A stretch of 64,000 bases of DNA, taken from contig JAEOUH010000029.1 in NCBI GenBank assembly GCA_016839365.1, forward strand, positions 1-64,000. Direction: 5' to 3'. Below, piece by piece: positions 1-64,000 of this stretch (positions are counted from its first letter, which is position 1; every line of letters begins with the position of its first letter). Below the pieces are notes generated by a model. The model did no database searches. It saw only the letters and a list, made by a program, of their open reading frames with translations, and was not told the origin of the DNA. Origin of the DNA: Candidatus Hermodarchaeota archaeon (GTDB taxonomy: Archaea; Asgardarchaeota; Hermodarchaeia; Hermodarchaeales; Hermodarchaeaceae). The position numbers and the translations under genes were made by a program.

Positions 1-2
1 AG

Positions 3-401
3 TCGCACCGCATCACCAACATGACCGAAGGTGAATTCATCAGCTCGGACGATAACTCCGAGATTCATTTTTCCTTTAGCTAGTCCGTGAGGTTCCTGAA
101 TGAAGCGGAGGTTCCAGGGGATCTGTTGGATGAATTCGCCATCGTGGACGACGATGGTGCGATGGGTCCATTTGGAGAACTTCTTTGCGACCTCGATGTT
201 TCCGATTAGGAAGGCAACTGGGTTTTGTTCCATGAAGACGTTTATACCACCAATATGATCAGGATGGTTGTGGGTGCAATAGACGATATCGCCTTTTCGA
301 TCGCCTGACCTTTTGTTTTGTGGATCGATAATCAGGGATGAATCCCGGTAGTCAAGAAGAAAGCCCGAGTTGCCGAGATATGTGATGGTCGGTTTTGCCA
401 T
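3..401 (-). CDS. MBL-fold metallo-hydrolase (partial, runs off window start)
   Basis: Not in ORF track. Manual translation from ATG at 401: MAKPTITYLGNSGFLL...IIDP...YCTHNHPDHIGG, with the HxHxDH motif. Confidence 0.85.
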   Translation of the reverse strand, partial: MAKPTITYLGNSGFLLDYRDSSLIIDPQNKRSGDRKGDIVYCTHNHPDHIGGINVFMEQNPVAFLIGNIEVAKKFSKWTHRTIVVHDGEFIQQIPWNLRFIQEPHGLAKGKMNLGVIVRADEFTFGHVGDAVR

Positions 402-471
402 TCAAGGATACCTCAAAGTGCACATATGAGCGGGTGGTGGTAATATAATCTTAGCTTTTATTTTGGGGGGA

Positions 472-1284
472 TTAGATTCGGACCCGGCATCCCTTTGTTT
501 TCAATCCTGAAATCCAATCTTTTACCGCTGGTGAATGTATTTCGAATTGATTATATTCGAGTCTGAGAACCTTGAGTGAGTTTATTTGCGTCAGAGTTGA
601 AGGGAGGGTTGTGAGTCGATTAGAATGCAGGGAGAGTAGTTCTAAGTTAACGAGTTGTCCGAGGGTGTCTGGAAGCGTGGTGAGAGAGTTTTCATGAAGA
701 ACAAGTCGTTTTAATTTGGTTAGCTTTCCTATAGAATCGGGGATGGATGAGAGGTGATTGATGGAAGCGATGAAATCCCATAAATTTGTAAGGTTTCCGA
801 TGATATCCGGTAAGGATTCTAAATGGATGTTGAGCAGCCCGAGTCGTTCAAGCGATTGAAGATTTCCAATGCTTTTGGGAAGTGAAGGAGTGAAATTCCG
901 GGAGAGGTCGAAGCGTCGTAGTTGCGAGAGTTCACCGATAGTTTCTGGGAGTTGTGTGATTTGGTTGTTAAAGACATCAAGGTTTTGTAGATTCGTGAGT
1001 TGGCCAATAGTGTGTGGCAGGGTAGTGAGTTTGTTATCCCGAAGGTATAATCGTTCAAGTTGGGTGAGCTCTTGTATGCCTTCTGGGATAATAGTGAGTT
1101 GCTTGTTGTGAAGGCTAAGCCCTGTAACGTGCTGGTTAGCGTGAACAAACCCTGTTCTGTAGAAGGCGATGCCACCAGGAGGAATCGGCTCTCCAATAAC
1201 TTCCTCCAAATCATGGAGGACAGCAGCTTCGGAGACCTTGAGTTGAATCCCCTGATATGTAGTGGTGGCGTTTTTGTATGCCAT
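472..1284 (-). CDS. Leucine-rich repeat protein (about 8 x 23-aa repeats)
   Basis: Repeated LxxLPxxIGxLxxLxxLxLxxN units. Confidence 0.92.
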   Translation of the reverse strand: MAYKNATTTYQGIQLKVSEAAVLHDLEEVIGEPIPPGGIAFYRTGFVHANQHVTGLSLHNKQLTIIPEGIQELTQLERLYLRDNKLTTLPHTIGQLTNLQNLDVFNNQITQLPETIGELSQLRRFDLSRNFTPSLPKSIGNLQSLERLGLLNIHLESLPDIIGNLTNLWDFIASINHLSSIPDSIGKLTKLKRLVLHENSLTTLPDTLGQLVNLELLSLHSNRLTTLPSTLTQINSLKVLRLEYNQFEIHSPAVKDWISGLKTKGCRVRI

Positions 1285-1287
1285 TCT

Positions 1288-2007
1288 TTAGCTCTCCCCC
1301 TCCTGTCGGGGGTATTGGCGGATCCGTGGAAGGAACCTGCCAGTACGGTTCATGTAGTCACGGTATTGGTCGCCAAATTCGGTAAGGAGCATTTGTTCCT
1401 CTTGTTTGGAAATGGGGTAAAGCAAAAAGCAGACTAAGAGCCCAAAAATGGTGATAAAGAGGTTAGCAGTGAGGAGTACGGTTCCGAGAATGAATAAGAT
1501 GAAGACCGTATACATCGGATGGCGTATACGGGCATATGGGCCTGTATTGATCAGCTGATGTTGGTCTTGGATTTCGAGTTCAGGCGAATAACTACGACCC
1601 AACGTTCGGTGGGTCCAAATGAGGAGGGGGATGGCAACAGCACAGGGTATGACTCCAAACCATCGCAGGAATGAGGGAATGGGGAGAGGAAACCACGGGA
1701 ACCAAGGCGTAACGAACAGGTAGAGAAGATATGCAATCAACATACCTAGGATGCTAATAGCGATCGCGGTATGCGCCACTGAACGGATGGGTTTCGTCTT
1801 GGGTGGCCGATCACTTTGCTCGCGTTTTGCCTTCGCAGCTTTGCGACGATAATAAATCCTGGCAAAGCCGAATACAGCGTACATGAGCACAAAGACAAGG
1901 ATAAACACCAGTTCTTCTGTCACATTCAGCACCACCGATTTGTATACGGTTGAAGTATTTGTATTTGATGATATTTGCCTCTTACTCGTTCTGGGTGCGG
2001 AAAGCAT
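1288..2007 (-). CDS. Isoprenylcysteine carboxylmethyltransferase (ICMT/Ste14) family membrane protein; true start may be ~1923
   Basis: HQLINTGPYARIRHPMY and EEQML..FGDQY..YM..TGRF motifs; multiple TM segments. Confidence 0.88.
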   Translation of the reverse strand: MLSAPRTSKRQISSNTNTSTVYKSVVLNVTEELVFILVFVLMYAVFGFARIYYRRKAAKAKREQSDRPPKTKPIRSVAHTAIAISILGMLIAYLLYLFVTPWFPWFPLPIPSFLRWFGVIPCAVAIPLLIWTHRTLGRSYSPELEIQDQHQLINTGPYARIRHPMYTVFILFILGTVLLTANLFITIFGLLVCFLLYPISKQEEQMLLTEFGDQYRDYMNRTGRFLPRIRQYPRQEGES

Positions 2008-2090
2008 TCACGACTAAGTAGGTAATTCATAGCCGCTAACGTAAACGTAAAAACCAAGAGGATGGCGAATTCCACTATTGGTGTGAGATT

Positions 2091-2312
2091 ATGACCACTG
2101 ACTATCGATTTGACGCTCGACTGGACTTGGTCATGAGCCTTGTAGTCTTCTCAGGAGTCGGAATAGCGGTTATTTTACCAAGTATACTTATACTCTTGAG
2201 CACACTTAACGCGATTCCAAATCTGGATCAGTTAGTCATTGTCTGTCAAGTGGGAGGTTGCGTAATGATAGTGATTGGATTCAGCTATTTCATTTGCCGG
2301 AAAGAAATGTGA
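2091..2312 (+). CDS. Small hypothetical membrane protein (2 TM)
   Basis: ATG start, two hydrophobic segments, fills the intergenic gap. Confidence 0.55.
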   Translation: MTTDYRFDARLDLVMSLVVFSGVGIAVILPSILILLSTLNAIPNLDQLVIVCQVGGCVMIVIGFSYFICRKEM

Positions 2313-2376
2313 ACCAATCGCTTCCCAGCTTCAAGACCGGAAGAGGTAGGAGAGGAAATTTTGAGTTATTTTAGGT

Positions 2377-2739
2377 TTAAGCGTCTTCATCTGGAGCAAT
2401 GGCACCGCCAATTAGTACGAGGAGTCCAGGTAGCACTCCAGTAAAGATGAGGGCAACGATTCCTGTCATAATGAGTTTCTCTTTGTATTCAGTGGGTGTA
2501 TAACGCCAGCGGAACCAGTAGGTCCCAAATATGAGACCCAGGATGCCCAACACCAAAAGGGGTATTCCTGGGAAAGCGACCCAGACCCAGTCTAGCGGAG
2601 TGCTAATCCCCCCCAGCAAGAGCCCAATGGCAGTACTAATGCTACTCCCAAGACCAACAAGCAGCAATAGAATAGCAAGGATTAACTGAAAAATAGCCCC
2701 CAGCATAATAAGCGTCGTAGTTGTCGATTCGTCCGACAT
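2377..2739 (-). CDS. Hypothetical membrane protein, paralog of 18050..18550
   Basis: GGAGGT RBS upstream; hydrophobic; shares GLIFG..W..WR..P...K..LI..GI.AL...PGLLVLI.GA with the 18050 ORF. Confidence 0.8.
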   Translation of the reverse strand: MSDESTTTTLIMLGAIFQLILAILLLLVGLGSSISTAIGLLLGGISTPLDWVWVAFPGIPLLVLGILGLIFGTYWFRWRYTPTEYKEKLIMTGIVALIFTGVLPGLLVLIGGAIAPDEDA

Positions 2740-2835
2740 AAGAAAATAAACCTCCGAACAGGTTCAGGTATTGCGACTGTGCTCTTGTGGAACTAAAAAG
2801 CCTTTTTCAACTCACTGAACGGACTGCAAAATCTC

Positions 2836-3897
2836 TTAGAAATCGTAAAGGCGTTTCCCGTTTTTCCAGTATAAATCCTTCAATACGCGATTGGGGAGAT
2901 TCAGCCCATTGATGAAAGTGCCACCAATGGATTCAGTATCCCTATCGGGGAACGGAAGTGGAGTTTCATGCTCGTTAGTTTCCCACAGGATCCGCTGTGC
3001 GAGTAATCTGGCCTTATAGGGCGACATCGACGGAGAGGTTGCCTGCCTCGATGAAGTATTCAAGGTGCCATCAGTTCCAAAGAGGATTCTTTTCGAAAAG
3101 TGGATGAGAAAATCGCGCGCAGCATCTGGATCTTTACTGAGTTCTCGGGCCATCCACCGTGAGGAGGCGGTATCAACGACGATATTATCATATTTCTCAA
3201 ACCATTCAGCTAGCCGGGGTAGGCGATGGATCTCAGGCTGAGCTGCAAAATGAGCTAGCTGAAATTGCAAATCAGGAAAACTTTGAATCAGAGCTTCTAA
3301 TTCGTCAAGATGTTCTTCCTTGGTTCCGTAAATCTCTGCATTCGAGTATGTGGACGCATAGTAAGTATCTGGGTCTGACATATGCAAGAGTAGCGGAAAT
3401 CCATTCGAGACTAATTGCTCGAATATGGGTTTATAACGTCGGTCAGTGAGTTGAAACACCCCTTCGTAATTCTTAAAATAGTTCCGCCAACCAGGAGCAG
3501 CCCACATTTTTGCTAGCGAGAACCCCTCTTCCCGCATCGTTTCGATTTCGGATAGCACAACCTCGATTTGGGACCCGATGACATATTGAGTGGATAGGTA
3601 CTTCGCGAACACGAATGTATGTGGAAATTCTTGTTCAGTGTAATCACGGATTTCAGAACTGTGGGCTATCACTAATTCGGATTTGACACCCAGTTCTCTC
3701 TGTTCGTCGATATTTTGACGAAGATTTGTAGTTTCCCAAACATGGGTATGCGCGTCGAAAATCGGGCCAGTGTATTTCCAGGTTTGGTTATGCAAGTGTA
3801 AAATCGCCAAGGAACAGTTCGGGCTGGATGGAAAAGTCTGTTGGCTTGTTCTAATCCTTGAGTTTAGGCGTGATTTCTCGTGATTCCAAGCACTCAA
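2836..3897 (-). CDS. Amidohydrolase_2 family metal-dependent hydrolase; true start probably ~3810
   Basis: DAHTH, LLHMSDP, LAHF, ILFGTD motifs. Confidence 0.85.
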
Positions 3898-4000
3898 GAA
3901 TCTTTTCCCTAATTAGATCGCGAACCTCTCGGAATTTCGCCAACTTCTCCTCATCAGTGCCTTCAAATTCTGCAGGATCTTCAAAGGACCAATCAAGACG
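3851..4000 (-). pseudogene. C-terminal remnant of ArsC/LMW-PTP-type arsenate reductase
   Basis: Frame reads [34 protein letters not shown]; no CX5R active-site N-terminus and no clear start. Confidence 0.7.
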
Positions 4001-4088
4001 GCTCCCCGACGGGGATTCAATGTAATTAAACAGATACCACTCATATACCTCAGATAACAGGCCAAATACTTTAGGTGTAGAATACTCT

Positions 4089-4412
4089 TTAATCGCCCCG
4101 TGAATCTAGAGCCAATGGTTCGAACATTAGGACATAAGAAGGTTCAAGGCTTTTCGGAGAGTGCTCAACGCCTTTAGGAATGACCGTCATCTTACCTTCG
4201 GTTAATTCAATATCAGACTGTCCCTTGACCCGGATGAGTATCCGCCCTTTTAGCACGAAGAAGAGCTCATCAGCGTTTGAATGCTTGTGCATGGGGAACT
4301 CGCCATCGAACAAAGCGAGTCGGACCACTTGGTCATTGACCCGGGCGATTTCCTTCGGAGCCCAGGGCTGTTGCATCTGACGGACCTGCTCCCAAATATC
4401 GATGATAGCCAT
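4089..4412 (-). CDS. Cupin domain protein
   Basis: [16 protein letters not shown] and IPKGVEHSP cupin motifs. Confidence 0.9.
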
Positions 4413-4460
4413 AGAGGCACCTCCTCAAAAGACTAATACAGACTGTGTGGAGTCCATCGT

Positions 4461-4895
4461 TTATGTTCTCTTCGGTTCTGGGCGACTACAAAACGTGATA
4501 AAAGCACCCAATCCACCCAGAATGATGCTGATGAACTGAATTGTCATAAAAGCCCCCCATAATGCGACAACCCCTCCATAAGGCCAGCCTTTTTCAAAAT
4601 AAATCATGACACTACCGCTGTACATCATAATCAATCCGAACACCAAGATGGCATCCAAGATGATGTAATTCCAGATTTGGAACCCCATCCAAGGAGGGAT
4701 AGAGGGAATAAAGACAGTTAGTTGCAGATAGATGGCGTTTCCAATATTCACAGTGGCAAGCAGAGCACCAAAGATGATAAGGGCAAAGGAAAGATAGATT
4801 GAAGTAGAGCGAGAGGTTGAATCGAGGGAAACCGCAGTTGTGGGAACTGATGGTAATTCATTAGAAAAGGGGTTTCCTTTTTTTATTCTCGACAA
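4461..4895 (-). CDS. Hypothetical membrane protein
   Basis: 3-4 hydrophobic segments; GAGGTGA RBS upstream. Confidence 0.65.
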   Translation of the reverse strand: MSRIKKGNPFSNELPSVPTTAVSLDSTSRSTSIYLSFALIIFGALLATVNIGNAIYLQLTVFIPSIPPWMGFQIWNYIILDAILVFGLIMMYSGSVMIYFEKGWPYGGVVALWGAFMTIQFISIILGGLGAFITFCSRPEPKRT

Positions 4896-5062
4896 CGGCT
4901 ATTCACCTCGAGATAGAGCCACTATTGTGAACTTAAATCATCGCTTCCCTGCAATCAAAGATGCAATATATAATCGGACAATTCCGAACCAAAGTGTTCT
5001 GAAAAAGAGCGTAGATTCGAGATTTTGTGACTGATTTTTAACTTGTCATTAACCGAGAATAT

Positions 5063-6028
5063 TTGTCAGATTATGAGAGAAGAAGTCGTGAGTGGTTTGA
5101 TGTGCGCTCACAAATATTAGACCAAAATACACAGCTGTCCTTTTCCGTTTTTATCTTCATCTTAATTACCTCTTTACTGATCGTTAATAGCGAACCGAAA
5201 ATTGCCATATCTGCTCAAGATTCCACAGAGTTGTCAGATGTGAAAGTTGCAATTTATAATGGTGGCCACTCGAATGAGAATTTGGCCAGCCGCACAGCCC
5301 TCATTAGCATGTTTGAGTGGCTTAACGCAGATATTACGCTAATTTCACCCGAAGAAATGCTGAACGGCGCCCTTAGCGGGCACTCCATGCTTGTAATGCC
5401 AGGAATCTCTCCATACACCTTACGCGATGAAATGACTAATATTGGATATGATATTATCCGGAATTTCATCGCAAGTGGTGGCGCATATATCGGAATATAC
5501 GGTGGGACATTTTTTGAATGGACTCGTTTTCCCCTCTTCGATGTTGAGTTACAAAGCTATCTCTCGGATCTTCCCTTCGGAAAGAGTCTCGTAACAATAA
5601 ACCTTCATAAAAATGCAACAGGTCCCAATCTTGATGATCTTCAAGACTCATACTCAACACTAAGTTGGACGGGCAGTTATTTTGATGCCCCTGACATGTC
5701 TCACGTCACTACTATTGCCAGTTATGCACAAAATGGACGCCCGTGCATGGTCACCTTCACCTATGGCATGGGAGCTGTATTTCTGTCTAGCCCACATCCA
5801 GAAATTGAAGAAGGAGACAGCCGTGATTTTACAACCTTCCAAGATGAGCTCAATGACCCAGATTCCGAATGGGAATTAATGCAAGTAATCGCTAGTTGGC
5901 TTCTAGCTATTTCAGGAGTTATGCCCATAAACCCGATTCCTGTTATCATAGTCTCATTAGCTGTTGTGGTCTTTGGAGTTATCGCAATTGCCCTTATTGT
6001 GATTTATCGAAAATCACATATTAAATAA
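5063..6028 (+). CDS. Membrane-anchored BPL_N/class I GATase-like protein, copy 1 (nucleophile Cys replaced by Tyr)
   Basis: LVMPG, GGAYIGIYGG, SSPHPE motifs; N-terminal signal/TM and C-terminal TM. Confidence 0.8.
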   Translation: MSDYERRSREWFDVRSQILDQNTQLSFSVFIFILITSLLIVNSEPKIAISAQDSTELSDVKVAIYNGGHSNENLASRTALISMFEWLNADITLISPEEMLNGALSGHSMLVMPGISPYTLRDEMTNIGYDIIRNFIASGGAYIGIYGGTFFEWTRFPLFDVELQSYLSDLPFGKSLVTINLHKNATGPNLDDLQDSYSTLSWTGSYFDAPDMSHVTTIASYAQNGRPCMVTFTYGMGAVFLSSPHPEIEEGDSRDFTTFQDELNDPDSEWELMQVIASWLLAISGVMPINPIPVIIVSLAVVVFGVIAIALIVIYRKSHIK

Positions 6029-6242
6029 ATTGAACAATGCTCTGCTTTCAAATTACCCAAGGAAAGGATAAGAAATTATAGCCTCTCAGATTTATTGAAC
6101 TATATTGTGCGGAAAAACGCTCTAAAATTTCAAAACCCGCGAGAAATCCTAACCAATCAGCTAACAAGCATATATTGACTAGAAAAGGCGAGTGCTCTCT
6201 CACTATCCTTCCAAACCTAATTTATAATTTAGGGAGACCAAA

Positions 6243-7160
6243 ATGATTAGAGTCAATAGAAAACGAACTCTTGTTCAATGCACAACATTTCTGGTAATTA
6301 GTCTATTTTTTCTGAGTAGCTTTTTACCAATCACACAAATTTCAATAGCAGCCCAAACAGGAACCGATTTAGCAGAAATCCGAGTAGGCATCTATAATGG
6401 AGAACCGGTGCAGAGCGGGTCAGCAACGGCTTTAACCCACATGTTCGAGTGGATGGGATCCACGGTTGTTTCGATTGATGCAGAAGCGATTCGCAACGGA
6501 ACCTTAGATAGTCTTGATTTAGTTGTCTTTGGAGGTGGCTCTCCAAACAATTTCGCATTAGATATTGGTAATGTTGGTATTGAACAACTAAAACAATTTG
6601 TAGCCTGCGGAGGCTCTTACTTCGGTATTTGTGGAGGTGGCATGTTCGCCTCAGATTATCTTGAACTTTGTGTCGGGAGCTGGAGTGCTCATATTCCCGG
6701 AATGGCGGGAGGAGCCTATTTAGCAGAGCTTTCCGTAAATCGTGCTTCAACTGGACCTGACTTGTCAAATGAACCTGAATCGTACTACGTTTATTTCTCC
6801 GATTCCATTTTCTTTGCCCCTGCTAATCCAGTTACAATCATTCGCATCATGTCGTATCCTTCAAATGATGAGGCAGCAATGTTTGTTTCGCGGTATGGAT
6901 CTGGAACTTTGTTTGCGAGTGGTCCCCATGCGGAATACGAAGAGGGTAGTAATCGTGATGGCCTCACGACATATGACTTTCTAAATGATCCTGATTCCGA
7001 ATGGGATATCTTAGAAAAAGTTACTCAATGGTTAATCGACGAATCAGGTACAACAAGTAACCCAGATCCTTTTGCAGGTGTTGGGGCAATCATCCTAGGC
7101 GTGAGTTTGTTAATACTAATCGTGGTATTCAGTGTTGCCTTTTACTTCAAGCGAAAGTAA
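6243..7160 (+). CDS. Membrane-anchored BPL_N/class I GATase-like protein, copy 2
   Basis: VVFGGG, GGSYFGICGG, SGPHAE motifs; signal peptide and C-terminal TM followed by KRK. Confidence 0.85.
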   Translation: MIRVNRKRTLVQCTTFLVISLFFLSSFLPITQISIAAQTGTDLAEIRVGIYNGEPVQSGSATALTHMFEWMGSTVVSIDAEAIRNGTLDSLDLVVFGGGSPNNFALDIGNVGIEQLKQFVACGGSYFGICGGGMFASDYLELCVGSWSAHIPGMAGGAYLAELSVNRASTGPDLSNEPESYYVYFSDSIFFAPANPVTIIRIMSYPSNDEAAMFVSRYGSGTLFASGPHAEYEEGSNRDGLTTYDFLNDPDSEWDILEKVTQWLIDESGTTSNPDPFAGVGAIILGVSLLILIVVFSVAFYFKRK

Positions 7161-7331
7161 CTACTGCCAAGATATTACATGAAATCACAGCGAGTAGCAT
7201 AACATGACAAATGCTGTTAGTGCTACTCTTTGTGATTTTCCGTAAAAATAAGGTATACTGATTGATTTTAAATTTTCAAAGTCGAGTGTAATTATTTGGC
7301 AGATTTGCCGACTTGTTTTGAAATTTCAGCC

Positions 7332-8150
7332 CTAATCTGGTCCTTTATAGTATTGGATGAGATTGGATTTCTTGAGATAGGGAATGAGGATTAATCCGAC
7401 AACAACCACAATTGCAACTATGATAGCAGAGTACAAGATGATGGGAATGGCGAACCATTTCACGCCGATACCGGCTCCCGCCCAGAGAATAACCAGGGCA
7501 AAACCGTAATCCCGTCGAAGATAAATCATAAGCAAGGTGAGGATGAGGGCAACGAAGAGCATGGCTGCAGTGGCTAAGTGCTGGGTTTCTGCTGGGATGG
7601 CAGGCACCAGAATGTTGATGGAAGAGGCGACTGCAGCGATGGTTGCTACAGAGATCCAGCCGAGATAGACACTGAAGTGTAGGTGGACGGCGAGTTTCTC
7701 ATTACGTGGAACTGATGAAATTCCAACACCTAATCGCAGATATGCAAAGAGTAACATTAGAAAGACAAAGAGAAGAAGAACTAGAGAAACTAAGAAGAAA
7801 GGTGGATTAGCGACCATCCCTGCGTAGGAGTAGTGGAAAACGAAGATCCAGACCATATTTGCTAGACCTGCGAGGAAATAGAAGAAGCCAATCTTACCTA
7901 GATAACCTTCATTTCGTTGGCTTTTTCGGGCTTGGTAAATCATGAAGATAATCGCTTGGATATAAATGATGAACCATATGGAAAAGACGTAACCGGCTGG
8001 TGTAAAGAAGTTCGGATAGGCATCAGAGACCGCCCCCGTATTTACGCCAAAGAGGGGAAGTGCGTTTGCCAGAATGTTGACGATGATCACTGAGATAACG
8101 GTGATGATATTCAGGACCTGAAAAAGGAGATAGGATTTTTTCTCGGTCAT
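7332..8150 (-). CDS. TspO/MBR-related tryptophan-rich membrane protein
   Basis: VSDAYPNFFTPAGYVFSIW and FSVYLGWISVATI motifs. Confidence 0.8.
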   Translation of the reverse strand: MTEKKSYLLFQVLNIITVISVIIVNILANALPLFGVNTGAVSDAYPNFFTPAGYVFSIWFIIYIQAIIFMIYQARKSQRNEGYLGKIGFFYFLAGLANMVWIFVFHYSYAGMVANPPFFLVSLVLLLFVFLMLLFAYLRLGVGISSVPRNEKLAVHLHFSVYLGWISVATIAAVASSINILVPAIPAETQHLATAAMLFVALILTLLMIYLRRDYGFALVILWAGAGIGVKWFAIPIILYSAIIVAIVVVVGLILIPYLKKSNLIQYYKGPD

Positions 8151-8261
8151 ACAGTGCGCTGCAACGTATGACCTTAAAATTGTCTAGGTTTTGCCTATTT
8201 TTTGTGAAGAACCTTTTTGCCAAGTTCCAGATTGTGTAATATCAATCGATTGGTGATCTCG

Positions 8262-8944
8262 ATGGTTGACTTGATGGGATATTTAGAACAAGCGCTCAAA
8301 GACGTTGAACTGTACCAGGAGCAGCTGTTAGTATCGGATGAGGAAATGCGTGTAGGATTAGAAATCAGTGACACAGAAGAGACGGCTACTCTTATTCTGA
8401 AAGAGAAGCCGGAGATTCTCGCGGGACTGCAGAACTGCGATGTCAAATTCACATTTTCCAATAAAACCTTACAACAGGTTGCCAAATATGAAAAAGATGG
8501 GTTTGCACTTGCTACAAGAGCAACGATGAGCGACCCATTAACTACGAATTTCTCAATCGTGAGAAAGTTCTACAATCAATTGAGACCATTAAGCGCCTCG
8601 GAACCGATTTCTTTTTGCCCGGAAAAATCAAGATTCGAGAGATTCGCCACGAGTTGGCAGGGGAAGCGTAGGGGGCTTCACCCATTCCCCTTGCGTATTG
8701 GGAGGGCCTTCGATCTGCCTGGTATTTCATTGACGCGAGCCAAGTAATCAATGAAGCCGGAGAGATGAATCCATATTCCCAGTTATTCATTGTCATAAGC
8801 GGAAAAGGAAAAGCAATTATCGCTGATGAAGAGCTTGATCTCCAGTCTAGGAGAGCGTTTTATATTCCTCCGAATGCTGTCCATCAACTCCGAGCCGAAG
8901 AGCTAGTAGAGCTTATTTGGCTGGCTTGGGACGCACCAATATGA
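8262..8944 (+). pseudogene. Disrupted SCP2-like + cupin two-domain gene (frameshift at ~8535, in-frame TAG at 8669-8671)
   Basis: After the shift the frame reads INYEFLNR...ELAGEA*GASPIPLAYW...QLFIVISGKG...FYIPPNAVHQL...WLAWDAPI* (cupin motifs). Confidence 0.75.
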
Positions 8945-8949
8945 ATATG

Positions 8950-10293
8950 CTACCATCGGCCCATTTCATCGATTATAACAGCGATGCGTTTCATGGCTTT
9001 GATGTAGTTGTCCACCGTTACACTCTCATTGGAAGAATGAACACGGGAATCATGATCGCCGATGCCGATGGAGATCATGGGCACAAAATCTTTGAAGAGG
9101 TAGAGCGGACCTGAGCCAGGACAAGTGGGGTGGATGCGGATAGGGTGCCCAAAGACGACCTGATTTGCCCTATCGACGATATCAACGAAGGGATGATCGA
9201 TAGGAGTTTTAGCTGCAGGGTAGCCATCGTGCCAAGCGATTTTGACATCTGTGAAATCATGGATGTCCAAATGATTTCGGAGTTTTCTGATGAGGTCAGA
9301 GGGGTGTTGGTTTTCAACGAGACGGAAGTCAATTTTTGCTGATGCTTTGGCTGGTAGTACCGTCATTGACCCCTTTTCTTGATAACCACTAGTGAGTCCA
9401 TCAATACTCAGGTGTGGTTGATAGTAGTAGGCTTCGCGTAATGCGTCGCCTTTATAGTTGTTAACAAAAGCGTCAATGCCATAGAACTTGCGTCGGGATA
9501 CTTCTTCAAGGTCAATCTTTGCTGCAAATCGTCGTTCTTTTTCGGTCACGGGGACGACATCATCATAGAACCCGTCGATTTGAATGCGTTCATTTTCGTC
9601 TTTTAACGAGCTCAAAGCCCAGACCAACCGAAAGGGAGCAGAGGGTAAGATGGCTGAATTACTAGAATGGGCATCATGGGAGAGCCGTTCAACTTCCAGT
9701 TGGACATAGAGGATGCCCTTCAATCCCAGCCAGGCTTCCTGAGTTCCATCAAAACCAGCACTGCCAAATTCCCAAATACCTCCATCCGCTCGAAGGAAAT
9801 CTGCATGCTTCTTGGTGAAATCTAAAAGATTTGGGCTACTAATCTCCTCTTCTCCTTCAATGACGAACTTTATGTTAACGGGTAATTCGACACCTGCTTC
9901 CTTGTAGGCACGAATGGCCCAAATCCGGGAAAGGGTGTCACCCTTGTTATCAGCGATACCTCGGGCGTAGAATCTGCCCTCGCGAATTTCGGGCTCGAAG
10001 GGAGGTGACACCCATAGGTCAAAGGGTTCAGCGGGTTGGACATCATAGTGATCGTAGAAGAGTAGCGTGCGTTTGGCACCAACATCGAGGTGTCCTGTCA
10101 CAACCGGAGCACCTGATGTTGAATGTAACTCCGATGGAATGCCTGCGTCTTCTAGCATTTGTTGGACAAGTTCAGCAGTCTCTTCGATGCCTTGACCCTT
10201 CGCAGCTACTGTAGGTATGCTGCATAATTTCTTCGCGGCATCAATAGCGTGGTCTGCGTTTTCATCGATTTTCTTTAAGACCGGGTCTACCAT
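8950..10293 (-). CDS. M20/M25/M40 family metallopeptidase/deacylase
   Basis: YDHYDVQP, ARGIADNKG, EGEEE, DAHS, VHSSNE motifs; ATG at 10293 preferred. Confidence 0.92.
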   Translation of the reverse strand: MVDPVLKKIDENADHAIDAAKKLCSIPTVAAKGQGIEETAELVQQMLEDAGIPSELHSTSGAPVVTGHLDVGAKRTLLFYDHYDVQPAEPFDLWVSPPFEPEIREGRFYARGIADNKGDTLSRIWAIRAYKEAGVELPVNIKFVIEGEEEISSPNLLDFTKKHADFLRADGGIWEFGSAGFDGTQEAWLGLKGILYVQLEVERLSHDAHSSNSAILPSAPFRLVWALSSLKDENERIQIDGFYDDVVPVTEKERRFAAKIDLEEVSRRKFYGIDAFVNNYKGDALREAYYYQPHLSIDGLTSGYQEKGSMTVLPAKASAKIDFRLVENQHPSDLIRKLRNHLDIHDFTDVKIAWHDGYPAAKTPIDHPFVDIVDRANQVVFGHPIRIHPTCPGSGPLYLFKDFVPMISIGIGDHDSRVHSSNESVTVDNYIKAMKRIAVIIDEMGRW

Positions 10294-10447
10294 GATCGCC
10301 AGCTCTTGACCCTTAAGGCGTGATTCTTTGACTTTAATGTTGTACCTTGTTCTGATACCAACACCTGATTTTGTTAGAGCAGCCACTAGACTTTTTTACC
10401 TGATAGCTTAACCGAGAAGCTCCACCACACCCAGTGAGAGGAGTTCT

Positions 10448-11758
10448 ATGCCGAAAAAAGTTGGAATCCGTCGAGAAGATAAAGCCTTCGAGCTTCGTAC
10501 TCCCATTGTCCCCTCCGACGTTCTGAAGCTAGCCAAGGAGCATGGATTTGAATTTGTGGTGGAACCATCAGAACAACGGGCTTTTTCCGAGGAGGCATAC
10601 AGGGAGGTGGGAGCCAGCGTAGGAGATCTTCATGGAACCGAACCTCAAGTCATCTTCGGGATTAAGGAAATCCCCAAAGAGGTTTTCGAACGTGAGAAGG
10701 TGTATTTGTTCTTTGCCCATGTAATCAAGGGTCAAAAGTATAATATGGCGATGCTAAAGCAAATCCTTGATGTGGGAGCTTCCCTCATCGATTATGAGTG
10801 TATCGTCGAAGTTGAAACTGGGCGTCGGCTTGTCTTCTTTGGAAACTGGGCGGGATATGCTGGAATGGCTGAAACGTTGCGAGGCCTTGGTGAACGGCTT
10901 AATGAACAAGGAGTCGCACCAAATCCGTTTGCAGATCTAAAGCCTACCTACCAATATAGCGGCATTGAAGAGCTTCAAACAGCGGTTAGTGCCATTGGTA
11001 AACGGATTCAAGCCGAAGGGTTTGCTTATGAACTAGCGCCCTTGGTGGTTGGTTTCATTGGATATGGGAATACCTCACGAGGTGCGCAAGCTATCTTCGA
11101 TTTACTTCCACACAAAACCGTTTCACCAGCAGAATTACCCCACCTTACATCCGATAACCATCTCTTATACAAGGTGGTCTTTCGAGAAGAAGACACGGTT
11201 CGCCCTAAGGATTCCAAAGCGACATTTGACCTGCAAGATTACTATGACCACGGAAAAGCCACATACCAATCTGCCTTTCCCCAATACCTCCCAAACATAT
11301 CCGTTTTGATGAACTGTATATACTGGTCAGATAAGTACCCCCGGATGGTTACCAAACAAGAACTGAAGAAGCTATGGAATCAAACTGGTGGAAAGCCGAG
11401 GCTTATCATCGTTGGTGACATTAGCTGTGATATCCATGGAGCTATCGAATTCACGGTGCAATGCACCAAACCAGACCATCCAACCTTTGTTTACCATCCC
11501 GATATGGATGAAGCGACTATGGGCATTTCTGGTGACGGAGTTGTTGTTATGGCAGTTGACAACCTTCCAACGGAACTACCCCGGGATGCGTCCACCTCCT
11601 TTAGTGAAACCCTTCAACGGTTCATCCCAGCGCTTGTTAATGCCGATTATAGTGTGCCCTTTGAACAGTTGGACTTGCCCCCAGAAGTGAAAAAAGCCGT
11701 TATCGTGTATCGGGGCACCCTTACTCCCGAATATGAATATCTCAAAAAGTATTTGTAG
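10448..11758 (+). CDS. Lysine-ketoglutarate reductase (LKR)-like saccharopine dehydrogenase, AlaDh/PNT fold
   Basis: IRREDK, FFAHVIKGQ, LIDYE, GYGN..RGA, IYW...YPR, GDISCD, AVDNLPTELPRDAS, as in the LKR domain of AASS. Confidence 0.88.
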   Translation: MPKKVGIRREDKAFELRTPIVPSDVLKLAKEHGFEFVVEPSEQRAFSEEAYREVGASVGDLHGTEPQVIFGIKEIPKEVFEREKVYLFFAHVIKGQKYNMAMLKQILDVGASLIDYECIVEVETGRRLVFFGNWAGYAGMAETLRGLGERLNEQGVAPNPFADLKPTYQYSGIEELQTAVSAIGKRIQAEGFAYELAPLVVGFIGYGNTSRGAQAIFDLLPHKTVSPAELPHLTSDNHLLYKVVFREEDTVRPKDSKATFDLQDYYDHGKATYQSAFPQYLPNISVLMNCIYWSDKYPRMVTKQELKKLWNQTGGKPRLIIVGDISCDIHGAIEFTVQCTKPDHPTFVYHPDMDEATMGISGDGVVVMAVDNLPTELPRDASTSFSETLQRFIPALVNADYSVPFEQLDLPPEVKKAVIVYRGTLTPEYEYLKKYL

Positions 11759-11795
11759 CAAAAAATAGGAAGCAGAAACAAGGAGGAATACTGGG

Positions 11796-13118
11796 ATGCA
11801 ACATGTTTTGGTACTCGGTGCCGGATTGGTCGCTCGCCCCTATGTCCAGTACATGCTCGATCATGACTACCAAGTTACTGTTGCTAGTCGAACTGTCAGT
11901 AAGGCGATGAATCTCATCGGTGACCACCCTAACGGGGAGGCGCGAGCCTTCGATATTAGTCGGCAATCCAAAGACCTGAAGGAACTGGTAAAACCAGTTG
12001 ACTTAGTCGTTTCCCTTCTTCCGTACACCTTCCATGTGCAGGTGGCCCGAGAATGTCTCCGGTACAAAGTGAACATGGTGACTACCTCTTATGTGTCAGA
12101 TGAGATGCGGACCCTTGATTCACAGGCTAAACGCGCTGGCATTATCATCCTCAACGAGTGCGGAGTTGATCCTGGTCAAGACCATATGTCCGCCATGAAG
12201 ATCATCCACCAAGCCCAAGCTGAAGGCGGGAAAATTCTCGAATTTACGAGTTTCACAGGCGGTTTACCAGCACCAGAAGCAAATACCAATCCCTTTGGGT
12301 ATAAGCTCTCCTGGAGCCCCCGAGGCGTATTACTTGCTGGGCGCAACTCAGCATTATTCCAAAAAGATGGACAACATATCCAAATTCCAAGTGAGGAATT
12401 ATTCAATAGCTGTCACGTTGAGTATGTACCAGAACTCGGCGATTTTGAAGGCTATCCCAATCGGGATTCCTTACAGTACATTGACATCTATGGACTCCAA
12501 GGTATCCAAACCATGCTACGTGGAACACTCAGGTATCCTGGATGGTGTAAAACCATGTACAACATCGGGCAACTTGGTCTCCTTGAACTCGAAGAAGAAA
12601 CCCTCTACGACATGACCTACGCACGCTTCTTACGCAAGTATCTAGGACTCCCAGCTAGCTCAGACCTCAAAGCCGAGGTTGCTGAACGGTTAGGTCTCCC
12701 AGAAGATGATGAGGTGATTGAGCGTTATGAATGGTTGGGATTGTTTAGCAACCAATACATTCCACTAGATCAAGGTGCGCCCATCGATGTTCTTGTTTCA
12801 CTTTTTCAAGAGAAACTACAGTATGCTCCCAGAGAGCGGGATATGATTGTAATGCAACACCAGTTCACCATTGAGCACACAGATCATTCACGTGAACACA
12901 TTCGATCCACACTTATCGATTATGGCATCCCGAACGGGGATTCATCAATGAGCCGCACTGTTGCACTTCCTGCCGCGATTGCCTCACATCTGATTCTAAC
13001 GGGCAACCTAGAACTGAAGGGTGTCCAAATCCCCATTCTTCCAGAACTCTATGAGCCGATTCTCAGTGAATTGGAAACTCTGGACATTCGATTCAGGGAA
13101 GAATTCACAAAAACCTAA
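11796..13118 (+). CDS. Saccharopine dehydrogenase (glutamate-forming; Lys9/AASS SDH-domain-like)
   Basis: GAGLVA, NECGVDPGQDHM, GGLPAPE, YKLSWSPRGV, YPNRDS, RGTLRY motifs. Confidence 0.92.
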   Translation: MQHVLVLGAGLVARPYVQYMLDHDYQVTVASRTVSKAMNLIGDHPNGEARAFDISRQSKDLKELVKPVDLVVSLLPYTFHVQVARECLRYKVNMVTTSYVSDEMRTLDSQAKRAGIIILNECGVDPGQDHMSAMKIIHQAQAEGGKILEFTSFTGGLPAPEANTNPFGYKLSWSPRGVLLAGRNSALFQKDGQHIQIPSEELFNSCHVEYVPELGDFEGYPNRDSLQYIDIYGLQGIQTMLRGTLRYPGWCKTMYNIGQLGLLELEEETLYDMTYARFLRKYLGLPASSDLKAEVAERLGLPEDDEVIERYEWLGLFSNQYIPLDQGAPIDVLVSLFQEKLQYAPRERDMIVMQHQFTIEHTDHSREHIRSTLIDYGIPNGDSSMSRTVALPAAIASHLILTGNLELKGVQIPILPELYEPILSELETLDIRFREEFTKT

Positions 13119-13197
13119 TGCCCTCCTAATGGCTTCAAGAACCTTTTAGTAGCCTCCAGCACCTTGCTAGATAATGGGAAATATGAGGTGCTTTTGA

Positions 13198-14169
13198 ATG
13201 GAACGAAAGACCTACTACATCGTCATCCTTGTTATGATTCTAGTAATTTCTCTCGATATAATCTGGGCGATTTTAAACTATGTTCTACCAGTGATATTTT
13301 TCGGATGGATTGAAATCAGTCCTGTCATTCCAGGGAGCGCTGTGACGGACTGGTTGATTCTTTTTTATCTGCTTCCAGTGTTAGCCATCCCCTTCTATTT
13401 GTGGATGGCGGTGGTTACTCCTCGATGGCTTGTATTACCCCTAAATCGAATTCTTAATCCTGGTAGTGAGACGTATTATTATGGTGTACCGACAACCAAG
13501 CCAAAACCACTCTATAGTGTGTTTCGTAGAGCAGTTTTCGCACTACTGCTATCTTTTGGTTTATCACTCGCCGTAGCAACCTATATCGGACCCCTATTCA
13601 TAATATGGAATCCTAGCCTTCCTTTAGCCGTCAACACGTGGAACACAGCCGCAGTAATTTTCCCGATTGCTTTTATCGCCCTGGGAGTTATTTTGCCTTC
13701 TTCATGGTTGATTGATGATACTAAGATACTTTTTCATAGTCAACCACCTAGTGGCTCCCAGGAACTCTTCAGCGCAGGACGTGTTCTAACTTATCTATTG
13801 GCAGGTTATGCAGGAATATCAGTCCTCATTTTCTATGGATACATTATCATTTACATTGGAATAATCTATGCTACTACTATCGTCACTCCACCATGGCCTT
13901 GGGTACCACCATGGTTTGTTGTGTTGATTACCTTACTGAATCCCTTCATCTTCATCTACATGCCACTGCTTATGCTCTTAGCATATGACCGATATCTTCC
14001 GAGCCTAATGAGACGTCTCAGGGCCTACATGGATTCAAGAGGAACACAACAGCTCTCAACAATGTGTGTGGTAGATGTTGATATTACCGAATTCCTCGGA
14101 GTCGAGAAAGTGAAAGAAGGTTTGGAAAGAGCCACTTCGAAAGTGCCCGAAGAAGACGAGTTTACGTAG
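13198..14169 (+). CDS. Hypothetical polytopic membrane protein
   Basis: About 6 TM segments; GAGGTG RBS. Confidence 0.75.
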   Translation: MERKTYYIVILVMILVISLDIIWAILNYVLPVIFFGWIEISPVIPGSAVTDWLILFYLLPVLAIPFYLWMAVVTPRWLVLPLNRILNPGSETYYYGVPTTKPKPLYSVFRRAVFALLLSFGLSLAVATYIGPLFIIWNPSLPLAVNTWNTAAVIFPIAFIALGVILPSSWLIDDTKILFHSQPPSGSQELFSAGRVLTYLLAGYAGISVLIFYGYIIIYIGIIYATTIVTPPWPWVPPWFVVLITLLNPFIFIYMPLLMLLAYDRYLPSLMRRLRAYMDSRGTQQLSTMCVVDVDITEFLGVEKVKEGLERATSKVPEEDEFT

Positions 14170-14222
14170 ATATTCTTCAGCGTCCGGCAGAGCAATAGGT
14201 ATCCTCACCGTTACTATCGCTT

Positions 14223-14816
14223 ATGGATTCCGTTCGCCTTTCCCAACAGATGAAATTCATTGCCGAAATTGATAAACTGAAAAAAGTGGTCCGCGAATCA
14301 TGGCTAGTTGATGCGACCCGAAAAGAAACCGATGCTGAGCACTCCTGGCACATCATGGTGATGGCCCTCTTACTCAGTGAGTATTCAAACCAAGCCAACA
14401 TCGATGTGTTCAAGGTCATGAAGATGTTACTCATCCATGATGTCGTGGAAATCGATGCTGGAGATACTTTCATCTATGATAAAGAGCATGTCAAAGACCA
14501 AAAAGATCGTGAGCGCAAAGCAGCCCATCGGATCTTCGGGTTGCTCCCACCAGACCAGCGTTCTGAGTTCACGGCGTTGTGGGAAGAATATGAAGCCCTA
14601 AAAACGCCCGAAGCCAATTACGCACGAGCCATCGACTCCATGCAACCATTATTACTCGCCTACCTTAATGGGGGATGCTCATGGCGGATACACAGCATCA
14701 TCAAATCCCAGGTTATTGCCACCAAGAAACACATGGGCAACGGATCCAGCTCCCTTTGGGAATATACCCAAGACCTCCTGGATGATGCTGTGAAGAAAGG
14801 CATACTCAAAGAGTAA
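14223..14816 (+). CDS. HD-domain hydrolase (HDDC2/YfbR-like)
   Basis: EIDKLK, E.DAEHSWH, IHDVVEIDAGD, LWEEYE motifs. Confidence 0.9.
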   Translation: MDSVRLSQQMKFIAEIDKLKKVVRESWLVDATRKETDAEHSWHIMVMALLLSEYSNQANIDVFKVMKMLLIHDVVEIDAGDTFIYDKEHVKDQKDRERKAAHRIFGLLPPDQRSEFTALWEEYEALKTPEANYARAIDSMQPLLLAYLNGGCSWRIHSIIKSQVIATKKHMGNGSSSLWEYTQDLLDDAVKKGILKE

Positions 14817-14893
14817 GCCAACGGATACATCCAAGGTTTCAACGTTTTTTAGCATCCGAAACATTCAAACAAACCAAAAGCCACGCCCTACCC

Positions 14894-15847
14894 ATGAAGC
14901 TCGGAGATATCTACCATCTGATAGTCGAAATGGGGATAAAGGCTGATCCCCGTGGCGAAAAGAAAGTCCAAAAAGTACTTGAGCACTCCAAAAAGAAACT
15001 CGATAAACTCGAAGGCAAGAAGAAGGAACTAGCGGACAAAGATGCTACCTGGAACCCCTATACAGATTGTCGGTTACTCTATGGCGACCCAGACCGAGAA
15101 ATCAAAAGCATCCTCGCAGGAATTGACATTACCCCTGGTGAAGTTGTTCTAGCGGACCGACTTGGAGAGAAAGGGAAGAAAATCGATTTGATCCTAGCCC
15201 ATCACCCGCATGGCATCGGTACGTCACATCTCGATTTCGTAATGCAATTGCAACCTGAACATTGGGCAAAAGTTGGTGTCCCTATTGCTCAGGCCGAATC
15301 AGCTATGACAAAGCGCCTGAAAGAGGTTCACTGGGCAACTAAGGTCCGGAACCATACTCAAACCATTGATGCAGCCCGGCTGCTAGACATGCCCTTCATG
15401 TGTGCACACACCCCAGCCGATTCGCTGGGATACCAATACTTGACGAAATATCTCAAGGACAAGGATCCCATGACACTTGGAGATCTCGTCGACACACTCC
15501 TTCAAATTCCAGAATACCAAGAAGCGGAGAAAGTCGGAGCTGGGCCTGAAATCTTTGTGGGTAACCCTGAAGGGAGTGTCGGTGAAAAGTTTGTCTTCTT
15601 TACAGGTGGAACAAGCCCGGGACCCGAATCGATCCCCAAATTGGCAAGGGCGGGTGTCAGTACCATAATTACAATGCACTGGACCGATGAGCTCAAGAAG
15701 GAAACCGAAAAGGAAGGGATTTACGTCGTAATTGCAGGACATTCCAGTTCTGACTCAATTGGTATGAACCTGATTCTTGACGATTTGGAGAAGAAGGGCG
15801 TCAAACCTTATGCTTGCTCTGGATTCTTTCGATATAAGCGAGCCTAA
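14894..15847 (+). CDS. NIF3/YbgI family dinuclear metal-centre protein
   Basis: AHHP, HTPAD, MH, AGH..SDSIG motifs. Confidence 0.88.
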   Translation: MKLGDIYHLIVEMGIKADPRGEKKVQKVLEHSKKKLDKLEGKKKELADKDATWNPYTDCRLLYGDPDREIKSILAGIDITPGEVVLADRLGEKGKKIDLILAHHPHGIGTSHLDFVMQLQPEHWAKVGVPIAQAESAMTKRLKEVHWATKVRNHTQTIDAARLLDMPFMCAHTPADSLGYQYLTKYLKDKDPMTLGDLVDTLLQIPEYQEAEKVGAGPEIFVGNPEGSVGEKFVFFTGGTSPGPESIPKLARAGVSTIITMHWTDELKKETEKEGIYVVIAGHSSSDSIGMNLILDDLEKKGVKPYACSGFFRYKRA

Positions 15848-15924
15848 CCAGAATTTAAGCCTTGAAAGAAAGGAAGGAGCCGGTGAACAAGCTGTCCAAC
15901 CGGCATGAATTCACTCGATTCCAG

Positions 15925-17157
15925 TTACTTTTCTTCGTCGATGGTTTCTAGTTCTTTCCCTTTGGTTTCATAGGGCTTGGTGAGGAATGACAGCAGTGGG
16001 AAGACCATGAACAAGCCAGCTATCACCCAGAAAACAAGCCAATTACCTGGGAAGAATAACAACAGTAGTGCAGCGATAAGTGGAGCCAGAATATAGCCGA
16101 GTCGGGATGCTGAAACGGCAATACCGATACTTGAAGACCGTACTTTCGTTGGGAATATCTCAGTAACGTAGGTATAAATCCAAGCTAGGACCATGGCCAT
16201 GAAGAAGTAGACACCCCAGAAGAAAGCAGGCATAAAGGTGATACCGAGCCCCACGAAGCAAACAATAGCCCCAATAGTTCCAAGGACAAGTGTGAAGTTT
16301 CGTCCCACTTTTTCAAGTAAGATGCCAGAGATTAGTGCACTGATTGGTAACATGAGTCCACCAATGGTGAGGATAGTCCTCCATTGGGTTGGGTCTGGTA
16401 ACACGGCTGTGAAGAAGACACCGGACCAGGTCGTTCCAAGTTTGAAGGAAATAGTCCACATTAGATAAACTAATGATGCAATACCAACATAGAGGAGGTC
16501 TCTGCGGCCCAGTGACCGAAGGGCTTCTATGACACCGAGTCGCTTCTCGCGTTTTTCATGCGCCTCTTTCCATCGGTAAGTTTCTTGCATAAAGATCCAG
16601 AAGACCAGTAGGATTAGGCCAAAAATACCCATTACACTGTATCCCCATCGCCATCCAAGTGCATCCATGAGCAGGGTGCCAAGGAGTGCATAAAGGGGAA
16701 TGACGCTGATGAGAAAGGCGATGCTGTTGTAGAGTCCACGGCGCTTTGCAGGGGCTTCTTCGGTGATTGGCACTTCCCAAAGGTTCGAGGTTGTGCCCAT
16801 GATTGCTATGCTATAGAGCAATATGAAGAGGAAGAAGTTGATCGGGGTCGCGATTGAGGGCACGAATAAGATGAGTAGCGAGGGAAGGCCCATGACGAGA
16901 ATGAGCGCGAGTATTCCGATTTTTCGTCCGAAAGAGTCAGCGAACCAGCCAATGAAGAATACTAGAAAGACGATGACGCCAAAGGCGCTTTGCCAAAAGC
17001 CAAAGAGCCATGGCGTTGCAGCTAAACCAGCTTCTGCCAATATGAACGGGGCAGCGTAACTTTCGATGAGTGAGACCCAGACATCTAACTGGCCCACAAG
17101 ACCCATGAAGAGGACGAGAAAGAACATGTATTTGCCAGAACGTTTCATTTCTGCCAT
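15925..17157 (-). CDS. MFS transporter
   Basis: GWFADSFGRK motif A, EEAPAKRRG, EIFPTKVR; about 12 TM. Confidence 0.92.
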   Translation of the reverse strand: MAEMKRSGKYMFFLVLFMGLVGQLDVWVSLIESYAAPFILAEAGLAATPWLFGFWQSAFGVIVFLVFFIGWFADSFGRKIGILALILVMGLPSLLILFVPSIATPINFFLFILLYSIAIMGTTSNLWEVPITEEAPAKRRGLYNSIAFLISVIPLYALLGTLLMDALGWRWGYSVMGIFGLILLVFWIFMQETYRWKEAHEKREKRLGVIEALRSLGRRDLLYVGIASLVYLMWTISFKLGTTWSGVFFTAVLPDPTQWRTILTIGGLMLPISALISGILLEKVGRNFTLVLGTIGAIVCFVGLGITFMPAFFWGVYFFMAMVLAWIYTYVTEIFPTKVRSSSIGIAVSASRLGYILAPLIAALLLLFFPGNWLVFWVIAGLFMVFPLLSFLTKPYETKGKELETIDEEK

Positions 17158-17349
17158 TTTTGGTGCCTCGTAAACCCCTTCTAAGCGTGGTCTTGTTATT
17201 TAAACACACTATGTGACAGTCTTTTCCACTGGTTTTACGAAAGATACCTAAAAACACCCAAGGTGTTCTGTTTTTTGAACAGTGGTCGGTTGGCTGTTCA
17301 AACCCTTAGGATATTATGTTAGGCTTGACCAATATGGAGTATACAGATT

Positions 17350-17853
17350 TTGCAACCGAAGTGGTTAACTATGCAAAGGAAAAGTAAGCTCATTGTCACA
17401 GTTGTTTTGGTTGCAGTTGTTACCACGAGCATTCTTGCCGTAGGTTTGATATCTTATATGAATCAGCCCAGCCTCATCCTGACCGGTACCCTTTACTTTA
17501 ATGATTCAGGGGATCACCATGGCGGTTTTGAAATGGCTATGCAATGGAATATCACGTTATTCCTCAAGGAGGATTTGGGACGACTCATTGTCACACCAGA
17601 ACCTGGTTACATGTGTAATGATGTATTGCTAAAGTGGAGTTATAGCATCGTCGGATTCCAAATGTCGGAGCAGAATATTGTCATGGCAATCGATGGTCAT
17701 TCGGTCGTCTTAGAATTTGTCGAAAATGAGACGATATGGAATAGATATCATAACCATTACATCAGTGCAACACCTGATCTATCCCCAACCATTTTCCCTG
17801 GATTCCTGAGCCATTACTATGTCGAATTGCGTCTAGCTCAGATTCCTCTATAG
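17350..17853 (+). CDS. Hypothetical N-terminally anchored extracellular protein; ATG at 17371 likely
   Basis: Basic N-terminus plus TM, followed by a beta-rich domain. Confidence 0.65.
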   Translation: MQPKWLTMQRKSKLIVTVVLVAVVTTSILAVGLISYMNQPSLILTGTLYFNDSGDHHGGFEMAMQWNITLFLKEDLGRLIVTPEPGYMCNDVLLKWSYSIVGFQMSEQNIVMAIDGHSVVLEFVENETIWNRYHNHYISATPDLSPTIFPGFLSHYYVELRLAQIPL

Positions 17854-18049
17854 GAACCGGAGTAGCTGTGATGTGACTCGGAATATTAGGTTCCTATATC
17901 AGCAAGTAGAAACATCCGCGAAACCCAAGATTAGCTAAGCCACTCGTGTATTAGGAAATCATCCATTAAGGCATCAAAAGAAATTCCAATAGGTGTTATC
18001 ACTATCTAAGTAGATTACGTGTGGTGCGGAATTTTGAGAGGAGTATCCT

Positions 18050-18550
18050 CTATAATTTAGATCCACAACGCCAGCAAAATCGATCGTCGCCAACGATTTC
18101 GGCACTACAGCTGGGACACCGGGTCACTACGCGTACGGTCGAACGTCCCATAGGTGGCACCGTTGTAGGTATATAACCCGTATATTCTGATGGTGTTGGG
18201 ACAAGTGCGCCGGCAATGAGTACGAGAAGTCCTGGAACAAAGCCGATTGAGAACACTAAGGCGAGAATCCCGGAAACAATTAATCCAGTCTTATGCTGAG
18301 CAGGGAAGTGTCGCCAATTGAGCCAGAGTACTCCAAAGATCAGCCCGATTACCCCGAAGATTCCGAAGAGAAGAAGCGGGATTAACATGATCCACATGGG
18401 AGTATACATCATGAAGTAGGGGTCGTACATCAACGGCCAAAGTATGAAGCTGAATGCCACAACACCAAGGACAATGAAGATCATACTGAAAACAATTTGA
18501 AGGATTCCTGCAACAAGAGTTAATGTTGAAGCAGTTTGTGCATCAGCCAT
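18050..18550 (-). CDS. Membrane protein with C-terminal zinc ribbon
   Basis: TM segments followed by CPSC...CWRCG. Confidence 0.85.
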   Translation of the reverse strand: MADAQTASTLTLVAGILQIVFSMIFIVLGVVAFSFILWPLMYDPYFMMYTPMWIMLIPLLLFGIFGVIGLIFGVLWLNWRHFPAQHKTGLIVSGILALVFSIGFVPGLLVLIAGALVPTPSEYTGYIPTTVPPMGRSTVRVVTRCPSCSAEIVGDDRFCWRCGSKL

Positions 18551-18626
18551 TCACATAACATCTCCAATGAAGAGAAACTATTGAGTTCTACTAAATACGT
18601 CCTTTTTAGTTATTGGAATGGGACAC

Positions 18627-19508
18627 TCATTTTTGTAGACTAAGAAAGGGTCGCCGTTTCTCAAACAGCACTAGCGAACTAGCAAATGTGCCCCTTTTCA
18701 ATCCGGGAATCTCCCCACCCGCTTGAAATGGTGGGGAATGAAAACACAGCATGCCCTCAGCCTGCTCCTCCTTTGCTACTTGAAGCTGATGCGAGAGTGC
18801 TGAATAGAATGAAGGGACATCTAATGCGTAAATCGTTGAAGCCCACATTGGCGCATCGTGGAAGATCTGACTATAACCGAAGGCCAACGCCCCTCCTTGA
18901 CCCGTTTCTTCGGTTCTCCAGAACCGAAACTTGTTGCTCAATGACGAGAAGAGCTCCCTGGTTAAATCGAACGCATGCCAATAGTAGACAACAATACCAT
19001 CAGTAGTTAGATCTGGATTAGCATTAAGAAAGTCGTAGGCTTCATCCGAGTTGCACGCTCGAATGGGAACAGAGTCGTCCTTCCATCGTATTCCCCGATA
19101 GTTCCCCTTCCAAAAAAGTTTCATTTGTAGGACTTGGTGCATTCCAATCTGGGTTGCGATTTGGCGGGTAGCCTCGTTTTCAATGGCAGTAGTGAGTCGT
19201 ACTCGATTGAGATTTCGTGCCTCAGCTTCAGCCAACAGGTGCTGCGTCATTGCCCAAGCGAAGCCCCTCTTTCGGTACCGGAAATGAACACGCATATGCT
19301 CTAGCCAGCCAGTCTTTCCCCCATCGATGACATTGAGGTTCGCAAAGGCGACAATACGACCCTTGTATTCGATAACATAAAGGAAAGAATTCGGATTTGC
19401 TATAAGTTCATCTAGTTCGTAGGGGAGTTGATCATAGCCTCCCCACGTACGCCTAGAAATTTCTAAGATGGCGGGGATATCTGATAATTGGTACTCACGG
19501 ATGTCCAT
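18627..19508 (-). CDS. GNAT family N-acetyltransferase
   Basis: MRVH.RYRKRGFA motif A. Confidence 0.85.
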   Translation of the reverse strand: MDIREYQLSDIPAILEISRRTWGGYDQLPYELDELIANPNSFLYVIEYKGRIVAFANLNVIDGGKTGWLEHMRVHFRYRKRGFAWAMTQHLLAEAEARNLNRVRLTTAIENEATRQIATQIGMHQVLQMKLFWKGNYRGIRWKDDSVPIRACNSDEAYDFLNANPDLTTDGIVVYYWHAFDLTRELFSSLSNKFRFWRTEETGQGGALAFGYSQIFHDAPMWASTIYALDVPSFYSALSHQLQVAKEEQAEGMLCFHSPPFQAGGEIPGLKRGTFASSLVLFEKRRPFLSLQK

Positions 19509-19551
19509 CGTCGTTCTGACCGACCCTGACGATATTTCTTCAACCTAACCA

Positions 19552-20124
19552 TTATGCTCGAGCTTTTTGGGCAAGCTCTTTAGCCCATTTTCGAATGGCA
19601 TCCCAATCCCGAGTATCATAGATTCCGTTTTCCCCTTTGATACCCACAGCTTCTAGTTCTTCAATGAAGAACTTGGCCATTCTCTTATCCAGCCACCCCA
19701 TATTCTCCGGGTTCACCCAACCTCCGAAAATTGCCATCGCAATCGGGTTCAATTCATACTTCGTAATTTCTTCGACAAGATATTTAGTCCACGCCTCCTC
19801 CAATTTCTCCTGTTCGCCCTTGTGCTCGTGGAGCAGCTGGGCAGCCGAGGAAACAAAGACAGCTACCTTCTTACTCGCTAGCTCTTTAGCAAACCTGCGT
19901 AGGAATCCTTTAGCTTCTGATGTCCACCCCGTGAACTTCATTCCGTTACCAATGATAATCAATTCGTATTCTTTGATATCTCGGATCTTGTCTTTCTTGG
20001 CATCGACCACTTTGACCTCAAAGCCTTCTTCTCGAAGGACTTTGCTGATTTCTTCAGACGTTCCCGCAGTAGCGCCATATCGCGTTCCATACACAATCAG
20101 CGTTTTCAATTTGAGATACCACAC
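19552..20124 (-). CDS. Flavodoxin-domain protein (HemG/Flavodoxin_5-like)
   Basis: LIVYGTRYGAT and DTRDWDAIRKWA motifs. Confidence 0.88.
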   Translation of the reverse strand: MWYLKLKTLIVYGTRYGATAGTSEEISKVLREEGFEVKVVDAKKDKIRDIKEYELIIIGNGMKFTGWTSEAKGFLRRFAKELASKKVAVFVSSAAQLLHEHKGEQEKLEEAWTKYLVEEITKYELNPIAMAIFGGWVNPENMGWLDKRMAKFFIEELEAVGIKGENGIYDTRDWDAIRKWAKELAQKARA

Positions 20125-20195
20125 TTGATGGTCATTTGATACATCGATTTAAGTCATTATCTTCCCTAACAATTGAAGTATATTCTTCACTTCGG

Positions 20196-21383
20196 TTAAC
20201 TTTTAGGAAAAGCCTTGAACCCCTTTACCACGAAAAACAAGCTAAAAGATATTAGAATAATACCTGTCACTAAAAACAATGTCGCAAATGGGGTATAAGC
20301 GCCAGCATGCGTCTCCCGAATTTCCACCGGATGATAACTAGTCTGCAACCAACACCGAAATGAGGAATCCGTGGTTTCACGAAGCACCTCAACAACTGTG
20401 TCCCCAGAAGCGTCTAATACAAAGTCCTGGAAATTCGGGTAGTTGGAGTCCACATTATTCCATGTATAATTCACCAATCCATCCGGTGTATAGGCACGGA
20501 TAGTCACCGATGAAAACGTTACATGAAATCCATATAGTCCTACTTCACAAGGTTGAAGGCCATGGAACGGAAACGCCACAACGGGTTCAGCCAGAGTAAC
20601 TGTCCCAGCGAATTCTCCGAAGTTGTTGTATTCCGGTGGTTCGAAATACAGAAAATGGTGGGGACAAACCACCGAAGGAAAACTCAAACAAAGTAGCAGC
20701 AAGCCTAGCGTACAAAACACCAACACTTGATTCCAATATCGGGACGAGGACTCCCGTTTCTGACCCCAGAAAAGCTCCAACCCTGCGACGAGTAGAACCA
20801 CACCAATAATGGCGGGAAGAAATGTGCCCCACCAAGGATATGAGGGCGGAGACAGAGGGAATGGATCCCTGATACCCCAAACAAGGACCCAACCTGAAAA
20901 GCTTGTATTGAACCCCTGATATCGAATAATAAGAACATGTGGGGGAGGATTGTGAACCCAGAATGTTTGCCCAACTGGCTCGGAACTATCATTATAAAAG
21001 GGCCACACTGTCGATTCAGCCCCATTGGATGATAACACAAGTAAAATGGGCGTCCCATTGGTGTAGAATTCCCGGACGAACACATTTGCATCATATAATG
21101 ACCAATCTCCCAATTCCATACGGTATTCTTGGTTACTGATGGAGACCACTCCACTAATAGGTCGGATTAATTCGTATGTATGCCCCCAGGCATATTGCGG
21201 GCTTCCATGTGAAACATGGTAAATGGGATACACCAAACCAAACGCAATCAAAAGACACCCAATGGAAGTGATAGCAACTGCCCGAAGAAACCGGATCCGT
21301 GCATCTTTAGTGCCCACTTCGAACCACCCCAGGATAACAATAATGTTCGCAATTATAATATGAACTGTTGTAGACAGGAACAC
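20196..21383 (-). CDS. Hypothetical membrane protein with two TM-flanked extracellular domains
   Basis: TM-loop-TM architecture appears twice. Confidence 0.65.
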   Translation of the reverse strand: MFLSTTVHIIIANIIVILGWFEVGTKDARIRFLRAVAITSIGCLLIAFGLVYPIYHVSHGSPQYAWGHTYELIRPISGVVSISNQEYRMELGDWSLYDANVFVREFYTNGTPILLVLSSNGAESTVWPFYNDSSEPVGQTFWVHNPPPHVLIIRYQGFNTSFSGWVLVWGIRDPFPLSPPSYPWWGTFLPAIIGVVLLVAGLELFWGQKRESSSRYWNQVLVFCTLGLLLLCLSFPSVVCPHHFLYFEPPEYNNFGEFAGTVTLAEPVVAFPFHGLQPCEVGLYGFHVTFSSVTIRAYTPDGLVNYTWNNVDSNYPNFQDFVLDASGDTVVEVLRETTDSSFRCWLQTSYHPVEIRETHAGAYTPFATLFLVTGIILISFSLFFVVKGFKAFPKS

Positions 21384-21465
21384 TATATCTTGTCAAATGT
21401 ATCTGAACAGGGATAAACAAAAGGCAACGGTTCTACACATTTGAGGCTTATGGTGAGGAATTAAC

Positions 21466-21969
21466 GTGAGTGCGAAACCACAAAAAAAGAAACAAAAATT
21501 CTCACTTGCACATTACAGAAAAGACAAACGAATTGTAGAGCTTGTGAAAGAAACCGACCAAAAAACATTGGCAGTCTGGGCAATTGATTGCGCTGAGCGT
21601 GTTTTACCATATTTTCAAGAAGAATACCCAGAAGACCATCGACCACAAAAAGCCATTGAAACGCTAAAAACCTGGATAAAGACCGGAGTGTTCAAGATGG
21701 CTGTTATTCGCAGGGCATCTCTTGATGCTCATGCCGCTGCCCGTGAAGTAGGGAAAGATAGTGCAGCCCGCTCTGCAGCCCGTGCCGCAGGTCAAGCAGT
21801 CGCAACCGCACATGTCCCAACCCATTCTATCGGATCAGCAATATATGCCTTACAAGCTGTCCACAGGGCCACAAACGCCGCTAATATACAAACAGCCACA
21901 GCTGAAGAACGAGAATGGCAATACCAACACTTACTCAAACTAAAAAAAGATAACGTCGAAATTCGGTAA
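21466..21969 (+). CDS. Imm5-like putative immunity protein
   Basis: LAVWAIDCAERVL, D.RP..AI, AHAAARE, AARAAGQAVATAH motifs. Confidence 0.75.
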   Translation: MSAKPQKKKQKFSLAHYRKDKRIVELVKETDQKTLAVWAIDCAERVLPYFQEEYPEDHRPQKAIETLKTWIKTGVFKMAVIRRASLDAHAAAREVGKDSAARSAARAAGQAVATAHVPTHSIGSAIYALQAVHRATNAANIQTATAEEREWQYQHLLKLKKDNVEIR

Positions 21970-21974
21970 CTTCG

Positions 21975-22955
21975 CTACATTTCAGTCAATCGCTTGATGA
22001 ACTCCCAATCCTCATCCACGAGATTTTGGAAATCCTGAATCAAATCATCGCGACGTGTCGGACGAAAGAGATGTCGGAAACGTCCTTGCGGTTCCAGCCA
22101 CTCCTCAATCGGCTTCTTCTTCGATGGATCCTTAACAAATTGCATACTCGGTGCAGACATCGTATAGGTCCGAGTTTCGCCATCATACTCCCACAACGGA
22201 TTGAAACAGGTTTCCACGGCGAGCTTTGCCATTTTCATACCGAGTTCTTCGGGATATCGCCAGTTCCGATGACATGGAGCTAGTACAACAATCACTGCAG
22301 GACCTTGTTTTTCCATGCCCTTCCGAACTTTCATCATGAAATCACGCCAATGGTACACCGAAGCGGTTGCACAGTATTCAGGATCATGAGCTGCATAGAC
22401 TAACGCAATTGGCTTCTTCCAAGTGGGTTTTCCAGGAACAGCTTTTCCAACTTCACTAGTAGTCGTCCATGCATATTTTGGAGTAGCTCCGGACCGCTGA
22501 ATGCCAGTATTCTGATATGCCTGATTGTCGTAGATAATGTAAAGGAAGTTGTGGCGTCGTTCGATGGCCCCGCTGGCGGCTTGAACGCCGATATCGAAGC
22601 CGCTGCCATCCCCACTGAAGACGAGGAGATCGGGGATGTCGTCTTCGAGGCCTTGGCGTTTACGGGCTTTGTAGGCGGCTTCGATTCCACTGGCGTTGGC
22701 AGGAGCGTTTTCGAAGAGGCTATGCATCCAAGGGACACGCCACGCAGTGTACGGGTAAATTGTGGAAGCGACTTCGAGGCAACCAGTGGCTTGGCTGACG
22801 ATGGTGTTTTTAGGTCTCGGGAGAGCGTGCATGGCCATGCGGGCCATAGAGCCAGCAGGACAGCCTGCGCAAAGGCGTTGACCGCTGGTAAAGAGTTCTT
22901 CTTGGTCGGCAATGTCCTTGAGCTTGGGTCGCCATTGTGGAGTTTCTTGGGTCAT
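21975..22955 (-). CDS. porB: Pyruvate/2-oxoacid:ferredoxin oxidoreductase beta subunit
   Basis: LCAGC, ATGCLEV, GDG...DN..Y.NTG.QRS TPP-binding motif. Confidence 0.93.
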   Translation of the reverse strand: MTQETPQWRPKLKDIADQEELFTSGQRLCAGCPAGSMARMAMHALPRPKNTIVSQATGCLEVASTIYPYTAWRVPWMHSLFENAPANASGIEAAYKARKRQGLEDDIPDLLVFSGDGSGFDIGVQAASGAIERRHNFLYIIYDNQAYQNTGIQRSGATPKYAWTTTSEVGKAVPGKPTWKKPIALVYAAHDPEYCATASVYHWRDFMMKVRKGMEKQGPAVIVVLAPCHRNWRYPEELGMKMAKLAVETCFNPLWEYDGETRTYTMSAPSMQFVKDPSKKKPIEEWLEPQGRFRHLFRPTRRDDLIQDFQNLVDEDWEFIKRLTEM

Positions 22956-22970
22956 CTTGTTTTCCTCCTG

Positions 22971-24206
22971 TTATTTCCTTACGGTTATGTATTTGATGGG
23001 ATTTCGCGGGGATTTACCCGTGTCCTTGATTTTGAGGAGCTCCTTGTAGATGGTGCGGAAGTGGTCTGGAGTGACGTCGCGCCCGCCGAGGCCACCATAA
23101 TAGCCTAGGATTGTTGGGCGGGTGTCGAGGTCATAGAGAGCGCTGCGTACTTCATTGAAGAGGGGGCCACCGAGGCTGCCTGTGGTGTGAGTGCGCTCAA
23201 ATATCCCGACAACAGGGACGTCTGCAAGGAGTTTAGCGATTTTCTTATCAGGGAAAGGGCGGAATGTCCGCAGCTTCAGGAGTCCTACTTTTTTGCCTTG
23301 AGCACGAAGTTGGCGGGTGACGAAGCGCGCTGTCCCTGCTGAGCTTCCAGTGGTGAGGATGACAGCATCGGCATCGGTGACTTTGAAGGGTTGGAGGTAA
23401 CCGTCACCATATTTACGTCCGGTAAGTTGAGCCCATTCGTTATTAATTTGGGTGACGACCGGACGGGCTTTTTCCATGGCTTCACTGTGTTGAAGCTTGG
23501 ATTCCATGTAGTAGTCGAACAGTTGGAGGGGCCCGATGGTGATCGGGGTTTTGGGATCGAGTTTGAGGGGGACCTGTTTCCCATCGATGGTGATCATCAT
23601 GGGTTGGCGGCGTCCAACGAATTTGTGAGCGTCTGCGTCCTTCAGAAGATAGACGTTTTCCAGGGTGTGGGTTAGAACGAAGCCGTCGAGCATAGTCATG
23701 ACGGGGAGTTGGACGTCTGGGTGCTCCCCGATTCGGAAAGCCTGTAGGGTTGAGTCGTAGGCCTCCTGGGAGTTTTCGCAGTATATCATAATCCAGCCTG
23801 TGTCGCGTTGGGCGAGGGAGACGGTTTGGTCGCCGTGGATATTGATTGGGCCACTCGGGGACCGGTCGGCGACAGCCATAACGACAGGTTGACGAATGGA
23901 GGAGGTGAGGAAGATGACTTCGTGCATGAGCTCGATGCCATTAGCGGCGCTTGCGGTGAAGGTGCGGGCACCAGCCGCGGAGGCGCCTAGACAGGCGCTG
24001 AGGGCGCTGTGTTCGGATTCAACACGAACGAATTCAGTTTCGACTTCACCATTGGCTACAAACTCGGCAAATTTCTCAACGATGATGGTTTGGGGGGTAA
24101 TCGGGTAGGCGGCACAAACATCGACGAGCGCGTGTTTAGCGGCGTAGGCAACGGCTTCGTCACCATTGATCCCCATAAGAATCTGTTTGGCAGGCATCGG
24201 TTTCAT
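22971..24206 (-). CDS. porA: Pyruvate/2-oxoacid:ferredoxin oxidoreductase alpha subunit
   Basis: AYPITPQT, VESEHSA, GLGGRD motifs. Confidence 0.93.
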   Translation of the reverse strand: MKPMPAKQILMGINGDEAVAYAAKHALVDVCAAYPITPQTIIVEKFAEFVANGEVETEFVRVESEHSALSACLGASAAGARTFTASAANGIELMHEVIFLTSSIRQPVVMAVADRSPSGPINIHGDQTVSLAQRDTGWIMIYCENSQEAYDSTLQAFRIGEHPDVQLPVMTMLDGFVLTHTLENVYLLKDADAHKFVGRRQPMMITIDGKQVPLKLDPKTPITIGPLQLFDYYMESKLQHSEAMEKARPVVTQINNEWAQLTGRKYGDGYLQPFKVTDADAVILTTGSSAGTARFVTRQLRAQGKKVGLLKLRTFRPFPDKKIAKLLADVPVVGIFERTHTTGSLGGPLFNEVRSALYDLDTRPTILGYYGGLGGRDVTPDHFRTIYKELLKIKDTGKSPRNPIKYITVRK

Positions 24207-24475
24207 TCATCCTCCATATCGATGCATTTGACTGGGCACTCTTCGGCGCAGATGCCACAGCCTTTGCAGTAGTTCATATCAAATTGAATGTTTTTTCCGT
24301 CCCAACTGATGGCGGCATCTGGGCAGAAGATCCAACATATGAGGCAGCGTGTGCATTTTTCGTCATCACGAACTGGACGTTTACTGCGCCAATCCCCGGT
24401 TTTGTATTCGGTGGCCGATTTCCACGTGACCCCAGCTGGGGGGATGTCTTTAGATCCAGGTAGTTTCTGAGTCAT
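24203..24475 (-). CDS. porD: POR delta subunit, 2x[4Fe-4S]
   Basis: TGDWR..RP; CxxCxxCxxxCP twice. Confidence 0.93.
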   Translation of the reverse strand: MTQKLPGSKDIPPAGVTWKSATEYKTGDWRSKRPVRDDEKCTRCLICWIFCPDAAISWDGKNIQFDMNYCKGCGICAEECPVKCIDMEDE

Positions 24476-25050
24476 GTTTTTTCCACCTCATCATGCGCCC
24501 GTTTAATGACAATCACATTTCGTTCTCCGATACGTTCTCCAAACTGGTTGGTAACCTCGGTGAAGAGGCTTTCAAGTTTTACCAGGTTCGTAGCTCGAAC
24601 TAATGCCCCGAGCATGGCGGTGTTGGCGATTGGGCGACCAATGACTTCGCGGGCAAGGTCTGTGGCTGCAATTGTCCAGACTTCACCTTGAAATCCCAGT
24701 GCGTTAGCTACTGCTTTGCCGTCTTCGCGTGTATTCACAATGAGTTTAGTTTTCTTGTTCGTACCAGCAACGATAGTGTCTGGAACTTGGGCGAGAAGTG
24801 TTGGATCAATGACCACAACATAATCGGGTTCGTAAACCTTGCTATGGAGTTCGATTTCTTCGTTGCTTATTCGGGCAAAGGCTTCAACCGGTGCTCCGCT
24901 CCTTTCGGGACCGAAAAATGGGAAAGATTGAGCGTGTTTACCTTCTGTGATGGCCGCGCGCGCAAGGAGGATAGAGGCAGTCCATGCCCCTTGACCTCCA
25001 CGACCATGAAACCGAAGGTCAATGATTTGTTCCGTCATAAGAATCGTCAC
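24472..25050 (-). CDS. porG: POR gamma subunit
   Basis: HGRGGQGA, FGPERSGAPV, NTAMLGA motifs. Confidence 0.93.
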   Translation of the reverse strand: MTILMTEQIIDLRFHGRGGQGAWTASILLARAAITEGKHAQSFPFFGPERSGAPVEAFARISNEEIELHSKVYEPDYVVVIDPTLLAQVPDTIVAGTNKKTKLIVNTREDGKAVANALGFQGEVWTIAATDLAREVIGRPIANTAMLGALVRATNLVKLESLFTEVTNQFGERIGERNVIVIKRAHDEVEKT

Positions 25051-25304
25051 CCAGAGTGAACGTAGGAGTGAAATTTGCTTCGATGGAGAGCCTCAAGTCT
25101 TTTATGCTTTGCTAATCTCGAAGAAAATACGACACTCATGCAAGGAAGAGCGGCTTGTTCGTTGTTCTGAAACACCAGAATACCGAGTTTAAATACCGAA
25201 AGGTTTAGAAGCTTCTAGGCGTTTGTGAAGGCTGTTTACTCGGAGTTATCTTCGAAAGACGGGTGAAGTGCCGCGTTTTACTGGGTAGCGTTGGGTGACA
25301 GATC

Positions 25305-26198
25305 GTGTACATGAAATACCAAGACCGTTTTGATAAATTAGAAGACCTTAGCAACCCAACCATGGGACGCTTTATGCTTACTCAGGTTCTTACCAGGATG
25401 GCAAGTACCTGTAAGGAGTGTCAGCGTGACCGGATGCGCTGCACTATCAAGCCACTATGCCCCGATCGTGTCTTTCTTAATATGCTCATTGCACTAGGAG
25501 CAAAAACGAGCGATTTACCTTCCTTTTGTTACCAGGTGAGTATTCGAGCACTGGAAGCCTATTTGAAGTCTGGCGCAAAACGCGATCACCCCCATGAACC
25601 CAGATATCCACTCTCCTACTTTCGACGCTATGTGCAGTTAAAAAAAGACGACGATGAATTTAATTTCGAGGCGTTTAAAAAATGGTTGGAAACCACAACT
25701 AAAAAGACGGTTTTTGGGTACGCTATTGAAAACAAATGGTACTTTGGTGTGGGGAATGGCATCTTCATAGTGGATTTGAAGCGAAGTTTGGTTAGTTTAG
25801 ATCCAGATGGTGATATTGTTCGGCATGAGGCCCTTGAACCCATCCTCACATTTCTCATGAAATTATATGATCTATCTGCTGAAATTCTCAAAGATATGCA
25901 AGATACTTGGTATCTTCGGATTGATTTCCCTGAATTTTCAGAAGAAGCGTACTCAGAATACGTTGTGCCGCAATTGAAAGCCTTGAGAGAGCACTGGTCT
26001 TTTGTTCGTGTAAATAACTTCGATTCAAATACTCAGTTTCTTATTGGGCTTGATCCACCACCCGAGATAGCGATGCGGTTGGATGGACTCCGGAAAACAG
26101 CAATGATACTGGCTGAGATTGCTGAGGTTGCACCAAAGAAATCGAGCCGTAAGCGTGGGGCTACGTCAGTTGAAGCACCAGCTCAACCTACAGGCTAA
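25305..26198 (+). CDS. Hypothetical protein with N-terminal Cys cluster
   Basis: CKEC-x6-C-x5-C...FCY; long ORF with GGTGA RBS. Confidence 0.7.
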   Translation: MYMKYQDRFDKLEDLSNPTMGRFMLTQVLTRMASTCKECQRDRMRCTIKPLCPDRVFLNMLIALGAKTSDLPSFCYQVSIRALEAYLKSGAKRDHPHEPRYPLSYFRRYVQLKKDDDEFNFEAFKKWLETTTKKTVFGYAIENKWYFGVGNGIFIVDLKRSLVSLDPDGDIVRHEALEPILTFLMKLYDLSAEILKDMQDTWYLRIDFPEFSEEAYSEYVVPQLKALREHWSFVRVNNFDSNTQFLIGLDPPPEIAMRLDGLRKTAMILAEIAEVAPKKSSRKRGATSVEAPAQPTG

Positions 26199-26869
26199 TA
26201 GCGAAATTCTGATTCTGGTTTTTCTGGCTTTTCTTCATCGTCAACTTCGTAACGACGGGCTAGTCGTACTCCAAATCGGTCGATGCCCCGTTTGGCGGAT
26301 TTCTGAATGGATTTGGCTAAATCGTAAATAAACATCAGGACAAAGAACAAAACAATGGAAACTGCAAGGATTTGGAAGTAAGGCTGAAGGACATCGATGG
26401 GAAACATCCCTGGGATAAAGATTGGTGAAACAATTACATAGACAGCTAAAATCATGAAAATATAGATGATATCGAGTGGGATTCGCCGGGGATGATATCG
26501 ATCGGTAGAACGCATACCTGGTAGGCGACTGATGATGTAATCTGAAAAAGCATCGGCTGAGCGTGCAAATTGCATGAGGGCTTCGATTCCAAATAGCAAA
26601 ATAACCAGCAGCACACCTATCCGGATGAGCGAATATCCGGTCAAGATAACCGTGCCGATGGGTGACCAAATTGTGGGTAGCACTAGAATAGGGTAAAGGT
26701 CTAAGAAGACAAATAACGGAACAGCAAAGATGTAGAACAGTCCGACTGCAATCACAATTAATCCGTTGATCAGGAATTTTGGAAATGAGGTGGCCAGTTG
26801 TTTGGCTACTCTTCGTTTTTCGTCTTTTTCGCTATCTTCTTCTTTTTCTTTAGTTTCTTCCTCTGACAT
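26195..26869 (-). CDS. Hypothetical 4-TM membrane protein
   Basis: Charged termini, four hydrophobic segments, GAGGT RBS. Confidence 0.75.
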   Translation of the reverse strand: MSEEETKEKEEDSEKDEKRRVAKQLATSFPKFLINGLIVIAVGLFYIFAVPLFVFLDLYPILVLPTIWSPIGTVILTGYSLIRIGVLLVILLFGIEALMQFARSADAFSDYIISRLPGMRSTDRYHPRRIPLDIIYIFMILAVYVIVSPIFIPGMFPIDVLQPYFQILAVSIVLFFVLMFIYDLAKSIQKSAKRGIDRFGVRLARRYEVDDEEKPEKPESEFRY

Positions 26870-26966
26870 GAACGGTTACCTCGGTTTGTTGATGATTTTC
26901 CTCTATGGAGTAGACAATTGTCCTTAGAGGCTAATAAGCCTGCTCCTTAAAAAAGGGAGATGGAAA

Positions 26967-27683
26967 TTATTTCTTTTCCTCGACTTTTCCAGTCTTAAGG
27001 TCGATTTGAAGGCGACGTGACCCCTTTTGGCTAGGAATGTTTACAAAGAGCGTATCATCGGTTTGCTCAACTTCAACCCACCGCACCCATTTTCCGGTTT
27101 TGCCATCAAACTTGTGGGTTTCGGCATTCTTGACTTTTTCGAGGAACTCCTTCAGTTCGGTAAGTGTCTTGAACGTGTACTCGCCTTTTTCGCTTACAGC
27201 TTTGTAGGGACGAAGGGCAACCGTGTCTGCTACCGCTTCACCACCACGCGCAGGATAGGCTAAATCGTGAAGGGTCACAATCCGATTCCGCTCGGAAAAT
27301 TCTAAAACGCAGGTTAACCGAATCCGTCCTGTCTCTCCAAAACCTGCTTTACCAGCCAAATTTCGACAGGTGGAAAGGATCTCTGAGGATTCAACAACTC
27401 CGTAGTGTATCCAAAGATTGGCAATGTCATTAATCTCAGTAGCCTTTTCACCCCAGACGATTACCGCGCGACCCCTAGGTTGGGCTAGGCCTTCGTCTAA
27501 AATGGCATTTACAGTGTTCTTGAAATCCGCTTCATTTGCACTTTCCGTTACTCTAACATGAATGGTAGCTGACGCGATTTCTCCACCGGCACTTTTTACT
27601 CCTCGAATCATGTCCCATGCCTTTTCTTGGTCAATGACTTGTTTCAAGATGGTTGTCCCCCTTCTGGCTACAGCCAAAGACAT
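26967..27683 (-). CDS. Hypothetical soluble protein
   Basis: 238-aa ORF with plausible composition; no recognised motif. Confidence 0.7.
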   Translation of the reverse strand: MSLAVARRGTTILKQVIDQEKAWDMIRGVKSAGGEIASATIHVRVTESANEADFKNTVNAILDEGLAQPRGRAVIVWGEKATEINDIANLWIHYGVVESSEILSTCRNLAGKAGFGETGRIRLTCVLEFSERNRIVTLHDLAYPARGGEAVADTVALRPYKAVSEKGEYTFKTLTELKEFLEKVKNAETHKFDGKTGKWVRWVEVEQTDDTLFVNIPSQKGSRRLQIDLKTGKVEEKK

Positions 27684-27799
27684 GCAGTTAAACTTTCCGT
27701 ATCTAAAACAAAAGAAATAAGGGAGAGCAGGAGGGATTGAGGAAAGTACAACTATTCAACCTTTGAATCTATTATCAGCTCAAACGAGTTGGATCATCA

Positions 27800-28348
27800 A
27801 TGTCATCCCGAACTGGGCGAATTCGAAGTCTTATCCGTTTAGTGACAAGACTTCGTCGTTCGGGAAGGGTTGCATTGCTTATCGATGGACCCAATGTTCT
27901 TCGTCGCGAATTTGATATACGATTAGATGACTTAAAGAGCCAGATAGAGGAATTTGGAAAAATCGGTGTCGCAAAGGTCTATTTGAACGAACGCGCTAGC
28001 ACGAAACTGTTAGAGGCTATATCGAATAGTGGGTTTACACCTGTTGTTACTACTACGGATGTGCATCTCCACATGGCAATGGAATCAATGGATTTAGTCC
28101 TAGGTGATGCTACTAAATTACTCGTGATCTTTAGTCGTCATGCAAGGACCGCTCCAATCCTCCGCCGAGCACGTGAACATGGCTTGGAAACGATAGCGAT
28201 TGGGTTTGAACCAGGTTTTAGCGTAGCGGTGCAAAACGCTGCAGACCATGTTCTCCGTATTGACCGCCCATTACGCAGCCAAATCCAACGTGTGAAAGGC
28301 AAAGAGAAGAAAGAGAAGAAAGATGAGGATTGGCAATTTGAGGAGTGA
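27800..28348 (+). CDS. NYN/PIN domain protein (TIGR00288-like), catalytic residues apparently degenerate
   Basis: VALLIDGPN...KVYLN...GFS.A.QNAAD; DVH and SRHART in place of DVD and RDADF. Confidence 0.8.
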   Translation: MSSRTGRIRSLIRLVTRLRRSGRVALLIDGPNVLRREFDIRLDDLKSQIEEFGKIGVAKVYLNERASTKLLEAISNSGFTPVVTTTDVHLHMAMESMDLVLGDATKLLVIFSRHARTAPILRRAREHGLETIAIGFEPGFSVAVQNAADHVLRIDRPLRSQIQRVKGKEKKEKKDEDWQFEE

Positions 28349-28404
28349 ACCGCTCTAACCTACTCCTGAGATTTTTTAGAAAGGATTTGCAGTGGTTTCG
28401 CAAG

Positions 28405-29115
28405 TTAGTCTAGATGGTTGCGAATTTCCTCATTGGTAAGTTGGGTGAAGACGCGTTTCTCTGTGTCGACGATGGAGATTTCCATAGCTTCCTCGTCGAG
28501 TTTCTCTTCGACAACCTGCCGAAGGGTGTCAATGCATAATTTCACTGCTCCAGGCATCAGCTTAATTGCTGGTTTATAGTGCTTTGCTAAATATTCTCGC
28601 GCTGCTTCTGAATTGTATCCGATCGCTGTGGCACGCCAACTCCAGTAAGAGCCAGAGGGGTCGGTGGTGAAAATTTGTGGACCCTGTGAATCCACTCCAG
28701 CAATCAAGAGAGAGACACCAAAGGGACGAATGCCACCAACTTGAGTGTAATTTTGTTTCAGGTCGCAGACCTTTTTGGTTAGTACCTCAACATCGATGGG
28801 TTCCCCATAGGTGATTTGGTTGATCTGGCTTTGGACACGAGCATAGTCAACGAGGACACGAGCATCAGCGTGGAGTCCAGCGATTGCACAGCCAATGTGC
28901 TTGTCAACCACGTAGATTTTTTGGATTTGTTCTAAATCCATTAGGGGAGAAGTGGCCTCTTTATGGACGCCAATCACGGCACCATTTGTTGCTTTAACTC
29001 CAATCGCGGTTTTGCCACGACGGACCGCTTCTAACGCATATTCGACCTGATATAAGCGACCTTCGGGGCTGAAAATCGTGATCGCCCGGTCATAGGCGAG
29101 ACTTCTTTCCATCAT
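28405..29115 (-). CDS. psmA: 20S proteasome alpha subunit
   Basis: YDRAITIFSPEGRLYQVEYA, RPFGVSLL, TDPSG motifs. Confidence 0.97.
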   Translation of the reverse strand: MMERSLAYDRAITIFSPEGRLYQVEYALEAVRRGKTAIGVKATNGAVIGVHKEATSPLMDLEQIQKIYVVDKHIGCAIAGLHADARVLVDYARVQSQINQITYGEPIDVEVLTKKVCDLKQNYTQVGGIRPFGVSLLIAGVDSQGPQIFTTDPSGSYWSWRATAIGYNSEAAREYLAKHYKPAIKLMPGAVKLCIDTLRQVVEEKLDEEAMEISIVDTEKRVFTQLTNEEIRNHLD

Positions 29116-29156
29116 TACAGTTCAACCTCTGGTAGAAGCACGTTCACAGCCTGGAG

Positions 29157-29164
29157 TTATAAAA
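29157..29164 (-). promoter_or_regulatory. TATA box candidate for psmA
   Basis: TTTTATAA on the minus strand about 40 nt upstream of the psmA start. Confidence 0.5.
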
Positions 29165-29229
29165 GTTTGTCTCTGTCATCAATACAGAAGCTCCAGAGCT
29201 GCCGCTTCCAAGATGACGAACTTTTCTGA

Positions 29230-29500
29230 ATAAAATCCACAGGAGTGAAGCCCCTATAGGTAAAAATAACTTCACCCCAAGTGTAACAAGTATCCCTATT
29301 GCTACCTTCGAAGGAAGGGCGCCAAGAGGATTTTAAATAGCCGTAGACCCAAAAGGAGGATACCTTTTCCAGTTTTTCCCCGCATGGAAATACCTCCAAT
29401 AAGATGTAGCAGATTAACGGCGCCTTTTAATCCTTTGCGATTCACTGTAAAGGTCCCAAAGACCTTGGGGAGCTCGCAACGGGAAGTATTTCCAGGAATT
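29230..29500 (-). ncRNA. Highly structured RNA (structured small-peptide mRNA or ncRNA)
   Basis: At least 6 stems; four A.C mismatches on + become G.U pairs on -; possible long-range pairings. Confidence 0.5.
29302..29385 (-). CDS. 27-aa cationic hydrophobic peptide MRGKTGKGILLLGLRLFKILLAPFLRR (type I toxin-like)
   Basis: GGAGGT RBS 6 nt before the ATG at 29385; TAG at 29302-29304; RBS sequestered in a stem. Confidence 0.5.
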   Translation of the reverse strand: MRGKTGKGILLLGLRLFKILLAPFLRR

Positions 29501-29573
29501 TGACGTTTTCTGATTAAACACAAGGCTTTTACTCAACTATTGCTTTCGTGCGGATTAGTGGATGTGATTGAGT

Positions 29574-30890
29574 ATGGCACGTACACGCGTAATCATCATG
29601 GGCGCAGCAGGACGCGATTTCCATAACTTCAACGTCTATTTCCGAGACAATGAGGAATATGAGGTCGTCGCCTTTACTGCCACACAAATTCCTGGTATTG
29701 AAGAACGCATCTACCCATCAGTTCTGGCTGGGAAACTCTATCCGAAAGGCATCCCAATTTATTCAGAAGAGATACTCCCTGCCCTCGTCAAAGAGCATAA
29801 CATTGAACAAGTCATTTTTGCCTACAGCGATATTGCACACCTGGACGTGATGCATTTGGCATCCTGGGTGCATTCAATGGGCGCTGATTTTCGGTTGATG
29901 GGGCCAGCCACAACGATGCTGAAAAGCAAGAAACCAGTGGTAGCGATTTGTGCTGTCCGTACAGGGTCGGGAAAGAGCCAAACAAGCCGCCGCGTTGTGG
30001 AAATTCTCCGAAACAAAGGGTTGAAAGTGGTTGTGATTCGGCACCCGATGCCATATGGTGATTTAGCCAAACAAATCTGTCAACGCTTTGAGACAATTGC
30101 TGACCTCAAGAAGCACAAAACGACCATCGAGGAAATGGAAGAATATGAACCTCATATCGACCGAGGCGCGATTGTGTTTGCAGGTGTTGATTATGGGAAA
30201 ATCCTCGAAGAAGCCGAAAAAGAAGCCGATGTCATTGTGTTCGATGGTGGTAACAACGACTTCCCATTCTATCAGCCTGATATTCATATTGTGATTGCCG
30301 ATCCCCATCGCGCAGGTCATGAGGTAATGTATCATCCTGGTGAGACTAACCTGCGAATGGCAGATGTTGTCATTATCAACAAAATTGATACTGCTGAACC
30401 AGAGTGTATTGACCAGGTTCGGCGTACTATCCGGGTAGTGAATCCCCGCGCCATTATCATCGATGCCGCCTCACCCCTCTTTGTTGATGATCCTGATGCG
30501 ATTCGTGGAAAACGTGCCCTTGTAATCGAGGATGGTCCTACATTGACTCATGGTGAAATGGACATTGGTGCTGGATGGGTGGCTGCAGAAAAGTATGGTG
30601 CGGCGGAAATCATTGATCCACGACCGTATGCAGTGGGGTCGATAAAGGATACTTTTGAGAAGTTTAGCCATCTGAGTGAGATTCTTCCAGCCATGGGCTA
30701 TGGAGATGAGCAGGTTAGAGAACTTGAAGAAACTATCAATGCTATTGACGCAGAAGTAGTTGTTATAGGTACTCCTATCGATTTAGGTCGAGTTGTTAAA
30801 ATTAAGAAGCCGGCAGTACGCGTGAGGTATGAACTCCAAGAAATTGGCAAACCCACTCTTGAGGATGTCTTCAAAGGGTTTCCCAAATAA
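29574..30890 (+). CDS. arcE: Arginine synthetase ArcE-like protein (COG2403, often annotated as cyclic 2,3-diphosphoglycerate synthase/GTPase)
   Basis: GAAGRDFHNFN, AVRTGSGKS P-loop, RHPMPYG, DGGNND, EDGPTLTHG motifs. Confidence 0.75.
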   Translation: MARTRVIIMGAAGRDFHNFNVYFRDNEEYEVVAFTATQIPGIEERIYPSVLAGKLYPKGIPIYSEEILPALVKEHNIEQVIFAYSDIAHLDVMHLASWVHSMGADFRLMGPATTMLKSKKPVVAICAVRTGSGKSQTSRRVVEILRNKGLKVVVIRHPMPYGDLAKQICQRFETIADLKKHKTTIEEMEEYEPHIDRGAIVFAGVDYGKILEEAEKEADVIVFDGGNNDFPFYQPDIHIVIADPHRAGHEVMYHPGETNLRMADVVIINKIDTAEPECIDQVRRTIRVVNPRAIIIDAASPLFVDDPDAIRGKRALVIEDGPTLTHGEMDIGAGWVAAEKYGAAEIIDPRPYAVGSIKDTFEKFSHLSEILPAMGYGDEQVRELEETINAIDAEVVVIGTPIDLGRVVKIKKPAVRVRYELQEIGKPTLEDVFKGFPK

Positions 30891-30999
30891 CGCTAGCCCT
30901 TTGTGATCCGAAGCCCCTGGATCGTCAGCCGTGGGTTTTTGTTCTCGTTAATTCATTGGATTTTTTAGGAACGTGGCAATGTGAGCAAACAAAGGTGAG

Positions 31000-31560
31000 A
31001 TGATAATGAGTGAAAAATTAGCGTATGCCACTTTGGGAGGCGGTTGCTTCTGGTGCACAGAAGCCGTATTCCTTCGCCTGAAAGGTGTCAAAAAAGTTGA
31101 GTCCGGGTATTCGGGAGGGAGACCAGAAACCGCCACGTATGACCAGGTGAGTACAGGTCGGACGGGACATGTTGAGGTTATCCAAATTACATTCAACACA
31201 AATATGATAGAATTCCGAGATTTACTTGAAATCTTCTTTGCCACTCATGATCCAACAACGTTAAATCGACAAGGCAACGATGTGGGTACACAGTATCGCT
31301 CGGTGGTGTTTTATCATGATAAGCACCAGAAGAAGGTCGCCGAAGGCCTGATTCAAGAACTAGATAAATCAGGGAAATATTCCAAGCCGATTGTCACAGC
31401 CGTGGAGCCTTTTACGGCCTTCTATAAAGCTGAGGAGTATCATCAGAATTTCTTTGCTAAAAACCCCAACCAAGCATACGCCCGAGTAGTGATTCCACCG
31501 AAATTATCAAAACTAGAAAAAGGATTCACAGAGAAATTAAAGGAACTGAGTAAAGAGTAA
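31000..31560 (+). CDS. msrA: Peptide-methionine (S)-sulfoxide reductase
   Basis: GGGCFWC, HDPTTLNRQGND.GTQYRS, AEEYHQ motifs. Confidence 0.96.
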   Translation: MIMSEKLAYATLGGGCFWCTEAVFLRLKGVKKVESGYSGGRPETATYDQVSTGRTGHVEVIQITFNTNMIEFRDLLEIFFATHDPTTLNRQGNDVGTQYRSVVFYHDKHQKKVAEGLIQELDKSGKYSKPIVTAVEPFTAFYKAEEYHQNFFAKNPNQAYARVVIPPKLSKLEKGFTEKLKELSKE

Positions 31561-31590
31561 TAAAAGGGGTTAGTCCCCTAGGCTTGTTTT

Positions 31591-32424
31591 TTAGACAAGT
31601 TTAGGGACTAGCTTAGTGAAGGCTTGACTAATCAGTTGTTTGGGGCCTTCAATGTCTCCGACGATGTTTATTTGGTCAATATTGATTTCACCGAGTCCAC
31701 GGGCTTGGGCCTCTTGTAAGACCGACATCTCTGTTGGATCAAATCCCAAAAGATGCATGCCAACGGCTTCCACGGCGAAAGCGTCTTTGCCAACGATTAG
31801 CCGGTCGGGTGATACGGTGATGCGTTTTTTCTTCCAACCAAGAAAGACATGAGTGGCATCTAATACCGCTAGGTCAATGCCACCAGCGGTTTCATACATA
31901 TCGATGAGGGCAGTGGCTAATTTATCATGGAATCGGTGCTTTTTGGTGTCTAGGACTAGCCCTAATAGGTTCTTGATAACAAATCCCTGATTCATGAGGT
32001 CCTCAAGTCCGGCTTCTTCGTACCGACGCGGTACGTGTGTACTGATGAACGTCTTGGGGTCCAAGAGAGTCTTAGCAAAGGGGATCTGTTCGCCGGCTAT
32101 GTCGACCAATTGGGTGTATTCATCAGTTGATAGATTGAAGGGAGTGGCTCTGTTGTTATAGCAGTCGTTCCAGACCTCTAGGCGCTTTAGCCCTGAACCA
32201 GCTCCGCTATCGGATTCAACAATCAATATTTCTGAAGCTTGGTCAAATGCAGTGATGATGGCATTCAATGTTTTTATCGTGGAACAAATCCCTGTCTTAG
32301 GATTATAGATTCCCACTTTGACAACGACTTTTCGATTCGGAGCATTAAGCCCATTCAGCCCTCCAATAGTTTCGATGGCTTGGGGGAAAGAATCAGTGTT
32401 TACAATGGCTACAGTTGGCTTCAC
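31591..32424 (-). CDS. DUF362 domain protein
   Basis: VVVK, IVESD, IKNLLG, LAVLDA, G.D..AVE motifs. Confidence 0.75.
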   Translation of the reverse strand: MKPTVAIVNTDSFPQAIETIGGLNGLNAPNRKVVVKVGIYNPKTGICSTIKTLNAIITAFDQASEILIVESDSGAGSGLKRLEVWNDCYNNRATPFNLSTDEYTQLVDIAGEQIPFAKTLLDPKTFISTHVPRRYEEAGLEDLMNQGFVIKNLLGLVLDTKKHRFHDKLATALIDMYETAGGIDLAVLDATHVFLGWKKKRITVSPDRLIVGKDAFAVEAVGMHLLGFDPTEMSVLQEAQARGLGEINIDQINIVGDIEGPKQLISQAFTKLVPKLV

Positions 32425-32443
32425 GGCAAGCAGCTCGTTTAGT

Positions 32444-33385
32444 TTAAGCGGCTAATGGTTTTTTGAGTATTACTTCGAACATTTCTAGTTCAGGTCGCAT
32501 TTTTGCGAAGTTCGCGGCAAGGGGGGCATTAGTTCTGAAATAGAAGTTCGTTCTTAATGGTGTATCACTCCAACCAGCTACTTCGACCTCTTTTGCGAGC
32601 TCATAGACCAATCGTTCCCATACGTGCTGATATCCAGCTCGGATTGCTGTGAACCGCATCAATACCCGTGGTTCGTCTCCGAAGAGGAACCGCTGATCTG
32701 GCTCGATTTTGATTGGTGCACTGGCAGCTATGACTTTATCCTTATCGAAGAGGAGAACCGCGTGGCCATCTTTCATCACTCGACCTTTGAAGTAGGTCTC
32801 TCGAGCTTCTTCGTTGGCAAACTCTTGAGCGAGCCTGGGATCAGCCTGTGAAATCTCATATAGGTATTTCAGATCCTTCATTGTTGCAACACGGCTCGTA
32901 AAAGCCATAAGCTTGTCAGACAACTTCCATTTACTGATTTCCTTAAAATTCAAATCAAGGACATACCGATAGATTCTTTCAAGCTCAACAAAGCCCTTCT
33001 CTTCCCAAAATGCTATCTGCTTGTCAGCTATCTTGGCGGTGTAAACAACAGTTGTTGCGATTTCCTCTGTCCCTTCTTGTTTCTTCAAGTAGGTAAACAT
33101 TTCATTGAAGAGCTTTTTTTGAACTTCAATCGGAGCCCCTGGCATTGCCCATGGGTACCCGATATACACTCGTCCTCGTTCCGAACTAGAATTTCGAGAG
33201 GTGATATAGGCTAAAGGTTCACCGGATTCAGTCAACGCATACATGGTCATTTTTGAATCACGAGTCAAATTACGAACACGAATTTCTTCAGCCCGTACAG
33301 GAAGCCCTGATGCCTCAGAATAGATTTTGGCTTGGATTTCTTCGAGCCCTTGGTCGGGCTCCCAATGGCGATATACAACTTTCAA
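32444..33385 (-). CDS. Hypothetical tandem GNAT-like protein
   Basis: IGYPW, FWEEKGF, RVAT..D pattern of GNAT folds. Confidence 0.6.
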   Translation of the reverse strand: MKVVYRHWEPDQGLEEIQAKIYSEASGLPVRAEEIRVRNLTRDSKMTMYALTESGEPLAYITSRNSSSERGRVYIGYPWAMPGAPIEVQKKLFNEMFTYLKKQEGTEEIATTVVYTAKIADKQIAFWEEKGFVELERIYRYVLDLNFKEISKWKLSDKLMAFTSRVATMKDLKYLYEISQADPRLAQEFANEEARETYFKGRVMKDGHAVLLFDKDKVIAASAPIKIEPDQRFLFGDEPRVLMRFTAIRAGYQHVWERLVYELAKEVEVAGWSDTPLRTNFYFRTNAPLAANFAKMRPELEMFEVILKKPLAA

Positions 33386-33497
33386 AATAAATCAACTTCC
33401 GCAAAAGCGGGTCTATTATTCTCGTTTACTGAGAATAATAGGACATTTAGTAATATAAATCTCTTGTGATATAAGACTAGTTAGACATGTTGAGCAC

Positions 33498-35369
33498 CTA
33501 TATGCGTTCCAGTGGAGTAATTCCAAGCAGCTCGAGGGCGTTGGAAAGGACTTGACGACTGAGGTCAACGAGAAGGAGACGAGCATTCTTGAGCCCAGGA
33601 GTTTTGGCTTTGAGAACCGGGCAGTGATTGTAGAACGCGTTGAAGGCAACGGAAAGGGCGTAGGTGTACTCGGCGAGATGAAAGAGTTCGATGCGAGTTC
33701 CCCAGACTTCGCGGTGGATTCCCTCTACGACTTCAAGGATGAGGGCTGGAAAACGACCAAGGAGCTTGATGAGTTCGGTTTCAAACGGGCTGGATAAGCT
33801 GCTGAGGCGCGCTGTTTTCGGAGCCGCCTCCTTTTGGAGGATGGAGCTAGCCCTGGCATGAGTATACATCAAGTAGGGAGCCGCGTTGCCATCGAAGTTG
33901 AGCATATCTTCCCATTTGAATACGATTTGTTTTTCGACTGCAACTTTGAGGAGGGCGTATCTGATTGCAGCTGATCCAACGGCTTCAGCGACTTGGCGGA
34001 GGAAGCGGGCATCTGCCTCAGGGTTACGCTTCTTCACTTCTTTTCGTGCACGACGTGTGGATTCTCGAAGGATATCGTCGGTGCTTTGACCTATCCATGT
34101 GCCTTTTCTTCCAGAGATTCGAGCATCTGGGAGTGTTACAAACTCGTAGGCAAGATGATAGTAGTTGGCTGATGCCTTGATATAGCCGAGAGTTTCCAAG
34201 GTGAGGTAGACTGTGCGTTGCTCTTGGCTTTGAGGCATGCCGATGACATTATAGATCACATCGGCGGGACGGTAGTGACCCTCTTCTCCCTGTTGTTTAG
34301 TGGTCCAAATCTCGTTTTCACGGGCTTTGGGGCTCTTGAATGGTTGGTATTTGAAGGGATCTGGAATGACTCCAAATTTCCAAAAATGGAACACTATGTC
34401 TTTTCCAGTATAAGTGGCGACTCCATCAGAGCGGACCAACACTTTTTCGGTATCCTTCAATTGCTTGAACTCTTCATAGGCACCAAGGTCCACGATTACA
34501 CAACCCGCTTTTTCACCCCCTGTGGGTCGGGATGCCGTGGGCGCTTCCATGATTTTCTTCAGACCCTTAGCGAATAAGCCAGAATGCGCAATATCGCTTT
34601 CCCACACTAATAGATCATGATGAACGTTAAGCCGATCATGGGTTTTATGATGAGCTCGTAGCACCCGTTCCGACATTTTTCGGGCTTCCGAGGCCATTTC
34701 ATTGTACCCTTCTTCCATGAGCTTCAAGTATTGGCGAACCTGTGCTTCGTCGTATTTGTCTTGGGCATCCACATAGAGGCGGCCAATCACTTGGTCATAT
34801 TTCCCTTTGTACTCTGACGCATCTAGGTGTTTTAGCGCCCAATACGCAACAGCGATTTGGAGTCCGAGGTCATTGATGTAATCCATTCGAGTGACATCAT
34901 ACCCGACGGCTTGCATAAGTCGGGCAACTGTGTCACCAAGGACGGCGTTTCGGGCATGGCCGATATGCAAGGGGTTGTTTGGATTCACCGCAGGATATTC
35001 CACAACGACATGCTTTCCTGCAAACCTCTTTGTTTTGCCATATAAGGGTCCGTCGGCTTGGATCGCTTCGACGACCAATCGGCGATAGGGAATGATGTTG
35101 ATGTAGAAATTCACATATGGTCCGTGAGCAACGACCTGCTCAATGAGTGGAAACTGGATGGGATCGAAGAACGCTAGTTCCTTAGCGATTTCTGCTGGGC
35201 TCTTCTTAAGCTGCTGAGCCAAGTGGAAGGCTGCGGTGCAAGCTAAATCCCCATGTTGTGGGTCTCCGGGTATTTCGAGGTATCTACTAAGGTCTTGTCC
35301 ACTGGCTAGATGTAGCGCTTTAATGACCTGTTTCTTGAATTTTGCCCAAGGATTTTCGACGTTCACCAT
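33498..35369 (-). CDS. argS: Arginine--tRNA ligase
   Basis: NPNNPLHIGHARN (HIGH), RISGRKG, YLMYTHARASSIL, FYNHCPVL motifs. Confidence 0.96.
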   Translation of the reverse strand: MVNVENPWAKFKKQVIKALHLASGQDLSRYLEIPGDPQHGDLACTAAFHLAQQLKKSPAEIAKELAFFDPIQFPLIEQVVAHGPYVNFYINIIPYRRLVVEAIQADGPLYGKTKRFAGKHVVVEYPAVNPNNPLHIGHARNAVLGDTVARLMQAVGYDVTRMDYINDLGLQIAVAYWALKHLDASEYKGKYDQVIGRLYVDAQDKYDEAQVRQYLKLMEEGYNEMASEARKMSERVLRAHHKTHDRLNVHHDLLVWESDIAHSGLFAKGLKKIMEAPTASRPTGGEKAGCVIVDLGAYEEFKQLKDTEKVLVRSDGVATYTGKDIVFHFWKFGVIPDPFKYQPFKSPKARENEIWTTKQQGEEGHYRPADVIYNVIGMPQSQEQRTVYLTLETLGYIKASANYYHLAYEFVTLPDARISGRKGTWIGQSTDDILRESTRRARKEVKKRNPEADARFLRQVAEAVGSAAIRYALLKVAVEKQIVFKWEDMLNFDGNAAPYLMYTHARASSILQKEAAPKTARLSSLSSPFETELIKLLGRFPALILEVVEGIHREVWGTRIELFHLAEYTYALSVAFNAFYNHCPVLKAKTPGLKNARLLLVDLSRQVLSNALELLGITPLERI

Positions 35370-35503
35370 TATCTGAATCCTACTGAGAGTACGCGAAGTC
35401 AGCCTTTTTTCTCTTTCGTCAAACACTGATGGAAGTTACCTTCTCAAGATTAAGAACGAAATCATTAAAATAGGGTGTATCGTAACTCGCCTGAATCAAT
35501 TGT

Positions 35504-35579
35504 GGGCCCGTGGCCAAGTGGATACGGCGACAGGCTTCGGACCTGTAGATCCGGGGTTCAAATCCCTGCGGGCCCGCCA
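35504..35579 (+). tRNA. tRNA-Arg(TCG), intronless, CCA encoded
   Basis: GGGCCCG/CGGGCCC acceptor stem, anticodon arm ACAGG-CTTCGGA-CCTGT, GGTTCAAATCC T-arm, terminal GCCA. Confidence 0.97.
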
Positions 35580-35750
35580 GTCCCTTTTGCCTCATAACTT
35601 AATGATTATTGAATATGGTCCCTATTATTGCCGGATTTCTTTCAAGTCTTAGTTTACCCGCTCCTAAGTATAGGGAGGAGTGTACTTCTGGCGATTTTCG
35701 ATTCGTTTTGGTAGTGATGTTAGTAGTAAACCAATTAGAAACGTGCGTGC

Positions 35751-36851
35751 CTATTTGATAGACTTGAACCGACCTTTGAGTTTATTTAACACATCGGGAA
35801 GTGTGGTGTATTCCATAGCTGTTGGAGGTAGACGATGAGGTTCAAAGGGTCCGTGACGGCGTAGATAATCTGCGACGTACATGCACTGGTCACGTGTTAA
35901 ATCCCAAGCAGGGTCATCGAAGACATCTAAAGGCTCAGTTAGCCTCCCATCTTTCATGCTAAAGGCTAATCCGATGACACGTGGAGGACCGTCAAAACGT
36001 GTGCATTGTGAGTAATGAAGAGGAACAGGCATTAGGGGGCCGTTGTGGCTTCCGCGCATCCATCCGGTTACAAGATGACCGAGTGCGAAGCCTTCGAGAA
36101 CTTCCCCCGTTGCAGGAAATCCACTTTGTGCCCGTACGATGGCAGCAGGATCATCTTTTCCAATGTACTTTCCCGCAACTGCGTATAGTTTCTCGGTGGA
36201 GATGACTGCACCGATACCCCGTTTTTCGTCCTTTGAATAGACGTGTTTGATGACATAGTCTTCTGTTGACCCAATTAAGGCTAAGAGATCGTAGGTTTCA
36301 GCGGGGGTTTCGAGTTTTACCATTTTGTCGTTTTTGATGTCGAAGACTTCGAAGATGAAACCATCGTGCATCTTTGGGTCGATGATGAGACCAGATGTAT
36401 TGAAAGGATCGGCGAACACCCGGTAGATTGGGTAGTTGAAAGCGCCCGGGGCAGTTTTATCCGCCGTAAAAACTACAAAGGGTTCAGCCGGACGTTCTTC
36501 AAATTCCATTTCTGCAACGCCAGGTCCCATTCCGCGGACATTGCCACTGAAGGCTTCCTTCAAGATGTCCTGTCCGGCTCCGTAGAGTCCACGTTCCTTC
36601 GCATTTTGTGCGCCTTTCATAAGGGCATCGAAAGCGGTTTTGTGGATTTCTTCGTCATCAACTCCACGAGTGTGGGTCATCATGATCTCGCTATCATCAC
36701 CCGCATTCCAGATTTTGTAGTCAATGATGAGTCCGGATTGGTGGGCGTCTTCGATAGCTTGACAGATGACATCAGTTGTCACATCACAGGTCCGGATGTG
36801 ACCACCAATACTACCAATATCGGCTTTGATTAGTGTGATAGTGATTTTCAC
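35751..36851 (-). CDS. fbp: Bifunctional fructose-1,6-bisphosphate aldolase/phosphatase (class V)
   Basis: IKADIGS..GH, LYGAGQD, GKDDP, GWMRGSH.GP, RFDGPP, MEYTT motifs. Confidence 0.96.
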   Translation of the reverse strand: MKITITLIKADIGSIGGHIRTCDVTTDVICQAIEDAHQSGLIIDYKIWNAGDDSEIMMTHTRGVDDEEIHKTAFDALMKGAQNAKERGLYGAGQDILKEAFSGNVRGMGPGVAEMEFEERPAEPFVVFTADKTAPGAFNYPIYRVFADPFNTSGLIIDPKMHDGFIFEVFDIKNDKMVKLETPAETYDLLALIGSTEDYVIKHVYSKDEKRGIGAVISTEKLYAVAGKYIGKDDPAAIVRAQSGFPATGEVLEGFALGHLVTGWMRGSHNGPLMPVPLHYSQCTRFDGPPRVIGLAFSMKDGRLTEPLDVFDDPAWDLTRDQCMYVADYLRRHGPFEPHRLPPTAMEYTTLPDVLNKLKGRFKSIK

Positions 36852-36996
36852 AGGTACCACCTGTGTTATACTCCTTTTTTTCACGTGTTGGGTGCAACAC
36901 GCTGAAGGCAGACTATCTTACCATTATTAAATAATTTGGTTCTTTTGCACAAATTTCTTATTTTCATCCCTCTGTCTGGAGAACCCGATTTAGGTG

Positions 36997-37518
36997 TTAG
37001 AGTTTGTTTAACTCTTTGAGGTATCGGCGGCCAAGCTCGACATAGATTTGCCAATTTGTTGCAAGTTCTGTACGATCGTTAGGAGTTAGAGACCGGACAA
37101 CTTTGCCTGGAATGCCAAATACCACACTTTCAGGTGGAATCTGCTTCCCAGGCGTGATCACGCTCCCCGCCCCAATGATTGTGTGATGTCCGACATGTGC
37201 ACCATTTAAAATCACAGCACCTATCCCGACTAGGACGTTATCATCAATGGTACATCCATGGGCAACGGTGTTGTGCCCAAGGATTACGCAGTTCCCAATT
37301 TTGGTGGGGAATCGAACATCAGCGTGAACGGTGCAGTTGTCTTGGATACTAGAATCAGTTCCTATTGTAATGGTGTTGTAATCAGCACGAATTACTGCGT
37401 GCTCCCACACGTTACTTCGAGCTCCAATAGTAGCCGCCCCAATGACTGTTGCACGTGGGGAAATGTATACATCTGCTGCAATTGTCGGTTTCTTATCTTG
37501 GTAGGGGATGATTGGCAT
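36997..37518 (-). CDS. Gamma-class carbonic anhydrase family (hexapeptide repeat)
   Basis: RAD, IQDN..VH, GH...HGC motifs. Confidence 0.92.
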   Translation of the reverse strand: MPIIPYQDKKPTIAADVYISPRATVIGAATIGARSNVWEHAVIRADYNTITIGTDSSIQDNCTVHADVRFPTKIGNCVILGHNTVAHGCTIDDNVLVGIGAVILNGAHVGHHTIIGAGSVITPGKQIPPESVVFGIPGKVVRSLTPNDRTELATNWQIYVELGRRYLKELNKL

Positions 37519-37573
37519 ACATTCTCATCTCCAGTTTTTCTGTCGGTAGATATCTTTATGCCATAACTGTTAC

Positions 37574-38362
37574 TCATTCACCGCCTCCCAAAGCTAGAAT
37601 TGCTGCACCCAAGGCTCCGGTGTATTGGGGTTCCCTTGGTACCCAGAGTTCTGTTTGGATTGCCTGGGCCAGATAATACAGAAAACCAGGATTTAACGCA
37701 ACTCCGCCAGTCACAGAGACAGGTGATTTGACTCCGACTCGTTGAGAGAGAGTGGCGATTTTTGACGCCATTGCTTTATGAACACCCGCAGCAATATCTG
37801 AAGGACTTTCTCCAGTTCCGATACGCCCAATTACTTCGCTTTCAGCAAAGACAGTGCATGTACTGCTGATTGTCGAAGGGCGCTTGGCTTTCAAAGAGAG
37901 AGACCCTAATTCGTTGATTGAAACCTCAAGGACCCGTGCCATTACTTCTAAGAATCGTCCAGTCCCTGCACTACATTTGTCGTTAAGTTCGAAGTCAAGG
38001 GGACGACCATCGGTGCCGATACGTATTACTTTGGAATCTTGTCCACCGATATCGATGAGGGTACGAATTTCAGGATTGAGGTGGTGGACCCCGACGCTGT
38101 GACAGGTGATTTCGGTGACGGATTTTATGGCATTGAGGGCTTGACGGCGACCGTATCCTGTACTAATGACAGGAACGACCGTGAGGTCTTGCTGAGAGCT
38201 TTTTCTCAACTCGTCTAGGCATTTTTGTACAGATTTCTGGGCTGAGGCACCTGTGGCGAGTAGATATTGGGTAACAACGTTACGCTTGGCATCGAGTAAT
38301 ACAGCTTTCGTGGTAGTGGAACCTACATCTATGCCTATGCTCAAAGTTGATTTGGTAGCCAC
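37574..38362 (-). CDS. ATP-dependent activator of 2-hydroxyacyl-CoA dehydratase/class I benzoyl-CoA reductase (HgdC-type)
   Basis: GIDVGSTTTK, TGYGR, DIGGQD, NDKCSAGTGRF, STCTVFAESE motifs. Confidence 0.93.
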   Translation of the reverse strand: MATKSTLSIGIDVGSTTTKAVLLDAKRNVVTQYLLATGASAQKSVQKCLDELRKSSQQDLTVVPVISTGYGRRQALNAIKSVTEITCHSVGVHHLNPEIRTLIDIGGQDSKVIRIGTDGRPLDFELNDKCSAGTGRFLEVMARVLEVSINELGSLSLKAKRPSTISSTCTVFAESEVIGRIGTGESPSDIAAGVHKAMASKIATLSQRVGVKSPVSVTGGVALNPGFLYYLAQAIQTELWVPREPQYTGALGAAILALGGGE

Positions 38363-38374
38363 GGTTATCGGCTC

Positions 38375-39601
38375 TTATACAATCATTTCGAGGAGGGCTT
38401 CGACTCGAGTCTCTACTTGTGCTTCATTGTATTGTTGGCTGTCGACCATATCGCCTTCGATGATGACACCAGGAACCCCGGTTCGACGGGTGATTTCTTC
38501 TTTGGTTACCATTTGTCCTAAGGAATACCGCTTACAAGAGCGGACAGAGAACAATACAAACCCTTCTAGATCATAATCTTTGATGAGTGAACACATTTTG
38601 TCGATTTTGGCTGTGAGTCCCTTGTTGAGGTAGACGTTTGAATAGACTTTCGCAATGCTTTCCAGAATTTCTCCTCGCGGGATATTCGCTGACCAAGCAT
38701 GAGTGTACGAATCCGCTGGGAAAGACACACCTTTCTTAGCCAAGGTATTAAAGAAGTTGTAGATGGTGAACCATGGTGGAATATTATCCCAGAGCAATCG
38801 GACTTTCTCATCGACGATGGCGCCTACATTATTTTTCACTCGATCTTGAACCTCTGCCAGAAAAGCCTGATAGAAGCTAATCGCCTGTTGTGTTCCACGT
38901 AAAGCAACAATGGGAGCCATGGATAGGAACCGGTCTGCGCAGTTAAGGGGCGTGGGTTTGTGGCGACACGCCTCTAATGCACGAGTCCAGAGAGATACTG
39001 CTTCGTTGGACAGTTCAGCGACTTGAATGAGTTTCTCTTCATCGTAATCTTGGTTGAATGTCTGACTCAGGAACTCTATTAGGCCCTCGAGTTTGGATTT
39101 CACATAGGAAAGGTGATGGGATGGTTGATCTCCTTCTAAGGGCGGCATATCGACGAGATAGACGGGTGCTCCAGTCATTTCAGAGACAGCTTCATACCAG
39201 GAAAGAACGGTGCCACAGATATTATTGCAGGCCAGGAGGGCTTGGGGTGTGGGAAGGCCAGTAAGGGGGCTTTGTTGAGGATTCTTAACAGAGCCAATAC
39301 TACTCCGAGCATAGGAACACAGCTCCTGAGAGAACCCCAATTCTTCAGCAAAGCCACAGAGTAATGGGCCGCATTTTTCTGAACCAACAATAGCTCCATA
39401 CTGCTCGGGGTACGCGGCTGTTACATCGAATGCCACGGGAATCTCAACGGGAAAGCCTGATGTCACCCATGCCAAACGTCCCTGCTGTGAAGCCTGTTTC
39501 GTACTTAAAATGTGAAGCGTCATGGTGTCGCGCAGAAGCTTGCTGGTGTTCAGTTTCCGGTAAGCTTTTTCTTTGGGAGTGGTGGTTGCGTCTGGAGCCA
39601 T
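38375..39601 (-). CDS. 2-hydroxyacyl-CoA dehydratase/BCR subunit (HgdA/HadB-like)
   Basis: YPE, ELCSYAR, NNIC, RSCK.YS.GQ, EGDMVD, TRVEA motifs. Confidence 0.88.
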   Translation of the reverse strand: MAPDATTTPKEKAYRKLNTSKLLRDTMTLHILSTKQASQQGRLAWVTSGFPVEIPVAFDVTAAYPEQYGAIVGSEKCGPLLCGFAEELGFSQELCSYARSSIGSVKNPQQSPLTGLPTPQALLACNNICGTVLSWYEAVSEMTGAPVYLVDMPPLEGDQPSHHLSYVKSKLEGLIEFLSQTFNQDYDEEKLIQVAELSNEAVSLWTRALEACRHKPTPLNCADRFLSMAPIVALRGTQQAISFYQAFLAEVQDRVKNNVGAIVDEKVRLLWDNIPPWFTIYNFFNTLAKKGVSFPADSYTHAWSANIPRGEILESIAKVYSNVYLNKGLTAKIDKMCSLIKDYDLEGFVLFSVRSCKRYSLGQMVTKEEITRRTGVPGVIIEGDMVDSQQYNEAQVETRVEALLEMIV

Positions 39602-39620
39602 TATCTTTCACCTTTTAGTA

Positions 39621-40841
39621 TCATCTTGCTGTGAGGGTTTCAAGAAAGCTTTGTATGCGTCCTTCTAATCGTGCACGGTCAGAAAATTCTGGATCTAGAG
39701 GGACTCGGACAGAGAGCACTTTCTTTTGTTCTGCAAGTTTTAGAGTGTCAGGAACTTCGAACTGATCTGGATCACAGAAGGATTGCTCACAGATAATTAA
39801 TCCGTCAATCTTCAGTTTCTCGAATACCCTTCTAAGAAAGGTCAATCGAGAGGGTAAACCCTCTTGTGTGGCCTCTGCAGGCGCACTAAGGATACTTTGA
39901 GCCATTTCCGTGAAGGGATCAAAATGAAGGTTAGGCGCCTTGGTGAAGGTTGTCCGATAAGTAAAGGATAATAGATCAAAGGCAATCTCAAGGTCTTCGA
40001 GATCTGCGTTGGCTTTGGCATTATCGAAGTGGAATGCAACACCTTCAGAGTCGACCATTCCTCCTATTATCATAATACGAGGTTCATCTGTTGATTGGAT
40101 TTCTATTTGGTCAGGAATATGACCAGCTAACAGACCATGCCGAAGAGCTTCAGTTGTTGGGAGACATTGCTCTTTGCGAAGCTCGTTTTGCAGGTGGGTG
40201 GCAACACTTTCGATTTCTGTAAGCGAATTGAGGCTAGGTGCTGTAAGGAATTTCCGAATGAGTCTAGCGTATTCAAAGTATGGATAGATTGAAGGCCGAA
40301 TGATGCGTGCTACAGCAATGAATTGAGCGGCTGCCTTGAATTCAGCGATGAGTGCAACGGCCTTTTGATAGAGCTCCATAACAAACCGCTTGCCCAAGAT
40401 AACTTCCAGGTGGTTACTCAAGTCTCGGAGCTCCTCTGCAAGATAGGTAACTGCCATATCATCGTTTGCCACAGGATAAGTTAATCGTAGAACAGTGTCG
40501 TCTGGAAAACGGGCTCGCCAGACATCACCCAGATTTTGAAGCGAGTCACATGTACCACCTGGAAATAAGATGGCGTTCAGGGGTGGCATGTGTTCTTTGG
40601 ATCGTTGGCTGAAGAGATTTCGTGAGTAGGCACAACAGAAGGTTTGCAGGCTCGCCTCGTAGGCACTGGGTATCTTCGGTTCAGCCCACAGCAGAATGGG
40701 TGTGAAGTCGTGAGCAAGAAAGAGTTCAAGCGGTGCGTGAGGGTAAATGTAGCCTATAAGTCCATGTTCAGCTGCAATGAGTTCTTGAACTTCTTGATGT
40801 CGAGCAGCAATGAGAGCATCATAAGTTAAGGGAGTACTCAT
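39621..40841 (-). CDS. 2-hydroxyacyl-CoA dehydratase/BCR subunit (HgdB/HadC-like)
   Basis: P.EL..A, FCCAYSR, TCDSLQNL, FCDPDQFE, RIQSFLE motifs. Confidence 0.85.
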   Translation of the reverse strand: MSTPLTYDALIAARHQEVQELIAAEHGLIGYIYPHAPLELFLAHDFTPILLWAEPKIPSAYEASLQTFCCAYSRNLFSQRSKEHMPPLNAILFPGGTCDSLQNLGDVWRARFPDDTVLRLTYPVANDDMAVTYLAEELRDLSNHLEVILGKRFVMELYQKAVALIAEFKAAAQFIAVARIIRPSIYPYFEYARLIRKFLTAPSLNSLTEIESVATHLQNELRKEQCLPTTEALRHGLLAGHIPDQIEIQSTDEPRIMIIGGMVDSEGVAFHFDNAKANADLEDLEIAFDLLSFTYRTTFTKAPNLHFDPFTEMAQSILSAPAEATQEGLPSRLTFLRRVFEKLKIDGLIICEQSFCDPDQFEVPDTLKLAEQKKVLSVRVPLDPEFSDRARLEGRIQSFLETLTAR

Positions 40842-40997
40842 TTGAACCAACCAAACCTTATGGATATCTATCGGCTTTTGCCTTAAGCTTTCGCACCCAA
40901 CCAAGGATTACCAATGAAAACTAGATGTTAATTTCTGTAATTACCAAAAACTCCTTTAATGAATTAAGACATTCAGTCTCATTGCGAGGTTTTTTCC

Positions 40998-41939
40998 TTG
41001 ACTACTTCGATTGAAATGGTAGACTTGACCAAAGAGTTTGCGAAGATCAGAGCAGTTGACAATGTCTCATTGGATGTTCGACGTGGTGAAGTGTTCGGAT
41101 TTCTTGGGCCCAACGCTGCTGGGAAATCGACAACAGTGAAAGTCGCAGCGACTTTGTTAGTGCCCAGCAAAGGTTCGATTGTTATTGAAGGATACGATGT
41201 CCTAGAACAACCGGTTGAGGTACGATCGATTATTGGGCTTCTCCCTGAAGATGGAGCTTCGACCCATTATGACCGATTATCAGCCTACAAGAACTTGGAA
41301 TACTTTGGTCGACTCTATGATGTACCTGAAGAGACTCTTGAGAACCGAATTGATGAACTGCTAGAGTTCCTAGAACTTTCTGATCGCAAAGATGATTCTC
41401 CGGCAACCTACTCAACAGGACTTAAGCAGAAACTATCTATTGCCCGGTCAATGATTCATAATCCCCAAGTGGTATTTCTTGATGAGCCAACATCCAGTTT
41501 GGATCCAATCATGTCCAAGAGGGTGCGGGAGTTTATCGATACTCAGGCTGAAGGAGGAACGCAAACCTTCTTTCTTTGTACCCATTTACTTTCTGAAGTT
41601 GAAGCCCTCTGTGACCGTGTGGGATTCATTTCAAAAGGAAAATTGGTGGAAGTCGGGCGTCCAAAGGAGTTGCGCCGCAAGTTCTGGACTTTACGCACCT
41701 ATGAAATACAGCTTACTGATTCTAATTTGCAAAAATCTGGTGAAATTATTACCTCCACAGGTCTAGCCAAATCAGTGAAGATTGAAGGGAGCCGCATTGT
41801 TTTCGAACTTGAAAATGCGGAGACTAAGAATCCCCAGATTGTCCGAGCCCTCGTTGAGTCTGGAATGAATATAATTGAACTGCGAGAACGTGTACCAGAC
41901 CTTGATGCTGTATATCAAAAAGTGATTGGAGGGAACTAA
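40998..41939 (+). CDS. ABC-2 type exporter ATP-binding protein
   Basis: GPNAAGKS, YSTGLKQK, FLDEPT motifs. Confidence 0.93.
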   Translation: MTTSIEMVDLTKEFAKIRAVDNVSLDVRRGEVFGFLGPNAAGKSTTVKVAATLLVPSKGSIVIEGYDVLEQPVEVRSIIGLLPEDGASTHYDRLSAYKNLEYFGRLYDVPEETLENRIDELLEFLELSDRKDDSPATYSTGLKQKLSIARSMIHNPQVVFLDEPTSSLDPIMSKRVREFIDTQAEGGTQTFFLCTHLLSEVEALCDRVGFISKGKLVEVGRPKELRRKFWTLRTYEIQLTDSNLQKSGEIITSTGLAKSVKIEGSRIVFELENAETKNPQIVRALVESGMNIIELRERVPDLDAVYQKVIGGN

Positions 41940-41940
41940 A

Positions 41941-42675
41941 ATGTGGAAGAAAGCTTGGTTTATGGCCCAAACCGAAATGCGAATGGTCTTCAAGAGCCGA
42001 CAAGTCCGCATGATTCCGATCATTGTTGTTATTATGTCTGTAGCTTTTGGAGGGATTATGACCTGGTTGATGTTATCCTCTGGAGGAATCGATGCAGCTC
42101 TTTTTTCTGTGACATTAGGTTCGATTATGGGCGCAGTGGTGATAATGCTCCCCCTGATGTTGCCGATTCTAATCGCTGCAGATTCGATTGTGGGGGAGAA
42201 GGAGAGGCATACATTGGTTCCATTGTTGGCTACACCACTTACTGATGGCGAGTTACTCCTTGGAAAATTCTTAACTGCTATGATTCCGGGGCTACTTGTG
42301 GCCTATGGAAACCTTGCACTTGCAGTCTTGGTTGTGAATGGAGTTGTCTTCTTCATGGCTCCGCAGTTTCTCTGGGTCTGGCCTGATTTGCTCTCACTTG
42401 TTCAGGCAATTATTCTCCCAATCCTATTTGCAATTCTTGCTGTTGGGCTGATGGTCATTATCTCTGGTAGAGCAAACACTGTGTATGAAGCTTATCAGAC
42501 TGGTGGCATTCTAATTCTTCCTGCCATGGTGTTTGCCTACTCTGGCTTCCTGTTAGGGCTAGGCTGGCTCATCTTCGTTATCGGATCCATAATCATCCTT
42601 TTTGTTGATTTCATTTTGTTCCGTATCGCTCTCCGATTGTTCAATCGTGATCCCCTCATTACACGAACTGGTTAG
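41941..42675 (+). CDS. ABC-2 type exporter permease
   Basis: AADSIVGEKERHTL..LLATP...LLGK; 6 TM. Confidence 0.9.
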   Translation: MWKKAWFMAQTEMRMVFKSRQVRMIPIIVVIMSVAFGGIMTWLMLSSGGIDAALFSVTLGSIMGAVVIMLPLMLPILIAADSIVGEKERHTLVPLLATPLTDGELLLGKFLTAMIPGLLVAYGNLALAVLVVNGVVFFMAPQFLWVWPDLLSLVQAIILPILFAILAVGLMVIISGRANTVYEAYQTGGILILPAMVFAYSGFLLGLGWLIFVIGSIIILFVDFILFRIALRLFNRDPLITRTG

Positions 42676-42746
42676 TCAACCTTTGAATGTGACCTAAGAT
42701 TAAAAACAGGAACCGGATAAGTAGCTCATTACGAGTGTGATTTTAC

Positions 42747-43049
42747 ATGTCGAAGGTATACCGAATTATTGCACGTGTTCATGAGACACGGGCTGAAGAA
42801 GGAAAAAGCCCTTGCCGTCTGTATAAGGTCGGAGATGAGTTCGATCTCTCAAAGCCTGAAGAAAAGGAGAAGATTTGCCGTTGGGCATATAACGCCATGT
42901 TCCCCTTCATAACGATTCTTGAATTTGATGGAACGATACCATGGGAACCTGATAAGAACCGAGGTTATGTTGCTTGTCCTGACCCCCATAATATTGTGGT
43001 GTTTGAGTTACGCCGTGAAGGCATTATAGAGACACGAGAAAGTCCATAG
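42747..43049 (+). CDS. TIGR04076-like small Cys-rich protein
   Basis: C...KVGDEF, IC..A, CPDP...VVFEL motifs. Confidence 0.8.
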   Translation: MSKVYRIIARVHETRAEEGKSPCRLYKVGDEFDLSKPEEKEKICRWAYNAMFPFITILEFDGTIPWEPDKNRGYVACPDPHNIVVFELRREGIIETRESP

Positions 43050-43055
43050 CAGAAC

Positions 43056-44321
43056 TTATTGCGTTGCAGCGGACTGATTTGTATCCGCAGGTGGATGGAT
43101 GAAGCAAGAAGGGTCTTCTGCAAGGTGATTGCCTGTCACCGCCCAAGACCGTCCACGACATCCACCACAAAGTCTTCGGTATTCGCAGCTACTACATTGT
43201 CCTAGCAACCGATTCTCGCGGTCACGAAAATCGAGAAAGACGGGAGCCTCTTGCCAGATTTTCAAGAAGGAGGATTGACGGATATTTCCACAAGAAATTT
43301 CAATGAAAGGACAGGGCCACACCTCTCCATTGGGTTTAATATATACAAATCCTCGCCCTGCAGAGCAACCATGGAAGACCATTTCAGCTAACCAAAGTAA
43401 GGGTCCCCTACGAATGCCGTTCTGTTGCAAGAGGAAAGGCCAGTATTGGGGTCCTGCGACCGGTTCCATAATGGCATGTGTATGGGTTTGAGCTTTGGCT
43501 ATAAATCGGATTAACTGCTCATTTGCAGCTAAATCAAGAGCCGCGTTTTTAATTTTCCGTCCCCGACCGACAGGAACGAGTTGGTACATGAGCAGAATCC
43601 CAGTTCCGACTCGTTCTATGAGATCCATGAGGGGCTTCATCTGATCCATGTTATATTCCATGGCAGTGATATTGACATGGAGAAGAATGCCAACTTTGTG
43701 AAGTGCACGAATGCCTCGTAAGGCGTCGTTAAATGATCCCGGCTGTCCGCGGACCATATCGTGTGTCTTGGCGTCAAACCCATCAAGACTAACGGCTGCA
43801 ATAACAATACCTAGGCTTCGAAGACGTTTTGCGATTTCAGTGTCAATGAGTGTGGCGTTGGTGGCAATTGTATTAGTGAACCCGAGCGCTTGAGAATAAG
43901 CGAGTAATTCGAAAAGGTCAGGGCGAAGCAGTGGCTCGCCTCCAGTGAAAGCCATCATTTGGAAATCTTTCACATCAGCTAGTTGATTGAGGAGATGTTT
44001 GCCTTCAGCAGTGGTAAGTTCATTTTTGGTAGGTTTTCCCCCCGAGGTGTGACAATGAATGCATCGCAAGTTACAGGCTGCTGTCATCTCCCAGACGGGA
44101 TGAGCCGGAAAGCCGATACAACCCATGCCACGGGATCCAGCAGCCCCTGGAAGACACTTCAACCCGTATTTCAGAACCCAGAGAGGTAGTCGTGTCCACC
44201 GCGATAAGGCACCCATGTATGATGCACTCAGAGCCTGTCGTAGAATAAGATGGGGGGATTGCCAATAGGGTCGAACTTTTCGTTTGGGGGGTTTTCCCCA
44301 TGCACTTAACCATTTAGCCAT
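43056..44321 (-). CDS. Radical SAM/SPASM-domain protein
   Basis: CNLRCIHC, FTGGEP, SPASM CSAG...PC...CSSC...CGGC...DPSC. Confidence 0.93.
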   Translation of the reverse strand: MAKWLSAWGKPPKRKVRPYWQSPHLILRQALSASYMGALSRWTRLPLWVLKYGLKCLPGAAGSRGMGCIGFPAHPVWEMTAACNLRCIHCHTSGGKPTKNELTTAEGKHLLNQLADVKDFQMMAFTGGEPLLRPDLFELLAYSQALGFTNTIATNATLIDTEIAKRLRSLGIVIAAVSLDGFDAKTHDMVRGQPGSFNDALRGIRALHKVGILLHVNITAMEYNMDQMKPLMDLIERVGTGILLMYQLVPVGRGRKIKNAALDLAANEQLIRFIAKAQTHTHAIMEPVAGPQYWPFLLQQNGIRRGPLLWLAEMVFHGCSAGRGFVYIKPNGEVWPCPFIEISCGNIRQSSFLKIWQEAPVFLDFRDRENRLLGQCSSCEYRRLCGGCRGRSWAVTGNHLAEDPSCFIHPPADTNQSAATQ

Positions 44322-44325
44322 AACT

Positions 44326-45243
44326 TCACAACACAAGGACAGCTACGATGAACACTAGAGTGGTTCCCAGATTTACTATTATGTTCAGACCACACAGCTT
44401 CTCTAGTGTGCTTCGATTTATCCATGCTCCTCGAAGCATCAGTATTACCAATCCTACGGAAATCGCCAGCACCGGAAGGTAGCAAACAAGACTCCAGGGC
44501 CAGAGAAAGCCCAATGTTAGGGTAGTAGCCATTGTGAACCAACTTGCAATGGCAGCCAAGGAATATAGAATCATCGCCCGATTTAATCCCAAGCGAACTA
44601 CCAAGTTCTTTTTTCCCGTATCTCGGTCTGCTTCAAAGTCTGGGAATTCATTGAGAAGAATAACGTTGAAGACGGTGAATGCAACAGGAAATGCCATAAA
44701 ATGAATTAAGGAGATGAAATAACCAACTTGTAAATAGAAGCTGGCAGCGATGGTTAACCAACCGTAGTTGAAGGCAATCCAAATTTCACCAAGACCGCGA
44801 CTAACCCATCGGATGGGTTTTGCAGAGTAAAAGAAACCACCGATAATCCCAATGACTCCAAGGAAAACGGTCAAGGGGCCTGTTAAGTAAAGGAATTGAA
44901 GGAGGATACCAACAATGGCAGCAAGAAGGACGCATACCAAGGAAGCGTATAATGCGGTTCGCCTTTTGATGAGACCCCGTTGGAGAACCTGTGAGCCTCC
45001 TGCAAAACGGCTGGGCCCTTTTTGGGCTGCAAGAAAATCGCCTTCGTAATCCCAATATTCCCCTGCATAATAGGTTGCCAGCATAATAAGGACGACGCCT
45101 GCTATTCCCCAGAGGAAGATATCCCAGCGAAAGAACCCAAGGAATACCCAGGCTAAAATGGCACCTAAGAGAAAAGGGAGTATGCCCACCAGATGAAAGG
45201 GAAGACGGGAGAGTGCGAGCCAAGCATTGATTTTCTCTTTCAT
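44326..45243 (-). CDS. UbiA/MenA-family prenyltransferase
   Basis: EYWDY..D, GFFYS.KP, GLGE, NEFPDFEAD...GK.NL.VRLG motifs. Confidence 0.88.
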   Translation of the reverse strand: MKEKINAWLALSRLPFHLVGILPFLLGAILAWVFLGFFRWDIFLWGIAGVVLIMLATYYAGEYWDYEGDFLAAQKGPSRFAGGSQVLQRGLIKRRTALYASLVCVLLAAIVGILLQFLYLTGPLTVFLGVIGIIGGFFYSAKPIRWVSRGLGEIWIAFNYGWLTIAASFYLQVGYFISLIHFMAFPVAFTVFNVILLNEFPDFEADRDTGKKNLVVRLGLNRAMILYSLAAIASWFTMATTLTLGFLWPWSLVCYLPVLAISVGLVILMLRGAWINRSTLEKLCGLNIIVNLGTTLVFIVAVLVL

Positions 45244-45322
45244 GCTTCATCCTCATATAACAGGAATAAAATCCTATGCGTTACTTGATTTGACCATATT
45301 ATACGAGAGATGTAATTTGGAA

Positions 45323-48300
45323 CTAAAGGTTGCGGAGAAGGTTATTAACCTGGACCTGACCTGCACGGCGGGCGGGGAAATAAGCTCCTGTTAGTAAACC
45401 CAGAATCACTAGGCCTAATATTGCCACTAGGAGGCTCAGGGGGTAGATAATGGTGAAAGGTACAATGAACGGTTGGGGAAATAATTTGATTATAACAAAC
45501 ATAAGAAGCCATGAGAAGTTAATTCCAATTACGACGCTGAAGAAGAACGCCAACAGGATGATGCTCACAAATTCCACTAACACCATTGAGGTAACATCAC
45601 GACGAGAACCTCCAAGGGCTCGCATGATGGCATACTCAGTTTTTCGTTCCGCAACGATGGTACTCACAAAAACTGTTAGAGCGACGATACTGATTGCGAG
45701 TGAAGCGAGAAAACCCACCGAAAGTAATCCTATAATTCCTTGTGAAAACAGGTAACCATCGGGATAGGCTTCTTCTAAGTCAAAGGTGAATGGTGACCAA
45801 GTGCGATAGACAAAGCCAAGGGACTCAATGGCGTTTTGGGCAGTTTGGATATCACTTGCAGAGTCTATCCCCGCAATGAATGAATTGGTAGTATCCATTA
45901 TAGAGTAAGGATCGAATAGTGGAATTTCAACAAGAAAATAATGTTGGTGGCAGAGGGCAAATGGTTCGTTCTTTTGAAATCCAAATCCAGGATTTGAAGT
46001 GATTGATGCTTGAGGATCTGAGGGGTTCGAATAACCAAGACCTGGGGCCTTGTACATAATCCCGACAACATCAAATTCTTTGACTTCGACTATGAAAGTT
46101 CGCTGATCGCGAACGATAACGGGAATTGTGTCACCAACCCTCCTATCATACAAGGAGGCAAGGTGGGCCGGAAGAATGATACCATTATAATTTGCTGCTA
46201 AGCGGTCTAACACTGTCTGATAATCTTCGCCCATCATGCTCGCTTCGTCCCAGTTTCCTACTTCTGCATAGGCTGTGGGGTTTACGGCAATGAGTTTGAA
46301 GTTTGAATGTGCGATTTCTGCTTGCACTTCAATGAAAGCGGTAGCAGTATGGATTGCTGATAAGGAGGTTATGTCATTCACGCGATCGGCAACGACCAGT
46401 TCAGTGTAAATACGGATATCGCCACCCACATAGTAGTTGACCTGTTGATCGATATGATTATGGTAAGTTTGTGCCTCTACGGCAGAGAATATAGTAATTG
46501 AGAACGTGAGTAACAAGATCATTAGTAGCGGAACAACTCGGGTCCGTTTCACCGTCAGGGTCTTGCTGAAGAGTTGGCTCTTCTGGCCAATAGCGGGCGT
46601 AAATATCTTCGAAAACGTTGCGATTGCAGGTCGAATAATGCGGGCAACGGCATCAGCAAGAAGTATCCAAAAACTAACAATCAGAATGAACACAATCAGT
46701 GCTATCTCTAAAGAGAGAGGAAAGATCAAAACGAAATAGACTAAAGGAATAGTAAGAAGGATGACACCAATAGCATATGCAAATTGGATTCGTGGATTAT
46801 GTTTCCATGATGAATTATTCTCGCGAAGCTCGGCATATACTTCGGATTTTAAAAACGACCGAGTTTTAAGGAAGAGGTAGGCTGCGGCAGGTAATATGCA
46901 AACAACCCCAGCAAGGCCCCAAAAGACCAAATTGATGGTTGTCAAACTGATATGGTGGAGAAGACTCCCAAGATTAAAGATTAGAAAGGAGGTGACAGAA
47001 GGTATCAAGCATCCTAGAAAAATCCCGAGAAACCCTCCAGCTATTGTTCCGAGAAGAGCTAAGATGAAAAATTCAACCATGAGGATTGAATAGAGTTGCT
47101 GATAACTTGCTCCACGGGATCTTAGGATTGCTAGTTCAGAACGGCGATTTGACAAAAACAGGGATGCCGTAAACGTTGTTAACAAGACTGATAGTATCAC
47201 GATTGGTAATATTAGGAAAACCATTGTTTGGCGTTCATAATAGACTGTGACATAATCTTGCAAGAATTGTAGTTGGTCACGGCCACCAATCGTGACGCTA
47301 TATTCTAATTGGATATCTGTATATAACCGATCTAAGACTCCGATTATAGCCTCTAGTCCAGCAGCATAGAGAGGGGCAGGTGTAATTTCGACAAGTAATC
47401 GGGGAACCATTACTTGCTCAGCGATCTGATCCAGGGTTTCAGTACTGAATATATCACTTGAAAGAATTACGCTGTCAAACCAACCAAATACGATTTCAGA
47501 AGCGTAGATTGGCCCCCAATTGAGCCGACTTTGTGAGGGAAAGGCCTCCTGAAGCGGTTCAAAGCGTGATATAACTTCATAAATACCGGCTATTCGTAAT
47601 CCGTTGATGTTCGTCGGATCAATTGCTCCAATTGTGCTTGTAACTTGGTAGTCCCGCGCCACAGACAAATCAATTACACTTCCCACTATAACATGACGGC
47701 CCATGACCTGGTTTAGATCTTCAACAACATTTTGGCTAACAAGTACTTCACCGGGATCCAGGTGGAACTCGCCATCGATTATTCGAAATGACCCTGAAGC
47801 GCGTTCTAGAAAGGTATTATCAGTGAAAAAGACTTGACAGTCTTTGATTCCCCGTTGGTAAGGATAGGGGAGATATCGGTCTGTTGGATCAAGAGTGGTT
47901 GCATCAATCAACGCGATTGAACTATAAACCACATGTGAGACTTGTGTTGTAACCTGCGTATCGACAAACTCCTTTACAGGAAAAATAGCGTGGGGGTCGT
48001 TGTTAGTTGGACCTTGGACGCAATAGTAATGAAATGATAATTGGGCGAAATAATCGTCAATGGCAACTCGAGCTCCAGTTTCAGTCCACACAAACACAGA
48101 ACTGACCAATGCCACTCCAATCATAATTCCAATGAGTAGACTGATTGAACGCCGTTTATGTCGTCGAATCCCATGGGCAACATATCTGGAGATATAGAGG
48201 TTTCGACTTACGCCGCTATCTTTTAGTCCTCTACGGAATCTAGCTGAACTTGGCTCATCCGTGTTCAGGGATTCAACATCTGTTTTTGTGGTTCGAGCCA

Positions 48301-48328
48301 AAGACTTCAAGACTCCTTTTTTCATCAT
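45323..48328 (-). CDS. Large FtsX/MacB-like (type VII ABC) permease, copy B
   Basis: RRSELAILRSRGAS, ERKTEYAIMRALG, PARRA motifs. Confidence 0.9.
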   Translation of the reverse strand: MMKKGVLKSLARTTKTDVESLNTDEPSSARFRRGLKDSGVSRNLYISRYVAHGIRRHKRRSISLLIGIMIGVALVSSVFVWTETGARVAIDDYFAQLSFHYYCVQGPTNNDPHAIFPVKEFVDTQVTTQVSHVVYSSIALIDATTLDPTDRYLPYPYQRGIKDCQVFFTDNTFLERASGSFRIIDGEFHLDPGEVLVSQNVVEDLNQVMGRHVIVGSVIDLSVARDYQVTSTIGAIDPTNINGLRIAGIYEVISRFEPLQEAFPSQSRLNWGPIYASEIVFGWFDSVILSSDIFSTETLDQIAEQVMVPRLLVEITPAPLYAAGLEAIIGVLDRLYTDIQLEYSVTIGGRDQLQFLQDYVTVYYERQTMVFLILPIVILSVLLTTFTASLFLSNRRSELAILRSRGASYQQLYSILMVEFFILALLGTIAGGFLGIFLGCLIPSVTSFLIFNLGSLLHHISLTTINLVFWGLAGVVCILPAAAYLFLKTRSFLKSEVYAELRENNSSWKHNPRIQFAYAIGVILLTIPLVYFVLIFPLSLEIALIVFILIVSFWILLADAVARIIRPAIATFSKIFTPAIGQKSQLFSKTLTVKRTRVVPLLMILLLTFSITIFSAVEAQTYHNHIDQQVNYYVGGDIRIYTELVVADRVNDITSLSAIHTATAFIEVQAEIAHSNFKLIAVNPTAYAEVGNWDEASMMGEDYQTVLDRLAANYNGIILPAHLASLYDRRVGDTIPVIVRDQRTFIVEVKEFDVVGIMYKAPGLGYSNPSDPQASITSNPGFGFQKNEPFALCHQHYFLVEIPLFDPYSIMDTTNSFIAGIDSASDIQTAQNAIESLGFVYRTWSPFTFDLEEAYPDGYLFSQGIIGLLSVGFLASLAISIVALTVFVSTIVAERKTEYAIMRALGGSRRDVTSMVLVEFVSIILLAFFFSVVIGINFSWLLMFVIIKLFPQPFIVPFTIIYPLSLLVAILGLVILGLLTGAYFPARRAGQVQVNNLLRNL

Positions 48329-48332
48329 ACTT

Positions 48333-49349
48333 TCATAGCGCTGTTCCGCAGGCTGGGCAGGTCACTCGATTTGAAGTAACAAGTTTACCACAAATCCGAC
48401 AGGTGACCAGTTTCACTTCGACTGCTACAGCATTCTCAATCGTTGAAGGGGTGAGAATTATCCGTCCATCATCCACTTCGACTTGGAATCGGCGTGGATG
48501 TCCGATTTCACGTAAGATATTTTCAGGCAGGGGGAGCCTATCTTGGTTATCAACTTCTAGTACTCGAGTCCTTTCAAGCTGTTTAAGGTGAACGCCCGAA
48601 TCATGAGTCCCACTGATTATTCCATCACGCAGTTCAAGTGTTCGTCTAGCCTTTGAGGCGATCAATTGGCTGTGGGTTACAATGAGGAACGCCGTTCCAT
48701 AATCTTCGTTGAGTTTTTTGAACAGGTCAAGAATTTCTTCAGCATTAATAAGATCAAGATCACCGGTCGGTTCATCTGCTAATATTAATGCAGGATTATT
48801 CATAAGAGCAGAAGCTATTGCAACACGTTGGCGTTCGCCACCGGAGAGCTTGGCGGGAATATGATTCATTCGCGATCTCAAGCCCACAGATTCTAACAAT
48901 TCTTCTGACCGTTGTTCACGCCAAGTTTTGGGAAAGCCTGCAATCCGTGCGCTGAGTTCCACATTTTGTTTTGCAGTCATGTGATGAAGCAAATTATCCA
49001 CTTGAAAAACGAAACCTATGAACCCTCGTCGAGCATTTGTGATAGTACGTTCATCTAACTTTGCAATGTCTTGTTTGATATTGGACCAATAAACCTGACC
49101 CGCACTTGGACGCAGAGTTCCTCCAAGTAAATTTACTAAGGTGGTCTTTCCACTCCCTGAAGGTCCAACAACTGCGACTATTTCGCCTTGGAATATTTGG
49201 AAGGATAAACCACGTAAAGCTACAGTTTCAATCTCACCTGATTGATAGATTTTGTAGACATCGTGAGCCATTAGAACTAAATCTTCTGGGATCTCTGCAA
49301 ACTCTTCTTCTTTGATAAGACCGCTGATGAGATTATTTCTTAAGGTCAT
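48333..49349 (-). CDS. LolD/MacB-like ABC ATPase with C-terminal AbrB-like domain and zinc ribbon
   Basis: GPSGSGKT, LSGGERQR, ADEPTG; VD..DRLPLP...GRIILTP; CRIC...CPACG; start at 49349 has a GAAGGTGA RBS. Confidence 0.9.
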   Translation of the reverse strand: MTLRNNLISGLIKEEEFAEIPEDLVLMAHDVYKIYQSGEIETVALRGLSFQIFQGEIVAVVGPSGSGKTTLVNLLGGTLRPSAGQVYWSNIKQDIAKLDERTITNARRGFIGFVFQVDNLLHHMTAKQNVELSARIAGFPKTWREQRSEELLESVGLRSRMNHIPAKLSGGERQRVAIASALMNNPALILADEPTGDLDLINAEEILDLFKKLNEDYGTAFLIVTHSQLIASKARRTLELRDGIISGTHDSGVHLKQLERTRVLEVDNQDRLPLPENILREIGHPRRFQVEVDDGRIILTPSTIENAVAVEVKLVTCRICGKLVTSNRVTCPACGTAL

Positions 49350-49365
49350 TTTTTCACCTTCTAAT

Positions 49366-52251
49366 TTACAAATTCCGTAGAACTTTGCCGACATTGGTTC
49401 GACCCGCACGGCGGGCGGGGATATACGTTCCAATACTAATTCCAATGAGCACAACCCCAAGAACTGCAAGTAATAATACCCAAGGAATTCCCAGTTGAAA
49501 AGGAATCACATATGGAAAGGGAAAGAGGCCTAGTAGGATAAACATTGAAAGCCAAGAGAAGAAGAACCCAAGAAGTAATGCCACTAAGAAAGATGTGATG
49601 ATGAGCCCTGCAAATTCGCCTACTATTATTGCACTTATTTGTCGCTGAGTACTCCCCACAGCACGCATAATAGCATATTCTGTTTGCCGTTCGCGCACAA
49701 TGATTCCGACAAAGAGAATGAGGGCAATAATGCTGATAATGACACAGGCTAAGAATCCTATAGACAAGAGGCTTATCACCCCTCGATTGAATAGATAGCC
49801 TTCTGGATAATCTTCTTCTAACGAGTAGGTCATGGGAGAGTATACTGCAGTTGGGAAACTAAGATCACTTACTTGTTGATGGACTTGAACAATATCCACG
49901 TTTGCATCAACTTCAGCTAAGATTAGCCGTGTATTAGTCATATTTCGATTGAGTAGGAAATCGCTATTAATTATTGCAAAAAGCTGCGATGATTGGAATT
50001 GAAATCCATTGGTAGGATCTGGAGGTCGAGAAGGATCATTGGGATCGAAATAGCCCAGTCCTGGTGCACTGCGACCTATCCCAGTAATTAGAAATGAAGT
50101 ATCGCCCAATACTCCACCTCCTTGCTGATGAACTGAAATGACTATCCTGCTTCCAATAGTTCTTCCAAGAACTCCTGCCAGAGTGTTGGGAACAATAATT
50201 CCGTCGGTGTGGTTTTGCAAACGTTGAAGAGCCGCAAACGGATCTTCTCCAACCATGCTTGAGAGGTCCCAGTTGCCGGTTCTAGCATAAGATTCAACAT
50301 CAATTCCGTAAAGCGTCAATGAAGTTGAACCAAGGAGCCCATATGTTGCTATAAATGCAGAAGCCGAAAGGATGCCAGGAATAGATAGGATTTCACTTGT
50401 ATGATTATGATGAATTGAATTACTTTCGACTCGCAAATCCCCTCCCATGAAATAGCTAACCTGTGTGAAGGCGTTATCTTGAACTGTTTGAGCTTCGACA
50501 ACAGCGAATACTGAAATTGAGAAGGTAAGGGTTAAAATTAAGAGAAGTGGAACGATTCGTTGACGACGGGTTCGCATACTCTTCTCAAAAATGAAAGACT
50601 TCTCCCCAAATAAAGGTCGGAACCCACGGGTTACTCCCGCTATGATTTGTCGAACGATACGAGACCCAATATCGCTAAAAAGCGCCCATACTACGACTGC
50701 ATAAATGAAAAGGATTGTCGCTATTAATGGAGTTACGGGGAGAAAGAGTAAAGCAATGATAAGAAACCCTAGCAACGCAAACACAGCAATGGCGTAAATG
50801 ATTGTAATGCCGAGGTCAGCTTCAACTTGAGGGGTTGAACCTACCATCGCTTCGTATATTTCAGCCTTGAGAAAGCTTCGAACAGAAATCAATGTGAAGC
50901 TCAACGGGGGAATAATGCATGTGAGAAATGCGACTAGCCAGGTTAGGGGCTCAAGTCTGACATTTACAAGGTAAGTGTAAAAGATTGATGGATTAAATTG
51001 TAAGAACCCTGTTGAAGCAGGGATTAGCGAGCCAACGAGAATGCTGAGAACTACCCCTAAACCAAGGGCTATTGTTCCAATAATGATGAATTCTAGTATG
51101 AAGGCTGCGTAGAGTTGGCGGAAACTGGCGCCTCGAGCACGTAGTATCGCCACCTCCGATTTGCGACCACTCAGAAAGATGTTGGTGGCAAAGATAGTCA
51201 AAAGAATAGAGAGTAAGATGGTTGGTAAGGTTAATACAGCCATTGTTCTTCGCGATTGGCTCGCTGCAATATACTGCTCCAGAAGAACAACTTGATCCTC
51301 ACCCCTCACTGTGATTCTCCCTGTGAACTGTAGTTCCAATTGAGCTTGTAATTCCCGGATCTCAGTGGGTACGTTATCCAATCCAGTCACTGCGATTTCT
51401 TGAGGATTTAGCTGGACAAGGAGTATTGGAAAGAGAGAATTGGCAGTAAGGGTATCCCTCTCAGTTGAATTCAGTTGGGTATAATGCATGATAATGCCAT
51501 CATTCCAACCAAAGACCTTTTCTTGAATAGATCCGAGATGATTTACACGATAAGTTCCAAGAGCTGATGAGAAGAGGAGAGAGTTGCTCCTAGTAATATT
51601 GTAAATACCCACAACTAGGAGATTGGTTGTATTGAAAGGTTGAATATCACTAAATGTTAGTGGTTCTTGGTAGATTGAAGCAATTGTAACATTGATGTAA
51701 GATCCAATCGTTATGGTTTGATTGAGAAATTCACTTGCGTCCTCAATGACTCGTGTACTAACTAGACATTCACCAGGAGCTAATTGGAAAACGCCATCGA
51801 AAGAAAATTGGGAAACTACACGGGTAAGAAAGGCATTTTCAACGAAAAAGGCTTGGAAGTCCTTAATTTCGCGTGTATAGGGATAGGGGAGGTACGTAGT
51901 TGATGAGTTCCAGTCAGTTCCATTTAGAAAACCTATAGACTGATAGAAGATGTCTGAGTCTCGATAAGCGGTTTGTTCTCTACACCAATTCTCAACCTCA
52001 TTGAGTAGCTGGGTATCGATAGGGAAGGTGTATATTTGTTGAATTCCATATTGGTAGGTATTTGAGTTAAAGTAATCAAGTGTTGCCACCTGTGAATCGG
52101 TATCAGTCCACACAAAAACAGATGCAACTAATGCAACCCCGATCATGATACCGATGAGTAAACTGAAGAAACGTGCTTTGTTCTTCCAAACACTATTACC
52201 CACATAGCCTGCTACATACAAGCGACTCCCTGATGAATTTGGAGAAACCAC
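49366..52251 (-). CDS. Large FtsX/MacB-like permease, copy A
   Basis: RKSEVAILRARGAS, ERQTEYAIMRAVG, PARRA motifs. Confidence 0.9.
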   Translation of the reverse strand: MVSPNSSGSRLYVAGYVGNSVWKNKARFFSLLIGIMIGVALVASVFVWTDTDSQVATLDYFNSNTYQYGIQQIYTFPIDTQLLNEVENWCREQTAYRDSDIFYQSIGFLNGTDWNSSTTYLPYPYTREIKDFQAFFVENAFLTRVVSQFSFDGVFQLAPGECLVSTRVIEDASEFLNQTITIGSYINVTIASIYQEPLTFSDIQPFNTTNLLVVGIYNITRSNSLLFSSALGTYRVNHLGSIQEKVFGWNDGIIMHYTQLNSTERDTLTANSLFPILLVQLNPQEIAVTGLDNVPTEIRELQAQLELQFTGRITVRGEDQVVLLEQYIAASQSRRTMAVLTLPTILLSILLTIFATNIFLSGRKSEVAILRARGASFRQLYAAFILEFIIIGTIALGLGVVLSILVGSLIPASTGFLQFNPSIFYTYLVNVRLEPLTWLVAFLTCIIPPLSFTLISVRSFLKAEIYEAMVGSTPQVEADLGITIIYAIAVFALLGFLIIALLFLPVTPLIATILFIYAVVVWALFSDIGSRIVRQIIAGVTRGFRPLFGEKSFIFEKSMRTRRQRIVPLLLILTLTFSISVFAVVEAQTVQDNAFTQVSYFMGGDLRVESNSIHHNHTSEILSIPGILSASAFIATYGLLGSTSLTLYGIDVESYARTGNWDLSSMVGEDPFAALQRLQNHTDGIIVPNTLAGVLGRTIGSRIVISVHQQGGGVLGDTSFLITGIGRSAPGLGYFDPNDPSRPPDPTNGFQFQSSQLFAIINSDFLLNRNMTNTRLILAEVDANVDIVQVHQQVSDLSFPTAVYSPMTYSLEEDYPEGYLFNRGVISLLSIGFLACVIISIIALILFVGIIVRERQTEYAIMRAVGSTQRQISAIIVGEFAGLIITSFLVALLLGFFFSWLSMFILLGLFPFPYVIPFQLGIPWVLLLAVLGVVLIGISIGTYIPARRAGRTNVGKVLRNL

Positions 52252-52277
52252 TGGATGATTAGATCCGGAGGTCAGGA

Positions 52278-53012
52278 TTACTCCTCCTGGGAATCGCTTT
52301 CACGTCCATACATGGATGTATCTGTGTGGAGTCTTCCATGACGGAGGAGAAGAATTCGGTCGGCGGAGCCCGCAACTTCGGGGTCGTGGGTTGCAACGAC
52401 CACGGCTTTTTGATGTTCATGAGCTAATTTTTGAAATAACCTAATAATCTCAATCCCTGTGGCTGTATCTAGGTTTCCAGTCGGTTCATCAGCAAGAAGG
52501 AGGACTGGATTGTTCGCAATAGCTCGCGCGAATGCGATTCGCTGCATTTGGCCCCCTGACATTTGCGTTGGATATTGTTCAGCAAACTCACGCATTCCCA
52601 CTAAGTCGAGTAAATCCAGAGCCCGTGATATTCGCTCATATTTAGAGACATTAGCAAATATCATTGGTACCTCAACATTTTCACGGGCATTCATAATATC
52701 AAGAAGATAGAAGCCTTGAAAGACGATACCAATCTTGTCCCGACGGAGTTTGGAAAGGGCCCTGTCCTCCAAACCATTAACAGGTAATCCATCGATGCTT
52801 ATATCACCCGTTGTTGGCGAGTCCAATAATGCCATGAGGTTTATGAGGGTTGTTTTACCACTTCCAGAGGCGCCCACAATAGCGACAAATTCGCCTGCTG
52901 TAACGGAGAAGTCAAGACCCTTTAGCACTTCAATTTTAATATCTCCGTCCTCATATGTCTTGAAGACCTTGTCACATTGAACTATGATGGTTTTTTTGAC
53001 CAATCTCGACAC
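52278..53012 (-). CDS. LolD/MacB-like ABC ATPase
   Basis: GASGSGKT, MSGGQMQR, ADEPTGNLD, THD motifs. Confidence 0.93.
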   Translation of the reverse strand: MSRLVKKTIIVQCDKVFKTYEDGDIKIEVLKGLDFSVTAGEFVAIVGASGSGKTTLINLMALLDSPTTGDISIDGLPVNGLEDRALSKLRRDKIGIVFQGFYLLDIMNARENVEVPMIFANVSKYERISRALDLLDLVGMREFAEQYPTQMSGGQMQRIAFARAIANNPVLLLADEPTGNLDTATGIEIIRLFQKLAHEHQKAVVVATHDPEVAGSADRILLLRHGRLHTDTSMYGRESDSQEE

Positions 53013-53157
53013 CGTTGTCCAGCAGCAGGAGATTATAACGTGTAAATGTGTTCAGCAATCCCAGTTCACGCTTTAAATTGCTGGCATGTACAACGTTCAT
53101 AATTAGAAGCTTCCGGTTGCTGCAGAATCCGTTAAATAGCCTCCAGCGTAATTCCAG

Positions 53158-54099
53158 TCAAAACTTTGATAATACTGATTTTCCAAAGCTTTTGATCTGA
53201 TTGATTTCCTGCCTATGAGGAAACATGAAGATAAGGTGCTCTACGCCAATCGCTTCGAATTCGCGTAACCGGGTTAGAATTTGATTTGCGGTGCCCCAAA
53301 GTGCTTTGGCAATCCGTTCTCGAAAGTCCTCAATAGAGATATTTCGTGTTTTAGCAGTCTCAACGACTGCTGCGTCTTTTTCTTCTTCAGTGTCAAATAT
53401 TCGTGTCCACAAGCCCAATGATTTCTGAATATCAGACATCTCTCGTCCATATTTCTTACATAGCTCTGCAAGCCGAGTAAAGCGGGTGGCAAGTTCATCC
53501 GGAGTGCTCATCCACGCAAAATTAATTCCGTCACCATATTTTGCCGTAGCACGAAGCATGAATTCTTTGCCATTTTGAGCCCCTACCCAAATTGGCATAG
53601 GTTTCTGAAGGGGCTTCGGGAAGGCAATGATATCTTCGACTTGATAGTGTTTACCGGTAAAGGTGAAACGTTCAGAGGTCCATATACCGCGGATGATCTG
53701 AATCGCTTCATTCATCTGGTCTATTCGAGTTTTAGCTGAAGGAAAAGGATATCCATAAGCCTTGTATTCGATTTCTTTCCATCCAGCGCCGATGCCAAAT
53801 TCTAAGCGTCCACCTGATAAGACATCTAAGGTGGCAGCCATCTTAGCGGTTAAAGCAGGATTTCGATAACTTTGACAAAAGACCATGCTGCCTACACGAA
53901 CATTCTTGTTCTGTTGAGTAAGTGCCGTCATCAGAAGCCATGGATCCAGGAGAATTCGATCTGTGGAATCCTTATCCAACATAAAATGATCTGAAAACCA
54001 TATAGTGGAAAACCCATTCTTCAACGCAACATCTGTAATAGCAGAAACATCATCGAAGGTATGCCCAAACTGAGGTTCGATCTGAATACCAAATTTCAA
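53158..54099 (-). CDS. LLM-class (probably F420-dependent) oxidoreductase
   Basis: WFSDH, YRNPAL.AKMAATLDVLSGGRL.FGIGAGW motifs. Confidence 0.9.
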   Translation of the reverse strand: MKFGIQIEPQFGHTFDDVSAITDVALKNGFSTIWFSDHFMLDKDSTDRILLDPWLLMTALTQQNKNVRVGSMVFCQSYRNPALTAKMAATLDVLSGGRLEFGIGAGWKEIEYKAYGYPFPSAKTRIDQMNEAIQIIRGIWTSERFTFTGKHYQVEDIIAFPKPLQKPMPIWVGAQNGKEFMLRATAKYGDGINFAWMSTPDELATRFTRLAELCKKYGREMSDIQKSLGLWTRIFDTEEEKDAAVVETAKTRNISIEDFRERIAKALWGTANQILTRLREFEAIGVEHLIFMFPHRQEINQIKSFGKSVLSKF

Positions 54100-54216
54100 T
54101 TCTTATCACCAGCCTGCATATATCAAGAGTAATTTCAAACACGGTTGGTGAGTTCGGCTTAAATACTATAAATTTGCTAGCCCTGACCAACTGCTTTCAT
54201 TTAAGGTGCTTACTGC

Positions 54217-55653
54217 ATGCTTGAAAAACTCCAAGCTGCTGTCTCGTTGGGTGAAAAATTAGGGGCAGATTTTGTCGAAGCCCGTTTTGATGATTTGACC
54301 TTGCGCACGTTACGTCGAATTAAGACGAAGAAAGACGATACCTGGAAAGACATCATGTTAAAGTCTCGAACAGGAACTGGAATTATTTGCTACTTCGATG
54401 GCACCCCTGGTTATTCCTTTACCGCAAGCGAGGATCTAAAGGACATTGAAGAAACGGTTACTCGCGCTTATGGAATGGCAAAAGCCGCCTCTACAGCAGC
54501 CACCCTAAAACTCGACTTTGATAGAAGACCTACTGTAAAAAGTCGGTCCAGTGATTCACTTTCTGTGAAAATACATCCAAAGACCAAAGGGCAAGATTAC
54601 AAGATGGACTTGATCAACCGAATGGTAGACACGGCCTTTGATGTTGGAAAGGAAATTGAAAACATTACAGGCGCTTATGGTGAACTGACTGGTCAAAAGC
54701 TCTTCACCAATAGCGAAGCATCAATAATCAAATGGGAATTTCTTCTGGTTGACATGATGTGCCGGGTCACTTCCAAAGCGTCCTCAGGTGCTCTCGTCTT
54801 TGGATCTGAACGGAATGCAGGAAGCCTTGGGCTTGAAGCATATAATCGAAAAGGAAGCACGCCAGAAGAAGTCGGGAAAAAAGCTGCAATGTTTGCAGCA
54901 GAACAAATTCAAGCGAAACCCTGCCCAGCAGGGAAGTTTGCAACCCTCATTGATAATGAACTGGCAGGAGTTCTAGCTCATGAGAGCTTTGGCCACCTCA
55001 GTGAAGCTGATTTCGTTACCATGGGGGCCTCACCCTTAGCAGGGAAAATCGGTAATATGCTTGGAACTAAACATGCGACAATTGTAGATGGAGGGAACCC
55101 CGATATCAAAAAGGAGGGAGGTATGTGGTTACCCTTCGATGATCAGGGCATTCGAGCAAATATGACAACGATTCTTGACCGGGGAATATTCAAACATTAT
55201 CTCCATAACCGTGGCACCGCACAACAATTAGAGCAGGAACCAACAGGTAATTGCCGAGCAGTGCACTTCGGTTTCATGCCCATTCCGCGTATGACAAATA
55301 CCTACTTCAAGCCAGGGGATCTTACTGAAGAAGAGGCCCTTGAACAATTAGGAACGGGTATTTACGCGATTCAAACCTCAGGTGGACAGGTGGAAAGAGA
55401 TGGGAGTTTTCTGTTTAAGGCTGACAGAGGATATTGGGTTGAACATGGCGAAATCCAACACCCAATCCTTGAAGTCTCATTATCTGGCAACATCTTGGAA
55501 CTCTTACAACATATTGAAGGTGCTACACGTGACATCGGTTTATGGGGCTCGTACTTTGGCGGATGTGGGAAATTCGGGCAATATCCACTCCCCGCAGGAA
55601 TTGGAGGACCTAAACTTCTCATTCAAAATGTAACCTTTGGAGGAAAAGCATAG
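54217..55653 (+). CDS. tldD: TldD family metalloprotease
   Basis: HESFGH zinc motif, DDQG, TGN.R, PRMTNT, GCGK. Confidence 0.9.
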   Translation: MLEKLQAAVSLGEKLGADFVEARFDDLTLRTLRRIKTKKDDTWKDIMLKSRTGTGIICYFDGTPGYSFTASEDLKDIEETVTRAYGMAKAASTAATLKLDFDRRPTVKSRSSDSLSVKIHPKTKGQDYKMDLINRMVDTAFDVGKEIENITGAYGELTGQKLFTNSEASIIKWEFLLVDMMCRVTSKASSGALVFGSERNAGSLGLEAYNRKGSTPEEVGKKAAMFAAEQIQAKPCPAGKFATLIDNELAGVLAHESFGHLSEADFVTMGASPLAGKIGNMLGTKHATIVDGGNPDIKKEGGMWLPFDDQGIRANMTTILDRGIFKHYLHNRGTAQQLEQEPTGNCRAVHFGFMPIPRMTNTYFKPGDLTEEEALEQLGTGIYAIQTSGGQVERDGSFLFKADRGYWVEHGEIQHPILEVSLSGNILELLQHIEGATRDIGLWGSYFGGCGKFGQYPLPAGIGGPKLLIQNVTFGGKA

Positions 55654-55669
55654 GAGGAGGTTCCAAGGT

Positions 55670-57061
55670 ATGGAATTCGATGAAATCAAGGATGCCTTAT
55701 TATCTGAAGTTGATACAGGCTTAAAATTTGCGAATTCTTTGGACAAAGCGGCTGAATTTGAAATCTACCTTTACTATCGAAGTAAATCGAATGTTGAAAT
55801 TAAGCAAGGCGTTGTCGAAGCGACGGACGGCATAGTCGCAGGCACCGCTGTGCGTGCCACCCGAGATCAGAAACTAAGTTTTGCATCCTCAAGTGGCATC
55901 TCATCTAATCACGTCAAAAGGGCCTTGCAGGATGCCATTTCGAGCTTGAAAGCAACCTCTGAAAAAGATACTCGGTTTAAGGGATTTTGCGAACCCAAAC
56001 CTCCAGGAAAAGAAGGTAAATTCGCCCCTGAGATCTTAGAGCTTACAACTGACGACTTGGTAGGATATTCACTCCAATTGATAGGTAATATGACTAAGGC
56101 CAATGGAAGACTTCTAGCCGCTGTTGGATGTGAGAAGACCTGGGGTGGCTTCGCTATTGGGAATTCACTGGGCCTTCAACAGGCTTCTACATCGGCACAT
56201 AATGCCTGCAGTGCCTATGCAATGGCTATTGATGGGGAAGAACGAAGGACCGGTTCAGAAGAACTAGTTACCCGCGATAAAGCCTTAGACGTCTCTGGCA
56301 TAGGCGAAAAAGCGGCAGAAAAGGCCCTTAGCCTACTTGGTGCCAAGAAATTGGGGCAAACGACAACCCTTCCCACATTATGGGTGCCATGGGCTGCAGC
56401 GAGTTATATCCTTTCAAGTCTTCAGCAGGCTACCAAAGGGTCTACTGTTGTGGAGGGCTTATCACCTCTCCGGGAAAAACAAGGTGAAAAAATTGCTCAT
56501 CCTAATTTTTCACTAGTTGATGATGGTCAAAACCCATTAGGAATTGAGACTGAAGCCATTGATGCTGAAGGCCATCCCCAAGGTCGAACTGTGATTGTTA
56601 AGAATGGAATGCTGAAAAGCTTCATTTTTGATTCATATTATGGACGGATTGCTGGAAAAGCTTCGACTGGTAATTGTGCACGTTCCGGAGGACCGTTTGG
56701 TTCACGTTTGCCATATGAAGATGCACCTTCGATTTTTAGTAAGAACTTAGAAGTGGCAGCAGGAAAGCAGTCGGAGGAGGAGCTAATCGCATCCATTGAT
56801 GGTCAGGGATTGTTGATTACTGACATCCCCATCGGAATTTTTCATAGCTCGGTTGAAACGGGTGAATTTTCAGCTGTTGCTAGTTCAGTATTTCTCATCG
56901 AGGATGGCGAGAAAAAACGACCATTGGAACCTGTGTCAATTGCAGGAAACTTCTACAAGGGGCTAGAACAACTTCTCGGTGTCGGTAATAACATTGAAAT
57001 CACTTCACTCTTTGTAACAACTCCCAGCTTACTCATCGATGGGATTTCGGTAACGGGGTAG
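55670..57061 (+). CDS. pmbA: PmbA/TldE family protein
   Basis: DAEG, STGN, TGEFS, IAGN motifs; no HExxxH; follows tldD. Confidence 0.88.
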   Translation: MEFDEIKDALLSEVDTGLKFANSLDKAAEFEIYLYYRSKSNVEIKQGVVEATDGIVAGTAVRATRDQKLSFASSSGISSNHVKRALQDAISSLKATSEKDTRFKGFCEPKPPGKEGKFAPEILELTTDDLVGYSLQLIGNMTKANGRLLAAVGCEKTWGGFAIGNSLGLQQASTSAHNACSAYAMAIDGEERRTGSEELVTRDKALDVSGIGEKAAEKALSLLGAKKLGQTTTLPTLWVPWAAASYILSSLQQATKGSTVVEGLSPLREKQGEKIAHPNFSLVDDGQNPLGIETEAIDAEGHPQGRTVIVKNGMLKSFIFDSYYGRIAGKASTGNCARSGGPFGSRLPYEDAPSIFSKNLEVAAGKQSEEELIASIDGQGLLITDIPIGIFHSSVETGEFSAVASSVFLIEDGEKKRPLEPVSIAGNFYKGLEQLLGVGNNIEITSLFVTTPSLLIDGISVTG

Positions 57062-57163
57062 ACAGCCCTTTCAGACTTATGCTATTATTTTTGCCAACCC
57101 CTGTGAACCGATAGTTTTATCGAAGTTAACACCACCGATTCCTTTTGAGGAGCCTGCATACCC

Positions 57164-58195
57164 ATGTCAGATAAGTTATCTTCCATTGTATCTGAGGTCA
57201 AGGACTACTGGGGTCTCCGTCGCAAACAACCCATTGGGCAATTGGTAACCATACTGCGAAATGAGGGATTCAAATGTCCACATGTGCTCTCATCCATTGG
57301 AGAAGACTCGGCGGCAATCGACCTTGGTGGCGATAATCTCATTTTACTTTCCACAGATGCGGTCATTCCCGAATTAGCACAATCCAAACCTTATGTGGCA
57401 GGATACGCTGCAATCCTTGTAAACGTAAACGACATCTATGCAGCAGGAGGACGACCAATCGTAGCGATGGTGAATATTGCTTTCACTGAAATGAATGCCG
57501 GGGTGAAGATCATGGAGGGCATTTGTGAAGCAGGGCAGAAATTTAAAGTTGAAGTTGTACGTGGACACACGACACCTGATGCGCCCATTAATAGCGTCAG
57601 CGCATCAATTTGTGGAACTGTTCCCCGAGACTCCTATATCAGCGCCGGAGGAGCGCAGCCTGGGGACGACTTAATTCTCGCAGTGGATTTGAAAGGACGT
57701 ATCTCTCCTAATTACGAGTACGGGTGGGATACCAGCACACTAAAACCATCAAAGGAAATTCTGAAACGTTATGAAGCAATGCGTGTTCTTGCTCAAAAAC
57801 AGCTACTCACAGCATCAAAGGATCTAAGCAATGGTGGCATAATCGGAACAACACTATTGATGATAGAATATGCCCAAAAGGGAGCAACCATCGATTTATC
57901 AGCTATTCCCACTCCGAAGGAGATTGACCTCGCAAATTGGTTGAAGATGTACATTTCGACTGGATTTGTAGTCTCTACCATTCCAGAGAATGCTGAAACA
58001 GTATTATCCATCTTTGAAGGTCATGAGCTTTCAGCTCGCAAGATTGGAACTGTGAATAACACAAAAAAACTCAGGATTCAACTCGAAGAGGACATGATTA
58101 CTGTATTTGATTTTGCTCAAGAATCAATTGTAGCCCCTCCACCCCCACCTCAACTTAACCGTATTATAACTCGCAAGTTGAAGAAGGTAAAGTGA
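57164..58195 (+). CDS. PurM/AIR synthase-related protein (methanogenesis marker 2/sll0787-like)
   Basis: GEDSAA, STD, VNVNDIYAAGG.P, GHT, KDLSNGG motifs. Confidence 0.85.
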   Translation: MSDKLSSIVSEVKDYWGLRRKQPIGQLVTILRNEGFKCPHVLSSIGEDSAAIDLGGDNLILLSTDAVIPELAQSKPYVAGYAAILVNVNDIYAAGGRPIVAMVNIAFTEMNAGVKIMEGICEAGQKFKVEVVRGHTTPDAPINSVSASICGTVPRDSYISAGGAQPGDDLILAVDLKGRISPNYEYGWDTSTLKPSKEILKRYEAMRVLAQKQLLTASKDLSNGGIIGTTLLMIEYAQKGATIDLSAIPTPKEIDLANWLKMYISTGFVVSTIPENAETVLSIFEGHELSARKIGTVNNTKKLRIQLEEDMITVFDFAQESIVAPPPPPQLNRIITRKLKKVK

Positions 58196-58263
58196 CAGGA
58201 GACCCTAACCATAAATAGAAGAAAGTTCATGCAAATGTATACGGACAACACAGGGTGAGTATA

Positions 58264-58866
58264 ATGGCAACCGAGAAGCCACCTGAAAAGGATTACGAAA
58301 CTGAAGTATCAAAAGCAGTAAAGAGCATTCAAAAAATAGTCAAAGACGTTATTAAAGAACTCGAAAATCAGCGCGAACTCAATACAACTGCAGAATCGCG
58401 TATTGCAGAATTAACTCGCGAACTCGCTAACAAAACAGCAACCAACGAGCGATTAGAAAGAACCATTGGTGAGTTGAAGGAATCAGCGGATCAGACAACA
58501 GATCTGATGGTGAAAAACAAAGCACTAGAATCTGAGCTCAACGCAATCAAGACTCAATTAGAAAAAATGTCCGACACCTACAAGGAATTAGTTACAGAAC
58601 AGGAAGCCACAATTCCCGTTCAAGAATTGCTAGCCCTATACATCGCATTGCTAGAGGATGTCTTTTATGCCCAACCACACGCAAAGACTCTGTTCCTTTT
58701 GCACGGTCGGAAGAAGGAAATGACCCGCGATGAAATCACTAAGACTGCAGGACATGAAGCGACGGCAATTAGAAAAGCGCTGGGAGACCTTGCCCGGGCG
58801 AATTTAATCGATTACAATGTAGAAACCGGTAACGCGAAATTAAAGAAGCGCCTTTATCCGACTTAG
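58264..58866 (+). CDS. Coiled-coil protein with C-terminal winged helix-turn-helix
   Basis: About 100-aa heptad-rich segment, then MTRDEITKTAG...IRKALGDLARANLIDY. Confidence 0.75.
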   Translation: MATEKPPEKDYETEVSKAVKSIQKIVKDVIKELENQRELNTTAESRIAELTRELANKTATNERLERTIGELKESADQTTDLMVKNKALESELNAIKTQLEKMSDTYKELVTEQEATIPVQELLALYIALLEDVFYAQPHAKTLFLLHGRKKEMTRDEITKTAGHEATAIRKALGDLARANLIDYNVETGNAKLKKRLYPT

Positions 58867-59873
58867 ATCTTCATATCTGTCAACAACTGGTTGAAACGCG
58901 GTAAATTGTGGAGATTCGTAGTTAATGCGCAAAGATAGCGACTGAGTTCCGTGTGGATGATGCGTTCCGAATCAGACAAGGTTTTACTATCCGTTGCCTG
59001 ATCAACGAGTTCTCGGGCACTGCGATGGACTACACCCACAACGCGTTTTTCGACGTCAGCGGGTCCCCAATCAAATGCACGGAGACCCCGCTTTGCCTCA
59101 CTAATACTCGCTTTTACTGAATTATTTTGCAACGCATTAGCAAGTTGATCATAGAATTCGCTCGCTGTTCCCGCGATTTGATTTTGTTCTCGACTGGTTA
59201 AGTCGTTTCCAAGCGTTCCTCTTCGCGACAGTTCTTGTAAGAGACCAGCACAGGGGGCTTCAGCAAGAAATCGTCGAATAAGGTTGTAAAACACTTGCCC
59301 GGCAATATGTGTGACTTCGCTTATCACTTCTCGGGGTTCACTATAACGGAACAGTTCTCGACAGGACTCAAACCAGTAATTGGGTAGCAAAAGATGGCTT
59401 CGACTCGAGTATTTATCCAGTAGTTGCTGAAGGAGAGGAAGCTGTTTTTCCGGATCGAAAATGGAAAGGCGCCGCTGAAAAGGTTTTCCAGTAAGACCAG
59501 CGAGATCCGCACTCGCTTCAGTGATAAGCTGCTGAGTGGTTAAAAGAGGTTCCTTCAAATCCTCTTTTAGGATCGCCTGTTCTCGAGATTTCGAATACGA
59601 ATCCAGTGCAGTTTCTATACGCTTGAGATGGGTGAGAATCACTTTAATCGTATCATCTACAAATGAGGAGCCAGATGTTGCTGAGTTATTTCCCGAGTTG
59701 CCCAGAGTTCGCTTCACGGATTCTCGCACCGCTCGAACTCCACTTGCGAGCTGGTCAATTTGTTTCGACTCTAAACCGCCTTCAGCTTCAATGGTGATGA
59801 GGGCATGAATCAGGGTGGAGTTGACCGTGGTGAGTATGAGGATACGTTCCAGCAATTCTTCGGCCGTAATCAA
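58863..59873 (-). CDS. Hypothetical all-alpha protein, last gene of the tubulin-like operon
   Basis: 336-aa ORF starting 27 nt after the tubulin-like gene; GGGGAG RBS. Confidence 0.75.
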   Translation of the reverse strand: MITAEELLERILILTTVNSTLIHALITIEAEGGLESKQIDQLASGVRAVRESVKRTLGNSGNNSATSGSSFVDDTIKVILTHLKRIETALDSYSKSREQAILKEDLKEPLLTTQQLITEASADLAGLTGKPFQRRLSIFDPEKQLPLLQQLLDKYSSRSHLLLPNYWFESCRELFRYSEPREVISEVTHIAGQVFYNLIRRFLAEAPCAGLLQELSRRGTLGNDLTSREQNQIAGTASEFYDQLANALQNNSVKASISEAKRGLRAFDWGPADVEKRVVGVVHRSARELVDQATDSKTLSDSERIIHTELSRYLCALTTNLHNLPRFNQLLTDMKI

Positions 59874-59900
59874 AGGTCTTCTCCCCCGTTATGGCCTCGC

Positions 59901-61250
59901 CTACTTCATTTCGAGATTGAACAATTCGGCAACATCTCGAATCGCAGCACGGAGAACTTCTTCGCCGACGCCTTTTGATTTCTTGAACCAACCACGTCTA
60001 AGCGGTGATGGCCCTGCATGGAGATCAACCAGTTCAGTCGAAGAGTTTACTAAGTCTTCGATTTCGGGAATTTGTGGTAGCCCCAGCAGGAGGAGTAAGT
60101 CGGAAGGGTGCACGTCATCTTCATAAGAGACAAAACATGGAGTAATGGCGGCACCTTTTGCTGTATAGGGGCGGAGAGCCTGTTTGATATGGGGATCGTA
60201 TTCGGCTCGAGCATATTCACGGGAACCAGAAAAGGTATAATATGTTGAAGAAGCGGCTGGTTCAGACCCGATTTCAGCGAAGCTACAGTGTTCAACGGCA
60301 TATTTGACCATAGTCTTCAATTGCATGGCAATGTTTCCTGCTGATGGAATCAGGCTGACGTCGGTATACAGACAGGGCACAACGATGGGGTCCAGTTTCC
60401 GGGCATAGTCGGCAATATCAGTGGTTGGAAATACTTCCTTGCCAGGTTCAACAACCCCAGGACTAAGCATGTGCTCGACGAAGCGCAGGGCTAAGGGATT
60501 CACTAATTCCACGAAAGCAGATTCTTGAGCCTTAGAGGCTTCATTTGCACCATCAACGGTAGAAGGAACCATCCCTTCAACATCGGTTACTTTAGCTACA
60601 TCGATTTGCAACTGCTGTTGAAGAAAATCTGCTACTTCGCCTTCACGCCAAGCTAGAATCCGTCGAAGCATTGCACGGTTACTAAGGAGACAAACAAGAT
60701 CTGCACCTCGGTCTTCAAGCTGACCACGGAGGAGCTTGGAGAGTGACCACATGGTATTGAGAGCTTCTGACGTTTGGTCCTTGAATGGAAGAACCGTGAA
60801 AACGTAGACGAAGATGCGGCGTCCCTCCTCTTCTTGGAATCGCTGTTTAAGGATCTCAATGAGTGCAGGAGCACCGCCACACCCAGTCCCTCCACCAGAC
60901 GAGGTAAAGATGATAAATCCAGAAACCCCCTCAAACCCTAATTGGGTGAGCTGGCCCATGATGACATCTTTGAAGTCGTGCACATAATTATACCCGTCAG
61001 TGAAGTTGCCTCCACACCCAATATCAGAGGCACCATAAAGGAGTGTGTTTTCTTTAGGAATGTCATATTTTTGTCTGAGTTTTTGAATATCTGAACGGTC
61101 GGTGTTCATACACAAGTACCCGCGAATACGTGGTGGTAGCATTCGTTCTCGGGCTTGTTTTAGATAGGCCCCAACGAGGTTGCTCCCGCATTCGCCGATA
61201 CCGATGGCAAATACTTCCGCAACTCGTGGTCCTTCATCTGAGGCTTCCAT
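59901..61250 (-). CDS. Divergent tubulin/FtsZ superfamily GTPase
   Basis: IGIGECGSN (T1), MNTD (T2), GCGGN (T3), GGGTGCG (T4 signature), VLPF (T5), SN (T6), TTDIAD (T7). Confidence 0.92.
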   Translation of the reverse strand: MEASDEGPRVAEVFAIGIGECGSNLVGAYLKQARERMLPPRIRGYLCMNTDRSDIQKLRQKYDIPKENTLLYGASDIGCGGNFTDGYNYVHDFKDVIMGQLTQLGFEGVSGFIIFTSSGGGTGCGGAPALIEILKQRFQEEEGRRIFVYVFTVLPFKDQTSEALNTMWSLSKLLRGQLEDRGADLVCLLSNRAMLRRILAWREGEVADFLQQQLQIDVAKVTDVEGMVPSTVDGANEASKAQESAFVELVNPLALRFVEHMLSPGVVEPGKEVFPTTDIADYARKLDPIVVPCLYTDVSLIPSAGNIAMQLKTMVKYAVEHCSFAEIGSEPAASSTYYTFSGSREYARAEYDPHIKQALRPYTAKGAAITPCFVSYEDDVHPSDLLLLLGLPQIPEIEDLVNSSTELVDLHAGPSPLRRGWFKKSKGVGEEVLRAAIRDVAELFNLEMK

Positions 61251-61262
61251 GGTAGTTCAATC

Positions 61263-63959
61263 CTACTTTTTCTTGGCTTTTTCCTTTTGGTCGATCATAA
61301 CGGCTGCGAGTTCTCGAGCAGCCCACGTGAGGTAATTAGCGGTGTCCTCACGCGAATAGGTTTCACGAATACGTTTCTCGATTTCGTTAAGTTGACGATT
61401 GCGTTCAGCTTTTGGCGATGCTGGATTAAAATCTGCGAGGAATACGCGAAGGGCTTTGTGCCATTCGTCGAGTTCTTTGATTTTTTCCAGCCACTGCTGT
61501 TCTAAACTGCGAATAGTGGTGAATATATCAATTGATTCAGGAAGAGAATTAACCGTTTCTAGCTTTCCACGGAGATTTTGTAAGGTATCAAGTGGGAAGA
61601 TAAGTTTGCTAAATTCTTGTGGGCGAGCATCATAAACTCGTTTTATCGTTGAATAGTATTCGGTGGTATTTTCCAGGAGTTTTTCGAATGCCGCTTCGGT
61701 TTTTTGTTCCATGTTTCGAAGAATGTCCAAAACACTATTTTGAGCCTCAACAAGTGCCATACAGATTTCAAGCACCGTATTCACTTGCTCTGCATCTAAA
61801 GCATCAGGAACCCGGGCGAGAAGGTCCTTCAGTTTAACCACAACCTCTGCTTGCCCATGCCGTTCAAGGAGGTCGGTGACTGAATTGAGATTTCGCCAGA
61901 CTTCGTTGGCTTTGGATCGAATATCCTTAAGCAACTTAGCATCAGTGAGTAATTCCCGAAGTTCATCAAAACGATCAGGGAGTTCTTCGATATTAGCAGG
62001 CAATTTTTCTTGAAGTTTCATAGACTGCTTGACATAGGTATCAGTTTTGATACCCAAGGTGACCGAGACGTTTGTAAGTTCTGAAAAGGCTTTAATCTGC
62101 TCATTCAAGGCCTGGTTGAAGTAACCAACAATGCGTTTCTCAAATACCTCTACGATATGATGGGCTTTGCGAATGGCTTCTTCGTAGGTTTCGCTGGCAG
62201 GAACTACGGTGGTCAGTTCTTGGATAGCAGCTTGGACTTCGGAAGGAATAGTCAATCCCATTCCCAGGAGTTTTGAGACTGCTAGGCGTAGCTTCAAGTC
62301 AAGTCGATATTTGAGGTTTTCAATAGCGTCTTGTGCCTTATAGAGAGCATCACCCTGGGCTTCGCGAGCAACCTCTTCAATTTCCTCAAAACTCTTACTA
62401 GCACGAATATGCTTAATTGCTGTTTCCAAGAATTCTTCCATTGTTTTGAAGGATTCTCGATAGGTTGGTTTGATGACCTGGATTTCTGCTAAGAGAGCAT
62501 TGAGTTCTCGTTCCCATGCCTTGCGGAATAAATCAATACGGTTTTCTACATGCTTGTGGAGTCGTGCATAAGCCTCAACTAGCTCAGGGAATGAAATATC
62601 CGTGGTTCGGACAGGAGCAGGAGCAGCGCCCATTGTGGTTTTATCAAGAATGGTACTGGCAGTTTCAGAGATACGTACTAGCAACGCTTCTTGGGTTCGA
62701 ATTTCCGCCAGTAATTTTCCATGCTCTTCAATTATTTGTCCGGAAGTTTCTGAGTAAATCTTGACAAGATCCTTAAGGTCAGCCTTATTGAGGGGTTTTG
62801 TTTGTTTTTTCACAAATGCCTCAAGTTCATTGGAATTCGGCAGCACCTTTCGCTTTACGGCCCGCGTTAAATCATCGAGAATTCGGCTAGTTTCGGAACG
62901 AAGGGCTGTTTCGACATTGGTTTGGTAGGCTTGTAGCCGCTCATAGCTAGCAATGAGGGCCGCTAGATCAGCTTCCTTGGGGACTTCAGGGGGTATTGGT
63001 GGAAGGAAACTGGCTTCGTTGGAGATATTGGCACTTGCCAGTATCCGATTAAGGTTATGAGCAAATTCGAGTAGTTGACGTCTAATCTCACTGGAGGCTT
63101 TCATCACCTGTCCGTCATATTGTTGTACCAAGCCGAGAAGCATCGTCAGATTCGCTTCGCCTTCAAGTTGCTTCATAAGCCCTTCAAGGGATGTAGAAAT
63201 GGCCATAGGCACATTCAAATTCAAACTACGAGCGGTTTCCAAAAGGGCTAGCGCGGATTCGATGCTAGCTTGTAGTTTCGCCCGCAAGGTATCGACTACT
63301 TCCCCGCGTCGGCTGGTGAGATATTCATGCTCTTGCCGCAGGGTCTTGCGAATTTCGAATAGTTCCGGAATTGTATTAATATCAACGGAAGTCCGCTCCG
63401 CGCTAATTGACACATCACTAGTATCTATGCCTACAAAGCGATCATAGGTCTTGATAAGGGCCCGATTTTGTTCGAGCATATCATTCGTTTGTTTAAGAAG
63501 CGCTTCACGGAGCTGCTTTGAAAGCCCCTCCAAATTAGACACAAACCGGGAGATAACAGGTAACACGACGGCATATTTCCCTCTCGTTGAAGGGAATGAG
63601 AGATTGTTGAGGTCTCGCCCTAATTTGATGTCAAAGGACATGATGGTGGCCTTCAACTCCTCGAGTTCCACCATGTAATTTCGAAGCAATTCGATGTGAA
63701 GATCTAATGACCGATTTAGACCTTTATCGAGTTTGGGAAGTTCTTTATCGATTTGTTTGACTAGACGCCGCTTTTTGGGGCTTAGAGACCAGCTTGTTTT
63801 CGCATCCCGATCAAACCCTTCAATCGCCAAAAGCTCCCTTCCAACATCTTCTAGGGAGGTCTCAACTTCAGAGGGGAGACCGCCTAATATTGTTTGACAC
63901 TTAGAACTAACATCCTTGAGCATAGAGTAATACTTGCGCAGTTCTTCCAATGTAGTCAC
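61263..63959 (-). CDS. Large helical-repeat/coiled-coil protein
   Basis: 898 aa, L/E/K-rich, no TM segment, recurring helix N-cap motifs every ~61-74 aa. Confidence 0.8.
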   Translation of the reverse strand: MTTLEELRKYYSMLKDVSSKCQTILGGLPSEVETSLEDVGRELLAIEGFDRDAKTSWSLSPKKRRLVKQIDKELPKLDKGLNRSLDLHIELLRNYMVELEELKATIMSFDIKLGRDLNNLSFPSTRGKYAVVLPVISRFVSNLEGLSKQLREALLKQTNDMLEQNRALIKTYDRFVGIDTSDVSISAERTSVDINTIPELFEIRKTLRQEHEYLTSRRGEVVDTLRAKLQASIESALALLETARSLNLNVPMAISTSLEGLMKQLEGEANLTMLLGLVQQYDGQVMKASSEIRRQLLEFAHNLNRILASANISNEASFLPPIPPEVPKEADLAALIASYERLQAYQTNVETALRSETSRILDDLTRAVKRKVLPNSNELEAFVKKQTKPLNKADLKDLVKIYSETSGQIIEEHGKLLAEIRTQEALLVRISETASTILDKTTMGAAPAPVRTTDISFPELVEAYARLHKHVENRIDLFRKAWERELNALLAEIQVIKPTYRESFKTMEEFLETAIKHIRASKSFEEIEEVAREAQGDALYKAQDAIENLKYRLDLKLRLAVSKLLGMGLTIPSEVQAAIQELTTVVPASETYEEAIRKAHHIVEVFEKRIVGYFNQALNEQIKAFSELTNVSVTLGIKTDTYVKQSMKLQEKLPANIEELPDRFDELRELLTDAKLLKDIRSKANEVWRNLNSVTDLLERHGQAEVVVKLKDLLARVPDALDAEQVNTVLEICMALVEAQNSVLDILRNMEQKTEAAFEKLLENTTEYYSTIKRVYDARPQEFSKLIFPLDTLQNLRGKLETVNSLPESIDIFTTIRSLEQQWLEKIKELDEWHKALRVFLADFNPASPKAERNRQLNEIEKRIRETYSREDTANYLTWAARELAAVMIDQKEKAKKK

Positions 63960-64000
63960 GATTGGAGCCCCCAGGGTAAGTGGCTTACATCCACCTTTCT

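Follow-up and report, generated by a model that had tools for sequence, protein, structure and literature searches.

A genus-specific, unannotated micropeptide gene of Hermodarchaeota with a predicted self-masking mRNA

Does a short intergenic region of an Asgard archaeal chromosome encode the toxin partner of a toxin-antitoxin locus of type I, or some other membrane micropeptide under tight control? The question was raised by the initial annotation of a 64,000-nt stretch of DNA (contig JAEOUH010000029.1, positions 1–64,000; hereafter the window), which described a hidden 27-codon open reading frame (ORF) on the minus strand with a sequestered Shine-Dalgarno (SD) sequence. All type I systems reported to date are bacterial (PMC12390103, PMC8309996), and a case in archaea would therefore be notable.

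A short coding sequence and its conservation within one genus

The elements of the reading frame were all found as annotated. On the minus strand, the SD GGAGGT (29397–29392) is followed by a 6-nt spacer, an ATG at 29385, 27 codons and a TAG stop at 29304–29302, the ORF and its stop occupying 29302–29385. A purine-rich SD was present in all homologues, and GGAGG is enriched genome-wide at −10 to −20 of start codons. The 27-aa ORF indeed forms the tail of a 73-aa ORF with a TTG start (29523–29302), but the longer ORF was rejected as the true product, since in-frame stops occurred 2–21 codons upstream in 11 of 14 cases.

The DNA comes from an Asgard archaeon of the Hermodarchaeota whose psmA is 91–98% identical to those of Hermodarchaeota MAGs, including Ca. 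Hermodarchaeum yapensis. The genus was represented by 15 genomes (the host and 14 others), and 17 distinct loci were compared, 14 from genomes and 3 from metagenome copies. Of the 14 other genomes, 13 carry a homologue that has its own SD, ATG and stop; in the fourteenth, the contig ends 26 nt before psmA. Six metagenome contigs also carried the gene and contributed the 3 additional distinct copies. In 14 of the 15 genomes the gene is single-copy and lies between an ArcE-like gene and psmA, and a protein profile and an RNA model both returned one copy per genome (14 genomes). In the proposed search for further copies, the ORF and its SD were kept in relatives, always as one copy, and no paralogue was found in the host genome by blastn, HMM, covariance model or a scan of SD-led small ORFs. 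The gene was not found in 4 genomes of the sister genus or in 381 further Asgard genomes, weak HMM matches in other Asgard genomes being discarded because they were without a start codon or lay antisense to genes. In the sister genus the arcE and psmA promoters stand back to back, which represents the empty site.

Selection was evident in the peptide frame, where pN/pS was 0.34–0.38, indicating purifying selection, and where second codon positions were 91–94% conserved. In four of the five other frames pN/pS was ∼1 or more and stops occurred, in 8–14 of 14 sequences. Indels among the homologues were in-frame only, and none of the copies was broken. Frame, start, SD and hydrophobic pattern were retained at all 17 distinct loci, at DNA distances of up to 54%, and the distances between modules tracked those between psmA genes (Mantel r 0.86). 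Judged by this comparison, conservation of the ORF is far beyond chance.

Neighbouring genes come and go on both flanks; the peptide unit stays whole. Downstream on the same strand lies psmA (proteasome alpha; 28405–29115; Pfam PF00227/PF10584), with its own TATA element at 29164–29157, a promoter that the sister genus also keeps at its empty site. Upstream and divergent, on the plus strand, is a P-loop gene (29574–30890; TATA at 29526–29533) for which only P-loop Pfam matches were obtained; it is probably ArcE, the putative arginine synthetase identity being suggested by PMC11032458. Within 6 kb, this ArcE-like gene is accompanied by arginyl-tRNA synthetase (33498–35426) and a tRNA-Arg (35504–35579), and an NYN-domain protein (27800–28348; TIGR00288-like, below the cut-off) is convergent on psmA. 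In the genus, the motif TGATGA lies 10–11 nt upstream of the TATA at both the psmA and arcE promoters (29157–29181 and 29511–29533); it is mutated in the window's arcE copy, and the two motifs may once have formed a common regulator site that the insertion divided. Insertions are frequent in the arcE-psmA spacer, a hotspot for them: other genes separate the peptide gene from arcE at 4 of the 17 loci, and a SAM methyltransferase lies upstream at two (L029 and L035). At 6 of the 17, a gene for a 143-aa Gly-rich membrane protein is convergent to the peptide gene (L027:1651–2079, minus strand; L029, L030, L033, L022 and L257). This gene belongs to a widespread archaeal family without a Pfam name, and was rejected as an immunity protein because it is not linked to the peptide and also occurs in the genus that lacks it. 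A 29-nt direct repeat flanking the unit in the window (D1) was not seen in relatives.

The encoded product is cationic (+7) and is predicted to form an amphipathic helix. Homologues are 24–31 aa long with net charges of +5 to +8; the core comprises 17 residues, with 1–3 Arg/Lys across the family, those at positions 15 and 18 making up one face, and the hydrophobic moment ranges from 0.24 to 0.49. The Arg codon CGG at position 2 of the peptide is invariant, and an AF2 model of a homologue shows one helix spanning residues 3–25. Membrane binding, with the helix either lying on the surface or spanning the bilayer, is predicted from the established properties of such helices. Comparison of the peptide with Pfam, NCBIfam and PDB returned no match at E values of up to 10, the sensitivity of so short a query being limited, and no match was found in plasmid sequences or the ESM Atlas. 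The exact 27-aa product is absent from 15 billion predicted proteins, a profile search of 1.84 billion cluster representatives yielded two matches only, both of them family members, and scanning with a degenerate DNA pattern gave chance matches only. The annotated picture of a hidden, conserved, cationic membrane-type micropeptide with its own SD is thus supported by comparison across the genus. On sequence grounds, the gene is real, unannotated and genus-specific, and it is predicted to specify a membrane micropeptide from a self-masking mRNA. It represents an Asgard micropeptide gene that is cleanly delimited, undescribed and missed by gene callers.

Predicted promoter, mRNA hairpins and predicted masking of the Shine-Dalgarno sequence

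Motif inspection placed a predicted core promoter at 29423–29437 of the minus strand, composed of BRE-like purines and a TATA element (TAAAAG, 29429–29424). A TAAAAG/TATAAG box with an upstream A-rich BRE was found at −43 to −45 from the ATG at all 17 loci. A pyrimidine-purine step occurs 29 nt downstream of the TATA in 8 of 14 cases, so transcription is predicted to start near 29400 and to leave a leader of ∼15 nt; read by eye, the psmA and arcE promoters have the same TATA-to-start geometry. Further upstream, a 15-bp box (TTGCG-N8-AA, 29465–29479) provides a candidate regulator-binding site. Its TTGCG is invariant at the 17 loci and always lies 50–51 nt before the TATA, the intervening spacer sequence being otherwise free; this fixed spacing suggests that a protein binds there. 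The box loosely resembles the 15-bp box of Ss-LrpB (PMC1802622). A genome-wide regulon was rejected, as no second strong copy with a TATA was found in the genome. The complement of the box also occurs just upstream of the TATA (inverted repeat I18, 29437–29481) in this species and the relative closest to it, an arrangement absent in other relatives.

Towards the other end of the transcript, hairpin H2 (29294–29329) spans the last codons and the stop; it was seen in the RNAalifold consensus, with changes on both sides, and in single-sequence folds. Hairpin H3 (29240–29280), with 12 bp, marks the predicted 3′ end of the mRNA and shows covariation: 97% of cells were paired and 3 pairs had changed on both sides, compared with 39–52% paired in slid controls. 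Its covariation score was matched by 1 of 500 shuffles, a figure to be read with the fact that kin sequences are not independent. H3 is followed by a conserved pyrimidine/U-tract (29228–29236) with a terminator-like match, which is the predicted terminator. No Rfam match was obtained for the region. At all 17 loci, the G.U pairs and energies of the hairpins favour the mRNA strand over the antisense strand. Sequence comparison across the genus has established coding selection, promoter-like boxes at fixed spacing, a covarying 3′ hairpin and restriction to one genus.

The initial annotation attributed sequestration of the SD to an upstream anti-SD. The segment at 29482–29494 (minus strand) does pair with 29385–29397 over 13 bp, with one G.U, and this helix, although picked post hoc, is the longest among 428 GGAGG..ATG sites in the genome (the next being 11 bp). 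It did not, however, hold up as a lock. Only this species and a strain 99% identical to it retain the element intact; the closest species shows it with 3 mismatches, and the remaining twelve genomes have lost it. It also lies 53–65 nt upstream of the TATA; since it sits upstream of both the TTGCG box and the TATA, it falls outside the predicted mRNA, and is probably not functional. The RNAfold-type check that had been suggested gave a fold for the region that was not significant against shuffles (z −1.45; z −0.46).

The second anti-SD, TCCTCC inside the ORF, was located at 29360–29355 (codons 9–11), and it is this element that proved to be conserved and is predicted to mask the SD. As a CUCCU-type sequence (29354–29361), it would, on the nascent mRNA, close a hairpin, H1, that covers both the SD and the start codon. 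When nascent 60-nt transcripts were folded, the SD paired with codons 8–12 at all 17 loci, with probabilities of 0.67–0.99. Codon 10 is CTC at 16 of the 17, against a usage of 23%, and where the SD differs between lineages, the ORF has altered to match (L033, L034/L035, L028 and L038); the permutation test of SD/anti-SD co-evolution, comparing cognate with swapped partners, gave p 0.06. The median energy needed to open the SD was 8.3 kcal/mol in the family versus 5.0 kcal/mol for 285 SD-led genes (∼90th percentile), and every one of the 17 copies exceeded the genome median; the window's own copy required 5.3 kcal/mol, at the 52nd percentile of SD-led genes. In the full mRNA, the opening energy was not above that of synonymous recodings, because Leu, Ile, Phe and Pro codons are pyrimidine-rich anyway. 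Pairing of the SD with the 3′ tail also appears in the consensus fold; at 5 of the 17 loci it has a probability >0.4 and is preferred on the full mRNA. Across the sequences compared, the in-ORF anti-SD is the conserved one, and its strength appears only moderately above background.

Possible roles of the locus

The broader reading that the initial annotation offered as a fallback, a tightly controlled membrane micro-protein, fits best with the conservation, the promoter boxes and the in-ORF masking. We propose, with moderate confidence, that the gene encodes a conditionally expressed, self-masked membrane modulator governed by its promoter and mRNA fold, with no dedicated antitoxin RNA. A stand-alone chromosomal gene would have been inserted between arcE and psmA in the forebear of a single Hermodarchaeota genus, with vertical inheritance ever since. 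An mRNA of ∼175 nt would start near 29400; during its emergence codons 9–11 would pair with the SD, damping translation, and a protein on the TTGCG box would set the timing of transcription. The product would be a hydrophobic helix of 17 residues, striped with Arg/Lys and placed between two basic ends, binding the cell's own anionic membrane from inside, most likely in stress adaptation or the regulation of a membrane protein. Self-masking might be explained, we propose, by the peptide being harmful in excess. Given the single-copy, vertical conservation, a housekeeping or stress modulator would fit at least as well as a toxin.

An alternative is a toxin-antitoxin system of type I, where the mRNA of a membrane toxin is neutralised by an unseen antisense or trans-acting RNA, as in AapA/IsoA or TisB/IstR-1. 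We consider this possible but doubtful. The size, basic ends and amphipathic core of the peptide match the description of AapA1 (PMC8309996), and the in-ORF CUCCU anti-SD lies ∼27 nt after the start, as in AapA3 (aSD2 at codon 9; PMC6733600). The 5′-3′ pairing of SD and tail, the structured stand-alone mRNA, the variable intergenic spacer and the insertion into an empty site also fit, and the TATA can be read on both strands, while that of psmA could fire backwards. Nevertheless, no antitoxin candidate survived testing by DNA comparison. Among the loci, the only conserved opposite-strand TATA-like boxes were the gene's own box read backwards and that of psmA; no conserved antisense TATA was found inside the ORF, where a loose pattern occurs at 6 of the 17 loci and is clear in 3. 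A divergent small RNA transcribed from the two-way TATA was rejected since it showed no conserved pairing and would not overlap the mRNA. Conservation of the hairpins is confined to the sense strand, the lock is only moderate, no family match was obtained for the peptide, and RNase III was not found in the genome (84% complete). Tandem or multiple copies and a patchy or mobile distribution are common, though not required, in type I systems (PMC2887945), but here there is strictly one copy, at the same site in 14 genomes, vertically inherited, never broken and without a plasmid match. It is rather unlikely that the locus is an archaeal counterpart, the first of its kind, to type I toxin systems, with an AapA-style sequential anti-SD lock acquired by convergence and with silencing, in the absence of RNase III, by an RNA that escapes DNA comparison. 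If the peptide were both toxic and RNA-silenced, type I toxin-antitoxin logic would extend to archaea; if not, the gene would still specify a new lineage-specific membrane regulator. With its predicted promoter, leader, operator-like box and terminator all defined by the comparison, the locus is well suited to testing whether archaea use SD occlusion as a control.

Two other sets of sequences were considered during the search for partners and relatives of the locus. A C-rich RNA on contig C46 pairs with this species' leader at −28.8 kcal/mol (top 0.4%), and was rejected as a trans antitoxin on covariation and distribution: in relatives it ranks at the 3rd–37th percentile (permutation p 0.70), shows no compensation where the leader differs, and occurs in the genus without the peptide. 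This RNA (L371:310–580, equivalent to G000 C46:48210–48480; homologues L374–L385) is ∼270 nt long, strongly folded and non-coding, has an invariant core and several CCUCC motifs, and is conserved in 13 of 19 genomes, which include members of both Hermodarchaeota genera; it has no Rfam match and looks like an undescribed RNA family. Peptide cassettes on contigs C5, C33 and C85 were rejected as relatives, being an unrelated family. They encode separate, unannotated basic peptides of 45–50 aa with an ER-x3-G-x2-NP motif, in five copies (G000 C5:20708 and a unit 518 nt away, L372; C33:4441; C33:5295; C85:33438), some of which adjoin Lrp-like regulators.

A peptide released to act on other cells as an antimicrobial or surfactant, like phenol-soluble modulins or cationic amphipathic AMPs, would agree with the net charge of +5 to +8, the amphipathic helix and the gene's own predicted promoter with its regulator-like box. 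This is improbable, however: no linked exporter, protease or immunity gene and no leader peptide was found, masking of the SD would limit the yield, and the core shows little diversifying change. It is more improbable still that the folded RNA is the main actor, as in a dual-function small RNA, with the peptide secondary. Codons 2 and 10 are under synonymous constraint, three hairpins are conserved and pS is lower in codons 1–11 (0.38, versus 0.70 in codons 12–25), all in line with such a role, but codons 12–25, the part least constrained as RNA, show clear amino-acid selection (pN/pS 0.34), Rfam returned no match, and no homologue retains the RNA while losing the ORF.

An arginine-sensing or other leader peptide, attenuating psmA or acting with the ArcE-like gene, would agree with the co-oriented position upstream of psmA, the terminator-like hairpin that follows, the invariant CGG at position 2 and the proximity of the ArcE-like gene, argS and tRNA-Arg. 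It is nonetheless very improbable, as psmA has its own conserved promoter, present also at the empty site, a convergent gene intervenes between the peptide and psmA at 6 of the 17 loci, and others separate it from arcE at 4; moreover, arcE is divergent, CGG is not a rare codon (17%) and no conserved antiterminator was seen. Finally, that conservation here concerns a DNA or RNA element in which the open frame is incidental is scarcely credible: the ORF is short and the support for a gene comes from comparing sequences, but frame, start, SD and hydrophobic pattern persist at 17 of 17 loci, and stops interrupt all but one of the five other frames.

Comparison with known systems

A self-masked membrane modulator would have counterparts among bacterial membrane micropeptides of the stress-induced or regulatory class, such as SpoVM, which are of 25–31 aa, single-copy and monocistronic, with a membrane-binding helix. 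YohP and Prli42, as cited in the accessible text of a preprint (bioRxiv 10.1101/2025.10.28.685009), share these features; they show no homology to the present peptide, and a self-masking mRNA is not their defining trait. From the same text, the spRNA24/asRNA94 pair of Methanosarcina mazei provides an archaeal parallel: a small RNA encoding a small, lineage-restricted membrane protein, sP24, overexpression of which protects cells under stress rather than killing them (bioRxiv 10.1101/2025.10.28.685009). In M. mazei, unlike here, an antisense RNA has been shown, no SD-masking fold is reported in that text, and the phylum is different.

In anatomy the locus resembles the toxin gene of type I systems, a class to which it is, on present comparison, unlikely to belong. 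As in the Fst/Ldr group (Fst, LdrD, SprA1), a small cationic membrane peptide would be made from a structured mRNA ending in a hairpin. The PXXXGC motif of that group (PMC8309996) is absent here, with a Pro near the C-terminus instead, and the locus has neither direct repeats conserved on its flanks nor a convergent gene for an antisense RNA, nor a Pfam match. The AapA/IsoA systems of Helicobacter pylori differ in that here there is no sequence match (Pfam, NCBIfam, PDB) and no conserved antisense promoter inside the ORF, the predicted leader is ∼15 nt long with no upstream anti-SD, and a single copy is driven from an archaeal promoter. The likeness to these systems lies in the peptide, since AapA1 and AapA3 are also of ∼30 aa with an amphipathic helix between basic ends (PMC8309996), and in the mRNA, since in AapA3 an anti-SD within the ORF near codon 9–10 masks the nascent SD, with possible later 5′-3′ pairing (PMC6733600). 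The layout of aSD2 and aSD3 in H. pylori aapA3 (PMC6733600) is paralleled here as a resemblance only.

Follow-up and report, generated by a model that had tools for sequence, protein, structure and literature searches.

The window analyzed here is a stretch of 64,000 nucleotides from a Candidatus Hermodarchaeota archaeon (GCA_016839365.1, contig JAEOUH010000029.1, positions 1 to 64,000). Three genes follow one another on its minus strand. The first (61263-63959) encodes a soluble, all-helical protein of about 898 amino acids, built of repeated bundles and belonging to no known family; it is called the rod here. This gene ends 12 nt before the ATG start of the second (59901-61250), which encodes P0001, a tubulin-superfamily GTPase of 449 amino acids. 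The third (58863-59873) begins 27 nt beyond the stop codon of the GTPase gene, at a TTG codon that lies 7 nt past a Shine-Dalgarno-like GGGGGAG (59881-59887). It delivers a helical protein of 336 amino acids, also of no known family, which is predicted to bind the GTPase. No transmembrane segment was found in the rod, the GTPase or the partner. All coordinates given below for features of these genes refer to the same strand.

A convergent gene on the plus strand (58255-58866) overlaps the stop of the partner gene and encodes a 203-aa protein with a coiled coil and a winged helix. It was seen at Hermodarchaeote loci only, and was rejected as an operon member in favor of being a local neighbor. 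Positions 49366-58195 hold an FtsX-type permease, an ABC ATPase, a luciferase-like oxidoreductase, a TldD/PmbA pair and an AIR-synthase-like protein, these names being taken from the annotation of a close relative. Two short contigs from a single metatranscriptome match the GTPase and rod genes at 99% identity or better; having no silent control beside them, they are not counted as evidence of transcription.

P0001 matches the Pfam Tubulin GTPase domain (PF00091) with an E value of 1.7e-18. At E 0.1, the only other Pfam match is a sub-threshold one to Tubulin_2; Tubulin_C (PF03953), FtsZ_C, CetZ_C (PF21011) and TubZ_C are not matched, and Tubulin_C is found nowhere in the genome. TIGR00065 gives 27.3 bits against a cut-off of 295.2, which puts P0001 outside FtsZ1/FtsZ2 by profile; the FtsZ of the same genome clusters with a Hermodarchaeota FtsZ. 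Homologs of P0001 share 49-93% identity with it and are spread over Hermod-, Thor-, Sif/Borr-, Hod-, Baldr- and Asgardarchaeia. Across classes the identity is 49-65%, and the closest named record, from Ca. Hermodarchaeum yapensis (93%), marks the host as a Hermodarchaeote.

These proteins, of course, already have a name. Four CetZ-like Asgard sequences were grouped as Asg.Tub by Santana-Molina, del Saz-Navarro and Devos (2023; PMC9871819), who found the position of the group between CetZ and tubulin to be unstable in their trees and its C-terminal model to match no other tubulin, and who remarked on coiled-coil neighbors and assigned the group no function. Their alignment defines the clade by OLS26264.1, OLS30664.1, KXH77455.1 and PWI48967.1. 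The comparison made here took in all but the last, and all three have a counterpart: P0086 bears the published C-terminal half of OLS26264.1, while 20-residue motifs of OLS30664.1 and KXH77455.1 are found in L042 and L033, respectively. The matched proteins are 50-62% identical to P0001, which nests among them with support of 100/96 (LG+C20 tree) and 99 (FastTree). P0001 is thus a further member of Asg.Tub. An earlier note on this DNA had offered it as a family intermediate between FtsZ/CetZ and tubulin, and had itself named nesting inside a described clade as the finding that would count against this; given the published alignment, the shared motifs and the tree, any claim of novelty falls. 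The "CetZ-related Asgard archaeal clade" that Lowe et al. (2026; 10.64898/2026.02.15.705738; PMC13394414) used solely as an outgroup is probably the same clade. No functional or structural study of Asg.Tub was found in the literature searched.

Where does this family lie? The main trees used LG+C20, with FastTree agreeing. They were built without TubZ, artubulin, epsilon-tubulin, BtubA/B, three plasmid proteins and one FtsZ, and with one gamma- and one delta-tubulin sequence. In these trees, Asg.Tub, the Halo.Tub-like proteins, the P0134 group and the tubulins make up one branch (95/82) against CetZ (98/94). The tubulin clade (100/100) leaves P0001 outside, making it distinct from OdinTubulin and AtubA/B, and the FtsZ clade is likewise separate from it (100/100). 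Forcing Asg.Tub to be sister to the tubulins, or forcing it into CetZ, is weakly rejected (AU p 0.039 and 0.025, with long branches and thin sampling in both cases). Thus, the view that P0001 represents a distinct group between CetZ and tubulin stands, even if the group is not new. The published tree sets Asg.Tub and the artubulins apart, and in the literature artubulins, OdinTubulin and AtubA/B are placed nearer to tubulins than Asg.Tub is. P0001 is not a true tubulin, because it has neither Tubulin_C nor the H1-S2 insert.

The survey met several other divergent members of the superfamily. P0134 (L109:5001-6308) and P0237 (L140:5001-6197) belong to a separate group with an H11-H12-type tail, one cluster of which is labeled Korarchaeota. 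P0237 comes after genes for SMC, a probable ScpA, ScpB and a 651-aa protein; P0134 has beta-propeller, Prok-RING and ThiF genes as neighbors. P0125 (L110:5001-7149) is a distant sister of Asg.Tub (100/100), with SMC and ScpA genes about 3 kb upstream. A very divergent protein of 382 aa (L134:321-1466) occurs in a Heimdallarchaeota-labeled family without Asg.Tub, and genome G147 holds a tandem AtubA/B-like pair (L108:7098-9678), with a 508-aa gene before it and a 385-aa gene after it, both on its strand.

Translation and alignment find all of the GTP-binding loops in P0001, in the places where the earlier note had read them. The T1 loop (residues 17-24; 61179-61202) contains GECG at 19-22, with E20 invariant and C21 kept in at least 90% of homologs. 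GECG had been taken as a tubulin marker; the motif is present, but GxCG is not diagnostic of tubulin, because CetZ 3zid and the CetZ-like P0147 carry GQCG. T2 reads NTD (49-51; 61098-61106), as in FtsZ and CetZ, where tubulins have DLE. In T3 (78-87; 60990-61019), F83 pairs with tubulin Y/W103, and G86-Y87 with G106-H107. Conservation and alignment identify the T4 signature GGGTGCGG (119-126; 60873-60896), with GGGTGCG at 119-125. T5 (154-165; 60756-60791) opens with LPF (154-156), and its E162 and N165 line up with E183 and N186 of alpha-tubulin. The T7 loop, TTDIAD (276-281; 60408-60425), holds D278 and D281, which correspond to D251 and E254 of alpha-tubulin and align also to both T7 aspartates of FtsZ. 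N191 and N251 align to the guanine-binding N206 and N228 of alpha-tubulin. These six residues (N191, N251, E162, N165, D278, D281) are invariant in 115 homologs, and the catalytic acid of T7 is therefore kept, as had been claimed. Two loop residues are replaced: T7 has Thr in place of Asn, and T6 has Ser in place of Asp. NTD, LPF and TTDIAD had been called FtsZ-like; the motifs are in place, and NTD and LPF occur in CetZ-like proteins too. We infer that such "mosaic" features are retained ancestral states rather than products of recombination.

In the FtsZ/tubulin superfamily, the T7 acids work in trans on the next subunit. Their invariance here therefore implies head-to-tail contacts, and makes it likely that P0001 would couple GTP hydrolysis to polymerization. 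Between T6/H6 and H7, the family carries an insertion of its own (about residues 198-243; 60522-60659), which is poorly conserved and is modeled with low pLDDT, with two short helices. It is about 38-42 residues long, somewhat less than the 45 or so first estimated: N191 and N251 are separated by 60 residues in P0001 and by 50-69 across Asg.Tub, against 22 in tubulin, 20 in FtsZ and 18 in a CetZ. Judging from tubulin structure, this insertion of about 40 residues is placed near the longitudinal interface, where it could hinder assembly. Aligned with tubulins, P0001 has neither the H1-S2 insert nor DLEP at T2, and its M-loop region is short.

The C-terminus is a different matter. In the AlphaFold2 model (mean pLDDT 83.9) and in profiles, P0001 ends in H11 (395-411), H11' (416-426) and H12 (430-443), encoded at 59922-60068. 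W421 (whose codon starts at base 59990), F422, K426 and G427 are invariant in homologs. This segment had been aligned by eye to the end of alpha-tubulin, and that alignment holds, because the tail profile beats its shuffles and the model aligns to tubulins through H12. Against tubulin tails, the profile scores 26.7, where shuffles give 9.6 +/- 1.8 (0 of 60 reach the real score) and the reversed profile 10.2. The match has an HH probability of 77% over 23 columns covering H12. In the alignment, P0001 has one residue more than tubulin separating the aromatic pair from the glycine. The profile match is seen only when tail is compared with tail, the whole-protein profile aligning with tubulins in the GTPase domain only.

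Structural alignment agrees. The model superposes on OdinTubulin (7evb) with Z 35.6 and an rmsd of 2.9 Å over 362 residues, model residues 9-446 pairing with chain residues 2-417. OdinTubulin, CetZ and BtubB, the top matches, all lie within about 1 Z unit. However, the alignment reaches OdinTubulin 417-420 and beta-tubulin 424-434, that is, through H12, whereas CetZ chains end at model residue 409-418. The tail of P0001 thus aligns with tubulin H11-H12, as judged from aligned ranges and profiles. P0001 has a tubulin-type H11-H11'-H12 tail. Alignments and profiles show that the tail is not unique to Asg.Tub but common to other intermediates between CetZ and tubulin: the tails of P0134, P0151 and P0237 match that of Asg.Tub with a score of 26.6 (0 of 60 shuffles), and Halo.Tub-like proteins have two tail helices by alignment, with no significant profile match between their tail and that of Asg.Tub.

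The three genes stay together. Among 80 Asg.Tub loci, the rod gene is present in all 75 that have enough flank (directly adjacent in 74), and the 336-aa partner gene adjoins the GTPase gene in 78 of 78; the trio is kept also at loci of Baldrarchaeia, Asgardarchaeum and additional Hodarchaeales. Of 301 Asgard genomes, 115 have the GTPase and 113 the partner, in the same nine families, Hodarchaeales included; in the Hodarchaeales family sampled, 20 of 21 genomes have Asg.Tub. Neither protein was found in the sampled families labeled (by FtsZ) Lokiarchaeota (0/68), Heimdallarchaeota (0/29), Atabeyarchaeia (0/3) or Jordarchaeales (0/5), nor in the OdinTubulin family (0/4). The operon is chromosomal and apparently vertically inherited. 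True tubulins occur in 7 of the 301 genomes, none of which has Asg.Tub as well. Mutual exclusion is nevertheless not claimed, since only three lineages here bear tubulins and tubulins have been reported in some Hodarchaeales (Lowe et al., 2026; PMC13394414).

A second Asg.Tub copy turns up in eight Hodarchaeales genomes. Both copies examined (L100:4560-9328 and L102:8423-13180) have a rod gene of 1140 aa and no adjoining partner gene, and second copies show an identity of 0.44-0.51 in the face predicted to bind the partner, against 0.54-0.57 overall. FtsZ genes are present in the genomes beside the operon. Three genomes, two Hermodarchaeote and one from Hodarchaeales, each yielded a single FtsZ and are 84-96% complete; two FtsZ-type genes accompany the operon in three others (by their loci, Thorarchaeia, Borrarchaeum and Baldrarchaeia). 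The sole FtsZ found in the 84%-complete genome G000 (C74; L001:1372-2742) groups with an Odin FtsZ bearing an insertion in its C-terminal domain, FtsZ2-like according to the literature; G060 likewise yielded one.

The rod is modeled as a soluble, all-helical protein (pLDDT 85) with a repeat unit of about 125 aa, and the family runs from about 870 to 1185 aa, varying partly by units. No significant relative was found in Pfam, NCBIfam, PDB sequences or the Atlas. With Foldseek, PRC1 comes at rank 3-4 (E 0.085), with no match to the MAP65_ASE1 Pfam family; in a second-look alignment, it ranks first and second (Z 7.7-8.2; 309 residues aligned and rmsd 24 Å at Z 8.2). EzrA gives Z 9.2 over 107 residues. 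Taken together, the PRC1 and EzrA alignments span Z 6-9, with rmsd reaching 24 Å at most. Such values are usual for helical rods, and both likenesses are leads only. No GCP-type match stood out in the structural search, and a search for homology between the rod and the large genes beside P0134 and P0237 found none.

The gene upstream of OdinTubulin has been likened to Prc1 in the literature, which, set beside the PRC1 match of the rod, is suggestive. Homology between the flanks of Asg.Tub and of OdinTubulin was not detected, however, either by HMM or by HH comparison (probabilities 0.4% and 4.8%), and the similar gene order may reflect convergence or an origin too ancient to trace. OdinTubulin lies between a helical gene of ~540 aa and a coiled-coil gene of ~490 aa in two genome families (L091:5539-9940, L092-L095), so these flanks are more widespread than the single genome to which they had been said to be confined (PMC9871819).

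For the 336-aa partner, searches of Pfam, NCBIfam, PDB sequences and the Atlas returned nothing beyond weak and scattered helical matches. Among the candidates considered for the two operon partners, apolipoprotein A-I (E 0.004) and pP_pnuc_1 (0.88) were left as leads only, and the searches found a DNA-binding domain in neither protein. The modeled complex of GTPase and partner is another matter. It reaches an ipSAE of 0.63, against 0.00 in three controls. Of 80 solved complexes, 58 attain the mark used, as do 2 of 110 mismatched pairs. At least 97% of contacts recur between runs, with a partner pLDDT of at least 75. The main interface segment predicted in the partner is residues 269-287 (59013-59069), with invariant G270, E275 and R277. 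On the GTPase, the predicted face comprises residues 52-76 and 93-104 (60939-61097), mapping to alpha-tubulin 72-95 and 114-127, which are H2, the H2-S3 loop and H3. In tubulin, the H2-S3/H3 side takes the M-loop of the neighboring protofilament. The partner is thus predicted to bind a lateral face of the GTPase, and the modeled site leaves both longitudinal faces free. No comparable solved complex is known to us. Conservation in the partner is higher at the interface than in its remainder (0.63 against 0.45, p 1e-4), although the same alignments fed the model and this is not independent evidence; the GTPase side shows no extra conservation (0.64, against a protein average of 0.67). A 262-aa gene after P0125 weakly matches the partner's binding segment (E 7.6e-4, probability 25%).

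The interpretation that we prefer, with confidence only somewhat above even, is that the Asg.Tub GTPase stands at the center of a conserved cytoskeletal module of three proteins that forms partner-decorated protofilaments, not microtubules. The GTPase would bind GTP and polymerize head to tail as a homopolymer, in which D278 and D281 of each subunit would complete its neighbor's active site, to give dynamic protofilaments. The 336-aa partner, on the H2-S3/H3 side, would be expected to yield single or paired decorated strands and no tubes, because it would occupy the lateral face and the H1-S2 insert is missing. The long rod may then cross-link, space or tether the filaments, as PRC1 and EzrA rods do with theirs. 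This is the weakest step, and docking of the rod on the conserved outer H11-H12 face would be speculation. The likeliest job for such a module would be scaffolding of cell shape or membrane, favored over cytokinesis because FtsZ genes are kept alongside.

Other explanations must, of course, be weighed. The GTPase might not polymerize at all, serving instead as a switch or template in a fixed three-protein complex, much as gamma-tubulin does with its GCP scaffolds, or as Misato. It is mostly single copy, its partners are strictly co-inherited, it is strongly conserved (the 49-65% identity across classes), it has a large insertion near the polymer interface, and its T7 Asn and T6 Asp are replaced. 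The invariant T7 acids, acting in trans, nevertheless imply head-to-tail contacts; the longitudinal faces are left free by the predicted partner site; and the rod has no outstanding GCP-type match. We regard this explanation as rather unlikely, yet worth keeping in mind. That Asg.Tub instead makes microtubules, as the direct precursor lineage of eukaryotic tubulins, would fit the H11-H12 tail, the tubulin-like T3 aromatic, the Glu and Asn of T5, the grouping with tubulins against CetZ (95/82) and the near-universal presence in the sampled Hodarchaeales family (20/21). We give it the slimmest prospects of all: structural identity to tubulins is just 13-21%, the H1-S2 insert and Tubulin_C are missing, the M-loop region is short, exclusive sisterhood with tubulins is weakly rejected (AU p 0.039), artubulins, OdinTubulin and AtubA/B are placed closer in published work, and the lateral face is predicted to be covered by the partner.

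Two further explanations concern what a filament would do. A DNA-segregation filament of the TubZRC kind, its partners tying it to the chromosome, is brought to mind by TubZ-like clusters among the structural neighbors of P0001 and by the SMC and ScpA(B) genes near its distant relatives P0125 and P0237. Yet neither partner has a DNA-binding domain that could be found, the winged-helix neighbor is convergent and limited to Hermodarchaeote loci, TubZ_C is not matched, and the operon is chromosomal and apparently vertical in its inheritance, all of which makes this explanation quite improbable. We consider just as improbable that the GTPase is a division protein replacing one FtsZ paralog, with the rod as an EzrA-like regulator. 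The two Hermodarchaeote genomes and one Hodarchaeales genome with a single FtsZ, and the weak likeness of rod to EzrA (Z 9.2), might be read in this way; but those genomes are 84-96% complete, and three other genomes have two FtsZ-type genes plus the operon.

The decorated-protofilament reading can be carried one step further. H11-H12 is the outer surface of tubulin, bound by eukaryotic motors and MAPs. In Asg.Tub, H11-H12 sits on a CetZ-like core, which suggests that the docking surface arose before the lateral contacts that form tubes. On a bolder account, Asg.Tub would form a prokaryotic filament with MAPs of its own that is older than microtubules, widespread and ancestral, with H11-H12 docking a PRC1-like rod and a lateral cofactor beside it; we hold this account tentatively, as doubtful but far from fanciful. 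True tubulins are present in about 1% of Asgard genomes, and the existence of archaeal tubulin-associated proteins has been posed as an open question (Lowe et al., 2026; PMC13394414). Asg.Tub, in 115 of 301 Asgard genomes, is far commoner than true tubulins, in Hodarchaeales too, and its operon offers two candidate binding proteins of this kind in archaea. The question is directly testable, as E. coli can serve to express all three genes, and cultures of Hodarchaeales have been reported in the literature.

How, then, does this module compare with known systems? Set beside TubZ, P0001 has no match to TubZ_C and its operon no TubR-type DNA-binding partner that could be found. PRC1/Ase1/MAP65 and EzrA share with the rod the form of a repeated helical-bundle rod, without any sequence match. 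Halo.Tub, the P0134/P0151/P0237 group, P0125 and P0137 lie on the same branch with tubulins (95/82) and have two-helix tails by alignment; these intermediates differ from Asg.Tub in their hosts and in their gene contexts.

Among solved structures, the best sequence matches are CetZ proteins (H. volcanii CetZ1/2, 4b46/4b45, and Methanosaeta 3zid; E 2e-11 to 7e-7), which share with P0001 the core fold (Z 34-35), H11, the loss of the T7 Asn and the lack of an H1-S2 insert. Unlike CetZ, P0001 has other T3, T5 and T7 motifs, the 40-residue insertion, conserved partners, no CetZ_C and a tail beyond residue 409-418, and the CetZ clade excludes it. By structure, P0001 is best matched by OdinTubulin, AtubA/B, BtubA/B and alpha/beta-tubulin, with which it shares a catalytic acid where alpha-tubulin has E254; in addition, OdinTubulin, like Asg.Tub, is encoded by one gene with a helical or coiled-coil gene on either side. 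P0001 is unlike the tubulins in its low identity to them, in NTD for DLEP, and in lacking Tubulin_C and the H1-S2 insert. The published Asg.Tub proteins (PMC9871819) are, of course, the same clade, with the same CetZ-like indels and helical or coiled-coil neighbors. What the present analysis adds to that description is the breadth of the family's distribution, together with three features absent from the literature searched: a tail homologous to H11-H12 of tubulin, a three-gene operon that stays fixed throughout nine families of Asgard archaea, and a partner predicted to bind the lateral face.
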